Assembly: GCA_964016885.1 (NCBI GenBank)
Contig: OZ024741.1
Coordinates: forward strand, 13,206,001 to 13,270,000
Direction of reading: 5' to 3'
DNA: 64,000 nucleotides
Source: Eledone cirrhosa
Lineage: Eukaryota
In this document: positions 1 through 64,000 of the stretch, piece after piece
How the letters are laid out: every line of letters begins with the position of its first letter
Numbering within the stretch: the stretch's first letter is position 1
Program-made: the position numbers and the translations under genes
Notes under the pieces: model-generated
Seen by the model: the letters and a program-made list of their open reading frames with translations, nothing else
What the model was told of the DNA's origin: nothing
The model's database searches: none

Positions 1-439
1 TTATTTTTTATTTTTTATTTTTTATTTTTTATTTTTTATTTTTTTTTTATTTTTTTTTTTTATTTTTTTTTTTTTTTTTTTCACTTTTCATTTTTTTTTT
101 TTTTTTTTTTTTTTTTCACTTCATAAACCTTGTAAATAACATTATTCTTTCTGCACCTTCTCTTTAACATGTGCGACACCACCATTCTACACTAATACAT
201 ATCACTATCATTTGATAATGCATAAAAATACTGAAACCGGTAATAGACAATTATTAAATATATAAATAGATAAATAAATGTCATTGTTAATTAATAAATA
301 AATCAACTAATAACTTAACACTTCACACAAAGTAAAACATTTAGTTTTAATCATTTTCTAACCCAGAAAAAAAGAGAGAAAGAAATAAAAAAGGAAAAAA
401 AAATATTTTTCTTCCTAATAATCGTGTCTTTCTCCCTGT

Positions 440-535
<96 letters not shown>

Positions 536-841
536 AATAATATTAATAACAATAATAATAATGATTTCTTTATTGGCCACAAGGGCTGACATCAAGAAAA
601 ACATTACAGACGGCACAGGACGGAACAGGACGGTACGATGTGGGTTTTGTGCGTGTAAAGATTTTTATTATTTATATAAGAAAAGAAAAAAAAGGACATA
701 GAAACATATATATATATATAAACAATAAAAATGAAAATTGAAACAATGAAAAATTACCCAATAGGCGAAAACCACACAAAAGCCCACGGCCACCCTGACC
801 ACCAGGGCAAGCGCCCTCTCTCAATTTTTCCATTTCTCAAG

Positions 842-2647
842 CTACAGACGTATATTCAGAGTGGTCCCGTTCACTCGGACCATTCTCGCTACATTCACCC
901 ACCTTTCAACAAACTTGCTAGAGGGCAGCACTTGCCTCTCCACCCTGATTGTCCTCTTCAAGTGAAACTTGAAGAAGTTAATTAGGGATTCGCCGAAGAG
1001 GAAAGTGTCTGTCTTTAACCCTTTTAACCTTGTCCACCACACAATCTCTTTCGCCATGGCCACCAAGCAGATGAAAACCGCCTACCCTTCCTCCTCGAAG
1101 GAAGACGGCGAGACCATCTGCACAATGGATTCAGTCGACAACCGGATCAGTCCTACACGCGACAGAAACTGTTCGACATAGCTCCACAAGTCAGCAATGC
1201 TCGGGCACTGGACGAGTGCGTGCACGACGGTTTCGTCGCTCTGCGCGCATCTCGGACAGGCTCGGCTGACGGCACTTCCGTGCCTGTAGAGCTTATCACG
1301 AACCGGCAACACTCCCCGGTAGCACTGCCAGGCCAAGAATTTTTGGAAGTTATCCATCGGCCCTGGGCTGAAAGTTCTCCGGAAGAGAGCAAACAGCTGA
1401 TCTTCTTCGACGCCCAGGATCTCTCCGGAATGTCGTCGCACTTCCCCTCCACTAGTCCTCTATAGACGCCGGGGTGGATGTTCCACCGATACTGGTGCCC
1501 AGCTGGCAGAGGGCAGTGAGCGCCTGGAGACATTCCAGTTTCCAAGCGCTATCCCTCGGTCTTTTTCTGACCCAGGACTGCAGCTCCTTCAAGGAGACGA
1601 GCTGTGGGAAAACGTGCCTGGCGAACGGCGACCACACCTGTTCACTATCAAGGAAGCACCAGAGATGTCGCAGCCTCAGAGCATGTTTGCGCATCATCAG
1701 CCATGGCATGCTCAGTCCTCCACGCAACGGGTGTTGACAGCAGATGGATCGTCTGACCATGGGAGCGCGTCCCTTCCACAAAAAGCGGAAGAGGAGGCGC
1801 TCCATTTTGGTGAGAGTTGGGCTGGAGCAAGGGACGACGGTGAGGCGGTAGCAGATGACAGATGCGATGTACGCATTCACCACCTCCGCCCGGCCTTTCA
1901 GGGACAGCTTACTCTCGGCCCATTTCTGGATGAGGGAGGCCACCCTGCTCGTCACCTCGTTCCAGTTTTTCTCCATCTGGAGGTCCGGTCCGAATCAGAC
2001 CCCGAGCAATTTAACCGGTCCGTCCGTCCAATGCCCCACGACGCTGCCGGACGGCATGGACCTACCTCTCCAGGTGCCGAGCTGCAAGCCCACCGACTTT
2101 TCCTGGTTTATCTTTGCTCCTGTCACCGCTTCGTATGCCTTGAGAGCGGTGCCGAGCATCTGGACGTGTCTGGTGCTCGACACCACCACAAGCATGTTGG
2201 TGAGGCTCTTGCACCCTCCTCCCCTATCCACTAGCCCCACAAATCCCAACGTGCATCCAAGATACCGTTCCAGTCGCCCACTAACACTAAAGAGCGGGAC
2301 GTTCCAAGAAAGGTCTCTAGACGTCTGAAGAAATCATTGCCTTCGCTGCCGGTCACGTCCAGCACCACCGACTTACCTTCTGGGTCTAGGAAGATGGCCC
2401 GTATCGCGAGATCCAAGCCTCTCCGAAAAAGGACGGCAACCCCTCCCCCCGATCCTGGACGGCTGGGAGATGCGTATACATCGTAGCCGCCGAAGATCAG
2501 TGCGAAGGCTTGTGCTTCGGAGATTCTGGTTTCACTGATGGCCACCACATCTATGTTTAGTGACCTGAGGTCATTGAGCAGGTGACCCTGCTTCCAAGAT
2601 GGCATCAGGCCACGTGCATTTATACTGCCTATTCTGAGTACGGCCAT
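842..2647 (-). pseudogene. Tx1 ORF2 remnant (APE fused to the RT C-terminal part, then zinc finger), frameshifted
   Basis: ORFs 2231..2683, 1995..2249, 1452..1976, 1082..1441 and 842..1066 are collinear with ORF2 of copy 2. The RT core including YADD is missing. Confidence 0.85.
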
Positions 2648-2679
2648 GTTGGATGAGAAACAGGGCAAGTGAGAAAGGG

Positions 2680-4759
2680 TCACTTACCTTGATCGTGTGG
2701 TGAAGGGACAGTAGAACCGTCCCTTTTGCTGGTCATGGGTGTTTCCAAGAGGATGTCAGTGTATATCCTCTTGGTAACCGACCCTCTGAAGTCTCCAACT
2801 GCGTTGGGGAATTTTTGTTTTAAAGGTTTGTACTGTTCTATTGAGATTTCGATGATGCTTATGTTTGTCGGGAGAGTTCTTGGTGTTGGTGGGGTGTAGT
2901 AATTTTTTTCTGTGATATCTGTGTGCTGCTTTATATATTGTATGAGTTCTTTTTTTGCCATGTTTATGGCTGTGTACTTTTTTGGGGGGAGGGATGATTT
3001 TGTTGCTGTTTTCTTCTTGTTGCTGTTTGGTGTGTGTGTCTTGTGTTTGCGTTGTTGGTGTTTTTGGTGATGCTGGTGGTGGTGTGGTTGTTGTTGTCAG
3101 TGGTGCTTGTGGTGGTGATGGTGGTGGTGTTGCTGCAAGTTTCCTTGCTGCTTTTACCCCTCTTTGTGTGCCTTCGCTTTTGGAGGGTGAATCTAAGGGT
3201 TTTTTTCTTTTTTCTTTTTTGTGGCAGACCGTTTGCCACTTCACTCCCGCCTCAAACTCCATGTCGGATTCCATGGCGTCTGGGAGAGGTATGTGCTCCA
3301 CGGCTGTTGGTGGTGGTAGTGGAGCCCTCTTCTGCAATTTTGTTGCTGGTGTAGCTACTTCAAATGTAGCTATTGGTGTTGCCGCCACTGCTTTAGTTGT
3401 CCGTAGCCTTGGTACGGGTGCTACGGATGTTACCCTCCTACTCACCGTGGAAGGGGCTTCTTCGTTTGTTGCCTGCCCTGCTCTTGGTAGCAGCGGACCA
3501 GGTATTGGAAGGAGAGGGGCGTTCTTCTTCGCTGTCTTCTGCAGGCAAAACGCCCTGAGGCGACCCTTCGACCCACAGAAATAACATTTTGGCCGTCTTC
3601 CTTCTACACTTATAGGGAGTTGGAGTCCTTCCTCGATGTCTATGATATCGGGGATAGCGTCGATACATTCCTGGTCAGTTTGTATAAGCATTTGCATGCT
3701 TATACCTGACCAGTTCTCTCTCCCTATTTTTTCTACTTGCAGCATGGTCGTCCTGTTCTCGATTCCAGCAAAGACAGACGCGGCCAACCAAGGTATGGGC
3801 ACGTCGGGTGGGACCTGGGTCACTTTGACCCTCACAATTTTCTGCCCGCAGTAGGAGGGCACTAAGACTATCTCCTCATTCTTTAGGGTTTCCAAAGAGT
3901 GAGACTTTGCTTCCTGGGGTGTGGCGAAAAGTACGTCTACTGTGGCGTACTTTCTGCCTCGGGTGATGTGGGTTTTGCGTGCCCAGACGCACCCCAAGGC
4001 CTTTTGGATTTGAGCCTCCGTGGCGCTCTCCACCCGATGTGAGATTTTGCTTACGGTGTGGTAAGTCACCGTCCGTAGCTGCTGGTCCTTGAAAAAATCG
4101 GGTGGAGGTTTCAGGGAGACTCTATTGGCGCTTCTTGTCACCATGGCCCTTGCGACTGCCATCTCCTCCTCTGTAACTAACACTGTCTCGATATTTCGGG
4201 CGACACCTGCAAAAGAAGTGGTCCCTTTTTCAGCAGCACCACTATTGCTGCCGCTACTGGTCTTACTGGTAGTGCTGAGGTCGCTGTTACAGGTATCGAT
4301 GTCATTGTTGATGTTTTCGTTGGTACAGTTGTTGGTGTTGTTGTTGTTTTCGTTGATACTGTTGCTGTTGTTACTGTTATTGTGGCTGTTGTTATTATTG
4401 TTGTTTTTGTTGATACTGTTCCTACTATTATTGTTGTTGTGGCTGTTGTTATTGTCATTGTTATTGTCGTTCTCGACCTTACCGCTGTTATTTTTGTTAT
4501 TGTCGTTCTCGACTTTACCGCTGTTATTTTTATTGTTGCTGTTGTTATTGATGGTGTTGTTGTTGGTGTTGTTGTTGGTGTTGTTTGTGTTAGAAACATT
4601 TGTTAATTTTAAATCTGTAACAATCTTCTTTTCCTTTGTAATATTTTCGTTTATATTTACCTCCGCTGGAACGCTGTCTTGTTGACATGCTGATAAAGTC
4701 TCCCTCTCTCTGTGTTGTCTGACAGCGCTCTCTGTTTCTTGTGTTATCCATGTTGACAT
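2680..4759 (-). CDS. Tx1 ORF1 (gag-like nucleic-acid-binding protein) with an Asn-rich N-terminus and one frameshift near the C-terminus
   Basis: 667-aa ORF 2756..4759 contains VEGRRPKCYFCGSKGRLRAFC (degenerate CCHC knuckle). ORF 2680..2961 supplies a C-terminus ending just upstream of the ORF2 ATG. Confidence 0.8.
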
Positions 4760-5256
4760 TTTTTCAAAAAAGTATTTTTACACAAATACGAATACGACAC
4801 CCCGTAAAGGGGTGCCGTATTATTTACGAGTGAACCGCTGTATTAGGTGGGTCACTTCTTCTAAACTTTTATCAAATTTAAAACTTGAATAAAAGGTTTA
4901 GAACGGTTGAAAACGAGGTAAAACGTTGAAAAAAACTGGAGGCGATAAGAAGCGTGGCTTCACCACTAGTAATAATATTGATTTCATTTATTGGCCACAA
5001 GGGCCGACATTTTGGGGTCAATACAAAAGACTGGGACAGTGGGGTTTTACAGAAAAATCGAGTAAACAATATGAATAACAATAACAAAGTAACAATAACA
5101 AAGTAACAATAAAGTAACAATAAAATTACAAGAAAAAATTCACCAATAGGGGGGATGACCACCTAGGGTTCGCTCAGGTACCCCACCGGTCCTGAACGAC
5201 TCGACGCTTCGAGAGCACCCTGGAAGGGCACCCCTCTCCTCCTCAAATTTACCTAC

Positions 5257-8200
5257 CTACAGCCGCATGACCAGAGTAGGCCCACTCACACGAGCAATTC
5301 TCGCCACATTCACCCACCTTTCAGCAAATGTACTGGGGGGGAGGGCACTTCTCTCTCCACCCTGACCTTCCTTTCCAAGTGAAACTTGAAAAAGTTGATG
5401 AGGGATTGGCCGAAGAGAAAAGTGTCTGTCTTCAGTCCTTTCAACCTCGTCCACCATACAACCTCTTTCGCTACTGCCACCAGACAGAGGAAAATTGCCT
5501 GCCTTTCCAAAAGAAGGCGGCGGGTCGATCTTCACTATGGACTCGGCCGATAGCCGGATCCGTTCTACATGCGACAACAGCTGTTCAACATAACTCCACA
5601 AGTCAGTAATGCACGGACACTGGACGAGTGCGTGCAGTACGGTTTCGTCGCTCTGCGCGCATCTCAGGCAGTTCCGTCTGACAGCACTTCCGTGCCTGTA
5701 GAGTTTATCCCGAACCGGCAGTGCCTCTCGGTAGCACTGCCAAGCAAGGGAAGTCCTCCGGTACAGACTGGTTAGTTCGACTTCGTTGACTCCCAGAGCC
5801 TCTCCGAGTGGGTCGTTGCACTTGCCCACCACTAATCCTCTATAGAACTCGAGAGTGGAAGTTCCACTGACCGCATTGCCCGCCTGGTAGAGGGCAGTGA
5901 GTACCTGGCAACATTCCAGATGCCAGTCACCCAGTCTCGGTCTCTTCTTGACCCAGGACTGCAGCTCAGTCAAAGAAACGAGCTGCGGAAAGGCCCGTCT
6001 GACAAACGGCGACCACACCTGTTCACCATTTAGGCAGAATATCTGGAGATGCCGCAGCCTCAGCGCGTGCCTGCGCATCATTAGCCACGGCATGCCCAGC
6101 CCTCCACGTAGAGGGTGCTGGCAGCTGATGGACCGCCTCACCAGCGGAACCTGACCCTTCCACAAGAATTTGAAGAGGAGCCGCTCCAAGATGGCGAGGC
6201 GCGAACGGGGGCAAGGGACGACGGTCAGACGGTAGTAGATGACGGATGCGATGTACGCGTTCTCCACCTCCGCCCGACCTTTCAGTGATAGCTTCATCCC
6301 AGCTCATTCTGGGTGAGACTGGCTACCCTGCCCGTCACCTCGTCCCAATTCTTATCCCCCTGGAGGTCTGGCCCGAACCAAACCCCTAGAAACTTTACCG
6401 GTCCGTCCGTCCAGCGCCTAACGACGCTGTTGGACGGCATGGACTTGCCTCTCCAGGTGCTGAGTTGCAAGCCCACCGACTTTTCCGGGTTAAGTTTTGC
6501 TCCCGTCAACCTTTCATATTCCTCCAATAAGTTGCCGACCACCTCGATTTCTGAGGTGTCCGACACCATCACGGTGATGTCGTCCGCATAAGCCGACACA
6601 GCCTTTCCGCGTCCCGGTTCGAGCGGGATGCCCTGCAAGAACTCCAGCTTCCGCAGTAAAGGCTCGAGAGTCAATACGTACAGAAGGGAGGAGAGAGGGC
6701 ACCCTTGACGGACCGATCGGGAGACCTGAAACGGTTCCGAGAGGTGGCCATTAATTTTGACCATCGAGCAGGTGCCGCTGTGCATTGCAGCGATCCAGCT
6801 TCTGAAGACGGGGCCGAAGTCAGCCGCCTTGAGGACAGCCTCCATGTACCGATGGTCGACCCTATCGAATGCTTTCGATTGATCTAAATTGATCAGAGCC
6901 CCACCGAAGCCAGGTTTACACCCTACCCTCTCTATGATGTATCGCATTAGGTGGAGGTTGTCGTGTATGGACCTGGTTGCGATTGCGCAAGTTTGCGCCT
7001 CCCCAACCAAATCCCCGACGACAAGCGCCAACTTCTTCGCTAACACCCTGGCCAAAATCTTAAACTCTGTGTTGAGCAGAGTTATGGGCCTGAAATTGTC
7101 TAATGTGTCCCTCTTGTTCTCGTCTTTCCTTATCAGCGGCAATACGCCCCGGCTCACAGAACTGGGAATACTCCCGTTTTGCTGCCAGTTGCAGTAGAGG
7201 GCTTCGAGGAGATTGGATAACAAGTCTGGCATATTTACGTAAAGCTCGTAGGCCAGACCATCCAAACCGGGTGACTTGCGCCTTATGCAGCTGACAAGGG
7301 TATCCTGAATCTCGGCTCAAGTAATTGGCCTTTCGCAACGCCCAGCGTCAGCCGTCGAGAGTTGCGGCAAGCCATCGAGGTAGGGAGTGAAGTCCGCCAC
7401 CATCTCTGACCCGCCACTTCCCCCGAACAACCGAGCAAAATCTTGGCGAAAGGCCTCACACATCCTCTTGGAATCGCTCAGCTCGTGCCCGTCTCGGTCC
7501 GTCAAAGACCGAATCGTGGTTTTATTACCACGCTGCGCCTCTGCCACGCGAGCCCATCGAACAGCTTTGGTTCCCTCGTTTCTCAGAGCATGCGCCTTAG
7601 CTCTGACAATGCAGCCTTCGTGTTTCGCATTGAAGAAATGGTCTAATGCCATTCTCGCCGCTAGCACGTCAGTTGCAATGCCACTACCAATAGCCTCGTC
7701 TAACTTATCTACCAACTCCCCCTCCTTTCTATTTTTCTCTAACGCTACTTATTTGCTAAACTCTATCGACATTACTCTAATCTCTCTTTTGAGAGCCCTC
7801 CCACCACCATCTATTGTTGACGACTCCCCCTGTCAACTTTTTCTTATCTAAATTGTTGACCTGGTCCCTGTAAGCCTTACGTGCCGGAAATGACATGTTT
7901 AGCTTCCAGTAACCAGGTCCTAACCTACGCGTCTTATCTAGGTCGACCATACAGATCACAAACTTGTGATCTGAATAGGCGACCGTTTCAAAACGTGGAC
8001 AGCTTACACTATTTTTGTCTATTTTCCTAATGAATATCCTGTCTATATACGATCTAGATGACCCTATGCTGTTAGCCCAGGTTCACACTGGCGCATTAGC
8101 GAAATCTAGTCGGTACCTGTCAGACAGTTGGAAATGGCTGATCAGGTTCTTGAGGCTTTTGCACCCCCCGCTCCTATCGGATACTCCCACACAGTCCCAG

Positions 8201-8646
8201 CGAGCGTTTAAGATGCCGTTCCAGTCCCCCGCTAACAGTAAAGGGCGAGACGTACCCAGAAAGGCTTCCAGGCGTCTAAAGAAGTCCGGCCGTCCTACCG
8301 CAGTAGGAGCATAGACGGCCACCAGTCTAAAGGCACCACCTTCGTTATTGTTCACGTCCAGGACCAACAACTTCCCGTCCGGATCCCGGAAGATCGACCT
8401 TACCTCGAGATCCAGGCCTTTCCTAAACAGCACTGCCACCCCGCCTCCCATTCCGGGCTGGCTAACAGATGCAAAGATCTGATAGTCGTCGAAAATTGGG
8501 GCTAGTGCGCGCGTGTCGGAAATCCTGGTCTCGCTGACGGCAATTACATCCATTTCTATAGACCTGAGGTCGTTTAGCAGGTGACCCTGCTTCCAGGACG
8601 ATCCCAGGCCTCGAACATTTAAACATTCTACTCTTAATACGGCCAT
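5257..8646 (-). pseudogene. Tx1 ORF2 (APE endonuclease, reverse transcriptase, zinc finger) with several frameshifts
   Basis: Motifs LNVRGL, VSETR, LAGDWN, GPGYWKLN, RQGCPLS, YADD and CLRC..ETVLHALVQC occur in order across ORF fragments. Confidence 0.9.
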
Positions 8647-8677
8647 GTTGGCAGATTAAAAAGAGAGAGAGGAAGGT

Positions 8678-10649
8678 TTACTTACCTTCCGGGCTCTTGT
8701 GAAGGTCGGGTTGTTCGACCTCCATAGTTGGTGGGGTTTCTTTTGGGAACCCCTTTAAAAGTCTTGAAGTGGGTTTTACGTTCAGGGTTCCCACGTCCCG
8801 AGGAAAGCTGTCTCGTCTTTCTTTGAATATATCGAGCGACATTCGCACCAGAACCAAATCTTCCGGCACGCGAAATGTGCTCGATTTAAAAATGTCCCCC
8901 TCTTTTTGTATATTTTCACTTCGTGCTACGAGGGCCATCAGTTCCTTGTTGGCCCTCCTGACGAGCACGAAGTTTTGTATGTTTTGTTGGTGTGATTTTA
9001 TTTGTTTGCGTGGCTGTGGTGGTGATGGTTTTGGTGGTGTTGTTTCGGTTGTATCTGTGTTTGTTGTGAGTGCGGTGTCTGTGGTTTCAGATGTTTGTGT
9101 GTATATTTGTTCTTGCGTCTGTTTAGGTTGTTTGCGTTTGGGGGATTCTGGTGATGGTGATGGTGGTGCTGATGTTGGTGTTATTGGAGAGATATTTGCG
9201 TGGGTGGTGCCTGCGTTTTTTATTGTGGGTGATTTTGTGCTTTGTTGAGTTTTTTTTTTCTTTTTGTGTTTCCTTTTTTGTATTTTGGGAGATTTGGGTT
9301 TTCCCTCATCTTCACTACTGGTAGATGAGGGGTCTGTGTGTCTGTAAGTGTGTCTGTATGTATGTTTATGGTTTTATTGGTGTGTGTATTTTTGGGGGGA
9401 GGGGGAATTTGACAGCTTTCCTCGTTTCCCCCCTGGGTGGTCAATGTTGGTGGTGGTCTTTCTATTGGTGTTGTTGTTGGTGGTTTTGCCGGTGCTGGTG
9501 GTGGTTGTGGTCCTCGCCCCGGCGTCGGCAGCAGTGGAGCCTTTCGACCCCTTGCTTCTTTCAGCAGTTGAGGGCAGAAGGCTCGCAAATGGGTTTTTTC
9601 CCCACAAACAAAACACTGCGGCTTTTGCCTTCGGTCATAATGTGAATGACCGTCCCATTCTGAAGGCGGATGTGGTCCGGGATTGTCTTCACATTCTCGG
9701 GCCTGATCTGGAGAAGGATCTCCAGGTCAACCCCGGACCAGTCCTCTCTTGCCGTTCTGGTCACTTCTATAGGGACGATATCCGTCCCCTCCACAATCAC
9801 ACATCCCAGAAGCCACCACATGTCAAGTGCTGGTGGGATTCTGGGAATGCGGAGACGGGCCGTTCTTTTTCCCATGTGGGAGGGGTACATTATGACCTTG
9901 CTGGTTTTGCAAGGAGTCATAGCGTGTTTCATAGCGAGGGCTTCTGACTTGAACAACACCGAAATGGTGCCGTACTGTCTGCCCCTCTCTATGTATTCGG
10001 TGTCTTATCTGATGCACCTCAGCGCGACTTCGACATCTTCTTGTGGGATTAAAGCTGCCCTTTTGGTTTGTGCTGAGATGCATCTATAATGCACCGTTCT
10101 GCGCTCCACTGCCTCAATAGCTTCTACCGGGACAGTTAAGTTGGCCCAGGTTTGCTCTTGCTTGATGAGCTTCCATGCCTGGGCCAACTTTTCATCTTTG
10201 TTTGAGAGGTCCATGTTGAAGCATGGCCTCTTTTTTGCTGCTGCGGCAGCGAAAGTGTTCTTGTTTTCGTTGGGGGTGTTGTTGACGTTGCTCTTGTTGG
10301 TGTTGTTGTTAGCACTGTCGCTGTTATCATTGTTGTCTTTGTTGCAACCGTTGTTCTCGGTGCAGTTGGTATTGTTGCAGTTGGTGTTGTCGCCAATGTT
10401 TTCAGGTTAGTGGTGTTGATATTGTTGTTGCATTTGTTATTTTTTTTTTGTTATCTGTATTTTCGTTGTCGCTGTTACTGTCATTTTTTTCAAAATTAGA
10501 GTTCTCATTGGTATCATTGGTGTCTTTGTTTACATTGTTTGTGGTGGTGTTTGTGTTATCAATGTGTGTTAATTTCGCTGTAGCGCTCCTCTAAACTTCT
10601 ACGTCGTTGTCGCACGACAGCAGACATATGGCTGGGGGGGCTCAGCCAT
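8678..10649 (-). pseudogene. Tx1 ORF1 of copy 2, frameshifted
   Basis: Fragments 10005..10214, 9561..9959, 9220..9588 and 8678..8968 have the same layout as copy 1 ORF1: AAC-rich N-terminus, knuckle region ending RAFC, then a Pro/Thr-rich region. Confidence 0.75.
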
Positions 10650-11119
10650 GTTTTCTTTTCCTTCGTAAATTTTTTAACATGTAAAAAAAAGTTCAAATAT
10701 TTGGGCCAAAAGGCCCAAATATTATACTTTCCCCTTCACGGGGCAAAGTCTAAGGGTTTATATCCCTTACACAACAAGAAATATTTAACAACAAATAATT
10801 TTAACAGGCAAATAAAGCGACTTACTGTGAGCGAGCAAAATACGTAAAGAATACTAGCTCCCCATTTACACCTCAAACTCAAAATAGACAGAAAATAGGA
10901 TCGGAGAAGCAACTCCTATAAGCTACAATGTCACCCTACCCACTACCACTCCCGGCACCACCACCCCCAGCATTAATCTCCCTGCCACCACCACCAACAC
11001 CACTCACACCACAGGAAGAGTTGAGAAAATTCTCGTACACCTCTTACAGCTGCAACCATAACAATATCACCTCAATCAGCAATGATTATAACTATACTGT
11101 TATAATAGTAATAATCATC

Positions 11120-14100
11120 TCAGTGCCAGACAGTAAATGCTCTACCCAAATAGCCGGGCAACTTTCCATGTACGTCCAATACCATGCGTAACGCAAGCAT
11201 GTACTGCGAGATGAACAAATAAAAATTAATACACAATACCAAATCGCTTTTCCTATGGTTAATCAGGAAGCGCGTCCCCCAGGAAGGTGCCAACATGAGA
11301 TCGAAAAGTCCTTCTCTGGCACAAACTCTTCTCCAATTATGGACCTGGATGGTCACTTGATCGGAGATTGCCCCAACTTTGGCCCTCCAGATCCACCACC
11401 CAAACCGCCTCAAAAAGAAAAATCTAAACGGATGAAATGGACCCGAGAAGAGTATAAAGAAGTAATATATGCATATTACTATGCATTAGGTAAGCCATCA
11501 CAAGACAGACACACTTTAAACTCCTACAAAATCTGGAAAACTCGGAATCAAGCTAGCAGACGTGATATGGATGGAAATAAGTTGGCAAATGTAAGGAGGT
11601 ATATCTTCAGAAATAATAGACTCACAGACACTGAACTAACTGCGATCAAGCAGGCTGTGGAGAATGACATAAATATAAATGATGAAAGAACTGAAGAATC
11701 TCCTGGAGATAGTAACCAGTCACAAGTCTTTACTGAAAGACCTCCATCTGACCAAATCATAAATAAGTTTCTAGAAATGAGAAGCCCTATTGAACCCGCA
11801 GAAAATAGCCAGGAGAGGGACTTAGAAACAGTAATTGAAAACCAAACATCTGCTGAAGAACACAGGGAGACTATGAAGGAATTAAAGCAAAAAATATTGA
11901 ATGAGCTTGCAGTAGTAAGACATTCTAGTATAAATGATAGAGAACCACTTCAAAAACTCCCAAATACAATCAAAATAGAAAACAAACAATGATTGGTAAT
12001 TCTGTGACAAAAGAAATCATAGAAGAACTAGAACCTGATCTTACTGAGTTAAATGAAATCATTTATGCATCTGCTAGAGTAATTGAAACAAGTTGTTTAC
12101 CACCAAAAAACAAAAAAAGTCGAACCTTCGTGGTAAACCAATTTGGAGGAGTAGAATCGAAAAGGAGATTGACGTAATGAGAGGAGAAATATCTTTATTG
12201 AGTGAGTTAACCGTTGGAAATGTTACAAGATCCAAGAAGGTAAGAATGCTAAGGAGAAAATATGGATTTTCTTCTAGAGAAACAATAGTTTAAACAAAAG
12301 AATCTCTGAAACAAAAAGTCCAAGTAAAAGCCCAACGAATTCGTAGATTCGAGAAGCGAAACAACTTCTACAGGCAAAATAAGTTGTTCTCATCTAATTC
12401 CAAGTCATTTTATAGAGAAGTAGAGAAGAAAAAAATAATTATTGAAGACACCCCCACCGTCCATAGAAGAAGTTGAAAACTTCTGGAGTAAGATTTGGAG
12501 TGATGACAAGACATATAATGCTAATGTAGATTGGATTAGTCGCCTGGAAAAATCCTACACAAATTTAGAAGAACAGGCGTGGGAAGACATCTCTATAGCG
12601 GACTTAATGACAGCACTCAATAAATCTCATAAATGGAAATCTCCTGGTCGAGACAGGGTGCCAAATTTCTGGCTTTCCTCACTCCCGTGCACTCACAATA
12701 TATTGGTCAAGCTGTTTAATGGAATTATGAAAGATCCAAAAAATACAGCTCATTGGATAACAAGTGGCATTACCTACCTTCTACCAAAGAACAACAAAAG
12801 CAAAGATAAAAAACTATCGGCCCATAACCTTCTTGTCCACCACTTATAAACTATTAACCTCTATTCTGATGGAAAAAGCATACGTGTTTTTGGAGGAGAA
12901 CAATCTTTTCCCCACTGAACAAAAAGGGTGCCGACGAGGTTCATATGGTTGCAAAGATCAACTTTTGATTATTAGTATGATCCTTCGAACTGTCATAATA
13001 AACACAGAAATCTCAGTTCTGCGTCGATCGATTATAAAAAAGCCTTTGACACCATACCACACTCATGGATTCTGAAATCACTGGACATCTTCAAAATCTC
13101 ACCCGTGATCTCAAACTTCCTGAAACACAATATGTCATTATGGAACACAAATCTCCAATTGTCTCATTCCACTGGGGTACTGTGCGCTAAGAATATAAAC
13201 ATCAACTGTGGTATATTCCAGGGTGACTCACTTTCACCCTTGCTTTTCTGCATAGCTTTAATACCCCTTACATCCGAACTTAATAGAACAGGGTACGGTT
13301 ACAGAATTGACAACAAAAAAATAAGCCTCCTATTTTATAAGGATGATTTGAAGCTATATTGCAAAGATATTGACGAACTGGAGGCCTTTTGCGGACAGTA
13401 AAAACGTTTAGCGGTGACATCAGGATGGAGTTTGGACTTGACAAGTGTGCAAAAGCCACTTTCAAGAAGGGGAAGCTTGTCAACTCACTCAGTTGAATTG
13501 GATGCTGAAACAATCATAAAGGAACTTGAGCAGGAACAAACCTATAAATACTTAGGGATTAATGAGGGCTCTGGCATACAGCATGCAAGTATGAAAGAGA
13601 GGATAAGGAAAGAATGTTACAGGAGAGTACGTGCAGTTCTGAGATCAGAACTAAACGCTCGTAAGAAGGTGCTAGCCATAAATTCCTTGGCAGTCCCAGT
13701 TGTCACTTATAGCTTCGGTGTGTTGAACTGGAATATGAGTGAAATCAAAAGAATCGACACCAAAGTCCGAAAGCTACTGACCTGTAATAGGATGCACCAT
13801 CCAAAAGCAGATGTGGATCGTCTTTACCTTCCTAGAACTCAAGTAGGCCGTGGCCTGATCCAATTTGAACTTGCTTACAAGACCACCATCATTGGACTGG
13901 CCAAATACCTTGAAACAACTAACGACTGTATGCTGAAACTTGTTCAAAAGTATGAGAGAAGTAAGAAGCTTCTTTCTATCTTGAAGGAGAACAAAAAATA
14001 TGCTATTGATCTCATGCTTGATACCCAGCCTGGACAGGCTAAAGAAACTGTTGCAACTGATGCTGCTAGGCACATAAAATCACTGGCAAAAGAAAAAGGG

Positions 14101-14150
14101 CAAGGACAATTAGCACCAAATTGGGAGCAGAAAACTCTGCATGGAAAATA
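11120..14150 (+). mobile_element. R4/Dong-type non-LTR retrotransposon (RLE class), 3'-truncated and frameshifted
   Basis: N-terminal MKWTREEYKEV..YYYA, RT motifs NYRPIT, EQKGCRRGSYGCKDQL, GIFQGDSLSPLLF, YKDDLKLY, and MHHPKADVDRLYLPR. It ends at LHGKY, before the endonuclease. Confidence 0.85.
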
Positions 14151-14845
14151 TGTGCCCTCTCCCAGTTTTCCACCTTCAATTTACAGTCGAGCAATGTGAT
14201 CGGTGGAAACTCCACCTTGGCGTTCTATAGAGGACTAGTGGAGTGGCAGAGCGACGACGTACTTTGGGAAACTCTAGGGGGTCGACGAAAATCAACTAGC
14301 CAATCTCTTCGGAAGAACTTTCGGGGCGGGCCTACGGACAATTTCCAGAAATCCCTGGCCTGGCAGTGCTACCGAGGAGCTTTGTCAGTTCAGGATAAAC
14401 TCTACAGGTATGGAAGTGCCGTCACCCGGACATGTCCGTGATGCGCGCAGAGAGACGAAACCATCCTGCATGCACTCGTCCAGTGTCCGAGCATTGCTGA
14501 CTTGTGGGTTTATGTCGAACACATGCTGTCGCGTGTAGAACCGATCCGGCTATCAGCTGAGTCCATCGTGAGGATTTCCCCGCCTTCTTCCTTTAGCCCG
14601 GAAGGGCAGGAAGTTTTTATCTGTCTGGTGGCCATGGCGAAAGAGATAGTATGGTGGACGCGTCTGAAAGGGCTGAAGACGAGCACTTACCTCTTCGATG
14701 ATGCCCTGATTAACTTTTTCAAATTTCATTTGAAAAGGAAAATAAGGGTAGAGAGGGAAGTGCTCTCTTCTCAGCGTTTTGTTGAAAGATGGGTGAGAGA
14801 GGCAAGAATGGCCCGAGTAATAATAATAGTAATAATAATAAATGT
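14151..14845 (+). mobile_element. Tx1 3' fragment with an internal inversion
   Basis: 14187..14820 encodes the ORF2 C-terminus (LAWQCYRGAL, EIVWWTRLKG). 14151..14185 matches the antisense 3' UTR seen at about 40530. A (TAA)n tract follows. Confidence 0.8.
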
Positions 14846-15062
14846 GAAGACTAAAATCCAAAGAGGGCTCAATAAGGATAAATATATATCAAATATATAA
14901 GAACCGTAGAGCAAATATTTATTAAAATAACAGATTAAAGTTTAAGCAAAGAATCGCTGCTTTCACCCTTAAAAGGATCTTCTGAAACTAAAAAAATCAA
15001 CCTGTGAATGCATAAGTAAATATTTCGAAAAACGTTACAACCAATTAATATATATATATATA

Positions 15063-15121
<59 letters not shown>

Positions 15122-15143
15122 GTATATATATATATATATATAT

Positions 15144-15782
15144 ATTTAATGCGATGAAATACCCATGATCGTTTGGTAAATCACTGATGAAGGACTCATT
15201 TTATAACATGTTATCCATGTGCAACCAGCAGTATTCTTCTCACCCATATTTTCATATATTTACCCAAACTGCAATTCTGTGTTTCTCTCTTTCTCTCTTA
15301 CTGCTCCCTCGTTCTCTCTGTTTCTCTTACTTTCTTTCGTCCCCTCTGCCATGTCAGTTAACTTTTTCTCTCTACTGACCTCTTCCTCGCACTCGCACTC
15401 ACTCAGTCCCTGTTTCTCCCCTTCTTTCTTCCTCCCGTTCGCTGGGAAAACGGTTTTCATTCTTTCTAACACCGGATTCACTAGCGAAAGGTCTGTTTTC
15501 TGACTCGCTCATATATTCACACAGCTTATGCTGAAAGAATAACTATGTTGCTTGTGTTTATTTCCATCTTCGGTTAGCTTCCCCCTGTGTTGTTTACTTG
15601 TCTCACTCGCTTTACGCGTTTCTATTGTCCTAATAACTTATTTTAGTTATTATCGCTCCAACGTGAGGTATATGATTTTTAATGCGATGAAATACCCATG
15701 ATCGTTTGGTAAATCACTGATGAAGGACTCATTTTATAACATGTTATCCATGTGCAACCAGCAGTATTCTTCTCACCCATAT

Positions 15783-15790
<8 letters not shown>
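15144..15790. repeat. Non-coding unit of about 533 bp with a terminal direct repeat (about 1.2 copies) between (TA)n tracts
   Basis: 15144..15260 is repeated at 15677..15790. The unit is homologous to 33607..34260. Confidence 0.85.
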
Positions 15791-15833
<43 letters not shown>

Positions 15834-16226
15834 TTGGTTGCAACGTTTTTCGAAATATTTACTTATGCATTCACAGATTGATTTTTTTTAGTTTTTACAA
15901 ATTATCCCTTATGATTGTTTCATATGTTTATTTATATGTCAATCAATTTCTAGTTGATATAAAATGCTCGGATCTATTCATTAGAATCTTGGAGCATATT
16001 TTACGGGTGATATGGCGCATGTCTATCCGGCATGACACCCTTAATTTAATTTAATTTAAGAGAAATCCTTAAGCGATATTCTGACCAACTCCATCTCACT
16101 CAACAAACATTAGGATATACCTAAGTATTCTCCCAATTTAGTGTTTGGGGTGCTAACTAATCAGTATTTCGTGGATAGCTGGTTGTATTATTTTATGAGG
16201 CATAATTAAATAAATATCTCTTTCCT

Positions 16227-16350
16227 TCCAGACGATCGTTTCGTTATAAGATTTCTACAATTTAGGATAAATAATTTCCAGGTTATGTAGAAAGTTGTAT
16301 ATAATCCATAGTTTTATACACAAGCGTGCTCTTATAAACTCATCAGTGGA
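16227..16350 (-). ncRNA. Type I hammerhead ribozyme with a multibranched stem II
   Basis: Minus strand reads UCCA-CUGAUGA-GUUUAUAAGA...UCUUAUAAC-GAAAC-GAUC-GUC-UGGA. The core is intact and stem I is UCCA/UGGA. Confidence 0.8.
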
Positions 16351-16754
16351 TGCCCAAATAATATCGATATAAAAATTACATCGGCATTAATAAATTAGTG
16401 ATGGTCCCCTTCAGCGCTAAAGAGACTGCTAGATTCGAAAGGCCACCAGTCCTTATAAAGATAAGATACACGCGGGTAAGGGGCGGTCATCTTAAAATAT
16501 AAAACAATATACACGCTGGTCATTTAAACCTGTTAGGTATTAACCACGTGTTTAAGAACTCAATTGGATATTAAAAGAACAAATATATGTATACACGATC
16601 GATGCACACATAGAGATATTAAAATATAATAAATACATGTATGGACCACCCATATATACACATAGTTATATAGTTATTCTCTAAGGCTAAAAAATCAGAC
16701 ATGGGATATAAGGAAAATCAATCGGTATTTCATATAAAAAAATATAATAATAAT

Positions 16755-16806
<52 letters not shown>

Positions 16807-16958
16807 ACAATGACAATGGAATTTTCAAAAATCTCCTGACAATTATTTCTGTACCCTGAGGACTAACAATACACCCAGGAGCTGGACATATCGATGAATT
16901 AACAGGGTGGAACCCATTACAACATCATGTTTTCCTGTTTTTTCTGCCTTAGTTCTTA

Positions 16959-17011
16959 CTGCCTGATGAGGTCACAGCCAATAATGGCTGTCATTGAAAT
17001 ATGTATAGCAG
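16959..17011 (+). ncRNA. Type I hammerhead ribozyme
   Basis: CUGC-CUGAUGA-GGUCACAGCCA-AUAA-UGGCUGUCAUU-GAAAUA-UG-UAUA-GCAG. Stem I is CUGC/GCAG and the cleavage triplet is AUA. Confidence 0.65.
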
Positions 17012-17082
17012 CGAATTAGAATAAACGAAGCCAACTTTAACATGTTTGACTTACACTTATTATTTTATATATATATATAAAA

Positions 17083-17617
17083 CCGTCAATTTCCGACGAG
17101 ACAGTCGAAAAGGTTGGGGAAAACATGCGTAAAGATCGGCGGATCACTCTGGATGCTCTCTGCATTTTGGTTCCTGAGGTTTCCCGAAGCACCATCCACA
17201 GGATTTTAATGGAAAAATTGCGACTGTCTCGTCGGAAATTGACGGTCTCCCGCTCCTTTGTTCGTCCTGAATTTCAGTACCACCGGCTGTAAACTCTCTA
17301 CACCACTTGCGAACGTTTTTGACATCCATGCACGACTGTCCATACACTTCCGTCAATTGGCGATGAATTTCAATCGGTTCAACGCCTTTTGCTTTCAAAA
17401 ACCGAATAACTGCGCGAACTTCGCACTTGGCGGTAGCGTTCAACGGGAGCTCCATTCTCAACGGCTGCCAAGCCAAGATTGAGCTTCCCAGCGAAGTGCG
17501 CGCATGCTTGTTTGGGAGTGAAGGAAGCACCAATCACAACAGTGTTACCAACAGCCGTACGAACTGTTTCTCTGCGTCCCCATCGCTTTGGAGACCTTAC
17601 TTTTGGGATTGTCCTCG

Positions 17618-17619
<2 letters not shown>
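17083..17619 (-). mobile_element. Mariner-family DNA transposon 5' fragment (TIR plus HTH region of the transposase) with an inverted segment
   Basis: Encodes CEVRAVIRFL..EIHRQLTEVYG..VRKWCREF..RSGRPS. A terminal TA-CGAGGACAATCCCAAAAG lies at 17619 on the minus strand. The continuation (DRRIT..STIHRIL) is inverted at 17083..17220. Confidence 0.85.
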
Positions 17620-17649
<30 letters not shown>

Positions 17650-17803
17650 TGTATGTATGTATGTATGTATGAATGTATGTGTGTGTGTGTGTGTGTATGT
17701 GTGTATGTGTGTGTGCGTGTGTGTGTATGTATGTGTGTGTTATCTGAAATATTGAGTATGTATATTTCCTTCGTTCGATCGGCTGAGTTGAGATTTCGTT
17801 GAA

Positions 17804-17853
<50 letters not shown>

Positions 17854-17881
17854 AGTGATGGTGGTGATGGTGGTGATGGTA

Positions 17882-17917
<36 letters not shown>

Positions 17918-18419
17918 TTGGTGGTGATGGTGGTGATGATGATGATGATGAAATATAAACAGGAAGAATTAAGCAGATTTATTCCTAAAACTTGCTACAT
18001 TTACAATATATCTGTTTGGTATTAACAGAATTTATCTTGGAAAGTGTCTTTATTGTCGTCTTAATATATTTGTTCCCCGTCTTCTGTCTTCCACTGTCAC
18101 ACTATTGTCACTATTGTCCTTGCTGGAGATTCTATTTTTATATTTCCGTTGCCATCGAAATTCTATTTTCTCTAAATATAGACACCATTTTAACACATCT
18201 TTTAGCTTGAGTCTTTTTACTTCGGAATTACATTATGGCGGCGCTAAATAAATGAAAAATTAAAGATACCGAACATCAAACATCATCATCATCATCATCA
18301 TTATCATCATCATCATCATCATCGTCGTCGTCGTCGTCGTCATCATCACCATCATCGTCGTCGTCATCATCATCATCACCATCACCATCACAACTACACA
18401 CACTCTCTTTCATATCTAT

Positions 18420-18610
18420 ACATGTATATATTTGATAATCTGAGAGATCTACATGGTGTGAACGTCGATGTTTTCAAGAGACATCTCGACACTCTACTGA
18501 CCAACATCCTGGATGAACCCACAGCCCGAGGCGAAGAACAAATAAGAGCAGCAGCAACAAACTCCCTTTTGTATCAATGTCCAACAGAGGAAGGCTGGTT
18601 ATAGAAAGTG
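18420..18610 (+). mobile_element. 3' end fragment of a CR1-group LINE
   Basis: NLRDLHGVNVDVFKRHLDTLL..DEP..RAAATNSL resembles the C-terminus of CR1-group ORF2. Confidence 0.55.
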
Positions 18611-18689
18611 TAGCATCGGTAACGGTGCCCCAGCATAGGCTCAGTCCCTCGGATGGAGCTCAAATAAAAAAGAAAGAAATAATATGTCA

Positions 18690-19265
<576 letters not shown>

Positions 19266-19347
19266 GTGCAAATTTATACGGGAACAAAACAGAGAGGCAG
19301 ACAAATAAAGGTTTATTAGGTTCTCGCTTTTGAGAGTGGGGGGGGGG

Positions 19348-19378
19348 GACGTTTCGGGCATAAGCCCTTCTTCAGGAG
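19348..19378 (-). ncRNA. Minimal hammerhead core lacking a clear stem I partner
   Basis: Minus strand reads CUGAAGA-A-GGGC-UUAU-GCCC-GAAAC-GUC, followed by a poly-C run instead of the 3' strand of stem I. Confidence 0.5.
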
Positions 19379-19405
19379 TAAATAGGTTAGGAAGAGAGTT
19401 CAGCG

Positions 19406-19467
<62 letters not shown>

Positions 19468-19473
<6 letters not shown>

Positions 19474-21653
19474 AAGTGGATGGATACTTCAACAGGTACA
19501 ATGTACTTGTAGAAATATTCAAGTTGTTTATAATACATGTGGTTCAATGGCACTAATTCGAGATACCAGAACAATATAAAAGTAGCGAAACAAACGGTTA
19601 TTAAACAATTTTCTAAATAAATTAAAAAATGATTAAATAATCACCTGTTCAGATGCTGTTACCGACGGTTTCATCATTCCAAAAGATTGGAAATCCAACG
19701 AATTTCCAATGGAAAGAAATGAATCTTCAGACAGCCCTATTTCCACGCTATAAGGTATAGCAAGTAAATATTATGCTCCCTGCCCAACGCATGCGGTCAA
19801 GCCGTTAAAGTGACACACACGCAAATCAGGTCGCTGATAAAAGCTGGATATTATAAACATGTCGAATTGCCACTAAAATTAGCGGCATTATTCAACGTTT
19901 TGTTCTCTACGTAAGGAGAATAAATTATAGAAGTGGATGGATACTTCAACAGGTACAATGTACTTGTAGAAATATTCAAGTTGTTTATAATACATGTGGT
20001 TCAATGGCACTAATTCGAGATACCAGAACAATATAAAAGTAGCGAAACAAACGGTTATTAAACAATTTTCTAAATAAATTAAAAAATGATTAAATAATCA
20101 CTTGTTCAGATGCTGTTACCGACGGTTTCATCATTCCAAAAGATTGGAAATCCAACGAATTTCCAATGGAAAGAAATGAATCTTCAGACAGCCCTATTTC
20201 CACGCTATAAGGTATAGCAAGTAAATATTATGCTCCCTGCCCAACGCATGCGGTCAAGCCGTTAAAGTGACACACACGCAAATCAGGTCGCTGATAAAAG
20301 CTGGATATTATAAACATGTCGAATTGCCACTAAAATTAGCGGCATTATTCAACGTTTTGTTCTCTACGTAAGGAGAATAAATTATAGAAGTGGATGGATA
20401 CTTCAACAGGTACAATGTACTTGTAGAAATATTCAAGTTGTTTATAATACATGTGGTTCAATGGCACTAATTCGAGATACCAGAACAATATAAAAGTAGC
20501 GAAACAAACGGTTATTAAACAATTTTCTAAATAAATTAAAAAATGATTAAATAATCACCTGTTCAGATGCTGTTACCGACGGTTTCATCATTCCAAAAGA
20601 TTGGAAATCCAACGAATTTCCAATGGAAAGAAATGAATCTTCAGACAGCCCTATTTCCACGCTATAAGGTATAGCAAGTAAATATTATGCTCCCTGCCCA
20701 ACGCATGCGGTCAAGCCGTTAAAGTGACACACACGCAAATCAGGTCGCTGATAAAAGCTGGATATTATAAACATGTCGAATTGCCACTAAATAAACAACT
20801 TGAATATTTCTACAAGTACATTGTACCTGTTGAAGTATCCATCCACTTCTATAATTTATTCTCCTTACGTAGAGAACAAAACGTTGAATAATGCCGCTAA
20901 TTTTAGTGGCAATTCGACATGTTTATAATATCCAGCTTTTATCAGCGACCTGATTTGCGTGTGTGTCACTTTAACGGCTTGACCGCATGCGTTGGGCAGG
21001 GAGCATAATATTTACTTGCTATACCTTATAGCGTGGAAATAGGGCTGTCTGAAGATTCATTTCTTTCCATTGGAAATTCGTTGGATTTCCAATCTTTTGG
21101 AATGATGAAACCGTCGGTAACAGCATCTGAACAGGTGATTATTTAATCATTTTTTAATTTATTTAGAAAATTGTTTAATAACCGTTTGTTTCGCTACTTT
21201 TATATTGTTCTGGTATCTCGAATTAGTGCCATTGAACCACATGTATTATAAACAACTTGAATATTTCTACAAGTACATTGTACCTGTTGAAGTATCCATC
21301 CACTTCTATAATTTATTCTCCTTACGTAGAGAACAAAACGTTGAATAATGCCGCTAATTTTAGTGGCAATTCGACATGTTTATAATATCCAGCTTTTATC
21401 AGCGACCTGATTTGCGTGTGTGTCACTTTAACGGCTTGACCGCATGCGTTGGGCAGGGAGCATAATATTTACTTGCTATACCTTATAGCGTGGAAATAGG
21501 GCTGTCTGAAGATTCATTTCTTTCCATTGGAAATTCGTTGGATTTCCAATCTTTTGGAATGATGAAACCGTCGGTAACAGCATCTGAACAGGTGATTATT
21601 TAATCATTTTTTAATTTATTTAGAAAATTGTTTAATAACCGTTTGTTTCGCTA

Positions 21654-21660
<7 letters not shown>
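19468..21660. repeat. 457-bp unit array: about 2.9 tandem copies followed by about 1.9 inverted copies, with one hammerhead per unit (retrozyme-like)
   Basis: TAGAAGTGGATGG starts at 19471, 19928 and 20385 (period 457). The inversion point is at about 20791. Both flanks are (TA)n and there is no ORF. Confidence 0.93.
21044..21124 (+). ncRNA. Type I hammerhead in the 457-bp unit (also 21501..21581 on +; 19655..19735, 20112..20192 and 20569..20649 on -)
   Basis: GCUGU-CUGAAGA-U-UCAUUUC..[two short hairpins]..GGAAUGA-U-GAAACC-GUC-GGUA-ACAGC. Confidence 0.75.
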
Positions 21661-21694
<34 letters not shown>

Positions 21695-22887
21695 ATACTT
21701 GGGGAGGGTCATATTTGTGTAATAATATTGCCAGAATTAATAACAGAACACACTCACTATTTGGTTGGTTTTCGCTTCTGTGTTTTTTATATCGGTTAAT
21801 CTAATTTATTCGGTCCTCAATGTTACCATTGACTGACCAACGGTCAAAAATACATATATATTATAGACACAAACACATATATATAGTCTAACAAAGTTCT
21901 TTCGTGGCACATCTGCAACATCGTCAGTGGTGCTATTATGCTTCCTCCCGTCGTATTGTATGCCTACGCCATCTTTATTTAGTCTGTTTATTTATTTATT
22001 TATTTGTTTATTTGTTTTTTGTCTTCTCTGCGCATGCGTTTGCGTGTGTGTATAGTGTTTTGTTTGATGTGTGTTCGTGTTTGGGTGACTGTGTATTGGT
22101 TATTGTATTCTATCTTAGTTTACTAGTGTGTGTTTATATGTGTTTGTTGTTATTGTGCTTGTGTATGTATTTATTTATTTATTTATACTTCTCTTAGGTC
22201 AGTGTTGTTTGTTTGGGTGTTGTTGCTATTTCATTCATTTTTTCTGTTTAGCCTTGGCCTTCTAAGTTCTATTTTGCTGCCCTCTCTGATTTGCCTATCT
22301 GCTATTTCTATGTTTAGATATTATTCTAATTTCTATGTTGTCTATGTTACCGTCGTGTTGTTGTCTGGCATGTTCGTATAGTACTGAACCGTTATTTCGT
22401 CCTTTTAGTTCCCCCAGTGTTGGTCTATCCTTTCACCTATGCTACGAGCTGTCTCGCCTATGTATGTTGTTGTCATGTTTCTGCAAGTACCCTCTGTACA
22501 TCTTATGCTATAGACTACGTTTCTAGTTTTACAGTTTATCCGGGGGTTTACTTTACATATAATACATTTCCTATTAGTACAGTGGGTTTTCTTAAAATGG
22601 TAGGTTTTGCTGATCAGGGATTTTATGGTGAACAAGAACAACAAATCCTGCAGCTACCACCAAGATTTGCTCTCTACAAAAAGATTAACCCTATTGAGTG
22701 CAAAACGGAGCTGGAAAAGTGTTTCACAAAAATACGTTGGAATGCAAAAGTAAACAACAACAACAACTATACGGACAACAACAACAATAATAACGATAGT
22801 AGTAATATAAACAATAACTCTGAGTATAGAAATAACAGCTATAATAGTAATAGTCATAACATTAACAATAGCAGGAGAGTGAGAAAT

Positions 22888-22982
22888 AGTAATAATTGTT
22901 TCTACTTTAGGCACAAGGCCAGCAATTACCCAGTTCATTGCTGGTACTTTATTTTATCGACCCCGTAAGGATGAAAGTCAAA
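22888..22982 (-). mobile_element. SINE 3' fragment inserted in the Penelope-like ORF
   Basis: Reverse complement of TTTCATCCTTACGGGGTCGATAAAATAAAGTACCAG...GGCCTTGTGCCTAAAGTAGAAACAATTATT, shared with the full SINE copies. Confidence 0.85.
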
Positions 22983-23257
22983 ATGGTAATATTAACGATA
23001 GACAGAACAACAACAACAACCACAATAATAATAATAATAATAGAAACATTAACTACAGACACAGCACCAGCGACCACAGTAGTAATAATGGTAACAATAC
23101 GAGTAACAACAACAACAACCACAGTGGTAATAATAGAAATAATACATGTAGCAACATTAATGATAGACACAACAACAACAGAAAAAAGAAACATAATAAA
23201 AGTAACAACCACAATGGTAGAAATAACAGTAACAACAACAATAACGGTGGAGAAAAC

Positions 23258-23505
23258 AACAACAATACATCCAACAATCACAGCAACAATACATCTAACA
23301 ATCACAGCAACAATACATCTAACAATCACAGCAACAATACATCTAGCAATCATAACAACAATACATCTAACAATCACAGCAACAATACATCTAGCAATCA
23401 TAACAACAATACATCTAACAATCACAGCAACAATACATCTAGCAATCATAACAACAATACATCTAACAATCACAGCAACAATACATCTAGCAATCATAAC
23501 AATAA
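23258..23505 (+). repeat. 24-bp minisatellite (AACAATACATCTAACAATCACAGC and variant) in frame within the Penelope-like ORF
   Basis: About 10 tandem units encoding NNTSNNHS or NNTSSNHN. Confidence 0.85.
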
Positions 23506-26250
23506 TAATAATGCTAATGATAGAAACAACAACAACCACCCTGATAACAATAATAGCAACACACACAACTATGACGATAGATATAATGACAACCCCTTAG
23601 AGAAACCATTTTTCAACCCAGCTGACAAAACATATAAGATGGGTAATATCTATCCTACGAGGTTACCCTTTAATAAAAGGGTTTGCATACCACAACAAAT
23701 AGATGACGAGACAGAGGCACAGTTCACCATAGCTAGAAATAAGATTAGACAAATAGTAGACCGGTTTACTAAGAGACAGAGCAGACCAGAGGTCCAACAA
23801 CTTGGGAGGAAACCTGTAGAAGGCTTGGTTAGCCTCAAGCAGCGCACAAGGGATGGTGAGGTAGTATGTCTACCCACGGATAAGTCTGGTAGGATGTCAA
23901 TAGACAGCATGCCGAACTACATCAAGGCTATGCAACCCCACATCACCAACACGAGCGAAATTCATAGCAAATACATGATGGGAGAGAGAAAATCCTCAAC
24001 GCTCACATGATGATGTGGACCGACATCCTAAAGCCAAGCAGACGCACTGCCAACAACTTTCAGGCGTCTAACAATGGCATACCACCCTTGTATGGGCTCC
24101 ACAAAGACCACAAGACAGTCGACGACCCGACAACAGGACCACCAACAAGACCTGTATGCGGAGCAAATATAGCTAGCAACTACAGGATCTCCTACTTCCT
24201 CTCAATGGTTATATGCCCCATAATCAAGATGTCCCCAGATGTATGTGACAGTACAGAGGACCTCCTCAGCAGAATCAGTGAGTGCAACAAAAATAGGAAC
24301 CTATCCAACTGCATAATAGGCAGTATGGATGTGGTATCACTGTACCCATCCATTAACATTGATTTTCTGTGGAAAAATGTGTGGAGATGATCATTGAGAG
24401 TGAGGTGGAGTTCTGCGACGTCGACACAAACGACCTGGGCCTCCTACTTAGACTTACCTATGACACTGACTACCTAGACAGCCATGACCTTAGACGTTTC
24501 TGCCCCAGTAGACCCATAAGAGGTACCCCCCCCCCCCCCAACCATAACCTCAATGGCAAAAAAGACTCCCATGGGAAGGTGGATTGGGTGGACCAAAGCT
24601 ATACGGAGCCCCCAAAACAATGATCAGGTAAGAAAAATGGTCGCACATGTAATAGGGGCTAGTAGCAAAACTACCCTAAAGGGCCACATATTCAAATTCA
24701 ACGAGAAGATCTACACCCAAAATGAGGGAGCAGCCATTGGCGTCAGCATAGCTGGTGACGTTGCCAAACTTTTTATGGTATGGTGGGAAAGGAGACTCAA
24801 AGATCTCCTTGATGAGAGCTCCATAGACCTCATCATGTACTCTCGTTACGTAGACGATATCAATATAGTAATAAGGACATCCCCACAAGAGAGTACTAAC
24901 AAATTTGATTTAGAATGTAGCACAATGGAAAGCATCCAGCAGATAGCTAATTCCATACACCAGAGTATAACTGTAACTATCGACTACCCTTCCAAACACC
25001 CTAACAATAGACTACCTGTATTAGACACGGAACTCTGGATTAACACTATAGACGAGAGAGCCCAAATTCTCCACTCACACTATGCTAAACCCATAGCCTC
25101 CAAATACCTGATACTCAAAAACTCAGCAATGTCCAATAGTGCTAAGTTTAATGTTCTGATCGCAGATTTGGTACGAGTGATGAAGAATGTGTCCCGCATG
25201 TGCGACCCAACAGAAATGGAAAGACACTTCCAACACTTCATCAACCGTATCCAGTTCTCTGGCTACAACCAAAGAGACAGAATCAGAGTATACGAAGGAG
25301 CCACGGAGAAGTATAAGATCCTCCTAGAACTGGACATGAAAGGAATTTTCCCATTATACAGGAGCAAATCATGGAATAGCTTAGATAGGACTAGACATAA
25401 GATAGGGAAAGCCACCTCATGGTACGACAACCAGAGATACCAGAGTGTCATGTTTGTGGACGCTACCCCTGGAGGGAAATTAGCTAACCAGTGTCGAAAG
25501 GCCCTGAGAAAGACCCATTTAAAGATTAAGGTGGTAGAAAAGCCAGGAACCACCATAAAATCCCTGATCAGCAAAACCTACCCTTTTAAGAAAATCCACT
25601 GTACTAATAGGAAATGTATTATATGTAAAGCAAAAACCCCCGGATAAACTGTAAAACTAGAAACGTAGTCTATAGCATAAGATGTACAGAGGGTACTTGC
25701 AGAAACATCACAACAACATACATAGGCGAGACAGCTCGTAGCATAGGTGAAAGGATAGACCAACACTGGAGGAACTAAAAGGACGAAATAACGGTTCAGT
25801 ACTATCGAACATGCCAGTCAACACGACGGTAACATAGACAACATAGAAGTTAGAATAATATCTAAACATAGAAACGACCCAGCAAATAGGCAAATCAGAC
25901 AGGCCAGCGAAATAGAACTTAGAAGACCAAGGCTAAACAGAAAAAATGAATGGAATAACAACACCCAAACAAACAACACTGACCTAAGAGAAGTATAAAT
26001 AAATAAATAAATACATACACAAGCACAATAACAACAAACATATAAACACACACTAGTAAACTAAGATAGAATACAATAACCAATACACAGTCACCCAAAC
26101 ACGAACACACATCAAACAAAACACTATACACACACGCAAACGCATGCGCAGAGAAGACGAAAAACAAATAAACAAATAAATAAATAAATAAATAAACAGA
26201 CTAAATAAAGATGGCGTAGGCATACAATACGACGGGAGGAAGCATAATAG

Positions 26251-26296
26251 CACCACTGACGATGTTGCAGATGTGCCACGAAAGAACTTTGTTAGA
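26251..26296 (+). ncRNA. Degenerate hammerhead-like motif in the pseudo-LTR (mirror copy at about 21887..21931 on -)
   Basis: CUGACGA-U-GUUGCA-GAUG-UGCCAC-GAAAG-AA-CUU. Stem II has one mismatch and stem I pairs poorly. Confidence 0.4.
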
Positions 26297-26550
26297 CTAT
26301 ATTTGTGTTTGTGTCTATAATATATATGTATTTTTGACCGTTGGTCAGTCAATGGTAACATTGAGGACCGAATAAATTAGATTAACCGATATAAAAAACA
26401 CAGAAGCGAAAACCAACCAAACAGTGAGTGTGTTCTGTTATTAATTCTGGCAATATTATTACACAAATATGACCCTCCCCAAGTATAACAATATTTGTTT
26501 CGACACACGATTTCATATCAAAAACCTCGCAAAACTAATTCATCGCCGTT

Positions 26551-26622
<72 letters not shown>

Positions 26623-26629
<7 letters not shown>

Positions 26630-27099
26630 TAAACGGAATAGAAAATGCTGACAAATTGTTCACAGTTGAAAAATGGTTTAATTAGGAATAAAAGAGTATT
26701 AGTGATTGTATGGGTTAGTATTCAGTTGTGGTTTTAAGTTTTTAAGTTTTTACCGGTTGCGCATTTCTAAATGCTTTTCAAAAATAATTTTGAGATAGAG
26801 TGTCCGTGCTGTTTGCTCTGATCTGTTAGTTTTGTGAATTCTACCTGTTTTTATGTTAAAAAAGTGGCTCCAGCGTTACTTTGGTGTTGCAAAATTTCTT
26901 GTGGTCAAAACAATTTTGATTGGTCGGTAGAGGTCATGTGAGTGTAAAAAATTGATTTTGCGCCAAGACTGTTTTTATGTTAAAAAAGTGGCTCCAGCAA
27001 CAATTCTTGTGGTCAAAACAATTTTGATTGGTCGGTAGAGGTCATGTGAATAAAAAATTGGTTTTGCGCCAAGATTGAGAAATGACTCTTTCACAACAA

Positions 27100-27169
<70 letters not shown>

Positions 27170-27235
27170 TAGTAGTAAGGTGTTCGATGTTGTGATAATG
27201 GTTAGCAGCGATGTGTGTCAAATGGCTATTGAGAT

Positions 27236-27284
<49 letters not shown>

Positions 27285-28596
27285 GCAGAGTAATTCGTGG
27301 TGGCAGGGATGGTCAGTAAGAATGTGTCTGAAAGCAATGGGGGGTATTTTAGCATGTCAAAAGATATTTTTCAGCTTTTGTCTTATACGGAGAAGTGCGT
27401 GTGTGTGTGTGTGTATATAAGTCTCTTTTTATGTTGATGTACGCGTGTGTATGTGTGTGTGTATATATATCTGTGTGTGTGTGTGGGGGGGGGGGGGGGG
27501 GTGGACCAGTATTTTTACCCCTGGTAAAATGGTGTACACACTCATAGGCAGGGACTACCCTGCAGCACTAATTGACAATGGAATCCAACGTGCCCTAAAA
27601 CTCAGTACCCAGGACCTTAGACACCCTAAAGTAAATCAACCAAAACTAAAAGCTCTTCCATACATCTCCACACACAACCCCCTCAACAATGAGGCCTTTG
27701 ACACCATCCTCCAGAACATCCCTGTATTGAAAAAGGACCATAGAATGAACCAAATTCTACGAACACACGATATCATAAAGAGCAAAAGACAATCCAAGTC
27801 AATGAAAAACATCTTAACACATGCCAAAGTACTGCCAACCACAACAACGAAACCCACAGTAAAAAAAATGCGATAGACCCAACTGTGGCATTTGCATCAA
27901 CCTAATAGAGGGTTCGGAATTCTATTTCAAAGATGGACAACGTTTTATAGTAAAACACAATTTCACATGTGCATCGGAAAATCTAATATATGTATTAACT
28001 TGTTCAGGTTGTCGAGAACAATACATAGGCCAGACCAAAAACAGCCTCCGCCAACGCATGACTGTCCATAGATCCCAAATTAAAATACGGGAATACAGGA
28101 AAATACCACTGAGTCAACACATTGATACCTGTGCCGCCCAAAATCATCCCAACTTCAGAATCTTTCTCCTCTACAAATTTAAAGATAATGCCACCCACAC
28201 CCAGCGCATCAGCAAGGAATCTTACTTCATTAACAAATACGGACCCCGTCTAAACACTTCTCCCTAAGACGAACCCACAACATACACACGTCAACATACA
28301 TACCTACATCAGCACACATCTCTACCCACATATAAACACAATGACATACGTAAACACACATGCTCTATGGTGCAACACAAAAAAATATATGTGCATATAT
28401 ATGTGTATATATGTGTATATATGTATATATATATATATATGTATATAGTAAATATATGTATGTGTGTATATATATATAGTGAATATCATTTCACACCTTT
28501 TATTGTTAAGATTTTTGATGTTCTATTAAGAGAACCGATTTTACTGAAAAAATCGAATAATGTACACCATTTTACCAGGGGGAAAAAAATACTGGT

Positions 28597-28653
<57 letters not shown>

Positions 28654-28806
28654 CACACGCGTACATCAACATACAAAGAGACTTATATACACACACACAC
28701 ACGAACTTCTCCGTATAAGACAAAAGCTGAAAAATATCTTTTGACATGCTAAAATACTTTCAGACACATTCTTACTGACCATCCCTGCCACCACGAATTA
28801 CTCTGC

Positions 28807-28881
<75 letters not shown>

Positions 28882-28950
28882 ATCTCAATAGCCATTTGAC
28901 ACACATCGCTGCTAACCATTATCACAACATCGAACACCTTACTACTACTA

Positions 28951-28994
<44 letters not shown>

Positions 28995-29349
28995 TTGTTG
29001 TGAAAGAGTCATTTCTCAATCTTGGCGCAAAACCAATTTTTTATTCACATGACCTCTACCGACCAATCAAAATTGTTTTGACCACAAGAATTGTTGCTGG
29101 AGCCACTTTTTTAACATAAAAACAGGTAGAATTCCCAAAACTAATCAGATCAGAGCAAACAACACGGACACTCTATCTCAAAATTATTTTTGAAAAGCAT
29201 TTAGAAATGCGCAACCGGTAAAAACTTAAAAACTTAAAACCACAACTGAATACTAACCCATACAATCACTAATACTCTTTTATTCCTAATTAAACCATTT
29301 TTCAACTGTGAATAATTTGTCAGCATTTTCTATTCCGTTTACCAATATA
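26623..29349 (+). mobile_element. 5'-truncated Penelope-like element (GIY-YIG end only) with an inverted, microsatellite-rich pseudo-LTR
   Basis: 27540..28267 encodes LPYISTHN, KCDRPNCGIC, FTCASENLIYVLTCSGCREQYIGQTKNSLRQRMTVH and KESYFINKY..LN. 26623..27538 is the inverted copy of 28561..29349. Confidence 0.88.
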
Positions 29350-29380
29350 TAAAAACTTGTGTGTTACACCTCTATTCTTT

Positions 29381-29451
<71 letters not shown>

Positions 29452-29851
29452 AAAACGAAGAATCAGTGATGCATCAAAACACAATTTATTAACGTACTAC
29501 AATTGTTTCTCCGGCGAACAGCTCGAGGTGCGATCTATTGGTGGATCAAACAGCCTCTTTAAAGCCATACTGATATGCAATTCTGGTTGATCAGTGGGTC
29601 TGACTGATCAGCCAGTCATCTAATATGTAAATCAGGCCGATCAGTCACTGTATAGTTTAGAAAATATCATATATTTTCACTAGCTCTGCAGTTGGCAGGA
29701 AAACAGTAAACTGTACTGATGAAGGGTAATTACCCAGAAAAATTAGTGTCTGCCGTTCTTTATATATGCCAACACAAGAGCAAGAATGAGGGGCTCATTC
29801 TACTGATATGGCTTTAAAGAGGCTGTTTGTATAATTGCAAATAAATCGAAT

Positions 29852-30072
29852 GGTGGATTGGCAGTATCGGTAGATAGTTGGACACCATGCTTTGCGGCAT
29901 AGAGTTACGGCCCTTTATGATGTCAGTTCAAATCCCGCCGGGGTTAACTTTGCCTTTCATCCTTACGGAGTGGATAAAATAAAGTACCAGTCACACACTG
30001 GGGTCGATTTAATCGACTTTCCCCTCCCTCCCAATTGCTGGCCTTGTGCCTATATAAGAAACCATTATTAAT
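29852..30072 (+). mobile_element. tRNA-derived SINE (Meta-domain-like centre)
   Basis: A-box-like TGGCAGTATCGGTAGA, B-box GTTCAAATCC, central TTTGCCTTTCATCCTT..GATAAAATAAAGTACCAGT and an ATT tail. Confidence 0.85.
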
Positions 30073-30297
30073 ATTCGAAAAACTCAGATTACATATTACA
30101 ATTATATATATATAAACGAAAATTATATATATGTATATATATGTATATATATTTATACACAAACACAAACTCCTCGCACACACACACACACAGACACATA
30201 CACACACACATATATCTATATATGTGTGTGTGTGTGTCTGTGTGTATGTATGCATGTATGTATCTATGTATATATGTATGTGTATATATATATATAT

Positions 30298-30542
30298 ACT
30301 AGCAGATGAACCCGGCGTTGTTCGGGAAATGAATGACAGCCTGAATTGTTCAAGGTCGTTTATGGCGTAGCTGGCAATTTCTGAGTGCATGTCAGCTTAT
30401 GTCAGCTCATTGGCTAGCCAATGAAAGGTCGCCTCAATAGCACGTGCCAAATCGCCTAGTACTTCAAAAGTTAAAAGGAGCCTAGTATGTGTACACAGAC
30501 AGACACACACACACAGACCGACTTGCTTTTATATATATAGAT
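30298..30542. mobile_element. Short non-autonomous Helitron/Helentron-type element
   Basis: Starts ACTAGC..CCCGGCGTTGTTCGGG (subterminal hairpin) and ends TTTTATATATATAGAT. Confidence 0.55.
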
Positions 30543-30825
30543 TTATACACACACATGTATGTATGTATGTGTATATATATAGATTTATACACACACATGT
30601 ATGTATGTATGTATGTGTATATATATAGATTTATACACACACATGTATGTATGTATGTATGTATGTATGTATGTATGTATGTATGTGTATATATATAGAT
30701 TTACAGACACACATGCATGTATGTATGTATGTATGTATGTGTATATATATATAGATTTATACACACACATGTATGTATGTATGTATATATATATAGATTT
30801 ATACACACACATGTATGTATGTATT
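30520..30825. repeat. Compound minisatellite (TATAGATTTATACACACACATG plus (TATG)n)
   Basis: About 6 units with variable TATG counts. Confidence 0.85.
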
Positions 30826-30966
30826 GACGAGGTTATAGGGAATATTAACCATAGTCTCGTTTGCTCACGTGTAACGAGCAAAACCTGACTCACAGTGCTA
30901 ACAAAGTATATATTCGTGATATATATACACACAAACACATACATATGTGTGTATGTATGTCATTTT

Positions 30967-31009
<43 letters not shown>

Positions 31010-31169
31010 TTTGGGTAGTAGAGTGGGTAATAGGAAAAGAGTCAGAACCCCGACGGCAGAGCGCAAGCCGTTTTGACAGCTATTCCTGTACTATTTGCAC
31101 CCAGAAATGTGTCTGTCGCATATATATATACACACATATGTACAATACACGTTACAATACACGGTACAA

Positions 31170-32152
31170 TACAGTAGTATGTATATATATATATACATAC
31201 ATGCACACATATATATATATATATGTACGTATGGATTCACCGAACATTTATAATGTTCGGTGTGTTTGTAAACAAATATCCCGTATTAAACCGTAGTGTC
31301 CAGCAACCACCGTTGCTCGTTTGTTCAACACTGACAAAGGAACGCCGTACTAGTTTCAAGCTTATTAGCTATCGTCAGCAACGTATACCTTCCTGCCAGA
31401 TGATTGAATGTCCGAAAGTATATACTTTCCTTATGCATATTAACGGCTGAGTAGCCCAATTTGCATATCGAGTGGGTTAATCGGCCGGGTGCACCGAAAA
31501 CGATAAAGGGAAAAAATGAAACGAAATTTCATTTCCTACTCTTAGTACGGCTGTTACTTAAATATAAGTATGTACACGTACATACATATATGTATACCGA
31601 CGTACAGTACTATGTATATATATATACATACATGCACACATATATATATGTACGTATGGATTCACCGAACATTTATTATAATGCTCGGTGTGTTTGTAAA
31701 CAAACATCCCGTATTAAGCCGTAGTGTCTAGCAGTAGTGTCAGCCGTACTAAGAGTGGGAAATGAAATTTCGTTTCATTTTTTCCGTCTATCGTTTTCGG
31801 TGCACCCGGCCAATTAACTCACTCGATATGCAAATTGGGCTACTCAGCCGTTAATATGCATAAGGAAAGTATATACTTTCGGACATTCAATCAACTGGCA
31901 GGAAGGTATACGTTGCTGACGATAGCTAATAAGCTTGAAACTAGTACAGCGTTCCTTTGTCAGTGTTGAACAAACGAGCAACGGTGGTTGCTAGACACTA
32001 CGGCTTAATACGGGATGTTTGTTTACAAACACACCGAGCATTATAATAAATGTTCGGTGAGACCATACGTACATATATATATGTGTGCATGTATGTATAT
32101 ATTATACATACTACTGTACGTCTGTATACATATATGTATGTACGTGTACATA

Positions 32153-32155
<3 letters not shown>
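31170..32155. repeat. Unit of about 425 bp: about 1.3 tandem copies followed by an inverted copy, carrying a hammerhead
   Basis: ATGGATTCACCGAAC occurs at 31231 and 31656. 31741 onward is the reverse complement of the unit. Flanks are TA-rich. Confidence 0.88.
31910..31952 (+). ncRNA. Minimal type I hammerhead (mirror copy 31342..31384 on -)
   Basis: ACGUUG-CUGACGA-U-AGCU-AAUA-AGCU-U-GAAAC-UA-GUA-CAGCGU. Confidence 0.75.
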
Positions 32156-32227
<72 letters not shown>

Positions 32228-32249
32228 TTATTTATAGATGTATGTATGT

Positions 32250-32450
32250 AAAAGGTAAACAGTACAGTATATGGAAGGGATATATTAGGTTAACGCTTGA
32301 TATAGCAGGAAGAAGGTCTAAACGTTTTGGACGTTAGTCCTTCATCAGAAGAAAGAATAAGAAATAAGATATATTGAGGGGACGGGCGGGTTGGAATTGG
32401 AAAACATGTCTTTAGATCAAAATAACAGGTCCCTTCATGTTGGCATTTCA
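32250..32450 (-). repeat. Dispersed hammerhead repeat, family copy 2 (ribozyme at 32317..32352 has GAAA changed to AAAA)
   Basis: Minus strand reads UCUU-CUGAUGA-A-GGAC-UAAC-GUCC-AAAAC-GUU-UAGA. Confidence 0.8.
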
Positions 32451-32536
32451 TATATACACACTCTGCTCTGAATGGACATAGAGTGCTCAACCGGCATACC
32501 TCCTATGGAAGCATCTTAGCTACCATCAGACACACC

Positions 32537-32625
<89 letters not shown>

Positions 32626-33268
32626 TGTGTGTGTGTGTGTACACAGATATATCCTATGTCTGTGTGTATGTGTGCGTATCATGTGTGAGTGAGTGTGGGT
32701 TTATAGACTCATATGCATATAGTTTGTGCATCCATGGATGGGGACGAGTATGTGTGCGTCTGTGTATACGTATGTTTAACGCACGTGCCCACACCATGTT
32801 TCCCTACTAGTGTGTATACACACATGTGTATGTTTATCCTGTGTGTGTGCATGTGCGTGTATATATGTATGTATATGCTTGTGCATACACTCTGATCACT
32901 AACCCTTATAACATGAGTCCCCTTAACTATACCCTACCACACCTAACACTCCCACCCTAAACACCGCAATCTTCCATCCAGAATCATAAACCGCACCACC
33001 AGCACACCCACACCCCACACTGAGAATCAGGCTCAAAGTCCACGCCAATCTGTCTAGTGACAAGCAAAAGGCCACACACCGCCACCCACTTCAACCTATG
33101 TCACGCTCCACCAACTCATCACCACACTCACCACCACCCAACCTACACTACAGGCGAAAACATCCCTTAGAATTAACCCACCAATCAAAACAAATCTCAC
33201 TGACCAGCATAGGAACATCAGACTTTCTCGTACGCCATGTATAATCATGTTTTCATTACCACTAAAAG

Positions 33269-33353
33269 GGTCTGACGAGCCGCGGATTACAGAGTTGGGC
33301 TAGATCGACACAGATCGATCCTTGAGCTGATCGGAGGCGGAACGCGCGTCACC
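33269..33353 (+). ncRNA. Type I hammerhead with one core substitution (GGAAC in place of GAAAC)
   Basis: GGU-CUGACGA-GCC...GGC-GGAAC-GCGC-GUC-ACC, with a palindromic stem III. Confidence 0.55.
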
Positions 33354-33419
33354 AACTAATAAACGGAATGAAGGAATAACCACTCGTCCTTGTTTTATTT
33401 TATTATATATATATATAGG

Positions 33420-33605
33420 GGTGGTGGATTGACAGTATCAGTAGAGGGTCGGACACCATGCTTTGACGCATAGAGTTACGACCCTTGCTATTCTGTGTTC
33501 AAATCCCGCCGAGGTTAACTTTGCCTTTCATCCTTACGGGGTCGATAAAATAAAGTACCGGTAATGCTCTGGGTAATTGCTGGCTTTGTGCCAAAAGTAG
33601 AAACT
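33420..33605 (+). mobile_element. tRNA-derived SINE
   Basis: Same family as 29852..30072. Confidence 0.85.
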
Positions 33606-33606
33606 A

Positions 33607-34253
33607 GCTCGCACCAACTGGAGGTATATGATTTTTAAAGCGATGAAATACCAATGAAGGTTGGAAAATCACTGATGAAGGACTATTTTTATCATATGTG
33701 ACCGATGTGCAACCACGCAGTATTCATTCTTCTCATGTTTTTTATATATATTTTCCCCAGCTGCGTTTGTCTGTTTCTCTCTTACTGCTTCCCCCTCTCT
33801 CTGTTTCTCTCACCTTCTTTCGCCCCCTCTGTCAGTTACACTTTCTCTCGACTGGCCTCTTCCTCGCACTTCCACTCACTCACTCTCTGCTTCTCCCCTT
33901 CTCACTTCCTCCCGTTTGGGCTGAAGTGAGGTCCTTTCTTGCTGACACCTCACTCGCGTCGCACGGTCTGTTGTCTCTCGCTCATGAAATCCACACAGCT
34001 AAAGCTGATCGGACTCCCATGTGCTTGTTTTATTCCTATCTTTGCGTTGCTATGCTTCTATGTTTGTTTACTTGTCTCGCTCGCTTTACGCGATTTACTT
34101 GTCCCAATAGCTTTATTTAGCTATTGCTCGCACCAACTGGATGTATATGATTTTTAAAGCGATGAAATACCAATGAAGGTTGGAAAATCACTGATGAAGG
34201 ACTATTTTTATCATATGTAACCCATGTGCAACCACGCAGTATTCATTCTTCTC

Positions 34254-34260
<7 letters not shown>
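33607..34260. repeat. Non-coding unit of about 519 bp with a terminal direct repeat (about 1.25 copies)
   Basis: GCTCGCACCAACTGG occurs at 33607 and 34126. The unit is homologous to 15144..15790 and ends in (TA)n. Confidence 0.85.
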
Positions 34261-34300
<40 letters not shown>

Positions 34301-34949
34301 AATGCAATCTGAATCTTTCGAATTTTAATAATAACATTCGATTCGTTTGCAATTATGTAAACAAGCCTCAATTTGATAGCCATGTCAGTAGAATGAACAC
34401 TTCATTCATACACGCACACATATTCATATATGTATATATATAAATAAATGTATACATATAGTTCCAGTTAGGCAGTAGGCTAGATTCTCTCTCTCTCTCT
34501 CGAAGTTATCGGCTGTTCTAACCAGCCTTGAGAGGATGGACACCGCCAGGTTTAAAATGCGTAAGATAGGATGTGTGTCAAGACGACACCCCTACGACTT
34601 CATCAGATGTCAAGACGCATCCTTACGACTTCATCAGGTGTTGAAAACCCTTACGTTTTCTTTTTGTTTTCGTATATCAAGATGGAAATAACATTGGAAA
34701 CTGCAGATAGCTGGGGTTTCTGATTTGTGGAGACAACTAAATATAATCGAGTTCCACTATCTATTGTAAGTGTATACACTGCTCAAAGATTTCATTTCTG
34801 GTCCCGTAACTCCTAAGTGAGTCATAGGGGTGCCATATTGCCATATGGTGTTCCTAGGATATTTTAAAACCTGGCGGAGCCCATCTCCTCTCTAGATCTA
34901 CATACAGCATATTTCTCCCAGTGAAGGATAGACAGAGAGATAAAGGAAG

Positions 34950-35235
34950 TGATAGACTGGTATTGTTTTATAGGCCTTGAAAGGATAAAAGGCAAAGTTG
35001 ACCTCGGTGGGATTTGAACTCAGAGAGCAGAGAGTCGAAACAAATACTGCAATGCATTCTCTCCGACGTTTTATATAGTCCATCCGACAGGCTTCCAAAC
35101 AGTTTCTGTCTACCTAATTTCGCCCATAAAGCTTGGGTTGACCCGAAGCAATCGTAAATTGCTCTTACCCAAAATGCCATGCAATGAGATCGGACCCGTG
35201 GAGTGAACTTCTTCTCCATTCGACTATGTAGCGTC
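34950..35235 (-). mobile_element. Two adjacent degenerate SINE fragments
   Basis: 34950..35040 is the reverse complement of the B-box and central domain of the main SINE. 35075..35235 resembles the head and core of a second SINE. Confidence 0.55.
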
Positions 35236-35970
35236 TACAGCGAGTTGAAGGGAGAAGCAGGGAAAACTTCATCGTTGATATGACAGATGGGAGAGTGAAA
35301 GACGACTTAATTCCTTCCTGAAGGCCGTTCATCACCAGAAAGGTTCGTAAACCAAAACTATTTTTTTCCATTCGAAATGTTGAGAGAGGAATACAATGAG
35401 AGAGAGGGAGAGAGAGAGAGAGTGAAACTGTGTGTGAAAGACAAATAAATATCACCATAGTAACTAACTACACAGCAAGTGACGCTGTCCCATCGAAACT
35501 CCCAGGATGTCGCCCGCCGTTATTCCCGGTTTGCGTGGTCGTTACTCGAGAGACCGTTCGTGAACCGCGACACGGAAAAAATTGTTCGTGAACTGAGGTT
35601 CCACTGGATATCTTTAATGACAAATAAAAACGACGGGAGTGGTTACAGCTGTATACGTGTTTCTGTGGTAGTTTTATGACAAGAGAAGGGTAAGAAGCCT
35701 GCTATATTGTGGCTCAAGTAAACCGGGACCTGGATGTCGTGCATTGGATAGCTGGTGAAGAGGATGTTCTGCAATGTTATACATACAATGTATGGATGTG
35801 TGAGCGCGCGCGTGTGTGTGTATTCATATATACACATATATATGCGCACACACGTATTTATGTATATACATGTGTATATATATATGTATATATGTATATA
35901 TATATATACACATGTATATATATATATATACATATACATATACATATATACATACATATACATATACATG

Positions 35971-36003
<33 letters not shown>

Positions 36004-36104
36004 ACATACATACATACATATATGTATACATATATATGTATATATATGTATATATATGTATATATATATATAATTATGTAATAAACAACATAAGACAATT
36101 ATTC

Positions 36105-36171
36105 CATTTACCAAAGGTTTCACGAAGACAGACGAGCTCAACACAGACGTCTGAAATCGCTCATCAGAATG
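36105..36171 (-). ncRNA. Type I hammerhead ribozyme with an intact core
   Basis: CAUU-CUGAUGA-GCGA-uuu-CAGACG..CGUCUG-ucu-UCGU-GAAACC-UUU-GGUA-AAUG. Confidence 0.78.
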
Positions 36172-36434
36172 AAAATTTAATATCTGAGCACTCCTTTCCT
36201 TTACCCTTCCTACGGAAATATTTCATATATATATATATTTCGTTTCTGAATTTGTTTAACAAGATTCTTTATCTGAAAACGTGTGTTGAAACCGATATTG
36301 TTATACTTTTGGAGGGTCATGTTGCCAATAAGAAACACACGCACCAGTTGCTTTCACTCCAATTTATTATAAATTAAATTAAAATAATTTTTTTTTAAAA
36401 AAATTTTTTTTTTTAAATATATATATATATACAT

Positions 36435-36481
36435 ATAGGAAAATAGTCAGAACCCCGACGGGTTCTGACTATTTTCCTATT
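36435..36481. repeat. Perfect 21-bp-stem hairpin
   Basis: ATAGGAAAATAGTCAGAACCC-CGAC-GGGTTCTGACTATTTTCCTAT. The arm is related to 31006..31056. Confidence 0.85.
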
Positions 36482-36576
36482 ACCCACTCTATTACCCACT
36501 CTATTACCCAAAGTATCAAGTACTCTGGTGCGTTATGGTCCACCTGGTTCCTGACCACACTTATATATATATATAC

Positions 36577-36636
<60 letters not shown>

Positions 36637-36639
<3 letters not shown>

Positions 36640-37592
36640 TATGAAGAGAGAAGAAACATTTAGATATAATTAGTAATAAAATGTATCATACCTAAACTGT
36701 TCCTAAATTCCTCGACTACGTAGTTTCGTGGCATAAACAAAAACAATTTATCAAAGATATAGAGTCCTTGCGAGGTCTGCCGACTTATCAAGAGGATACC
36801 TCATTTTACTAGTCTCAAGAACGCGTCTACACGACGTGAGAAAGAATCCCAAAAGGCGGAGGCGGAGATAGTCACGCGATATAACGGTCGAGAAACAGAG
36901 CTAAGCCTCTTATAACCACGAAGAAAATACCACGGAGGCGGAGGGGGTATTCATATCGAGGCCGTAGAAGAGGTAGTGAAGAAGGCGAGAAGTATGAGTA
37001 ATGGAAGCTTTCCAGTTGTCCCCACGCTTCAAAGATTGCTCGACCAGAGGGAGTTATTAATATATTTAGAAACACACAGATACATGCGGACACACACATA
37101 TATACATGAATGCATCCGCACCCCTCCGCCTCCGTGGTATTTTCTTCGTGGTTATAAGAGGCTTAGCTCTGTTTCTCGACCGTTATATCGCGTGACTATC
37201 TCCCCCTCCGCCTTTTGGGATTCTTTCTCACGTCGTGTAGACGCGTTCTTGAGACTAGTAAAATGAGGTATCCTCTTGATAAGTCGGCAGACCTCGCAAG
37301 GACTCTATATCTTTGATAAATTGTTTTTGTTTATGCCACGAAACTACGTAGTCGAGGAATTTAGGAACAGTTTAGGTATGATACATTTTATTACTAATTA
37401 TATCTAAATGTTTCTTCTCTCTTCATAATGTATTTTTAACTCTGATACTGGTTCAGTCTAGTTCAAACTGAATTGGTCTGTCCCAGTCATTCATTGAGCA
37501 ACATCGGTGAAGTTGGCACCCTTAACTCACAGTTGGGTGCGGATGCATTCATGCATATATGTGTGTGTCCGCATGTATCTGTGTGTTTCTAA

Positions 37593-37600
<8 letters not shown>
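36637..37600. repeat. Double inverted-repeat element implying a circularly permuted unit of about 590 nt, carrying a hammerhead
   Basis: 36637..36947 is inverted at 37120..37432, and 37059..37122 is inverted at 37534..37600. Both flanks are (TA)n. Confidence 0.88.
37271..37358 (+). ncRNA. Type I hammerhead, U3-A8 core variant (mirror copy 36709..36796 on -)
   Basis: UCCUC-UUGAUAA-GUCGGCA...UGCCAC-GAAAC-UACGUA-GUC-GAGGA. Confidence 0.72.
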
Positions 37601-37677
<77 letters not shown>

Positions 37678-37769
37678 CAGTGGTTAGGGAAGAGATGGGA
37701 CCCCCGCGGCCTTCTATGCCATTCTGTGCGGTCTTTTGAAAGAATCAAAACTTTCCAAGAAATGTTTAA

Positions 37770-37910
37770 TTTCTATTGCTGTGAACCAACATTCTCCTAC
37801 CAAAATCAAGACACCTTTCCCATCAGAAATGGTCGACGCCCATCTAGAGGTTCTGTTGAAACTTAGGACTTCCATACTGCAACCAAATATCAAAATACTT
37901 TCCTACAAAC
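37770..37910 (+). pseudogene. Remnant of a hAT transposase C-terminal (dimerisation) domain
   Basis: CEPTFS..KIKTPFPSEMVDAHLEVLLKLRTSILQPNIKIL resembles the CExxFS..RSxLTDxHL..LR..P motif. Confidence 0.55.
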
Positions 37911-38264
37911 TTATACACAGGATCAAAAACCGTTACATAGGAAACACTTCTCTAAGCGTTGAAGTATTTAAGACTATTCAACAGAATTCGTAATATAATC
38001 GGCTTGTCTCCCTCCAGCTCCGGCGGACAGAATGGAGAAGGCGTTTCCCTGGGGGACGGCCAGGGAGACGCGCTGTCACAACAAAATCATTAAGAGGGAG
38101 TGAGCTTTAAAATTAATTTTTTTTCCGTTTTTTAATTAATTAGTACATAGTAATTAGATTTTTACCAAATAATGTAGATTTTAAGAATATATTATTATGG
38201 TTTCTTGAACGCGGTTTGATATTATATGTAAATGAACGCAGCCTTTCAAATAAAAAGGGTCACC

Positions 38265-38580
38265 ACCTCTGGGTTAGGGTGTTCGAGTTAAAACCGTAAA
38301 GTCGCATATTTGATTCTCGACTGTGCACTATGTTCTTGAGCAAGAGACTTTATTTCCCGTTGCTCCTATCCACTCAGCTGGCAAAAATGTGTTGTATTTT
38401 TAATTCAAAAGGTCAGCCATTTCCCCTCATAGTGTCACATTAAATTTCACTAAGAACTACGTTAAGGGTACACGTGTCTGTGGAATGCTCAGACACTTGC
38501 ATGTTAATTTCGCGCTCAGACTGTTCCGTTGTACGAGCGACTGGAACACTCGCCGTCGGAATTGATAGAGGTCCAATACA
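38265..38580 (+). mobile_element. Degenerate CORE-like tRNA SINE with a (CA)n tail
   Basis: A tRNA-like head is followed by TGTTCTTGAGCAAGAGACTTTATTTCCCGTTGCTCCTATCCACTCAGCTG. Confidence 0.6.
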
Positions 38581-38765
38581 CGCACACACACACACACACA
38601 CGCACGCACACACACTCGCACACACACTCGCACACACACACACTCGCACACACTCGCACGTACACACACATACTCGCACACACACTCACACGCACACACA
38701 CTCGCAGGCACAAACACACACTTACACACACACACTTACACATACTCGCACACACACACTCGCAT

Positions 38766-38807
<42 letters not shown>

Positions 38808-39290
38808 TATGGTTATTGTCTTCAATACATAAAGGTTACCACTTCCGGTTACAAACGCTGCCTCTATGTTAGGATGTGGTTTTGACAAGATACATGTAAC
38901 GTTATCTTTCAGGCAGCTGAGTATGTGTGCGAGCATGTGCGAGTGTGTGCGAGTGTGTGTGTTCGCGTGCGTGTGTGTGAGTGTGTGTGCGAGCGTGTGT
39001 GTGCGAGTATGTGTGTGTGAGTGTGTGTGTATTTGTGTGTGTGCGACTGTGTGTGTATGTGCATGTGTGTGTGTGCGAGTGTGTGTGCGTGCGAGTGTGT
39101 GTGTGTGTGTGTGTGCGAGTATGTGTGCGAGCATGTGCGAGTGTGTGTGTTCGCGTGCGTGTGTGTGTGTGTGTGTGCGAGCGTGTGTGTGCGAGTATGT
39201 GTGTGTGAGTGTGTGTGTATTTGTGTGTGTGCGACTGTGTGTGTGTGTATGTGCGTGTGTGTGTGTGCGAGTGTGTGTGTGTGCGTGCGA

Positions 39291-39323
<33 letters not shown>

Positions 39324-39364
39324 CGAGTGTGTGTGTGCGAGTGTGTTTGTGCAGGAGTGTGCAC

Positions 39365-39432
<68 letters not shown>

Positions 39433-39443
39433 ATGCGTGTGTG
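38578..39443. repeat. Complex (CA)n arm and (TG)n arm in inverted orientation around a spacer of about 110 bp
   Basis: Interrupted CACACACTCGCA units at 38578..38796 and TGCGAGTGTGTG units at 38920..39443. Confidence 0.85.
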
Positions 39444-39483
39444 AACTTAAAAACGCCCACTCCAAATGCAAGAACGAGGAAAT

Positions 39484-40146
39484 TTAATATTTTTTCTTTC
39501 GAGTCTTTTTCCCCTTTTTTTCAGGTGGCAGTTTCATTGCCGAGTCTCTATCCGAATCTGTGACAAAACTGAAGTCGAATTCTTTGAGATTCGGAAGACG
39601 GTTTGTAACTATCAGTCTATAATTACGTATCTTTTCGATTGGGTTTCCGTGTAAAGTGAGCTTCGTCAGATTCGTTAATGGAACCAAATTGTCAACATCG
39701 GACAGGTTAGCTATCTTATTACCATGCAAATATAATATTTGAAGGTTAGGGAACTTTTGTAATTGTAATGAGATGTTAGGTAGACAATTAAAGGAGAGAT
39801 CCAGCCAAGCTAGCTCTATAGGATCTTGGAAATATTCAGCCACCACGGCAGGCAAGATTTCGATGTCGTTGATGATATTGTTGTTTAATCGAAGACTTCG
39901 GCTCAATGACTTTTTCACATGGATTTTATTTGGTTGCTCTTCCAGAGGGGATCCACTGGTCTGCTCTAAAGATTTGTTGAATATGTTTTCATCCGAACTG
40001 AATATACTTGATTCCTCTTCCTTGGACTCGTGGAAAACGAGAGTCTCGATCAAATCCATTTGTTTGAAAGAAAAATCAATCGGTGCGCGTGCATTGGCCA
40101 GTTTGAATATGGTCTTCATATCTTCGTCCGGCAGCTTTTGGTTCAT
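39484..40146 (-). CDS. LRRC51: Leucine-rich repeat-containing protein 51-like (SDS22-like LRRs plus LRR cap), 220 aa, single coding exon
   Basis: Intact ORF with [46 protein letters not shown] and YRLIV...[15 protein letters not shown]. The ATG at 40146 is preceded by a polypyrimidine/AG acceptor. Confidence 0.82.
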
Positions 40147-40184
40147 AATATTTCTCTGCCGGACAAAACTGAGAAGCTTTGCTG

Positions 40185-40217
40185 CTAAAAGACAGACAAA
40201 AATCAAAATAAACAAAA
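40185..40217 (-). promoter_or_regulatory. Putative 3' splice acceptor upstream of the LRRC51-like ATG
   Basis: Minus strand reads TTTTGTTTATTTTGATTTTTGTCTGTCTTTTAG|CAG. Confidence 0.55.
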
Positions 40218-40299
40218 GGCTTCTTACGGAAGCATTTAAATTTGTTTAATTTCTTGTAGTTATTGATGATGACAACGACAACAACAACAACAACAACAA

Positions 40300-41605
40300 A
40301 AATAATAATAACAATAAGGCTTTCTTTATTAACCACAAGGGTTGACATAAAGTATAACATTAAGGACAGCACAGGACGGTACAGGACGGTACAAATACGC
40401 ATTTCCGCGGGTAAAGAAAAAACAATAACAAAGGAAATAACAAAAAAGGAAACAAAGGAAAATTCCCCAATAGGCGGGAGACTTCCGAGAGACACTCGTG
40501 GAAAATTCCATTAAAAAAGCCACGGGCATGTGCCCTCTCCCAGTTTTCAACCTCCAATCCATGGGCGCACACTCAGAGTATGCCAATTCACTCGGGCCAT
40601 GCTTGCCTCTCTCACACATCTTTCAATAAAATGCTGGGAAGAGAGTACTTCCCTCTCCACCCTGATTTTCCTTTTCAAATGAAATTTGAAAAAGTTAATC
40701 AGGGCATCACCGAATGGGTAAGTGCTCGTCTTCAGCTCTTTCAAACGCGTCCACCATAAGACCTCTTTTGCTATGACCACCAGGCAGATAAAAACTGCCT
40801 GCCCTTCCCGGCTAAAGGAGGGTGACGGGGAAATCCTCACGATGGACTCAGCTGATAGCTGGATCCGTCCTACGCGCCACAGCAGGTGTTCAACATAAAC
40901 CCACAAGTCAGCAATGCTCGGACACTGGAAGATTTCGTGGAAGACGGTTTCGTTGCCCTACGCGCATCTCGGACAGGTCCGGCTGACAGCATTTCCATGC
41001 CTGTAGAGTTTATCCCGAACTGGCAAAGCTCCCTGGTAGCACTACCAGGCCAGGGGTTTCTGGAAGTTGTCCATGGGCCCCGACCCGAAAGTTCTTCCGA
41101 AGAGATTGGCTAGTTGATTTTCGTCGACGCCCAGAATCTCCTCAAGGACGTCGTCGCTCTTTCCCTCGTCCCAGCTTTTGTCCGTCTGGAGGTCCGGACC
41201 GAACCAGACCCCTAGCAATTTAACCAGTCCGTCCGTCCAGCGACCGACGACGCTGTTGGACGGCATGGACCTGCCTCTCCAGGTGCCGAGTTTTCCTAGT
41301 TAATCATTGCTTCAATCACCGTCTTATATTCTCTTAGAGTAGTGCCGATTGCTTCGATGTGTTTGGCGTTCGACACCACTACGGTGGCGTCATCGGCATA
41401 TGCTGGCACGGTTCTCCTGCATCCTAGTTCGCGTGAGACGCCTCTCAACGTCTCCAGTTTGTACAGTAATAGCTGGAGTGTCAATACGTACAACAGAGAC
41501 GTGAGGGGACTTCCTTGGCGACCCGAGCGCATGAGGTTGAATGGTTCCGAAAGGTGACTGTTCACACTCACTACAGAGCAGATGTCGCTACGCATGGCAG
41601 CGATA
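40300..41605 (-). mobile_element. 5'-truncated, internally deleted Tx1 copy
   Basis: Motifs RQGSPL, YADD, VKLLGVWFGPDLQ, LAW and EVLWWTRLK. The 3' end matches copies 1 and 2 and has an (ATT)n/(GTT)n tail. Confidence 0.88.
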
Positions 41606-41870
41606 TCAGGGATCTATTTAATCGACTTTCCCCTCCCCAAAATGGTTGGCCTTGTGTCTAAATCAGAAACTATTATTATTGGTAGTATCGGTAGAGGGTC
41701 GGACACTATGCTTCACAGCATAGAGTTACGGCCCTTTATGATCTGAGTTCAAATTCCGCCGAGATTAACTTTGCTTTTCATCCTTACAGGGTCGATAAAA
41801 TAAAGTACCAGTAATGCACTGGGGTAATTGCTGGCCTTGTGCCAAAAGTAGAAACAATTATTATTATTGA
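41605..41870 (+). mobile_element. SINE 3' fragment followed by a near-full SINE
   Basis: Same family as 29852..30072. Confidence 0.82.
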
Positions 41871-42017
41871 TTTTGTAGTTTTTGCTGAGTCTGTTGAGAT
41901 CGTCAGAGTAAGTTTATTGCTTGTTTATGTGATTCTAAAACATTTCTATCAGAACATTCTAGTTTTGTGAGGGACCTTGTTAGGGACTTTGTTATGGACT
42001 TTGCTAGGGAGCTCGTC

Positions 42018-42218
42018 TTGTTAGGGACCTTGGTGGTCTCCCTTTATCTGTATCCCATTGTTAGGGACCTTGCTCACCTCCCTTTATCTGTAAACCATTG
42101 TTAGGGACCGTGCTGACGTCCCTTTATCTGTAGACCATTGTTAGGGACCTTGCTGACCTCCCTTTATCTGTAGACCATTGTTAGCGACCTTGGTGGTCTC
42201 CCTTTATCTGTAGACCAT
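42018..42218. repeat. 40-bp minisatellite, 5 copies
   Basis: TTAGGGACC-like starts at 42021, 42061, 42101, 42141 and 42181. Confidence 0.92.
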
Positions 42219-42499
42219 AAAAGCAGAAGCAGCAGCAGCAGCAACTAGAACAACAACAAATGGCAGCAAATAAATGAAAAATATAAAATTAATTTCCCCG
42301 CAATTGAAAATTTGACGCCGCCGCCACTATCACCCAAACAACAACAACAACAACAACAACAATACTATTACCAACACCACCACTAACAACAACAACAACA
42401 ATACTATTACCAACAACAACAACAACAAAACTTCTCCACCACCGACAACAATAACAATAAGAATTACAATAACAATAACAATAAGAACTACAACAACAA

Positions 42500-45400
42500 T
42501 GGGTTCGCAATGAAGGCTACAAAAGCAACGGAAATTTTCTGCCTGAACATTTTAGAAAATGGGAGATATTTGGCTGAAGCGGCGAAACTAACCAAACTCA
42601 AAGAATATGAACTAGATGGAACCAGTCCTCTCGAAATCATCAACGGAAAAAATATTGATATATAGATGCGTGTTCAGAAAGACGAGACCAGACGGATCCA
42701 GAGACTGACGCTAAAACAGAAAGCGCACCGAAGGAGATAATTCCTGCAATACAACTTAACACATGAGCTATAAAGTTTGTTGGCATTTCAGTTCTCTTTG
42801 AGAGTAAAGCTCTCTGTGGCACCCCATCGAGGCGACAAAAATGTTCTTTTTCCTTCATATTTAAGGAGAATAACGAAAAAGGCCAGGATTTCTGTGATCC
42901 GACTAGAGGTGAATATCTGATGAATCCTAGCCAGTGTGATCCTGGAAGTTGCTGATAACATCCTAGAAGTAGAACATGGGGAGAATACTAATCTGGAATC
43001 AATTTTGAGATACTGTACCATACATAACCAGAGAAAACTGACAAGATCCCAGATTTCAATAGCTTTCTGCACTTTGTGCTTGTTGGGTGGACTGATGAAG
43101 TACTGATGGTCCTCATAACATGAAATGAGGATATTGAAAGATAGGGTGAGGTTTTTGGTACCAACACATTTGAAGTGCCACAATCATTGCTTCTTTACGG
43201 GGAATTAGTAGCTAAACTAAAAGACTCCATTAGGAGTAGCATTGCTAATGATGTGCTAGTTGAAAGAATGGCACTAGACCATTTCTTTAATGCCAAACAC
43301 GAAGGTTGCATTGTCAGAGTTAAGACACGTGCTCTAAGACACGAAGGAAATAACTGTTTCTACTTTTGGCACAAGGTTAACCTCGGTGGGATTTGAACTC
43401 AGATCATAAAGGGCCGTAACTCTTTGCTACAAAGCATGGCGTTCGACCCTCTACCGATACTGCCAAGGAAATAACCCCGTTCGATTGGCCCGAGTAGCAG
43501 AGACACAGCACAACAGCTAAGCTTCATTTCGGTTTTTGGCAAAGATGGGTCCGTGCTCCTCGATTCGAAGCAGCTTTCTAGCTGCACTTCACAAAAGTAT
43601 TCGGGGTAAATAGAGTGTAGTAGATTATAGTCTCTACCTCGCTGGCTTACAGCAACTCTCGGCGGAAGATGCAGAGCGCTGTGAAAAACTGATAACAGCA
43701 GCCAAGTTACGGGAAGTCCTATGCGGCTATACGAGGCGTAGATAGCCTGGTTTTGATGGTCTGCTCTACGAGATTTGTTTGCTGATGTCGTTGCAACTGT
43801 CTACTGTAACTGATAGTTGAACGGAAGAATCCTCAGTTCCATAAGTCGAGCAATCGTAGCACTGATGAGTAAAGACGCGACCGAAGGGGACACATTTGGT
43901 AATTTCTTGTCCATAACTCTGCGCAACACAAAGTTTAAGGGTTTTTTTACCAAGGAGCTAATAAGGAGGTTAGCGCTTGTCGTCACCAGTCTGGTCGGAG
44001 AAGTGCACACGTACAAAATTGCGACCAGATCTATTCATGACAACCTTCACCTCATGCGATGCATCATAGAGAGGACATGGAGTAAATCCGGTTTGGAGGA
44101 GCTTTGATAAATTTGGAACAATCGAAAAATTTCGATAAAGTCGACCATCGCTACTAGGAGGCTATCATCAAGACAGCCGGTTCCGGCCCCGTCTTCAGAA
44201 GTTGGATCACTTCAATGCTGGACAGCGCCTGATCGGTGGTCAGAGTAAATGGCCATCTATTAGAACCATTTCAGATCACGTGTTCGATTCGTTAAGGATG
44301 CTCTCTCTCCTCGTTTCTGTATGTACTGATTTTCAAGACTTTACTGTGGAAGCTGGAGCTTTTGAAAGGCATCCATGTGAACCAGGACGTGGAAAGGCTG
44401 CGTCGGCGTCTGGGGAAGACGTCACCGAGATGGTGTCGAACACATCGGAAATCGAAATGGTCAACAACTTATTAGAGGAATACGAAACGCTGACGGGAGC
44501 AAAGATCAACCCGGAAACGTCGGTGCGTTTGCAGCTTGGCACCTGATGAGGTAAATCTAAATCGTCTAACAGTATCGTAAGATGCTGAAGTGACTGACCG
44601 CTTAAATTGCTCGGAGTGTCTCCATGTGGATAGGAAATCGGACGAAGTAATGAGCATGGTGATGACTCTCACCCAGAAATGGGCAGGGAGGAAGCTATCT
44701 TCAATAGTCAGGCAGAGATGACGAACGCACATATCGACTCCGTCATATATTACCGAATTACTGCCGTGCCTTGCCTCAGTATGTGCCTCAACAGGCTGGA
44801 GCGCCTGCTCTTCCACTTTTGTGAAAGGGACAGGTTCCACTGCCAACACTCTTCCCGCGGAGAACTGGATATGCCGTGGTTGATGATGCGCAAACCTGAA
44901 GCTACGTTATTTGCAGAAATTCTTAAACAGCGAACATGCATAGTCAACCTTTGTCAGGCACGTCTTTCCGCAACTCGTATCTTTATCTGAGCTAGTCTTG
45001 GATGAAGCGAAGACCGAAGCTGGGCGCTTGGAATGTCGTCAGTCAATCACTGCCATCTACTTATCGGACAATGGAGTCAGTGGAAATTCCAGGTTAGTGT
45101 TCTACAGAGAACTATTAGTGGACAGAAGCTACGATATTCTCGGAAGAACTCTACTACGTGTCGATGAGAACTAACTAAGCAGTCTGTTCCGGAGAACTTG
45201 AATAATTTTCAGTAATCTCTTATCTAGCAGTGCTACAGGTGTGAGTGCGTGTGGGAGGGGGGGGCTGCCAGTTCGAGACAAACTCTACGGAAGTGTTGTC
45301 AGACGGACCTTTCTGAAATGTGCGCAGAGTGATGAAACCATTCTGTACGAACTCGTCCAATGCACAAGCATTGCTGACTTGTGGAGATTTGTCGAGTAGC

Positions 45401-45560
45401 TATTATCACGTGAAGGATGGATCTGGCTATCAGCTGGATCCAAGCTAAAGATCGCCCTGACAACTTTTTATTAGGAATTGCAGGCAGTTTTTATGTCTGG
45501 TGGCTCTAGCGAAATAGGTTGTGTGGTGGACGCGACTAAAAGGACACTTTTCTCTTCAGT
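42500..45560 (+). mobile_element. Old, heavily degenerate Tx1 copy with a SINE inserted at 43348..43465 on the minus strand
   Basis: RMALDHFFNAKHEGCIVR, IATRSIHDNLHLMR, TGAKINPE and MPWLMMR are collinear with copy 2 ORF2. There are many stops. The 5' boundary is uncertain. Confidence 0.8.
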
Positions 45561-45927
45561 CATGCCCCCAGTAGCCTGTGGGAGGGAAAAGTTGATTAAA
45601 TTCACTTCAGTACTTCACTGGTATTTTATTTACCAGCCCCGGAGAGGAAAAGTTAAGCTGACCTCAAGTGTAATTAAACTCAGAATATAAAAACAATCAC
45701 CAATTTATACCTGTGGCTGTTGATGCTCTTTTCAGTTTTGCTTCTTGTTTCGTTGGTAATTCCAATTTTTGTTTGGTACTATGCATGATAACAGTTTAAT
45801 ATGACCCTGTTGGGTCAGTTCTGAGTTAGGGGTAACAACACTACCACCGCCAAAACCACCACCACCAATAATAACAATAACAACATCAACAAAAGCTCCT
45901 AAAAAAGACCCTCCAAAAAAATCACCA

Positions 45928-46105
45928 AGACCAACAACAGCAACAACTGCAGCAGCAACAAAAGCAATAACAGCGGCAACTGCAGCGGCAACAAAAGCAA
46001 CGACAGCGGCAACTGCAGCAGAAACAAAAACAACAACAGCGGCAACTGCAGCAGCAACAAGACCAACAACAGCGGCAACTGCAGCAGCAACAAAAGCAAC
46101 GACAA
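45928..46105. repeat. CAA/CAG-rich minisatellite with a unit of about 30-33 bp
   Basis: Repeated ACAGCGGCAACTGCAGCAGCAACAAAAGCA. Confidence 0.85.
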
Positions 46106-47074
46106 TGAGAAATTATTTTCAATTGACGCCCTACTTTATTTCGGGGTTTCACTTTATCACATACTGTTTTTTTTTTATATTCTTTTATTTTTTTCTAGCT
46201 GTTGTTGCTTTTGATGCTGTTGTTGTTTTCGCTGTTGTTGTTTTTGGTGTTGTTTTTAGAATAACATTTACTACTTATATTTGTTATTCACTTATGACGT
46301 AAAGAATTACATCAACATACATTCCAGACGAAATATACCGAGAAAATATGTTTCATGTCTTCAATTCTAACACGTCATAGGGAAGAGGCTACCTAGAAAC
46401 TATGTGACACTGTTCCAATGTAAAAACTACCAGTCTGAAAGAGAGGACAATTATAATAAAGTAAGGAGTGCGGGACTGCGTCCAGAATATAATTTTGTTA
46501 TCCCGTATGTAAAATAAGTTGGATTACTTTTAATAAACAATGAATGAATATTACATAATTTATCTGCTAAATTTCGTAGTTGTTGATTAAATATATTTTA
46601 TTGTTTATTTAAAGATTCATTTTAAAAAATGTTTCGAATGTCAACACTTCCGGTTAGCGATCGCTTAAATAAACATTCATATATTTCCGTCACTAATTTT
46701 CTCCTAATGCAGTTTATATATAATATCGTCTATTTTTACTGTATCATGGATTACGTTACTGATTACATAAGACAATGTAACACAGTCTTCGTTCAATTTC
46801 TGTGTATATTGTTAATTACCATGTTATTTGATATATCATATCTACATGTATATATACTTGCGTATAATATCAATATACACACTATACATGCGAGCAGAAA
46901 ACCACCTGAGGGTGGTTTTTCTGCTAGTGTTGTTAAAGAACTATAAACAAGATCTTCTGGAACATGAACACCTAATATTTATAAAACTAAAATTAGAGAT
47001 ACAATATATTGTCAAGGATTTACCAACTACAAACAAGATCTTCCGAAACACAGAGGAATCGAAAAGATTTTATA

Positions 47075-47290
47075 GCTGCCCTACTCCCCACCATAGGCGC
47101 TGAGCTGGTCAGCCGCAGGTGTGAGCCTCGCGAGTTGGAACGGCTTTTCCAGCGCATCTCCTTTGCCGTCCTCCGAGGAAACGCCTTCTTCATTCTGTCC
47201 GCCGGGGCTGTGGGGAGGCCACCAATATGATTGACTGACTTGTCATTTTGTCAGTCAACTGTTGCTGTCATAAAATACCTTCCATTGTCC
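47075..47290 (+). mobile_element. 3' end of a CRE-clade non-LTR element
   Basis: IGAELVSRRCEPRELERLFQRISFAVLRGNA matches the QRIS.A..RGNA C-terminal motif and is homologous to 49830..49915. Confidence 0.7.
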
Positions 47291-47381
47291 TAACACATTT
47301 TTTACTGACCCGCTGCCCTTGTTTTTCACCCTTGTTCTTATTTTTGCTTCTTTGCCCCCTGTTTCCTTCTACTTCTTTTCT

Positions 47382-47421
<40 letters not shown>

Positions 47422-48029
47422 ACTCACTCTCTCCCCTCTCTCTCTCTCACTCACTCTCCCCCCCCCCTCTCTCTCTCTCTCTCGTTTTTATTTCTTAATT
47501 GTAAAGGATATTAGATGCCTCTCCTAGTCTGTCTAGGCTTACTAGCTCTATATAGATGTTTTAATTGATTTAAAAAGAAATACATTTAGTTGGTTTAGGA
47601 GAAGGACGTAGTTCTATAGAGTATGTTCTTAACTGACAGCAATACGGAAAATATTTTCTGCCAATAGATCAATAATGATGATTGATCATCCGTGAAATGA
47701 CTTTTCATCAAACGACTTTTTTTTATCGAACTGGTGTTTTATCGAACCGACATCTGATCGAACCGAATACTTATCTAGCAAAGTCCAGCATTCGACAGTA
47801 GGGCTTGAGAACGATTCTCTAACTTATATGGAAATCTTAACTTCTGAACACCTCCCTCCTGGATAAGAAAAACTGTGGGTTCAATCAAAGGTACTAAAAC
47901 GACTGAGAACAAGAACGGGAGCGAAGAAAGCCTATTTTTCTTAGAATTATAGGTTGAATTAAGTTCAAGAATTGCAGGAGTTGGTGCAGTAATGTGCTTG
48001 CTTTAACACATCAGAAAACGGGAAGTAGA

Positions 48030-48400
48030 TGTAAAAGAAGTCGGGATGTAATTACAGGAGGTAACTGGCGAATCTCACGAGGGCGCTTGGTTGTTCCAGC
48101 GCATTAGCCTCGCCATCACCCGAAGCAAGGCTGCGAGTGTGCCGGCTTGCCTCAAAAATCATTAGAGAGGTTGCCCAGTACTCCTCGCGACGCTGCTGTC
48201 TTTTGCTCTGGTGTTGGCTCGGGTGTTCACCCCTTCCTTTACATTTTCTTTAATATTGTAACATTAAAAGAATATATCTTTCTGAAAGAATCGCGAGCAA
48301 TTTATAATTTATAATGTTATTCTACTGTAAATTTATTTATATGCTCTGTATAATAAACACAATTCTGTTTTCATTTAACAAAAAAAACAAAAACAAACAA
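48030..48400 (+). mobile_element. Second CRE-like 3' end fragment with an A-rich tail
   Basis: EVTGESHEGAWLFQRISLAITRSKAASV, followed by AATAAA and an A-rich run. Confidence 0.55.
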
Positions 48401-48469
48401 AAGAAATTGCAGGAGCTGGTGCAATAATGCACCAGCTTCAACTCTCAGCTATCAGAACAATTGCCGTAG

Positions 48470-48650
48470 GTGTAAAAGCCAAACTCACTATCTTCAGTTC
48501 GGTATTCCTGCCAACCCTTACCTATGGTCATGAATCTTGGGTAATGATCGAAAGAATACGATCACGAATACAAGCGGCCAAAATGGGGTTCCTCTGAAGG
48601 GTCTTTGGAGTAACGTTACTCGATAGAGTGTATAGCTCAGAGATGAGAGA
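48470..48650 (+). mobile_element. RTE-clade LINE fragment
   Basis: SVFLPTLTYGHESWVMIERIRSRIQAAKMGFL*RVFGVTLLDRV. Confidence 0.7.
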
Positions 48651-48733
48651 TTGTGTATTATTCTCTTTTCTGCTACACCATGGAACTCTATATATTCTCA
48701 AGTGTTCCAGGGTGAAGCAGAAAAGAGAAAAAT

Positions 48734-48782
48734 AAACAATCTTGATAAGGGGTGATAACCCCGAAACAATAGTAGATTGTTT
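48734..48782 (+). ncRNA. Minimal type I hammerhead, U3-A8 core variant
   Basis: AAACAAUC-UUGAUAA-GGGGU-GAUA-ACCCC-GAAAC-AAUA-GUA-GAUUGUUU, with an 8-bp stem I and a 5-bp stem II. Confidence 0.78.
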
Positions 48783-48896
48783 TTCTCTCTGTTACGGCTG
48801 GTAGAAAAGGATGGCGTTAGTCGTCTAGAACACTTTTCGTTACGAGGCTGTTTGCTTGCAAACGAATCGAATATCAATAATAATAATATATTATTA

Positions 48897-49078
48897 TTGG
48901 TGGATTGGCAGTATCGGTAGAGGGTCGGACGCCATGCTTTGCATCATAGAGTTACGCCCCTTTATGATCTGAGTTCAAATCCCGCCTTTCATCCTTACAG
49001 AGTCGCTAAAATAAAGTACCAGTAATACACTGGAATGATTGCTGGCCTTGTGCCAAAAGTAGAAGCAATTATTATTAT
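48897..49078 (+). mobile_element. tRNA-derived SINE
   Basis: Same family as 29852..30072, with an ATT tail. Confidence 0.85.
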
Positions 49079-49819
49079 TCACTCTCGAATGAATATATAT
49101 ATATATATATATAGATATTCTCACAGTATGAGGCGAGGCCGTGATGTGTGTGTGCGACAAAAGAAAAAAAAAAAAACATAACAAATATTCCAGATACACC
49201 AGATTCTTCGTTTTATCGTTCGTTCATAGCATATGAAGATTTCTAGATATTCCCACTCGTGAACAACCTACATATAACTAACTGTCCATGGGTAGAAATG
49301 ATTCCCTTGTATTCAATTCTACAACTTTGAAACTCTGAACCTCAGCTTTATGTATGGTCATAGCAAGACTGGCTCTAATATGGAACTGAAGTCTTGAGAA
49401 TTTGAATAGCAGCTTGGTAGATGATAAGAGGAATCTTGTGAGTTTTCTCCTTGATGGTTGTTTCCAAGAGTAGTGAGCTCTAGGAAATGGTTCATCTTCC
49501 GCCTAGACGTGGCTGGTCCACGTTTCTCAAAAGGTATAGATATAGATAATTACATTGGTCAACACTGTTTCTGTTGACTTAGGTTTTGGTCGAACCAAAA
49601 AATACCAGTGAAGTACTCGGGTCGATTCTTTCTCTATCTCTTTTTCACTTCCTTTCTCTCACTCTATCTGGAAGAGATCTGCTGTATTCAGGCCTGGAGA
49701 GGAGAAGGGCTCTGCCAAGTTGTAAAAATGCTTTAGCAACGCCATGTCAATACAGTTAATGTATTGCCACCTACATATATTTCTGCCATATTAATATTCA
49801 AGATCACGTGACTATGTTA

Positions 49820-50360
49820 ACGTCTGATAAATGTCCAGACTGGAAGAGCCACTCCAACTCGCGGGGCTCACACCTGCGGCTGGCCAGCTCAGCGCCTATG
49901 GTGGTGAGTAGGGAGGTAGCCCTAGGGCCGAGGACACCAGAAGTCTCTACTGCCAGGGGTACAAACGCAAACCTGTAGGATAGCGATGTGCAGCAGAACC
50001 TGGATTAGTCGCAGACTGCACCAGGTTGCGACTGGAGAAAGTGTCGGTGCAAGTGGAATCCCGGACGAGGGGTTTGCCACTGCGGAACGGAAAGATGGTC
50101 ATGCCATCTGGCCTTTTGCCGTCCCCTCGGTCCAGCCCCACCGGCTCGGGGTGGGAAGGGAAGCCTGCAGCGTCCAAGCCATGCTTTATGACCTCGTGGA
50201 GGGCAGCATGGCGTGGAAGGCGGCCGGCACTGTGGCGACAGGAAAGCGGGTGGAGGCCGAAAGAGTCCACGGTGGATCCACAGCGACATTGGTGTGGCCG
50301 AGCCTCAAGGAAACGGCAATGCGCATATCCTGTCCGCCGGGACTGTAGGGAGACAGGCCG
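49820..50360 (-). mobile_element. CRE-clade non-LTR fragment (zinc finger plus restriction-like endonuclease)
   Basis: GLHPLSC...RHAAL..I...L......EP.GLDRGDGKRPDGMTIFPFRSGKPLVRDSTCTDT (RPD..D motif). Confidence 0.82.
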
Positions 50361-50711
50361 ATTATATTACGAATTCTGTTGAATAAGCTATAATACTTAT
50401 AGAAAGGGAGTTTGTTTGTACGTTGACGGGTGGTTTATACATTCATATTTCTTTCTATCTATATCTCTCTATACCATATTGTCCAGATGACACGAAAGTA
50501 CTTGTGAAAATAAGAAATATTATGTGAAAATCCAGATCTGTTGAAATTTGATTGACTATTATATTATCTGTGCATACATGATAGTTTCTATACAAACACA
50601 TGTACACACACACATACACGCATACACTCATGGACACACACACACACATGTACACTACGCACACACACTCACTCACACACAGACACACACACACATATAT
50701 ATATATGTATG

Positions 50712-50930
50712 TAGAAGGTAAACAGAAATAACAACACAATCGGTACTGTATATGAAAGGTATATATTAGGTTAACGCTTGATATAGCAGGAAGAGGGTCT
50801 TAACGTTTCGGACGCTAGTCTTTCATCAGAAGAAAGAATGAGAAATATGATAGATTGAGTGGACGGGCGGGATGGAATTGGAAAAAATGTCTTTAGATAA
50901 AAATAACAGGTCCATTTGTGTTGACATTTC
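50712..50930 (-). repeat. Dispersed hammerhead repeat, family copy 3 (ribozyme at 50798..50833)
   Basis: Minus strand reads UCUU-CUGAUGA-AA-GAC-UAGC-GUC-C-GAAAC-GUU-AAGA. Confidence 0.8.
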
Positions 50931-51330
50931 TTGCAAAACTGTTGGTGCTGGTGTTTTGTGTATGATTTATTTCTTAGAAAAGTGGATGATGGAGCGCGTC
51001 TACCTGAAATGGAAAAAAAAACGTTTTGTAAAAAGAGCTATACATGTGTGTGTGTGTGGGGGGGGGGGGGGTTATACGTCCGTACGAAGCTAAGAAGAAA
51101 TGTGTGTGTATATGTAAGTAAAAGAGTGTGTGTGCATGTAAGTACGAAGCTATGAGCAAAAGTATGTTAATATAAGGGTGTGTATGTATACAGAGCAGTG
51201 AAGGGGTAGTTTTGTTAAGATATGTTAACGAAACTGACGTATTTCTTATTCAGTCTGTTAAACACGGCTTGTAACTTATGTGCCTGAAATTACAAAGACA
51301 CACACACACACACACACATAGACGAAAAAC

Positions 51331-51530
51331 TACGAGGGTTGGCTGAAAAGTTCATAGGGTGACCAAGATACTCTCATGGAAGACCAAATGAGGTTTATTT
51401 TTCAACAAAGTCCCCGGAAAAAACAATGCAGTTATTAATAAGAAGAGTTGAAATGAATGCATGCAAGATTTCACAGCTCTAGCATCACTCGTTCATAGTG
51501 ACTGTATGAACCTTTTAGCTTACCTTCGTA
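51331..51530. mobile_element. Mariner-derived MITE
   Basis: Imperfect TIRs TACGAGGGTTGGCTGAAAAGTTCATA and TATGAACCTTTTAGCTTACCTTCGTA with TA ends. Confidence 0.75.
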
Positions 51531-51632
51531 TACCACAACATAATCAAGATGTAAGCAAGTCCGCAGATAAAACAGAAACAATTTATGTGGTCAATTTATA
51601 GAAGTAGACAACCAATATAGAATTATGTAGAT

Positions 51633-52157
51633 CAAAGTTTCTCAAACTATTTGGGCCACCCCCCTCACAGCCATGTAATACCCTCAACGCCTCCCAACCC
51701 TATTTCCAGAGAGATCTACTTGCACGCAAATGTTAAATAATGTATAATAAATGAAACGTTAATTTATATATAATAAATAATATAATATATACTATGTATA
51801 AATAAATATTATATATTTTTAGGTGGTGGTTTGGTAGTATCGGTAGAGGGTCGGACCCCATGCTTTGCAGCAAAGAGTTAAGGCCCTTTACGGTCTGAGT
51901 CCAAATTCCACCGAGGTTAACTTTGCTTTTCATCCTTACAGGGTCGATAAAATACAATACCAGTAATGTACTGGGATAATTGCTGGCCTTGTGCCGAAAG
52001 TCGAAACAATTATATATATTTATATTTTACTATATTTATATATATGTATTATTTGATATTTAATATACTATTATATTATCTTTACCACCTCGCAGCTCCC
52101 CCCTGGACCTTCTCAACGACCCCCAGGGGGTGGTAGGACCCACTTTCAGAACCTCTG
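51633..52157. mobile_element. Degenerate hAT-type MITE with a SINE inserted at about 51822..52010
   Basis: Ends are CAAAGTTTCTCAAACT and ACTTTCAGAACCTCTG. The internal SINE is clear and the TSD is weak. Confidence 0.5.
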
Positions 52158-52367
52158 TTCTAAACATTTTACCACCATTTTCTACAGAATTATATTTTCT
52201 GTCTTGTTTTGGTCACCTTTTCAACTGGGGAACCTGAAAAGCAAAGCAATTGGTACGTGGGACCCCACCAAAATACCTTTGGGACAGGCGGCAAACATTT
52301 GAGGAATTTCATAAAAACATTTCAAGTAGTTGATTAATGAGAGAAAAGTAAACAATAAGGAAACAGA

Positions 52368-52483
52368 TGTGACTGTGTGTGTATGTGTGTATGTGTGTGT
52401 GTGGGTGTGACTGTGTGTGTGTGTGTGTGATTATGTCTGCGTGTGTGTGTGTGTGACTGTGTGTGTATGTGTGTGTGTGTGTA

Positions 52484-52515
<32 letters not shown>

Positions 52516-53528
52516 CGTGTGACTGGGTGTGTGTGTGTGTGTATGTGTGCGTGTGACTGTGTGTGTGTGACTGTGTGCTTGTGTGTGTGACTGTGTCTGT
52601 ATGTGTGCGTGTGTGTATGTGTGTGTGACTGTGTGTGTATGTGTGATTGTGTGTGTATGTGTGTGTATGTGTGTGTGTGTGACTATGTGTGTGACTGTGT
52701 GTGTGTGTCTGTGTGTGCGCGGGGGTCTCTGTGTGTGTGTGTGCCTGTGTGTGTGTGACAGTGTGTGTGTGTATGTGACAGTGTGTGTATGTGTGTGTGT
52801 GAGACTGTGTGTGTGTGGGTGTCTGTGTGTGTATGTGACTGTGTGTGTGTGTGTGTGTGTGAGATTGTGTGTGTCTGTGTGTGTGTGTGACTGTGCGTGT
52901 GTGTGTGACTGTGTGTGTATGTGTGTGGGTATGTGTGTGTGTGACTATGTGTGTATGTGACTGTGTGTGTCTCTGTGTGTGTGTGGGTCTGTGTGTGTGT
53001 ATGTCTGTGTGTGTGCGACTGTGTGTGTGTATGTGACAGTGTGTGTGTGTGAGACTGTGTGTGTGTGTGTGTGTGACTGTGTGTGTGACTGTGTGTGTGT
53101 GTGAGACTGTGTGTGTGACTGTCTGTGTGTGTATGTGACAGTGTGTGTGTGTGTGAGACTATGTGTGTGTGGATGTGACTGTGTGTGTGTGTGTGTGACT
53201 GTGTGTGTGTGTGAGTGTGTGACTATATGTGTGTATGAGTATGTATGTGTGTGTGTGAGTGTGTGTGTATGTGTATATATATGTGTGTGTGTATATGTGG
53301 GTCTGTATGTATATGTACGTGCATGTATGAATGTGTTTGTATGTGTATGTGTGTGTGTGTCTGTATATATATATATATGTGTGTTTATGAATGTGCCTAT
53401 GTATATGTGTGTTTGTATGTATATGTGGGTTTGTATGTATATGTGTATGTATGCATGTGTCTATATGTATATGTGTGTGTGTGTCTGTATGTATATGTGT
53501 ATGTATGTATGTGTCTATGTATATGTAT
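52368..53528. repeat. Degenerate (TG)n / GTGACT satellite of about 1.15 kb
   Basis: Seen directly. Confidence 0.95.
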
Positions 53529-54132
53529 GGTCACCAGTTGGTGCTACTGGTAACATGTATCCCAGTACAACCTGTCTCATGGTCGGGCCGTTGGCGACTA
53601 AACTGGCAACCCCACCAAGGTTTCTTGGTGAGGAGGGTGACTTTGGACATCCTGCAGGACTAAAAACAAAACCTGTCAAAGGGCAAAGGAGCTCTTAAGA
53701 GTCAATGGCCATCCAAAATCACCGGGAGAGATGACCCCTTAGCCTTTGTCAAGGCAGAATTCTAGGAGAAGGAAAACTCTGATATAACACCTGCAACCCT
53801 GATGGTATCCAATGATGTTGACTTGTTCTTCTTTTTGGTAAATATCATCTTGGTTAAGAGAGTGGGACTGGCTTTGTGCAGTGCCTTTGCTCACTATAAA
53901 AGCTTCACGGCACAGGCATTGCTTTGTATCTGGAGATCTCTCTGCACTTGTCGTCATATGGTACCATGGGCTCAGCACTATGTGTCAATAATTGTCACAA
54001 GTGTAGTGTTTGTACCAGAGTTTTCAAATCGCTGGCTGGACTAAAAAGTCACACTCGTTCAGCCCATTGGTAGGGGTTCGCCTACATGGATATAAAGTAG
54101 TGGCCGTACTCGAAAACGAGTTGGCAGCCACC
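53529..54132 (+). mobile_element. Short bipartite RTE-derived element (5' UTR joined to a 3' zinc-finger end)
   Basis: 53529..53830 is homologous to 58170..58480. About 53995..54060 encodes CSVCTRVFKSLAGLKSHTR. A (TATG)n tract follows. Confidence 0.65.
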
Positions 54133-54135
54133 ATG

Positions 54136-54167
<32 letters not shown>

Positions 54168-54175
54168 TGTATGTA

Positions 54176-57100
54176 TGTTCTTCTGGTTTTATAATTTCAC
54201 AAAGTTTTACTAATAGAGAGAGAGTCGGTTTCTAACATAGACACAAGACTCTCTCATTGAAATTTACACATCAACTAGGTAGATATGTATGTATGCATGC
54301 ATGTGTAGATATGGATATTATTGTATGTGTGGATGTGTATGTTTTGAGTTGTATGTGTGCATGTGTATATGCTTTGTATCTGTACATGTGTATATGCAGA
54401 TATTAGATGCTAAATTTTTGGAATGTTTTACATATTTTTACTGTTCCATTAATGGATTGTACTTGTAATTTCCTAACTAGTTGTGTTCTTTCTGTTCCTG
54501 TGAAGCCCAGATTCTCAAGATTTGCATTGAGGCAGTTACTAACATACCCCAATGTCCCAATAATACCAGGCATAAATCTGAAGGTGTAATCAGGGTGGAG
54601 TATCTGCAGATTTCTCATCAGTTCTGCATAAATATTCTCCTTTTCACTAATCTTTGATATTATATTGGCATCTGCTGGGCAGCTAATTTCCACTACTGTG
54701 CATGCTTTCTTCTCCCTGTCCCATATCATAATATCTGGTCTGTTATGCCTGCATTTTATTGGGGTTTTTACTCGAACATTCCACCACTACTCTTTCATAT
54801 TATGTACATGGATGTCTTCCACATTGTTGTAGCTTTTAATGTGTTTATTATCGGGGCTATCTTTTTTACGAACTGCATTGTACAGTATTTTGGCCACTAC
54901 ATCATGCCTCATAGGTAGATAGTACCGCGATGACATCTTTGGACAGCTGCTGATGACATGGGTGATATCCTCGATGTTAGTTCTGCAGAGTCTGCACTTG
55001 TTATCACATCTAGGTGTTTTGCCTGCATGCCTATCTATTTTGTGAATCAGGTATTTCGTGCTAATCTCCTGTTCTTGGATTGCAAAAGCGTATCCTTCAA
55101 AGTGGGAGCCAATATAGAGGTTGTTGGTCCAATATAGACTACTTTCCTTATCTATATTACTCTCACTCTGGAGTTTCCTGGCAACATATCCATGCATGAT
55201 TTTTTGCTGATAGGCATGCAGTTTTTCATCCATGGATTCACTGCGATACTGCTGAGCGACATCCCTGGGTGTGAGTTTTTGATTATCACACAGGGAATAT
55301 CTCTCAAGGAGTTCCTTCCCAGCTCTCATGATCTTATGTGTTTCATGCAGATAGACTTGCTCGAGAAGCGGGCTCCTACGCTTCGAGGTTCGTGGATGTT
55401 GTCGGAGAGATATGATGCGACAGCCAAATGTTGTCTGGACTGATGTTACGCCTCTGCCTCCCTGCTTACGTTTCAAGTAAAGGCGGTCTATGTCACTGTT
55501 GATGTGGAAGTTTCCGGTGTTGTTCAGTATTTTTCGAGTTCCAACATCAAACTTAAAATCAGACTGAAGAAGCAGAAGAACAGAGCACTAACTACAAGGC
55601 GTTTTGACACTACCAAGCTGAAGAACGGTGACACAGAAGCACAGTTCGAGGCTGCTTTTAGGAATAGATTTGCTGTCCTTGAGAAGTCTGCACCAGGCTC
55701 GGTCAATTGGTGGGAGGAAATGAAGAAGACCATGGAAGCTGCAGAGGAAGAAATCCTGGGCTACAGGAAGTCCCTCAGAGAAGCTTGGGTCAGCGACAAC
55801 ACCTGGCAGCTGATTAATGAAAGGAAAGCCCTACACCAGCAGAGGCATGCCACTATCCCAGAGGCCATCAAGGTATATCAGCAGTATGTTGACAAGGACA
55901 AGGAGGTGAAACGCAGCGCCTAAAAGGACAAACGAATGTGGCTTGAGGGTAAGGCAGAGGAGGCGGAAGCAGCTGTGGTACGCAATGACATGCGCTCTGT
56001 GTACCAAATTGCCAAGAAAATCACCGGCAGCTCTAGAGCTAACTCAGGCCCGGTGAAAGCGAAAGATGGTACGCTGCTTTCCAAGGGTGAAGAAAAGTTA
56101 GTCAGATGGGCTGAACATTTCAAGGAAGTCCTCAACCGACCGGAGCCACGTGTGCCAGCAGATACTAAGGAACCTACTAGTTTGTTGCCTATCAATACTG
56201 ATGACTTCACCGAGAAGGAAGTCCGCATGGCCATCAAAACCCTTAAGAATAACAAGTCACCAGGTATGGATGGCATTTCTGCTGAAATGCTGAAGTCAGG
56301 AGGCGAAAGCATGGTCAAGTGGATGGGCCACTTATGTAATCTTGTGTGGAACATGGGTGAAGTCCCAGAAGATTGGAGAAACGGAGCGCTTGTCTGTATC
56401 CCCAAGAAGGGCAACCTTGCCGATTGTGACAACTGGAGGGGAGTGACCACTTCTCTCCATACCAAGGAAGGTCTATTGTCTGATGATCCTGAACGGCATA
56501 CGTGGCATGGTAGACCGGGAACTGCGAGAACAACAGGCAGGGTTCCGACCAAAACGTTCCTGTGCAGAGCAGATCTTTACGTTACGCCGCATCATTGAGA
56601 GGTACAACGAATTCCAGAGGACCCTCGCCGTCAGCTTCATCGATTTCTCCAAAGCATTCGATAGCATTCATCGGCCGTCACTCTGGAGCATCATGCATGA
56701 GTATGGTCAGCCCCAGAAAGTCATTTCGGCAATCAAACAGATTTACGCAAACTCCAAGTGCTGCATACGGACAGAGGATGGTTACAGTGACTGGTTTGAG
56801 GTGGTTACTGGTGTGCGTCAAGGTTGCTCGCTCTCTCCAATTCTCTTTGCCATAGCCATTGACTGGGTACTAAGAAGAGCGTCTAAAGACCAGGGTATAT
56901 CTTGGGTGGGAGAGCAAAAGTTGTCTGACCTGGACTTTGCGGACGATATTGTTGCACTTGCAGAGAGCACGGCTGACCTGCAAATTATTATGAACAATAT
57001 CAATGTCGAAGCAGGAAGCTTAGGTCTCAATATCAGTGCTCGGATTTCGTCCATCGTCCAATTGAGTATTCCAAACACATTGTGAGCCACTGTTTTGTTT

Positions 57101-58143
57101 TGCGCAGAGAGTTCCGATGACCATATCTTTCTTAATCGGGTGTAGTATTCCCTGGTTACGCGTTCTTTATTACAGATACCATTATAGGATATGTTCTCAT
57201 CTATCCCCAGGTATCTGTAGCAGTCTTCATCAGATATCGGTGAAACAGTTAGACCATTGATGACAATGTTGCTAGATTGGGTTGTTGTTTTTCCCCGCTT
57301 TACAGTCATGTATGAGCATTTATCTTGGCCAAACTCCATTCCTATATCCTTTGAGAACGTTGTAACCAGGTCAAGATTTTTCTTCATCCCATCCATGTTC
57401 TTGGAATAGAGTTTCAGATCGTCCACAAAGAAGTTATGGGTTAGGTTTGTATTTCTGTCCTCCTGTGAGCCAATGATGTATCCCTCACATTTCTTGAGCA
57501 GAAAGGACAAGGGGTTTAATGACAAGATGAACAATATCACAGAGAGACTGTCCCCCTGAAATATACCCCTGCAATATTTTATTTTATCAGTGAAAATAGA
57601 GTCCTCCCTCTCTGTCTTTAACCTTAGGATAGTAGCCCAAAAAGAAGACATCCTCTCTATGGCTCTGACAATAATGTCTGGGACTTTAGCAAGTTGGAGG
57701 GCCTCTATCATCCAAGAGTGGGGAACAGAATCGAAAGCTTTCTTGTAATTCAGCCAGACTGTAGTCATATTCCTCCTAAGTTGTCGCACCTCCGATATCG
57801 CAGTTTTGTTGATTAGGAGTTGTTCAGCACATCCCCAAACCCTTTCCTTTCCAGCTGCTTGTTCATCTGTGATGATGTTATTATTTTCACAGTGATCTTG
57901 GAGGAATAGGTTTAGGCTGGCTGTATACATCTTATACATCAGGTTCTGGCATGCAATGGGTCGGTAGTTTATTGCCAAGTGGGTGTCTTTGTTCTTGGGG
58001 ACCAGTAAGGTTTGTGCTAATGTCAACCATTCTGGTATAAGTGTATCTCCCTTAAGAACTTGTTGGTAGAGGTCAGTAAGATACCTCCGATAGAATATTA
58101 GTTTTTTGTACCAGTAGCCGACAATCATGTCTCTTCCAGGTGG
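54176..58143 (-). mobile_element. 5'-truncated R4/Dong-type element, interrupted by an RTE fragment and flanked by (TATG)n
   Basis: RT motifs NYRPIACQN, GIFQGDSLS and FFVDDLKLY. Zinc finger CRLC..EDITHVISSC..RHD. RLE motif HNRPDI.IWD..C.VVEISCP.D..K...Y. Confidence 0.9.
55541..57035 (+). mobile_element. Internal RTE-clade LINE fragment (linker plus RT up to FADD)
   Basis: RWAEHFKEVLN, KSPGMDGI, NWRGVT, QQAGFR, DFSKAFDSI, GVRQGCSLSP and DFADDI. It lacks both natural ends. Confidence 0.9.
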
Positions 58144-58169
58144 TATGTATGTATGTATGGTTTGTGTCA

Positions 58170-60310
58170 GGTCGCTCTCGAGTGCTACTGGTAACATGTA
58201 TCCCAGTACAACCTGTCTCATTGTCGGTTGTCGGCGACTAAACTGGCGACCCCACCAAGCTTGCTCGGTGAGGAGGGTGATATTTGGACACCCTGCAGGA
58301 TGAAATACAAGACCTGGCAAAGGGCGGAGGAACTCAGCAGAGTCAACGGCCATCCAAATAGTAGTTTATTTTTGCCTGGGAGTGAAAGACCGCCAGTTGT
58401 TGTCACACCCCTTTCTAGGAGAAGGAAACTCTGAAAAACAACCTGCGGCTTCAGAAGCATCCGATGATGTTGACCAGTTCTCCTTTTCGGGTAGTGTTTT
58501 CGATGCTCAGAGAGTGGGATTGGTCGAGTGCAAGGCCTTTCCCCACTTAAAAAACCTTCAAAGCACAGGCATTGCTTGTTCAGGATATGTTATAGGTTCG
58601 TGTGGCTGGCCGTAGCCTAAAAGTGCACCAAACTCTATAATCTGATAAGCGATTGCAGTACTCTTGGAAGCTGTTGGCAAGGTTCTCGCAAGCCTTTTGC
58701 TCAACAGATTTGAGGAGGATATCTGTCCTACAGCTATTCCAGAATCAAAGAGTTGTTTTAGAAGAGGGAGGGGAACAGTTGACATGATTTTCTCTGAAAG
58801 ATAAATACAAGAAAACTGCATTGAGCAGTGTGTGTCCCTATATCAAGTCTTTGTCGACCTAACAAAGGCCTTTGACACAGTTAACGGAGATACACTCTCG
58901 ATAATACTTGGAAAAGTAGGATGTTTACCCACGTTTGTGAGTATGCTAAAACAGTTGCACAGACATATGAAAGCTCGGGTTACCTTTAATGATCAACTAT
59001 CTGGGGAAATCTCAATTGAAAACGGGGTAAAGCAAGGTGATAATCCTGCTCCTACGCTTTTCTTCATCTTCTTTGCTGCCTTGCACACACATGCTTTCCA
59101 TGATTATGACAGAGGCATTCTTTTACGGTTCAGAACCCCTGGAAAAGTGTTCAACTTAAGAAGGTTTAAAGCTAAGATAAAAACCTTTCAAGCTCAGTTC
59201 AGAGAGCTTCTTTACGCTGATGACGCTGATTTTCTAGCACACACACAAGCTGACATGCAACACATTATGGACCGTTTCACATCCTCGTGTACAGGATTTG
59301 GGCTTACAATCAGCCTTATAAAGACCAAAGTAATGTTTACCGCTGCTCCTGGAGAACCATATACTGAACCCATATCATGGTTGATGGAACCAGGCTGGGA
59401 GTAGTAGATAAATTTGTCTACTTGGGTAGCACACTCTCAAATGATGACTCCTTGGGTGCTGAAATACATCTGCGCATCCAGAAGGTCTCTGTTGCCTTCG
59501 GAAAATTGAAAAAGATAGTTTGGGGATATCACAACATTACCAACAATCCCAAGGTGTTTGTGTATAGATCATGTGTTCTGTCTTCTCTTTTATACTCCAC
59601 CGAACCCTGGGCGCTATTCCGTAAACACAGCAAATTGCTTGAGCTTTTTCAGCAGAAATGTTTATGGCACATATTCAACATCAAGTGGCAAGACAGAACT
59701 CCTGGCATCCATGTCCTTATCAAAGCAGAATGTCCAAGCACAGAGTTTCAAGTAACATCTTCTCAAATGCGCTGGATAGAACATATCGTCCGCATGAAAG
59801 AAAGCAGGATCCCGAAGTAATTGTTTTACGATGAGCTCTATCTTGGAAAAAGACCTCAACACAAACCAAAAATGAGATTCAGGGACAGCATCAACAACAA
59901 TCTCAAAGAGCTGGCATTTTATATAGACAACTGGGAGGAGATAGCTCTAAATAGGGCTGAGTGGAGAAAGCTCATAAAGGGCAGTAGCAAAACTTTTGAG
60001 GATTGTCCTCTAGAACAAACAACTGAAGTGTCAGCTTCGGAAGGGCTGTACTCGCAGTCTTGATGAAGTCATCAGTAGTTAGACATGCAGTTTCTATCAC
60101 CGTGTACTCATCTCAAAGGTTGGTTATGTTTAATCACCTGAAGTCACATGAAAGGATACCCACCTGCAACACCACTCAACAAAGACCTGGCAAAACAACG
60201 TGTGTGACATGCAACAAAGTGTGTAGAACTAGTTCCGGACTAAAAAAAACACATGGTGGTACATAAAGATTGTGTCCCACAGGGTGATACCACTGGTCCT
60301 GTGAAAAACA
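58170..60310 (+). mobile_element. RTE/BovB-like LINE with a 5' UTR, APE deleted, degenerate RT and C-terminal zinc fingers
   Basis: FVDLTKAFDTV, GVKQG..APTLF, LLYADDA, FVYLGSTLS, RW..HIVRMKESRIPK and CVTCNKVCRTSSGLKK. Confidence 0.85.
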
Positions 60311-60311
60311 C

Positions 60312-60660
60312 AACTCCCTGTCCCATATCGTAATATCTGGTCTGTTATGCCTGCATTTTATTGGGGTTTTTACTGGAACATTCCACCAGTACTCTTTCAT
60401 ATTATGTACATGGATGTCTTCCACATTGCTGTAGCTTTTAATGTGTTTATTATCGGGGCTATCTTTTTTACGGATTACACCGTACAGGTATTTGGCCACT
60501 ACATCATGCCTCATAGGTAGATAGTACCGCGATGACATCTTTGGCAGCTGCTGATGACATGGGTGATATCTTCGATGTTAATTCTGCAGAGTCTGCACTT
60601 GTTATCACATCTAGGTGTTTGCCTGCATCCCTATCTCTTTTGTGAATCAGGTATTTCGTG
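60312..60660 (-). mobile_element. R4/Dong fragment from the same family as 54176..58143
   Basis: Near-identical to 54712..55060. It ends in (TATG)n. Confidence 0.88.
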
Positions 60661-60719
60661 TATGTATGTATGTACGTGTGTATGTATGTATGTATGTATT
60701 TATGTATGTATGTATGTAT

Positions 60720-61252
60720 GTTCTTCTGGTTTTATAATTTCACAAAGTTTTACCAATAGAGGGAGAGTCGGTTTCTAACATAGACACAAGACTCTCTCAT
60801 TGGAATTTACACAACATCAACTAGGTAGATATGTATGTATGCATGCATGTGTAGATATGGATGTTTTTGTATGTGTGGATGTGGATGTTTTGAGTTGTAC
60901 GTGCATGTGTATATGCTTTGTATCTGTACATGTGTATATGAAGTTATTAGATACAACATTTTTGGAATGTTTTACATATTTTTACTGTTCCATTAATGGA
61001 TTGTACTTGTAATTTCCTAACTAGTTGTGTTCTTTCTGTTCCTGTGAAGCCCAGCTTCTCAAGATTTGTATTGACGCAGTTACTAACATATCCCAGTGCC
61101 CCAATAATCACAGGCATAAATCTGAAGGTGTAATCAGGGTGGAGTATCTGCAGATTTCTCATCAGTTCTGCATAAATGTTCTCCTTTTCACTAATCTTTG
61201 ATACTATATTGGCATCTGCTGGGCAGCTAATTTCCACTACTGTGCATACTTC
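60720..61252 (-). mobile_element. R4/Dong 3' end (RLE C-terminus plus 3' UTR) between (TATG)n tracts
   Basis: Near-identical to 54177..54705. Confidence 0.88.
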
Positions 61253-61591
61253 CATGTATGTATGTATTTATGTATGTATGTATTTATGTATGTATGTATG
61301 TATGTACATACATGTGACTCCTTGTGGAATCGTGTGGGCGCCGTGGTGACATACAGCATTTCTTAGGCATTTTAAACCTGGTGGAGCTCTAACCCTCCAC
61401 GTTTCAGCACAGCTATTTAGACAGAGGGGGGGGGGGGAGAAAGATATAGGGAGGAAGAATCAACCCCAGCAGCGGGCAGGTGCCTTTTTATGGACCTCGA
61501 AAGGATGAAAGGCAAAGCTGACTTGGACGGAATTCCACTGAGAAAATAAAATGTCGTAATGAGTAACTGCATTCTGTCCGACATTCTAACC

Positions 61592-61771
61592 CAGTGGTTC
61601 TCAACCTTTTGTTTTTCCAATGGCACACCTTGGAACACATGAAAAAATAGCGGCACACCTGACTAAATATATATGAAAAATATTTGAATTTTACAAAATA
61701 AAAACATGGCGAAAATGAAGTTTCGCTGCACACTTAGGAAGATCTCGATGCACACTGGTTGAGAATCACTG
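61592..61771. mobile_element. hAT (Charlie-like) MITE
   Basis: TIRs CAGTGGTTCTCAACC and GGTTGAGAATCACTG. The 8-bp flanks are TTCTAACC and TTCTAGCG. Confidence 0.8.
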
Positions 61772-62471
61772 TTCTAGCGACTCAGTCAATTTGTCCCTTT
61801 CAACACGTTTAAAGCCTGACTATATCTGTGCGCAGGCGCAGTGTGAAGGCAGACGATTAATCCATTGGTGTTAATTGAACTTCTCTGTGTAATGCTACAG
61901 CTGGGATCATTTATCTGACAAGAGAGGTGTCACAGAAGAAGACGGCGAAGAGATCGAGTTAATCAGGTCAAACCAATATGATGATTGCAACAATATAGAG
62001 AAATGTTGGCTTCAAACAGGAATTTATCTATTGATTAATGACTTAGCTGTCTATATGTTGTGGTTGTTGTTCTTGTTGTTTCTCTTTTAACGTCATCGAT
62101 TTTCGTCTTTATGGGATACTAAAGAGAGACTATAAATATAACTCTCTTTAGATGTTGCGAACACGTTAAGATAGAGCAAGAGGTATGTACAATTATATGA
62201 AGATGATGATGATGCAGTTTCAATTCCTAGCTGAAACCACTTCATTTATGTCATCAATGTCCTCGGGTGGAAGGTAGAACCATAAAACAGTTTCTTTCCT
62301 CCGAAAATATAGTTTTTCGTACTTTGTCCAAAAAAACATCCACATTTTCTTTCTCTAGATCCATTTCTTTGGGACAGGTGACGTTTTATTTGGTAGAAGT
62401 AGGAGATTATGTGACATTCGTGCTTTTATTAAGAATAAAGTCAATATGAGGGGAACTGACAGAATCACTAA

Positions 62472-62975
62472 TGTGGTGGATTAAATGTTTTGATAGTTGT
62501 TCGGTCTTTCTGTGCTATGAGTTCAAATCCTGTTGAGAGTCAATTCTGCCTTTCGTTATTTGGGGTGGATTGGCAGAATCGGTAGAGCGTCAGATAACAA
62601 GCTTCGCGACATAGAGTTATGACTCTTTTTTTCTGAGTTCAAATCTCACCGAGGTTAGCTTTGCATTACATCCTTACGGGTCGATAAAATAAATTACTCT
62701 CCATTATTTGGGATTCGATAATGGGTGGTCGGTTGGCAGAATCGTTAGAGCGTCGAACAAAATACTTTTAGAGTTTAGTCACGACCTTTTACGTTCTGGG
62801 TTCAAATCCCACCGAGGTCTACTTTCCATTTCATCTTTCCGGAGTCGATAAAATAAAATACCAGTAATGCAGTGAGGTCGATTTAATTGACTTTTCCCTC
62901 CACCACCCCTTCAAAATTGTTGGACTTGGGTCTAAATAAGAAACCACTATTTTTAAAGGGCGGTGGATTGGCAAT
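62472..62975 (+). mobile_element. Cluster of three or four head-to-tail degenerate SINEs
   Basis: GGTGGATT/GGCAGAATCG heads with GTTCAAATC B-boxes at about 62520, 62637 and 62800. Confidence 0.78.
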
Positions 62976-64000
62976 TCACCGCCTTATAACGACGATAGAT
63001 AAAGATAATACTTGAGACATAAGTAGTGAAAGTTTGATTGAGGAAAGACGAGAGGCTGGATCATCAATAATCAACATAAAAGTCCACAAACAAAATATTG
63101 ATATTAACATTTATATGATCAATTAATAGATCTCATTCATACTATTTTATGTTGTTATCTGTTTTATATAAACATATAATGTCAACTATATTTTACAGAA
63201 GTTATACAATGATGGAAATATTTTATAAAAAGATAAAAACATAATTAAGTAATGAGAAAAGTGGGGAAGGGATGCTTATTTAAAGTTGTAATTGACCGAT
63301 TTGGGGAAAAGGTAACGTTAATGAAATGAGAACCAGTACTTAACTAGGACTTTAAGTTATCGACCCTGACGTGATTTAAACTTAGATTATAAAGAGTCAA
63401 AAGAAATACCGCAAGGTACCGACGTTCTACTAATTCTACCAATTTACCATCCGTTCTTCAACAAATATTGTATAGTCAGGTCGATCATTTATTAACAACA
63501 TTCATTCATATCAAAACTAAGATATGGTATGAGTTCATATTTAATACTTCCCACATTCTAAGGATTGATCATGTGAAACATGGGAGGTTTTCTGTCGCAC
63601 CCTGTATAAAAGAATATGAAGAGAAAGATTATAAATACGATTCATATATAAATTTCCCAATTGCTGGCGTGGGGTGGGCTAAGAAATATTAAAATGTCCA
63701 CTTTAGTAACAATATATTCTAAATGGCGATGTGAAGTCTTACGCTTGGCCGTCCTTTAGTCTCAGCTCAGCCTCGTACAAACATCTCAGCTGTAATTATA
63801 CTGTTATTTTCTGACAATATATTAAGAACGACATTATCTAATGCAGGCTCACAAAATAAATAAAATGGGCCTACAATAAAAAATCTACAAAGATAAGCCA
63901 AAGCCACACATAGACATATTGGGTTACAAAGTAAATTTAGTTCTTGCTGTTGGTTACAATAAAGAAAAGTCTAAAAAAACGCTGATTTAAGGTGCCCCCC

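Follow-up and report, generated by a model that had tools for sequence, protein, structure and literature searches.

How a non-coding unit with a predicted ribozyme comes to lie in a simple repeat both in tandem and in inverted orientation is the question raised by the array at 19463-21662 of the window, i.e. the whole 64-kb stretch of DNA analysed here (G000:C2:13206001-13270000 of the 3.0-Gb assembly searched for related copies). The array has a period of 457 bp and is composed of 2.9 copies (19463-20791) followed by 1.9 inverted copies (20791-21662); 161 of the 457 bases of the unit are G or C, and no ORF of at least 40 aa starting with ATG lies inside the array, the one listed ORF extending out into the left (TA)n. 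The segments 19574-20445 and 20791-21662 are mutual reverse complements over 872 nt with one mismatch (99.885% identity), and the C/T at 20102 is the sole internal difference between units of this array. Phase 239 is joined to phase 128 at 20791, so that the junction is not a symmetric fold-back (phase numbering starts at window position 21121, the predicted cut falling between phases 456 and 457). Since the hammerhead motifs are found on the (-) strand in the left arm and on the (+) strand in the right arm, the two arms face away from each other in RNA sense, their 5' ends being joined; any target-site duplication of the insertion would be hidden in (TA)n. The period, the copy numbers, the C/T position, the inversion and the (TA)n on both flanks, all reported in the initial annotation of this DNA, were confirmed, and the inverted geometry of Penelope type which it had recognised was also found, in the form of two outward, opposed arms in (TA)n. 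The parts of the array are as follows.

19408-19472, no strand: (TA)n target on the left, a few TA bases of which overlap the end of the left arm
19467-20791, RNA sense (-): left arm, 2.90 units, running from phase 239 at its 5' end to site B (phase 192), where its 3' end meets (TA)n
19655-19735, (-): hammerhead motif of the left arm (motif scan)
20112-20192, (-): hammerhead motif of the left arm (motif scan)
20569-20649, (-): hammerhead motif of the left arm (motif scan)
20791, no strand: head-to-head junction of both arms, with 1-nt microhomology
20791-21662, RNA sense (+): right arm, 1.91 units, running from phase 128 at its 5' end to site A (phase 85), where its 3' end meets (TA)n
21044-21124, (+): type I hammerhead motif (motif scan and folding; conserved in older copies)
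21501-21581, (+): second hammerhead motif of the right arm (motif scan)
21658-21690, no strand: (TA)n target on the right, doubling as the end tract of the adjoining insertion of a Penelope-like element (PLE)

Every unit holds one type I hammerhead motif, with CUGAAGA starting at 21049 and 21506 on the (+) strand and at 19730, 20187 and 20644 on the (-) strand; the claim of one hammerhead per unit is thus upheld at the level of the motif, the scan recovering five copies in the array. The motif comprises a 5-bp stem I, CUGAAGA, a long stem II with a U.U pair at its base, GAAA and a 3-bp stem III, and the cut predicted from it falls after GUA, between 21119 and 21120; no such motif occurred in 3000 dinucleotide shuffles of one unit. 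Rfam called no hammerhead in the window at the gathering threshold, nor in the array region at E<=10, nor in a short-stem relative, all its matches being low-complexity chance ones; the ribozyme call therefore rests on motif and conservation. This relative is an older copy (L105:2951-3028) in which stem II is 17 nt shorter and the core is intact. Across 24 older copies, picked by overall similarity, identity amounts to about 99% in the motif core (2 of its 13 columns being offset by one base) versus 91% overall. Folded as a circle, the unit gives z=-5.5 against 60 shuffles, the circular monomer reaching -118.7 kcal/mol in sense versus -97.2 kcal/mol in antisense orientation; the active fold of the motif, at -27.9 kcal/mol, lies 4.8 kcal/mol above an alternative minimum-energy fold at -32.7 kcal/mol. 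Conservation and folding together would point to RNA-level constraint on the unit, and are counted in favour of the explanation preferred below. Among the sequencing runs listed as containing the unit, none was an RNA run. A 487-nt contig (457+30) carrying A152G was found in run X5, which is of uncertain kind and bears the label of another organism; a circle or tandem DNA would explain this contig equally well.

Start sites of the arms across the genome

The unit belongs to a dispersed, mobile family: with one unit as query at least 206 matches were obtained, from 38 scored of 1563 candidates, and the 3' half of the ribozyme has 535 exact matches in the genome. Ninety-seven loci, the window included, were mapped, and dropping five of an older subfamily left 92; these are a non-random set, picked by searches and by end patterns, in which long arrays and A-ended loci are over-represented, and all locus counts come from a single assembly. 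The older relatives show 79-96% identity, some having units of 467-469 bp, and end mostly in the same places as the young copies. The arrays are very young (about 0.15% single-unit differences), and their arms reach 19 units, the largest array (L068-L069, 12.9 kb at G000:C1:156.42-156.44 Mb) being composed of 19.1 + 9.2 units.

Of the 151 arms of the 92 young loci, 148 have their RNA-sense 3' end at either of two fixed, TA-like sites abutting (TA)n; the other three comprise one contig end and two stray ends. Site A, used by 83 arms and placed at phase 85 in nearly all of them, lies 86 nt past the cleavage site; site B, used by 65 arms and placed at phase 190-192 in most, lies about 192 nt past it, the spacing between the two being 105-107 nt, and both sites end in TA-like bases which overlap the (TA)n target. 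Searched genome-wide, the exact junction patterns were matched by 88 A and 89 B ends, and the reversed controls by none. The two sites are moreover paired: among head-to-head pairs identified by coordinates genome-wide, 36 of 38 combine one A with one B (P=2.7e-9 versus independent choice), and the lone B+B pair, at L079, is truly A+B with an internal look-alike; in the fetched set, which overlaps these 38, 53 of 57 pairs are A+B, one is A+A and three have a stray end. The overlap at the junctions is mostly 0-3 nt (42 of 57). The 5' ends, on the other hand, are scattered over all phases: two of 150 fall at the cleavage site, about two being expected by chance (one N-bounded end omitted), and those of long arms depart mildly from uniform (KS P=0.016). 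A seeming accumulation of 5' ends at phase 436 proved to be an artefact of the variant at 435. The lengths of A and B arms are weakly correlated (rho 0.26, P=0.06), neither being longer. At four loci (L153, L172, L146 and L163) the second arm is very short, about 10-20 nt, so that loci with seemingly one arm may be twin insertions of which the other arm is nearly empty.

Variable start phases, which the initial annotation had proposed as support for a circular template, were thus not found: the 3' ends lie at the two fixed sites, variation being confined to the stop points. A circle is nevertheless compatible with fixed starts, since both sites are internal to the unit and lie well past the cleavage site. 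The best reading of these ends, overlooked by the initial annotation, is that both arms run outward, each primed from (TA)n, one per site. In L1 twin priming two target ends are likewise primed on one RNA and an inverted insertion results, as in the array, but each L1 arm copies its own stretch of a linear RNA, next to that of the other arm and without overlap; the arms of the array, unlike these, both cover the same sequence repeatedly from fixed starts. Contiguous twin priming of the L1 type was ruled out, as the arm ends are not adjacent in the template.

Variants and the template of each insertion

With three family-level sites excluded, 24 locus-fixed variants remain, shared by all covering units of their locus; most of them are private to one locus, and 15 of the 24, from 12 loci, span both orientations. 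Among the first 57 loci no variant fixed in one arm was missing from the other, and the common C/T variant at 435 agrees between the arms in 27 of 27 loci; in the array of 19.1 + 9.2 units no pass lacks either of two private variants (29 of 29 and 28 of 28). Variants confined to single units number 131, which speaks for each unit being a pass of its own, versus 5 which are partly shared, including two cases in adjacent units and T193G, present in 6 of the 28 units of L068-L069; these five allow for some local DNA turnover. T193G lies next to site B and is scattered over both arms; it could be an ambiguous base of one template read repeatedly, or the outcome of gene conversion. The cleavage site is crossed 249 times without an indel nearby; this, together with the chance-level number of 5' ends at that site, argues against the stitching of linear monomers. 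Single-unit transitions, in RNA sense, lean towards T>C and G>A (37 versus 17, P=0.014, first 57 loci), the pattern to be expected if a reverse transcriptase made miscopies of the G.U type. The model put forward in the initial annotation, in which a circle is reverse-transcribed by rolling, best accommodates the locus-wide private variants, the long arms and the clean crossings of the cleavage site. Locus-wide shared variants do not by themselves prove that a single molecule was copied, since two RNAs from one source locus would have the same outcome; the arms of the autonomous Neptune-type PLE described below likewise share variants (L120-122, L128, L130).

The composition of the two classes of variants differs. 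Among distinct locus-fixed variants, in RNA sense, 11 are A>G and 2 are T>C, versus 7 and 20 among single-unit variants (Fisher test, P=7e-4); one of the 11, A57G, is a G in 15 of 24 older copies, a set picked on the 3' half of the ribozyme, and without it P=0.0014. Besides A57G, the A>G sites fixed in arrays are at phases 11, 21, 49, 50, 152, 171, 248, 374, 378 and 412. Few sites are involved, and no new A>G or T>C site came from the third batch of loci. This bias hints at A-to-I editing of the template RNA, subsequently written into DNA; inheritance via unseen source loci, or a polymerase bias, is a possible origin as well. Editing is named in PMC7229834 as one possible source of the heterogeneity of mussel retrozyme RNA. 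The hint concerns the template RNA, and not the read-through hairpin which the initial annotation had envisaged as an editing substrate.

Proposed mechanism and rival explanations

The explanation which we consider probable is that the array is a young non-LTR retrozyme, for which the reverse transcriptase/endonuclease of a PLE primed the two ends of a cleaved (TA)n on a single 457-nt RNA circle, using two sites of it, and rolled round it. The element falls among the non-LTR retrozymes on every sequence feature tested, and behaves like PLE cargo. In such a process the tandem array would be transcribed, the hammerheads would cut the transcript to monomers and a host ligase would close these into circles, as knowledge of the family suggests (PMC7229834); a PLE protein, probably a dimer, would then cut both strands of (TA)n, an activity seen in vitro in another PLE (PMC11167929). 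One DNA end would anneal to the TA-like site A and the other to site B, in keeping with the ends, overlap and pairing observed; each would be extended, presumably by rolling, for a variable number of turns (the observed lengths range from <0.1 to 19), and the two cDNA ends would be joined head-to-head with little or no microhomology, as found at the junctions. Counting against this explanation, the active fold of the predicted ribozyme is not that of lowest energy, the motif has no Rfam match, and no partner PLE was found, either by DNA similarity to the one Neptune-type family compared or as a PLE ORF contiguous with an arm; the anole PLE, moreover, primes at RNA sites without homology to its target (PMC11167929), in contrast to the TA-like sites of the array. 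A more specific version, in which a PLE dimer sits on one circle, both enzymes displace strand as they roll and every unit of the two arms records the A-to-I edits of that circle, is offered as a tentative possibility, and may well be wrong; if true, the inverted arm and the one-sided tail of PLEs would be what double priming of one RNA generally produces, and the heritable evolution of the array element would be driven by RNA editing.

The hammerhead would be dispensable for insertion if the template were an uncut linear multimer, transcribed from a source array and twin-primed at A and B. This is unlikely: every private haplotype would need its own large and homogeneous source array (of at least 19 units for L068-L069), most locus-fixed variants are confined to one locus, the 131 single-unit differences were not seen repeated in register at other loci, and the source arrays would themselves require a monomer bottleneck. 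In its favour are the position of the active hammerhead fold above the one of lowest energy, the observation that an anole PLE used mainly uncut RNA and that its ribozyme mutants still inserted (PMC11167929), and the failure of 8 of 9 Xenopus dimers to cleave (bioRxiv 10.64898/2026.07.22.740005). The privacy of the haplotypes also bears on the proposal that two separate circles from one source locus were copied, the A+B pairing then stemming from an asymmetric enzyme complex rather than from a shared RNA; this proposal, with which the equally ambiguous variant sharing in the arms of the autonomous Neptune-type PLE is compatible, is quite improbable, as it requires one dominant source per event plus many privately marked sources and, should the A>G variants be edits, their sharing would imply one molecule.

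It may also be supposed that a PLE inserts short twin arms of 1-2 units, and that unequal exchange later lengthens the arrays or gene conversion makes their units alike. Expansion by unequal crossover is favoured in bioRxiv 10.64898/2026.07.22.740005, and would account for the two variants in adjacent units and for the scattered T193G, in 6 of 28 units of both arms; against it stand the ratio of 5 partly shared to 131 single-unit variants, the youth of the arrays, and the strand bias of the single-unit transitions, which suits errors of a reverse transcriptase better than DNA mutation, so that growth of this kind is regarded as very improbable. Finally, that the array is an artefact of assembly or of fold-back in long reads is scarcely credible, given that the junction joins different phases, that the flanks differ, that 57 loci share the same stereotyped ends with different junctions, and that older copies of 86-90% identity have the same ends; no contig of four public runs (X1-X4) bridged 20791, an outcome which is uninformative, contigs only being compared.

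The Neptune-type neighbour and relation to known systems

The right (TA)n of the array is shared with a separate insertion, which provides a comparison with an autonomous element.

21687-26552, no strand: Neptune-type PLE, separate head-to-head insertion sharing the right (TA)n with the array
21687-22630, (-): short end of this PLE, head-to-head arm
22628-26552, (+): long end of this PLE, head-to-head arm
24520-25647: RT fragment of this PLE, inside the long-end arm

The family of this PLE is young and very abundant, with open frames of >1000 aa whose translation contains RT and C-terminal GIY-YIG motifs and a CX4CX2C linker, which fit the Neptune clade as described in PMC8557442; the call is based on these motifs and on Atlas look-alikes of the ORF (at 0.97: RVT_1, HTH_animal and GIY-YIG), Pfam giving no match on the full ORF and the PDB weak RT matches only. 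In a survey of 30 loci plus the window, one arm of the head-to-head copies ends at +215 and the other at +258 to +276 (14 loci, the window included), with the exception of L111, which has two equal ends; the remainder are single-armed or incomplete. This pairing of a short and a long end matches the paired ends of the array, and likewise the tail at one end (PMC8557442) and the two start sites (PMC11167929) known from published PLEs. Comparison of the unit with the 30 Neptune-type loci by blastn gave AT-rich chance matches only, and no pLTR sequence is common to the unit and the PLE in this one family compared; since it has no DNA similarity to the retrozyme, the Neptune-type PLE is a comparator and not an identified partner. 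Pieces of PLE were found by tblastn near some retrozyme loci, none being continuous with an arm, and an ORF with RT plus GIY-YIG is absent from the array unit; that the array is itself an autonomous PLE was ruled out, as it has no ORF and no arm contiguous with a PLE ORF. At L118-L119 three tandem PLE units of 4.1 kb, 99.8-99.9% alike, have three variants in common, so that one may ask whether the full-length RNA of PLEs is copied in circular form too.

Animal non-LTR retrozymes were defined in PMC7229834, where circles are shown in mussel, coral and axolotl and where it is proposed that tandem cDNA arises from a primed circle, with PLEs as candidate helpers; bioRxiv 10.64898/2026.07.22.740005 ties retrozymes to the pLTRs of PLEs and prefers local expansion for the tandems. 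In the literature covered, circle-templated spread of animal retrozymes by PLEs is so far a proposal. The array resembles the metazoan retrozymes of both sources in having tandem units which are non-coding, low in GC and provided with a single type I hammerhead, and in co-occurring with autonomous PLEs, and it resembles the axolotl HHR_Amex2 in the U.U at the base of helix II; its 457 nt are just over the 150-450 bp given in PMC7229834 and within the 51-972 bp of the preprint. Twin head-to-head arms, two fixed starts, (TA)n targeting and locus-wide private variants were not found described in the passages covered of these sources; the motif of the array, moreover, has a long stem II.

As for PLEs, a tandem/inverted structure with a tail at one end and a (TA)n bias is described in PMC8557442, which terms the mechanism undefined and this mode of insertion unresolved; according to PMC11167929 a PLE protein, predicted to be a dimer, cuts and extends both strands, starting at two internal RNA sites which bound the tail and have no homology to the target. 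The array shares with Neptune and Naiad (PMC8557442) and with the anole Poseidon PAc (PMC11167929) the tandem plus inverted 5'-truncated arm, the one-end extension, the (TA)n bias, the two internal start sites and the extension of both strands. Unlike these elements it is without an ORF and makes many full turns per arm, its start sites are 105-107 nt apart versus 30-40 (PMC8557442, PMC11167929) and TA-like versus non-homologous to the target in the anole PLE, and the strict rule of one site per arm, as counted here, differs from PAc in vitro, where the two strands showed no difference in start site (PMC11167929). In the literature covered, which includes few subscription papers, paired start sites, locus-wide haplotypes and editing in retrozyme insertions were not found described; the retrozyme class, the PLE tail and the rolling model are already known; what is new is the rule of paired sites, the haplotypes at the level of the template and the bias towards A>G.

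The family offers countable genomic evidence, in the form of fixed paired starts, locus-wide haplotypes and clean multi-turn arms, both on the way in which PLEs make tandem/inverted insertions with a one-sided tail and on the circle-templated spread of retrozymes. It may serve as a natural gauge of the processivity of PLE reverse transcriptase (up to 8.7 kb in one arm), limits the error rate of this enzyme to at most about 1.5 per 1000 bases, and suggests how RNA editing might pass into heritable changes of DNA; the 457-nt unit is also a substrate with sharp predictions in vitro.

The array locus is a nest of PLE-type insertions; in the adjoining DNA, minimal hammerhead motifs of PLE type can be read from the sequence at 18785-18812 (+) and 19340-19375 (-), in short fragments bounded by (TA)n. 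Further hammerhead-like motifs were located by motif scan at 31378 (-) and 31916 (+), at 36167 (-) and at 16963 (+) of the window; among them are an opposed pair, perhaps a further head-to-head insertion, and a long-stem-II motif of type I, which may mark a second retrozyme family. Elsewhere in the window are a coding stretch with leucine-rich repeats at 39484-40245 (-) and two RT remnants of LINE type at 5257-7316 (-) and 56818-58365 (-).

What the first reader, a model, noticed from the sequence alone, without database searches (positions are those of the whole stretch)
36637..37600. Segment order that closes into a circle: A-C-B on one strand and B-D-A on the other
Seen: the plus strand at 37120..37600 reads A(~312)-C(~100)-B(~65). 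The minus strand from 37122 down to 36637 reads B-D(~110)-A. Together they imply a template order A-C-B-D-A of about 590 nt, with the hammerhead in A. Inference: both arms were copied from a circular RNA or tandem multimer in one insertion event, although no complete unit is present on either strand.
Basis: partly seen in the sequence, partly recalled or inferred. Interest (0 to 1): 0.75.

Follow-up and report, generated by a model that had tools for sequence, protein, structure and literature searches.

The report
Two-armed hammerhead retrozyme insertion in TA repeat
This is one copy of a very abundant 591-base non-coding repeat, lying in a TA microsatellite as two back-to-back partial copies that together close one circle; it was likely written from both broken DNA ends by a Penelope-type reverse transcriptase copying one small, probably circular, RNA, and this kind of element (an animal retrozyme) is already known.

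Summary
The + strand at 37121-37603 reads A(318)-C(96)-B(69). The - strand from 37123 down to 36629 reads B-D(108)-A. The implied unit is 591 nt.

That unit exists elsewhere in the genome as uninterrupted head-to-tail arrays of up to 6.9 units. A 35-mer from it has at least 5,000 exact matches.

In 34 mapped loci the family sits in (TA)n. Every arm has a variable 5' end. Its 3' end lies at one of two fixed unit positions, ~313 or ~478. In 22 of 22 assessable two-armed loci, one arm ends at each site. A second 457-nt family in the same window does this in 12 of 13 loci.

All units and both arms of a locus share one haplotype, while loci differ. This points to a unit-length, probably circular, template.

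The "hammerhead in A" is a complete type I architecture with a U3-A8 core. Rfam does not detect it, but the variant is published for Penelope-like elements. An autonomous Penelope-like element in this genome carries a U3-A8 hammerhead and ends on a near-identical TA-rich motif in (TA)n.

Verdict: a new member of a known kind (non-LTR retrozyme with a Penelope insertion footprint). RNA, circle and self-cleavage are untested.

The parts
36566..36635 (.). Left flank: (TA)n microsatellite, one half of the target
   Evidence: Sequence. The same kind of flank is seen at 44 of 46 locus ends in the first 23 loci.
36636..37123 (-). Left arm, sense strand = minus. It runs from unit 415 through 591/1 to 311 (B-D-A; 0.83 unit). 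Its 3' end lies at start site alpha (unit ~311-318) against (TA)n.
   Evidence: k-mer diagonal mapping to a natural unit; blastn.
36947..37054 (-). Segment D (unit 484-591), present only in the left arm
37121..37123 (.). Head-to-head junction of the two arm 5' ends, with 3-nt microhomology (CCC)
   Evidence: Sequence. Junction overlaps of 0-3 nt occur at 14 of 16 two-armed loci of the first sample; one locus has a 3-nt filler and one a 39-nt extra piece.
37121..37598 (+). Right arm, sense strand = plus. It runs from unit 1 to 478 (A-C-B; 0.81 unit). Its 3' end lies at start site beta (unit ~478-483) against (TA)n.
37439..37534 (+). Segment C (unit 319-414), present only in the right arm. C plus B is the 165-nt 'tail' between the two start sites.
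37271..37358 (+). Hammerhead-like motif (type I) in the right arm. It has helix I of 5 bp, core UUGAUAA (U3/A8), helix II of 6 bp with one bulge and a 44-nt insert, GAAA, a palindromic helix III, and GUC. The predicted cut is after 37353.
   Evidence: Descriptor scan and shuffles; cofold of two copies; not found by Rfam.
36709..36796 (-). The same hammerhead-like motif in the left arm; the predicted cut is after 36714, read on the minus strand
37599..37680 (.). Right flank: (TA)n microsatellite, the other half of the target

Best explanation
The locus is one insertion of a 591-nt non-coding, hammerhead-motif-bearing repeat (an animal non-LTR retrozyme) into a (TA)n microsatellite, and it was likely made by a Penelope-like element's reverse transcriptase/GIY-YIG endonuclease priming cDNA synthesis from both cut DNA ends on one unit-length, probably circular, RNA. 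SHOWN: the unit order A-C-B-D closes and exists as tandem arrays elsewhere. Every arm's 3' end lies at unit ~313 (alpha) or ~478 (beta) against (TA)n, and 5' ends are variable. Two-armed insertions always point their 3' ends outward and carry one alpha end and one beta end. All units and both arms of a locus share one haplotype. The unit has no ORF longer than 75 aa. INFERRED: (1) arrays are transcribed on the A>C>B>D strand. (2) The U3-A8 hammerhead, acting as a dimer through its palindromic helix III, would cut after GUC (unit 233), and a host ligase would close the 591-nt monomer. (3) A Penelope-type enzyme cuts both strands of (TA)n; one 3'-OH starts at alpha and the other at beta of the same RNA. 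(4) Each polymerase runs 0.1 to 7.5 units round the template. (5) The two cDNA ends are joined head-to-head with 0-3 nt of microhomology. In this window the alpha-primed arm ran 0.83 unit (minus strand) and the beta-primed arm 0.81 unit (plus strand), so neither holds a whole unit but together they cover the circle. My odds: Penelope-type two-ended priming about 0.8; unit-length (circular or re-copied) template about 0.6.
For: Family and unit: 40 of 40 scored own-genome hits to A+C are about 100% identical, many spaced exactly 591 nt. A 35-mer of the unit has 2605+2395 exact matches against 0 for the reversed control. Contigs of 621 and 620 nt that close the cycle occur in two other data sets.

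Ends: two samples were mapped, 23 loci and 11 further loci chosen for odd spacing. All arm 3' ends that abut the flank are at unit 307-313 or 478-480. Of the 46 locus ends in the first sample, 44 lie directly on (TA)n.

One-of-each rule: 16 of 16 and 6 of 6 assessable two-armed loci of the 591 family obey it. So do 12 of 13 loci of the unrelated 457-nt family. Together that is 34 of 35.

Polarity: all 37 two-armed insertions mapped are '- then +'. So are all 15 mixed clusters among the first 100 pattern hits.

Same template: 7 haplotypes occur among 23 loci at five polymorphic sites, yet 24 of 24 arms with two or more informative units are homogeneous. In 12 of 13 loci informative in both arms the arms are identical, and the thirteenth differs by one private base. 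Subfamily indels (units of 588, 590, 592 and 595 nt) recur in every unit and both arms. The 457 family is homogeneous at its one polymorphic site in 21 of 21 loci. There are 114 and 107 seamless crossings of the predicted ribozyme sites.

Hammerhead: the descriptor match in the sense strand occurs in only 1 of 3000 shuffled units. Two copies cofold with an intermolecular helix III. A U3-A8 core, a bulged helix II and a palindromic helix III are published for Penelope-element hammerheads (PMC4209133, passages).

Penelope link: the genome has 10,597 GIY-YIG candidates, and 150 of 150 scored pass the Pfam cut-off. Locus L044 holds an element with RVT_1 (28.0 bits, just under the 29.6 cut-off) plus a C-terminal GIY-YIG domain (28.3 bits, cut-off 22.6). 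It carries a U3-A8 mini-hammerhead in both pseudo-LTRs, is a 1.2-unit partial tandem, and ends on TTTCTAATATAT against (TA)n; site beta here reads TTTCTAAATATAT.

Literature: tandem/inverted insertions, a tail at one end and (TA)n bias (PMC8557442, passages). Cleavage and extension of both strands and two internal start sites (PMC11167929, main text).
Against: No RNA of the element has been seen, so transcription, cleavage and circle are all inferred.

No autonomous element with sequence similarity to the unit was found. There is none among 18 GIY-YIG loci beyond low-complexity matches. The unit against the L044 pseudo-LTR gives z = -0.8.

The hammerhead core departs from CUGANGA. No Rfam family matches at E<=10. 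Helix II carries an unusual 44-nt insert, and the monomer fold is no better than shuffles (z -0.67). The descriptor was written after I had seen the candidate, so 1 in 3000 is optimistic.

The tail is 165 nt here and 105 nt in the 457 family, against 30-40 nt in published Penelope-like elements. In vitro, PAc showed no difference in start site between strands and used unprocessed RNA.

The classical twin-priming prediction, that the beta arm should begin where the alpha arm was primed, is not met. One 457-family locus (L112) has the same end on both arms.

The loci sampled are the best-scoring or hand-picked ones, not a random sample. (TA)n flanks hide any target-site duplication, and no empty site was found.
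Confidence: 0.65

Rival explanations
1. The machinery is the same (Penelope-type two-ended target-primed reverse transcription), but the template is a long linear multimeric transcript of an existing genomic array. It is neither cut nor circularised.
For: Arrays of up to 7 units exist to be transcribed. In vitro, a Penelope element used unprocessed RNA, ribozyme mutants inserted equally well, and no reads ended at the hammerhead site (PMC11167929). Arm 5' ends do not pile up at the predicted cut: 2 of 34 arms start within 12 nt of it in the 457 family, and 5 of 39 start at unit 243-256 in the 591 family.
Against: A multimer can only hand down what its parent array holds and can only get shorter. 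Yet seven or more haplotypes and several indel subfamilies each fill all units of their arrays and both arms. That pattern needs a passage through a single unit followed by re-amplification.
Confidence: 0.2
2. The template is a unit-length linear RNA, and the polymerase repeatedly jumps from its 5' end back to its 3' end. This would be template jumping or telomerase-like re-copying, with no closed circle.
For: Homogeneous arrays are equally predicted. Penelope reverse transcriptases are relatives of telomerase (PMC8557442 abstract). Subfamily indels cluster at unit 479-481, which is start site beta (21 of 69 run breaks).
Against: There are no junction scars that vary from round to round. The 114 crossings of unit 233/234 (591 family) and 107 crossings of the predicted cut (457 family) show no indel there. 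The indels at 479-481 are identical in every unit of an array.
Confidence: 0.1
3. The repeat is moved by a LINE-type (non-Penelope) reverse transcriptase, with L1-style twin priming producing the inversions.
For: Head-to-head arms with 3' ends outward are also what twin priming gives. LINE-type reverse transcriptase ORFs lie in the window at 5257-7316 (-) and 56818-58365 (-).
Against: There is no poly(A) or simple 3' tail. There are two fixed internal start sites with a one-of-each rule. About 70% of insertions are two-armed: 16 of 23 in the 591 family and 13 of 22 in the 457 family. Other features also point away from LINEs: the Penelope-type hammerhead motif, the (TA)n target, and an end motif shared with an RT+GIY-YIG element of this genome.
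Confidence: 0.04
4. The structure is a DNA-level product: satellite expansion, re-integration of extrachromosomal circular DNA, or fold-back repair at a fragile (TA)n tract.
For: (TA)n tracts are fragile and palindromic. Tandem repeats can spread as circular DNA.
Against: A double-stranded donor entered by palindromic TA ends should be copied in both directions. Here all 39+34 arms of the two first samples have the same strand's 3' end at the flank. They also show two fixed start sites and ragged 5' ends, the polarity of a single-stranded template read 3' to 5'.
Confidence: 0.02

Closest known systems
Metazoan non-LTR retrozymes (Cervera and de la Pena 2020, PMC7229834, passages read; Li, Clavereau and Pollet 2026 preprint 10.64898/2026.07.22.740005, abstract and passages read)
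   Same: A small non-coding unit in dispersed tandem arrays, with one type I hammerhead-like motif per unit. It coexists with Penelope-like elements. The literature proposes rolling-circle reverse transcription of a circular RNA for these elements.
   Different: The unit is 591 nt, against about 170-400 nt for the RNAs described. The hammerhead core is U3-A8, not C3-G8. The passages I read do not describe head-to-head arms, fixed 3' ends or a microsatellite target. In PMC7229834 the words 'inverted' and 'microsatellite' each occur 0 times. In the preprint 'tail' occurs 0 times. No RNA has been seen here.
Penelope-like elements, insertion architecture (Craig et al. 2021, PMC8557442, passages; Frangieh et al. 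2024, PMC11167929, main text)
   Same: Partial tandems with an adjacent inverted 5'-truncated copy, and an extension present at only one end. The target is (TA)n or AT-rich. Both DNA strands are cut and extended. There are two internal reverse-transcription start sites, with a hammerhead upstream of them: the first start site lies 80 nt (591 family) or 90 nt (457 family) after the predicted cut, against about 85-92 nt in PAc.
   Different: This element has no ORF. The tail is 165 nt, not 30-40 nt. The start sites are TA-rich and can pair with the target, whereas in PAc they were not homologous to the target. The one-of-each rule is strict here, while in vitro PAc showed no strand difference.
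Penelope-element minimal hammerheads with U3-A8 covariation (Cervera and de la Pena 2014, PMC4209133, passages)
   Same: A U3-A8 core in place of C3-G8, a short helix I (5 bp), a long helix II with a bulged base, and a small palindromic helix III that implies action as a dimer.
   Different: Helix II carries a 44-nt insert. The motif sits in a tandem non-coding unit rather than in a pseudo-LTR of a coding element.
L1 twin priming
   Same: Both DNA ends prime on one RNA, giving inverted arms with 3' ends outward and microhomology at the central joint.
   Different: There is no poly(A). The second start site is fixed rather than opportunistic. The direct arm does not begin where the inverted arm was primed. 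Most insertions are two-armed.

Membership tests
Metazoan non-LTR retrozyme | Small repeat unit in head-to-tail arrays dispersed over the genome | tested here: met
   Start-to-start spacing is exactly 591 at many loci. Arrays reach 6.9 units. A 35-mer of the unit has at least 5,000 exact matches.
Metazoan non-LTR retrozyme | A type I hammerhead in each unit | tested here: inconclusive
   The full architecture is present at unit 151-238 in the sense strand. However, the core is U3-A8, there is no Rfam hit, and activity is untested.
Metazoan non-LTR retrozyme | Non-coding | tested here: met
   The longest ATG ORF on a unit trimer is 75 aa, with no Pfam match at E<=1. LTRs are absent by construction. 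A primer-binding site and polypurine tract were not looked for.
Metazoan non-LTR retrozyme | Expressed as linear and circular monomer RNA | not testable with these tools
   No run on record as RNA holds the sequence.
Penelope-like element (as mobiliser; the repeat itself is not a member) | ORF with reverse transcriptase plus GIY-YIG endonuclease | tested here: not met
   The unit has no such ORF. The genome has them in abundance: 150 of 150 scored GIY-YIG hits pass the cut-off, and L044 carries RVT_1 plus GIY-YIG.
Penelope-like insertion footprint | Partial tandem plus an adjacent inverted 5'-truncated copy | tested here: met
   Two-armed loci number 16 of 23 in the first 591 sample and 13 of 22 insertions in the 457 sample (21 loci; L099 holds two insertions). 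All have 3' ends outward.
Penelope-like insertion footprint | Extension ('tail') at one end only, bounded by two start sites | tested here: met
   34 of 35 two-armed loci have one end at each site. The length differs from the published 30-40 nt: 165 nt and 105 nt.
Penelope-like insertion footprint | AT-rich or (TA)n target | tested here: met
   44 of 46 locus ends lie directly on (TA)n. The same holds for the 457 family and for the L044 element.
Hammerhead ribozyme, type I | Core CUGANGA ... GAAA ... cleavage triplet UH | tested here: not met
   There is no CTGANGA on either strand of 36629-37603. The box reads UUGAUAA. GAAA and GUC are present. The two changes keep the 3-8 pair as U-A, a covariation published for Penelope hammerheads.
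Hammerhead ribozyme, type I | Helices I, II and III around the core | tested here: met
   Helix I has 5 bp. Helix II has 6 bp with one bulge. Helix III forms only between two copies, as a 10-nt palindrome.
Hammerhead ribozyme, type I | Match to the Rfam hammerhead models | tested here: not met
   No hammerhead hit at E<=10. The same scan also missed two motifs with canonical cores in this window, so the test is insensitive to this minimal type.
Hammerhead ribozyme, type I | Self-cleavage | not testable with these tools
   This needs in vitro transcription of a dimer.
Helitron / rolling-circle DNA transposon | Fixed 5' and 3' termini, with head-to-tail arrays only | tested here: not met
   5' ends are variable and arms are inverted.

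The most novel reading that the evidence does not exclude
These insertions are a genomic recording of a Penelope-type enzyme pair working on one circular RNA. Each of the two cut DNA ends is handed to a different fixed start motif on the same ring, and both polymerases then run round it. This would be the first direct evidence that animal retrozyme circles are the retrotransposition template, and that the Penelope 'tail' marks a division of labour between the two strands.
Probability: 0.45. Interest if true: 0.7.

Novelty: new member of a known kind. Interest (0 to 1): 0.5.

Why it matters
Retrozymes are thought to spread through circular RNAs copied by Penelope-type enzymes, but that step has not been shown. 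This family is very young and very numerous, so its copies preserve three things. First, the start points of copying: two fixed sites, one per DNA end. Second, the polarity of copying. Third, the fact that every unit of an insertion comes from one unit-length template. That gives concrete sequences (two start motifs, a U3-A8 hammerhead, a (TA)n target) with which the mechanism can be tested in vitro. It also means head-to-head 'foldbacks' in TA microsatellites of this genome should be annotated as retroelement insertions, not assembly errors or satellites.

Tried and rejected
- **Rfam.** The whole window at gathering score gave 0 hits. Region 36400-37800 at E<=10 gave no ribozyme. The same scan over 19200-21700 missed two motifs with canonical hammerhead cores, so I treat the Rfam negative as weak.
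- **RNA runs.** No RNA holder is listed.
- **Laid contigs.** No contig bridges an empty site. Parts without cover tell nothing.
- **Autonomous partner by similarity.** I found none among 18 GIY-YIG loci beyond low-complexity matches to segment B. Local alignments of unit against L044 pseudo-LTR, 457 unit against pseudo-LTR, and 591 against 457 gave z = -0.8, 1.1 and -1.4.
- **Search with the L044 pseudo-LTR/ORF junction.** It returned only internal full-length copies and said nothing about termini.
- **Fold energy.** The monomer motif has z = -0.67, which is no evidence either way.
- **Conservation of the motif.** Among 70 units there are only 5 shared and 46 private substitutions. There is no power to test conservation or covariation.
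- **'One-armed insertions prefer site beta'.** Counts are 13 beta to 6 alpha over both families. This is not significant, so I dropped the idea.
- **Classical twin-priming prediction.** The beta arm should begin at about unit 314; it does not.
- **Looser arm merging.** It gave false end positions inside microsatellite flanks. I use that call only for arm orientation.
- **The 75-aa ORF of the unit.** No Pfam family matches.
- **Earlier findings.** The first look-up by place and the look-up by sequence returned nothing.
- **Not done.** I made no literature search aimed at the one-of-each rule. I can only say that the passages I read do not state it.
Full report
**Observation**

The repeat finder gives two inverted repeats. 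The first is 318 nt at 99% (36629-36946 against 37121-37438; segment A). The second is 69 nt at 96% (37055-37123 against 37535-37603; segment B). blastn of each segment against the whole window shows that C (37439-37534, 96 nt) and D (36947-37054, 108 nt) are single-copy here.

The + strand therefore reads A-C-B, and the - strand from 37123 downward reads B-D-A. The sum is 591 nt. The arms meet at 37121-37123 with a 3-nt overlap. Both outer ends run into (TA)n.

**The unit exists as a closed order elsewhere**

The window lies in a 3.0-Gb genome. Searching it with A+C gave 485 candidates. All 40 scored were about 100% identical, and many stood head to tail exactly 591 nt apart.

I cut a natural unit from one such array and numbered it so that unit 1 = window 37121. 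This gives A = 1-318, C = 319-414, B = 415-483, D = 484-591.

A 35-mer of the unit has 2605 forward and 2395 reverse exact matches, and the reversed control has none. The sum is exactly 5,000 and may be a cap. Contigs from two other coded data sets (X4, X5) hold one record each of 621 and 620 nt. Each runs A-C-B-D-A and closes on itself, that is 591 or 590 nt plus the repeated overlap.

**Anatomy of the family**

I mapped 23 distinct loci from the best hits. I added 11 more, chosen from the pattern hits because their spacing was not 591. Neither sample is random.

- In the first sample, 16 loci are two-armed and 7 one-armed.
- 44 of 46 locus ends lie directly on (TA)n. The exceptions are L058 on its 5' side, which abuts (GA)n next to (TA)n, and L052 on one side, which abuts unique sequence.
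- Read on the A>C>B>D strand, every arm has its 3' end at the flank. That end lies at unit 307-313 (site alpha, ...CATAATGTAT) or at unit 478-480 (site beta, ...CTAAATATAT).
- The 5' ends meet in the middle at variable positions. They overlap by 0-3 nt in 14 of 16 loci. One locus has a 3-nt filler and one a 39-nt extra piece.
- Arms run from 0.1 to 6.9 units.
- In 16 of 16 two-armed loci of the first sample, and 6 of 6 assessable ones of the second, one arm ends at alpha and the other at beta. L144's second arm is cut off by other sequence and cannot be assessed.
- Among the first 100 pattern hits, 15 clusters hold both strands, and all 15 are '- then +'.

**A second family shows the same rule**

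The window holds a second, unrelated 457-nt family at 19463-21662. It has 2.9 units on one strand and then 1.9 on the other, inside (TA)n. Each unit has a canonical hammerhead core (CUGAAGA ... GAAAC).

I mapped 21 loci, which hold 22 insertions because L099 holds two. Arms end 90 nt or 195-197 nt after the predicted cut. Of 13 two-armed loci, 12 have one end of each kind. L112 has the 90-nt end on both arms.

Together the two families give 34 of 35. If each arm chose its site independently, at most half would be mixed.

**Polarity implies a single-stranded template**

TA ends are palindromic. They could enter a double-stranded donor at the TA-rich sites in either direction. Yet all 39 and 34 arms of the two first samples were extended in the same sense, copying the A>C>B>D strand from 3' to 5'. 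This is the footprint of target-primed reverse transcription from both sides of a double-strand cut.

**The template was one unit long**

Five substitution sites are polymorphic among loci. They define 7 haplotypes in 23 loci.

- Within a locus, all units agree: 24 of 24 arms with two or more informative units are homogeneous.
- In 12 of 13 loci where both arms are informative, the arms are identical at these sites. The thirteenth (L002) differs by one private base.
- One locus (L050) carries four further variants in every unit of both arms.
- Length subfamilies (units of 588, 590, 592 and 595 nt) carry their indels in every unit and both arms.
- The 457 family is homogeneous at its one polymorphic site in 21 of 21 loci.

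A long transcript of a parent array can only pass on what the parent holds, and each generation is 5'-truncated. A new mutation could then never come to fill a whole array. The data need a passage through a single unit that is then copied round and round.

A closed circle is the simplest form of this. A linear monomer with precise end-to-end jumping is not excluded. There is no scar at the predicted ribozyme site in 114 crossings (591 family) or 107 crossings (457 family).

For this window, both arms carry A at unit 199, which none of the other 22 loci has. This supports one event from one template.

**The hammerhead**

No CTGANGA lies in 36629-37603 on either strand, and Rfam finds no ribozyme at E<=10. 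The same Rfam scan also misses two motifs with canonical cores at 19340-19380(-) and about 21040-21120(+). It is blind to this minimal type.

By eye, and then with a descriptor, unit 151-238 in the sense strand has the following parts:

- Position: + arm 37271-37358; - arm 36709-36796.
- Helix I: 5 bp.
- Core box: UUGAUAA.
- Helix II: 6 bp with one bulged base and a 44-nt insert.
- GAAA.
- Helix III: a C-G pair around the palindrome UACGUA.
- Cleavage triplet: GUC.

Positions 3 and 8, which pair in the active fold, are U and A instead of C and G. One of 3000 dinucleotide shuffles of the unit matches the descriptor on either strand. The descriptor was written after I had seen the candidate, so this figure is optimistic.

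Two copies cofold with an intermolecular 10-bp helix III. The monomer folds no better than shuffles.

Cervera and de la Pena 2014 (PMC4209133, passages) describe Penelope-element hammerheads with exactly this U3-A8 covariation, bulged long helix II, short helix I and palindromic helix III. They report that these act as dimers with low activity in vitro.

The family is too uniform to test covariation or conservation.

**Link to Penelope-like elements**

The genome has 10,597 GIY-YIG candidates, and 150 of 150 scored pass the Pfam cut-off.

Locus L044 holds a 938-aa ORF. [quoted passage not shown] The element is a 1.2-unit partial tandem with a period of 4979 nt. It carries a 38-nt U3-A8 mini-hammerhead in both pseudo-LTRs. 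Its 3' end reads ...TTTCTAATATAT against (TA)n, about 148 nt after the predicted cut, and TA-rich repeats lie on its 5' side as well. Site beta of the 591 family reads TTTCTAAATATAT.

The same mini-hammerhead lies beside two other GIY-YIG ORFs (L045, L048).

No sequence similarity beyond these short motifs links the unit to that element or to 17 other GIY-YIG loci. The actual partner is not identified.

**What the papers say**

- Craig et al. 2021 (PMC8557442, passages) list four features of Penelope-like elements: partial tandems, an adjacent inverted 5'-truncated copy, a 30-40-bp tail at one end, and a (TA)n bias in Naiads.
- Frangieh et al. 2024 (PMC11167929, main text) show that a purified Penelope protein cuts and extends both DNA strands and starts at two internal RNA sites that bound the tail. 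Its hammerhead cuts 26 nt after the start codon and its start sites lie at +111 to +118. It is predicted to be a dimer. It uses unprocessed RNA in vitro, with no strand difference in start site.
- Here the first start site lies 80 nt (591 family) or 90 nt (457 family) after the predicted cut. The tail is 165 or 105 nt.
- Cervera and de la Pena 2020 (PMC7229834, passages) and Li et al. 2026 (preprint, abstract and passages) define animal non-LTR retrozymes and propose Penelope elements as their mobilisers. The passages I read do not describe two-armed insertions, fixed ends or microsatellite targets.

**Mechanism proposed**

Shown: the geometry, the polarity, the two sites, the one-of-each rule, and haplotype homogeneity.

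Inferred:

1. Arrays are transcribed on the A>C>B>D strand.
2. The dimeric hammerhead cuts after unit 233, and a host ligase closes the monomer.
3. A Penelope-type enzyme, perhaps a dimer holding one RNA, cuts both strands of (TA)n. It hands one 3'-OH to alpha and the other to beta.
4. Both polymerases run round the template for a variable distance.
5. The two cDNA ends are joined by microhomology.

In this window the alpha arm stopped after 0.83 unit and the beta arm after 0.81 unit. That is why no strand holds a whole unit.

**Rivals**

- A linear multimer as template is the main rival. The in vitro data favour it, but it does not explain the homogeneous derived haplotypes.
- End-to-end jumping on a linear monomer cannot be told from a circle with DNA alone.
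- A LINE-type enzyme or a DNA-level process fits poorly with the fixed internal start sites and the strict polarity.

**Earlier notes of this scan**

I consulted these. They describe the same 591-nt family and sister families in this genome with the same reading. They are not independent evidence. One note (e1-8664908) proposed jumping across a break in the RNA, and that prompted.

**Verdict**

The thing is a new member of a known kind. Its value lies in how clearly many young copies record the copying rules. RNA, circle, cleavage and the partner enzyme remain untested.

Noticed in passing
window 19463-21662: A second retrozyme-like family with a 457-nt unit: 2.9 units on the minus sense, then 1.9 units on the plus sense, inside (TA)n. 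Each unit has a canonical hammerhead core (CUGAAGA ... GAAAC CGUC). The genome search gave 1,655 candidates. Arms end 90 or 195-197 nt after the predicted cut.
   Followed up: yes
window 19266-19409: A 144-nt insert between two (TA)n tracts carries a minimal hammerhead on the minus strand (CUGAAGA, a 4-bp helix II, GAAAC GUC). It is probably a short end fragment of a Penelope-type element. Rfam misses it at E<=10.
   Followed up: partly
window 48734-48782 (+): A compact U3-A8 hammerhead-like motif (helix I 8 bp, helix II 5 bp), single copy. It lies just downstream of what reads like the C-terminal part of a LINE-type reverse transcriptase.
   Followed up: no
591-nt unit positions 413-435 (window 37103-37123 on the minus arm): Arm 5' ends cluster here: 9 of 39 arms in the first sample, against about 1.5 expected, including this window's left arm (unit 415). 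The region is the 5' side of a strong predicted hairpin (unit ~417-453). It could be a polymerase stop, a favoured joining site or a transcript start. Unexplained.
   Followed up: partly
591-nt unit positions 479-481, 194 and 346: Length subfamilies (588-595 nt) differ by small indels concentrated at three places. One of them is exactly start site beta. The indels are identical in all units of an array.
   Followed up: partly
window 36250-36360, 36439-36476 and 36478-36560: Sequence just left of the insertion belongs to a far more abundant repeat: summed contig depth is about five times that of the 591 unit in run X1. It includes a perfect 38-nt hairpin at 36439-36476. A similar motif (TTGTTATACTTGGGGAGGGTCAT...) follows (TA)n at 21680 and in locus L045, so many (TA)n tracts may belong to another element.
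   Followed up: no
window 5257-7316 (-) and 56818-58365 (-): Reverse transcriptase ORFs: RVT_1 plus zf-RVT in the first, RVT_1 in the second. Neither has GIY-YIG, so both are LINE-type elements.
   Followed up: partly
window 39484-40245 (-): An open frame with leucine-rich repeats (LRR_9, LRR_4, LRR_8), possibly a host exon, beside long (AC)n/(GT)n tracts.
   Followed up: no
L044 2582-2812 / 3013-3243: Another head-to-head inverted pair (231-nt arms, 99%, 200 nt apart), next to the (TA)n where the autonomous Penelope-like element ends.
   Followed up: no
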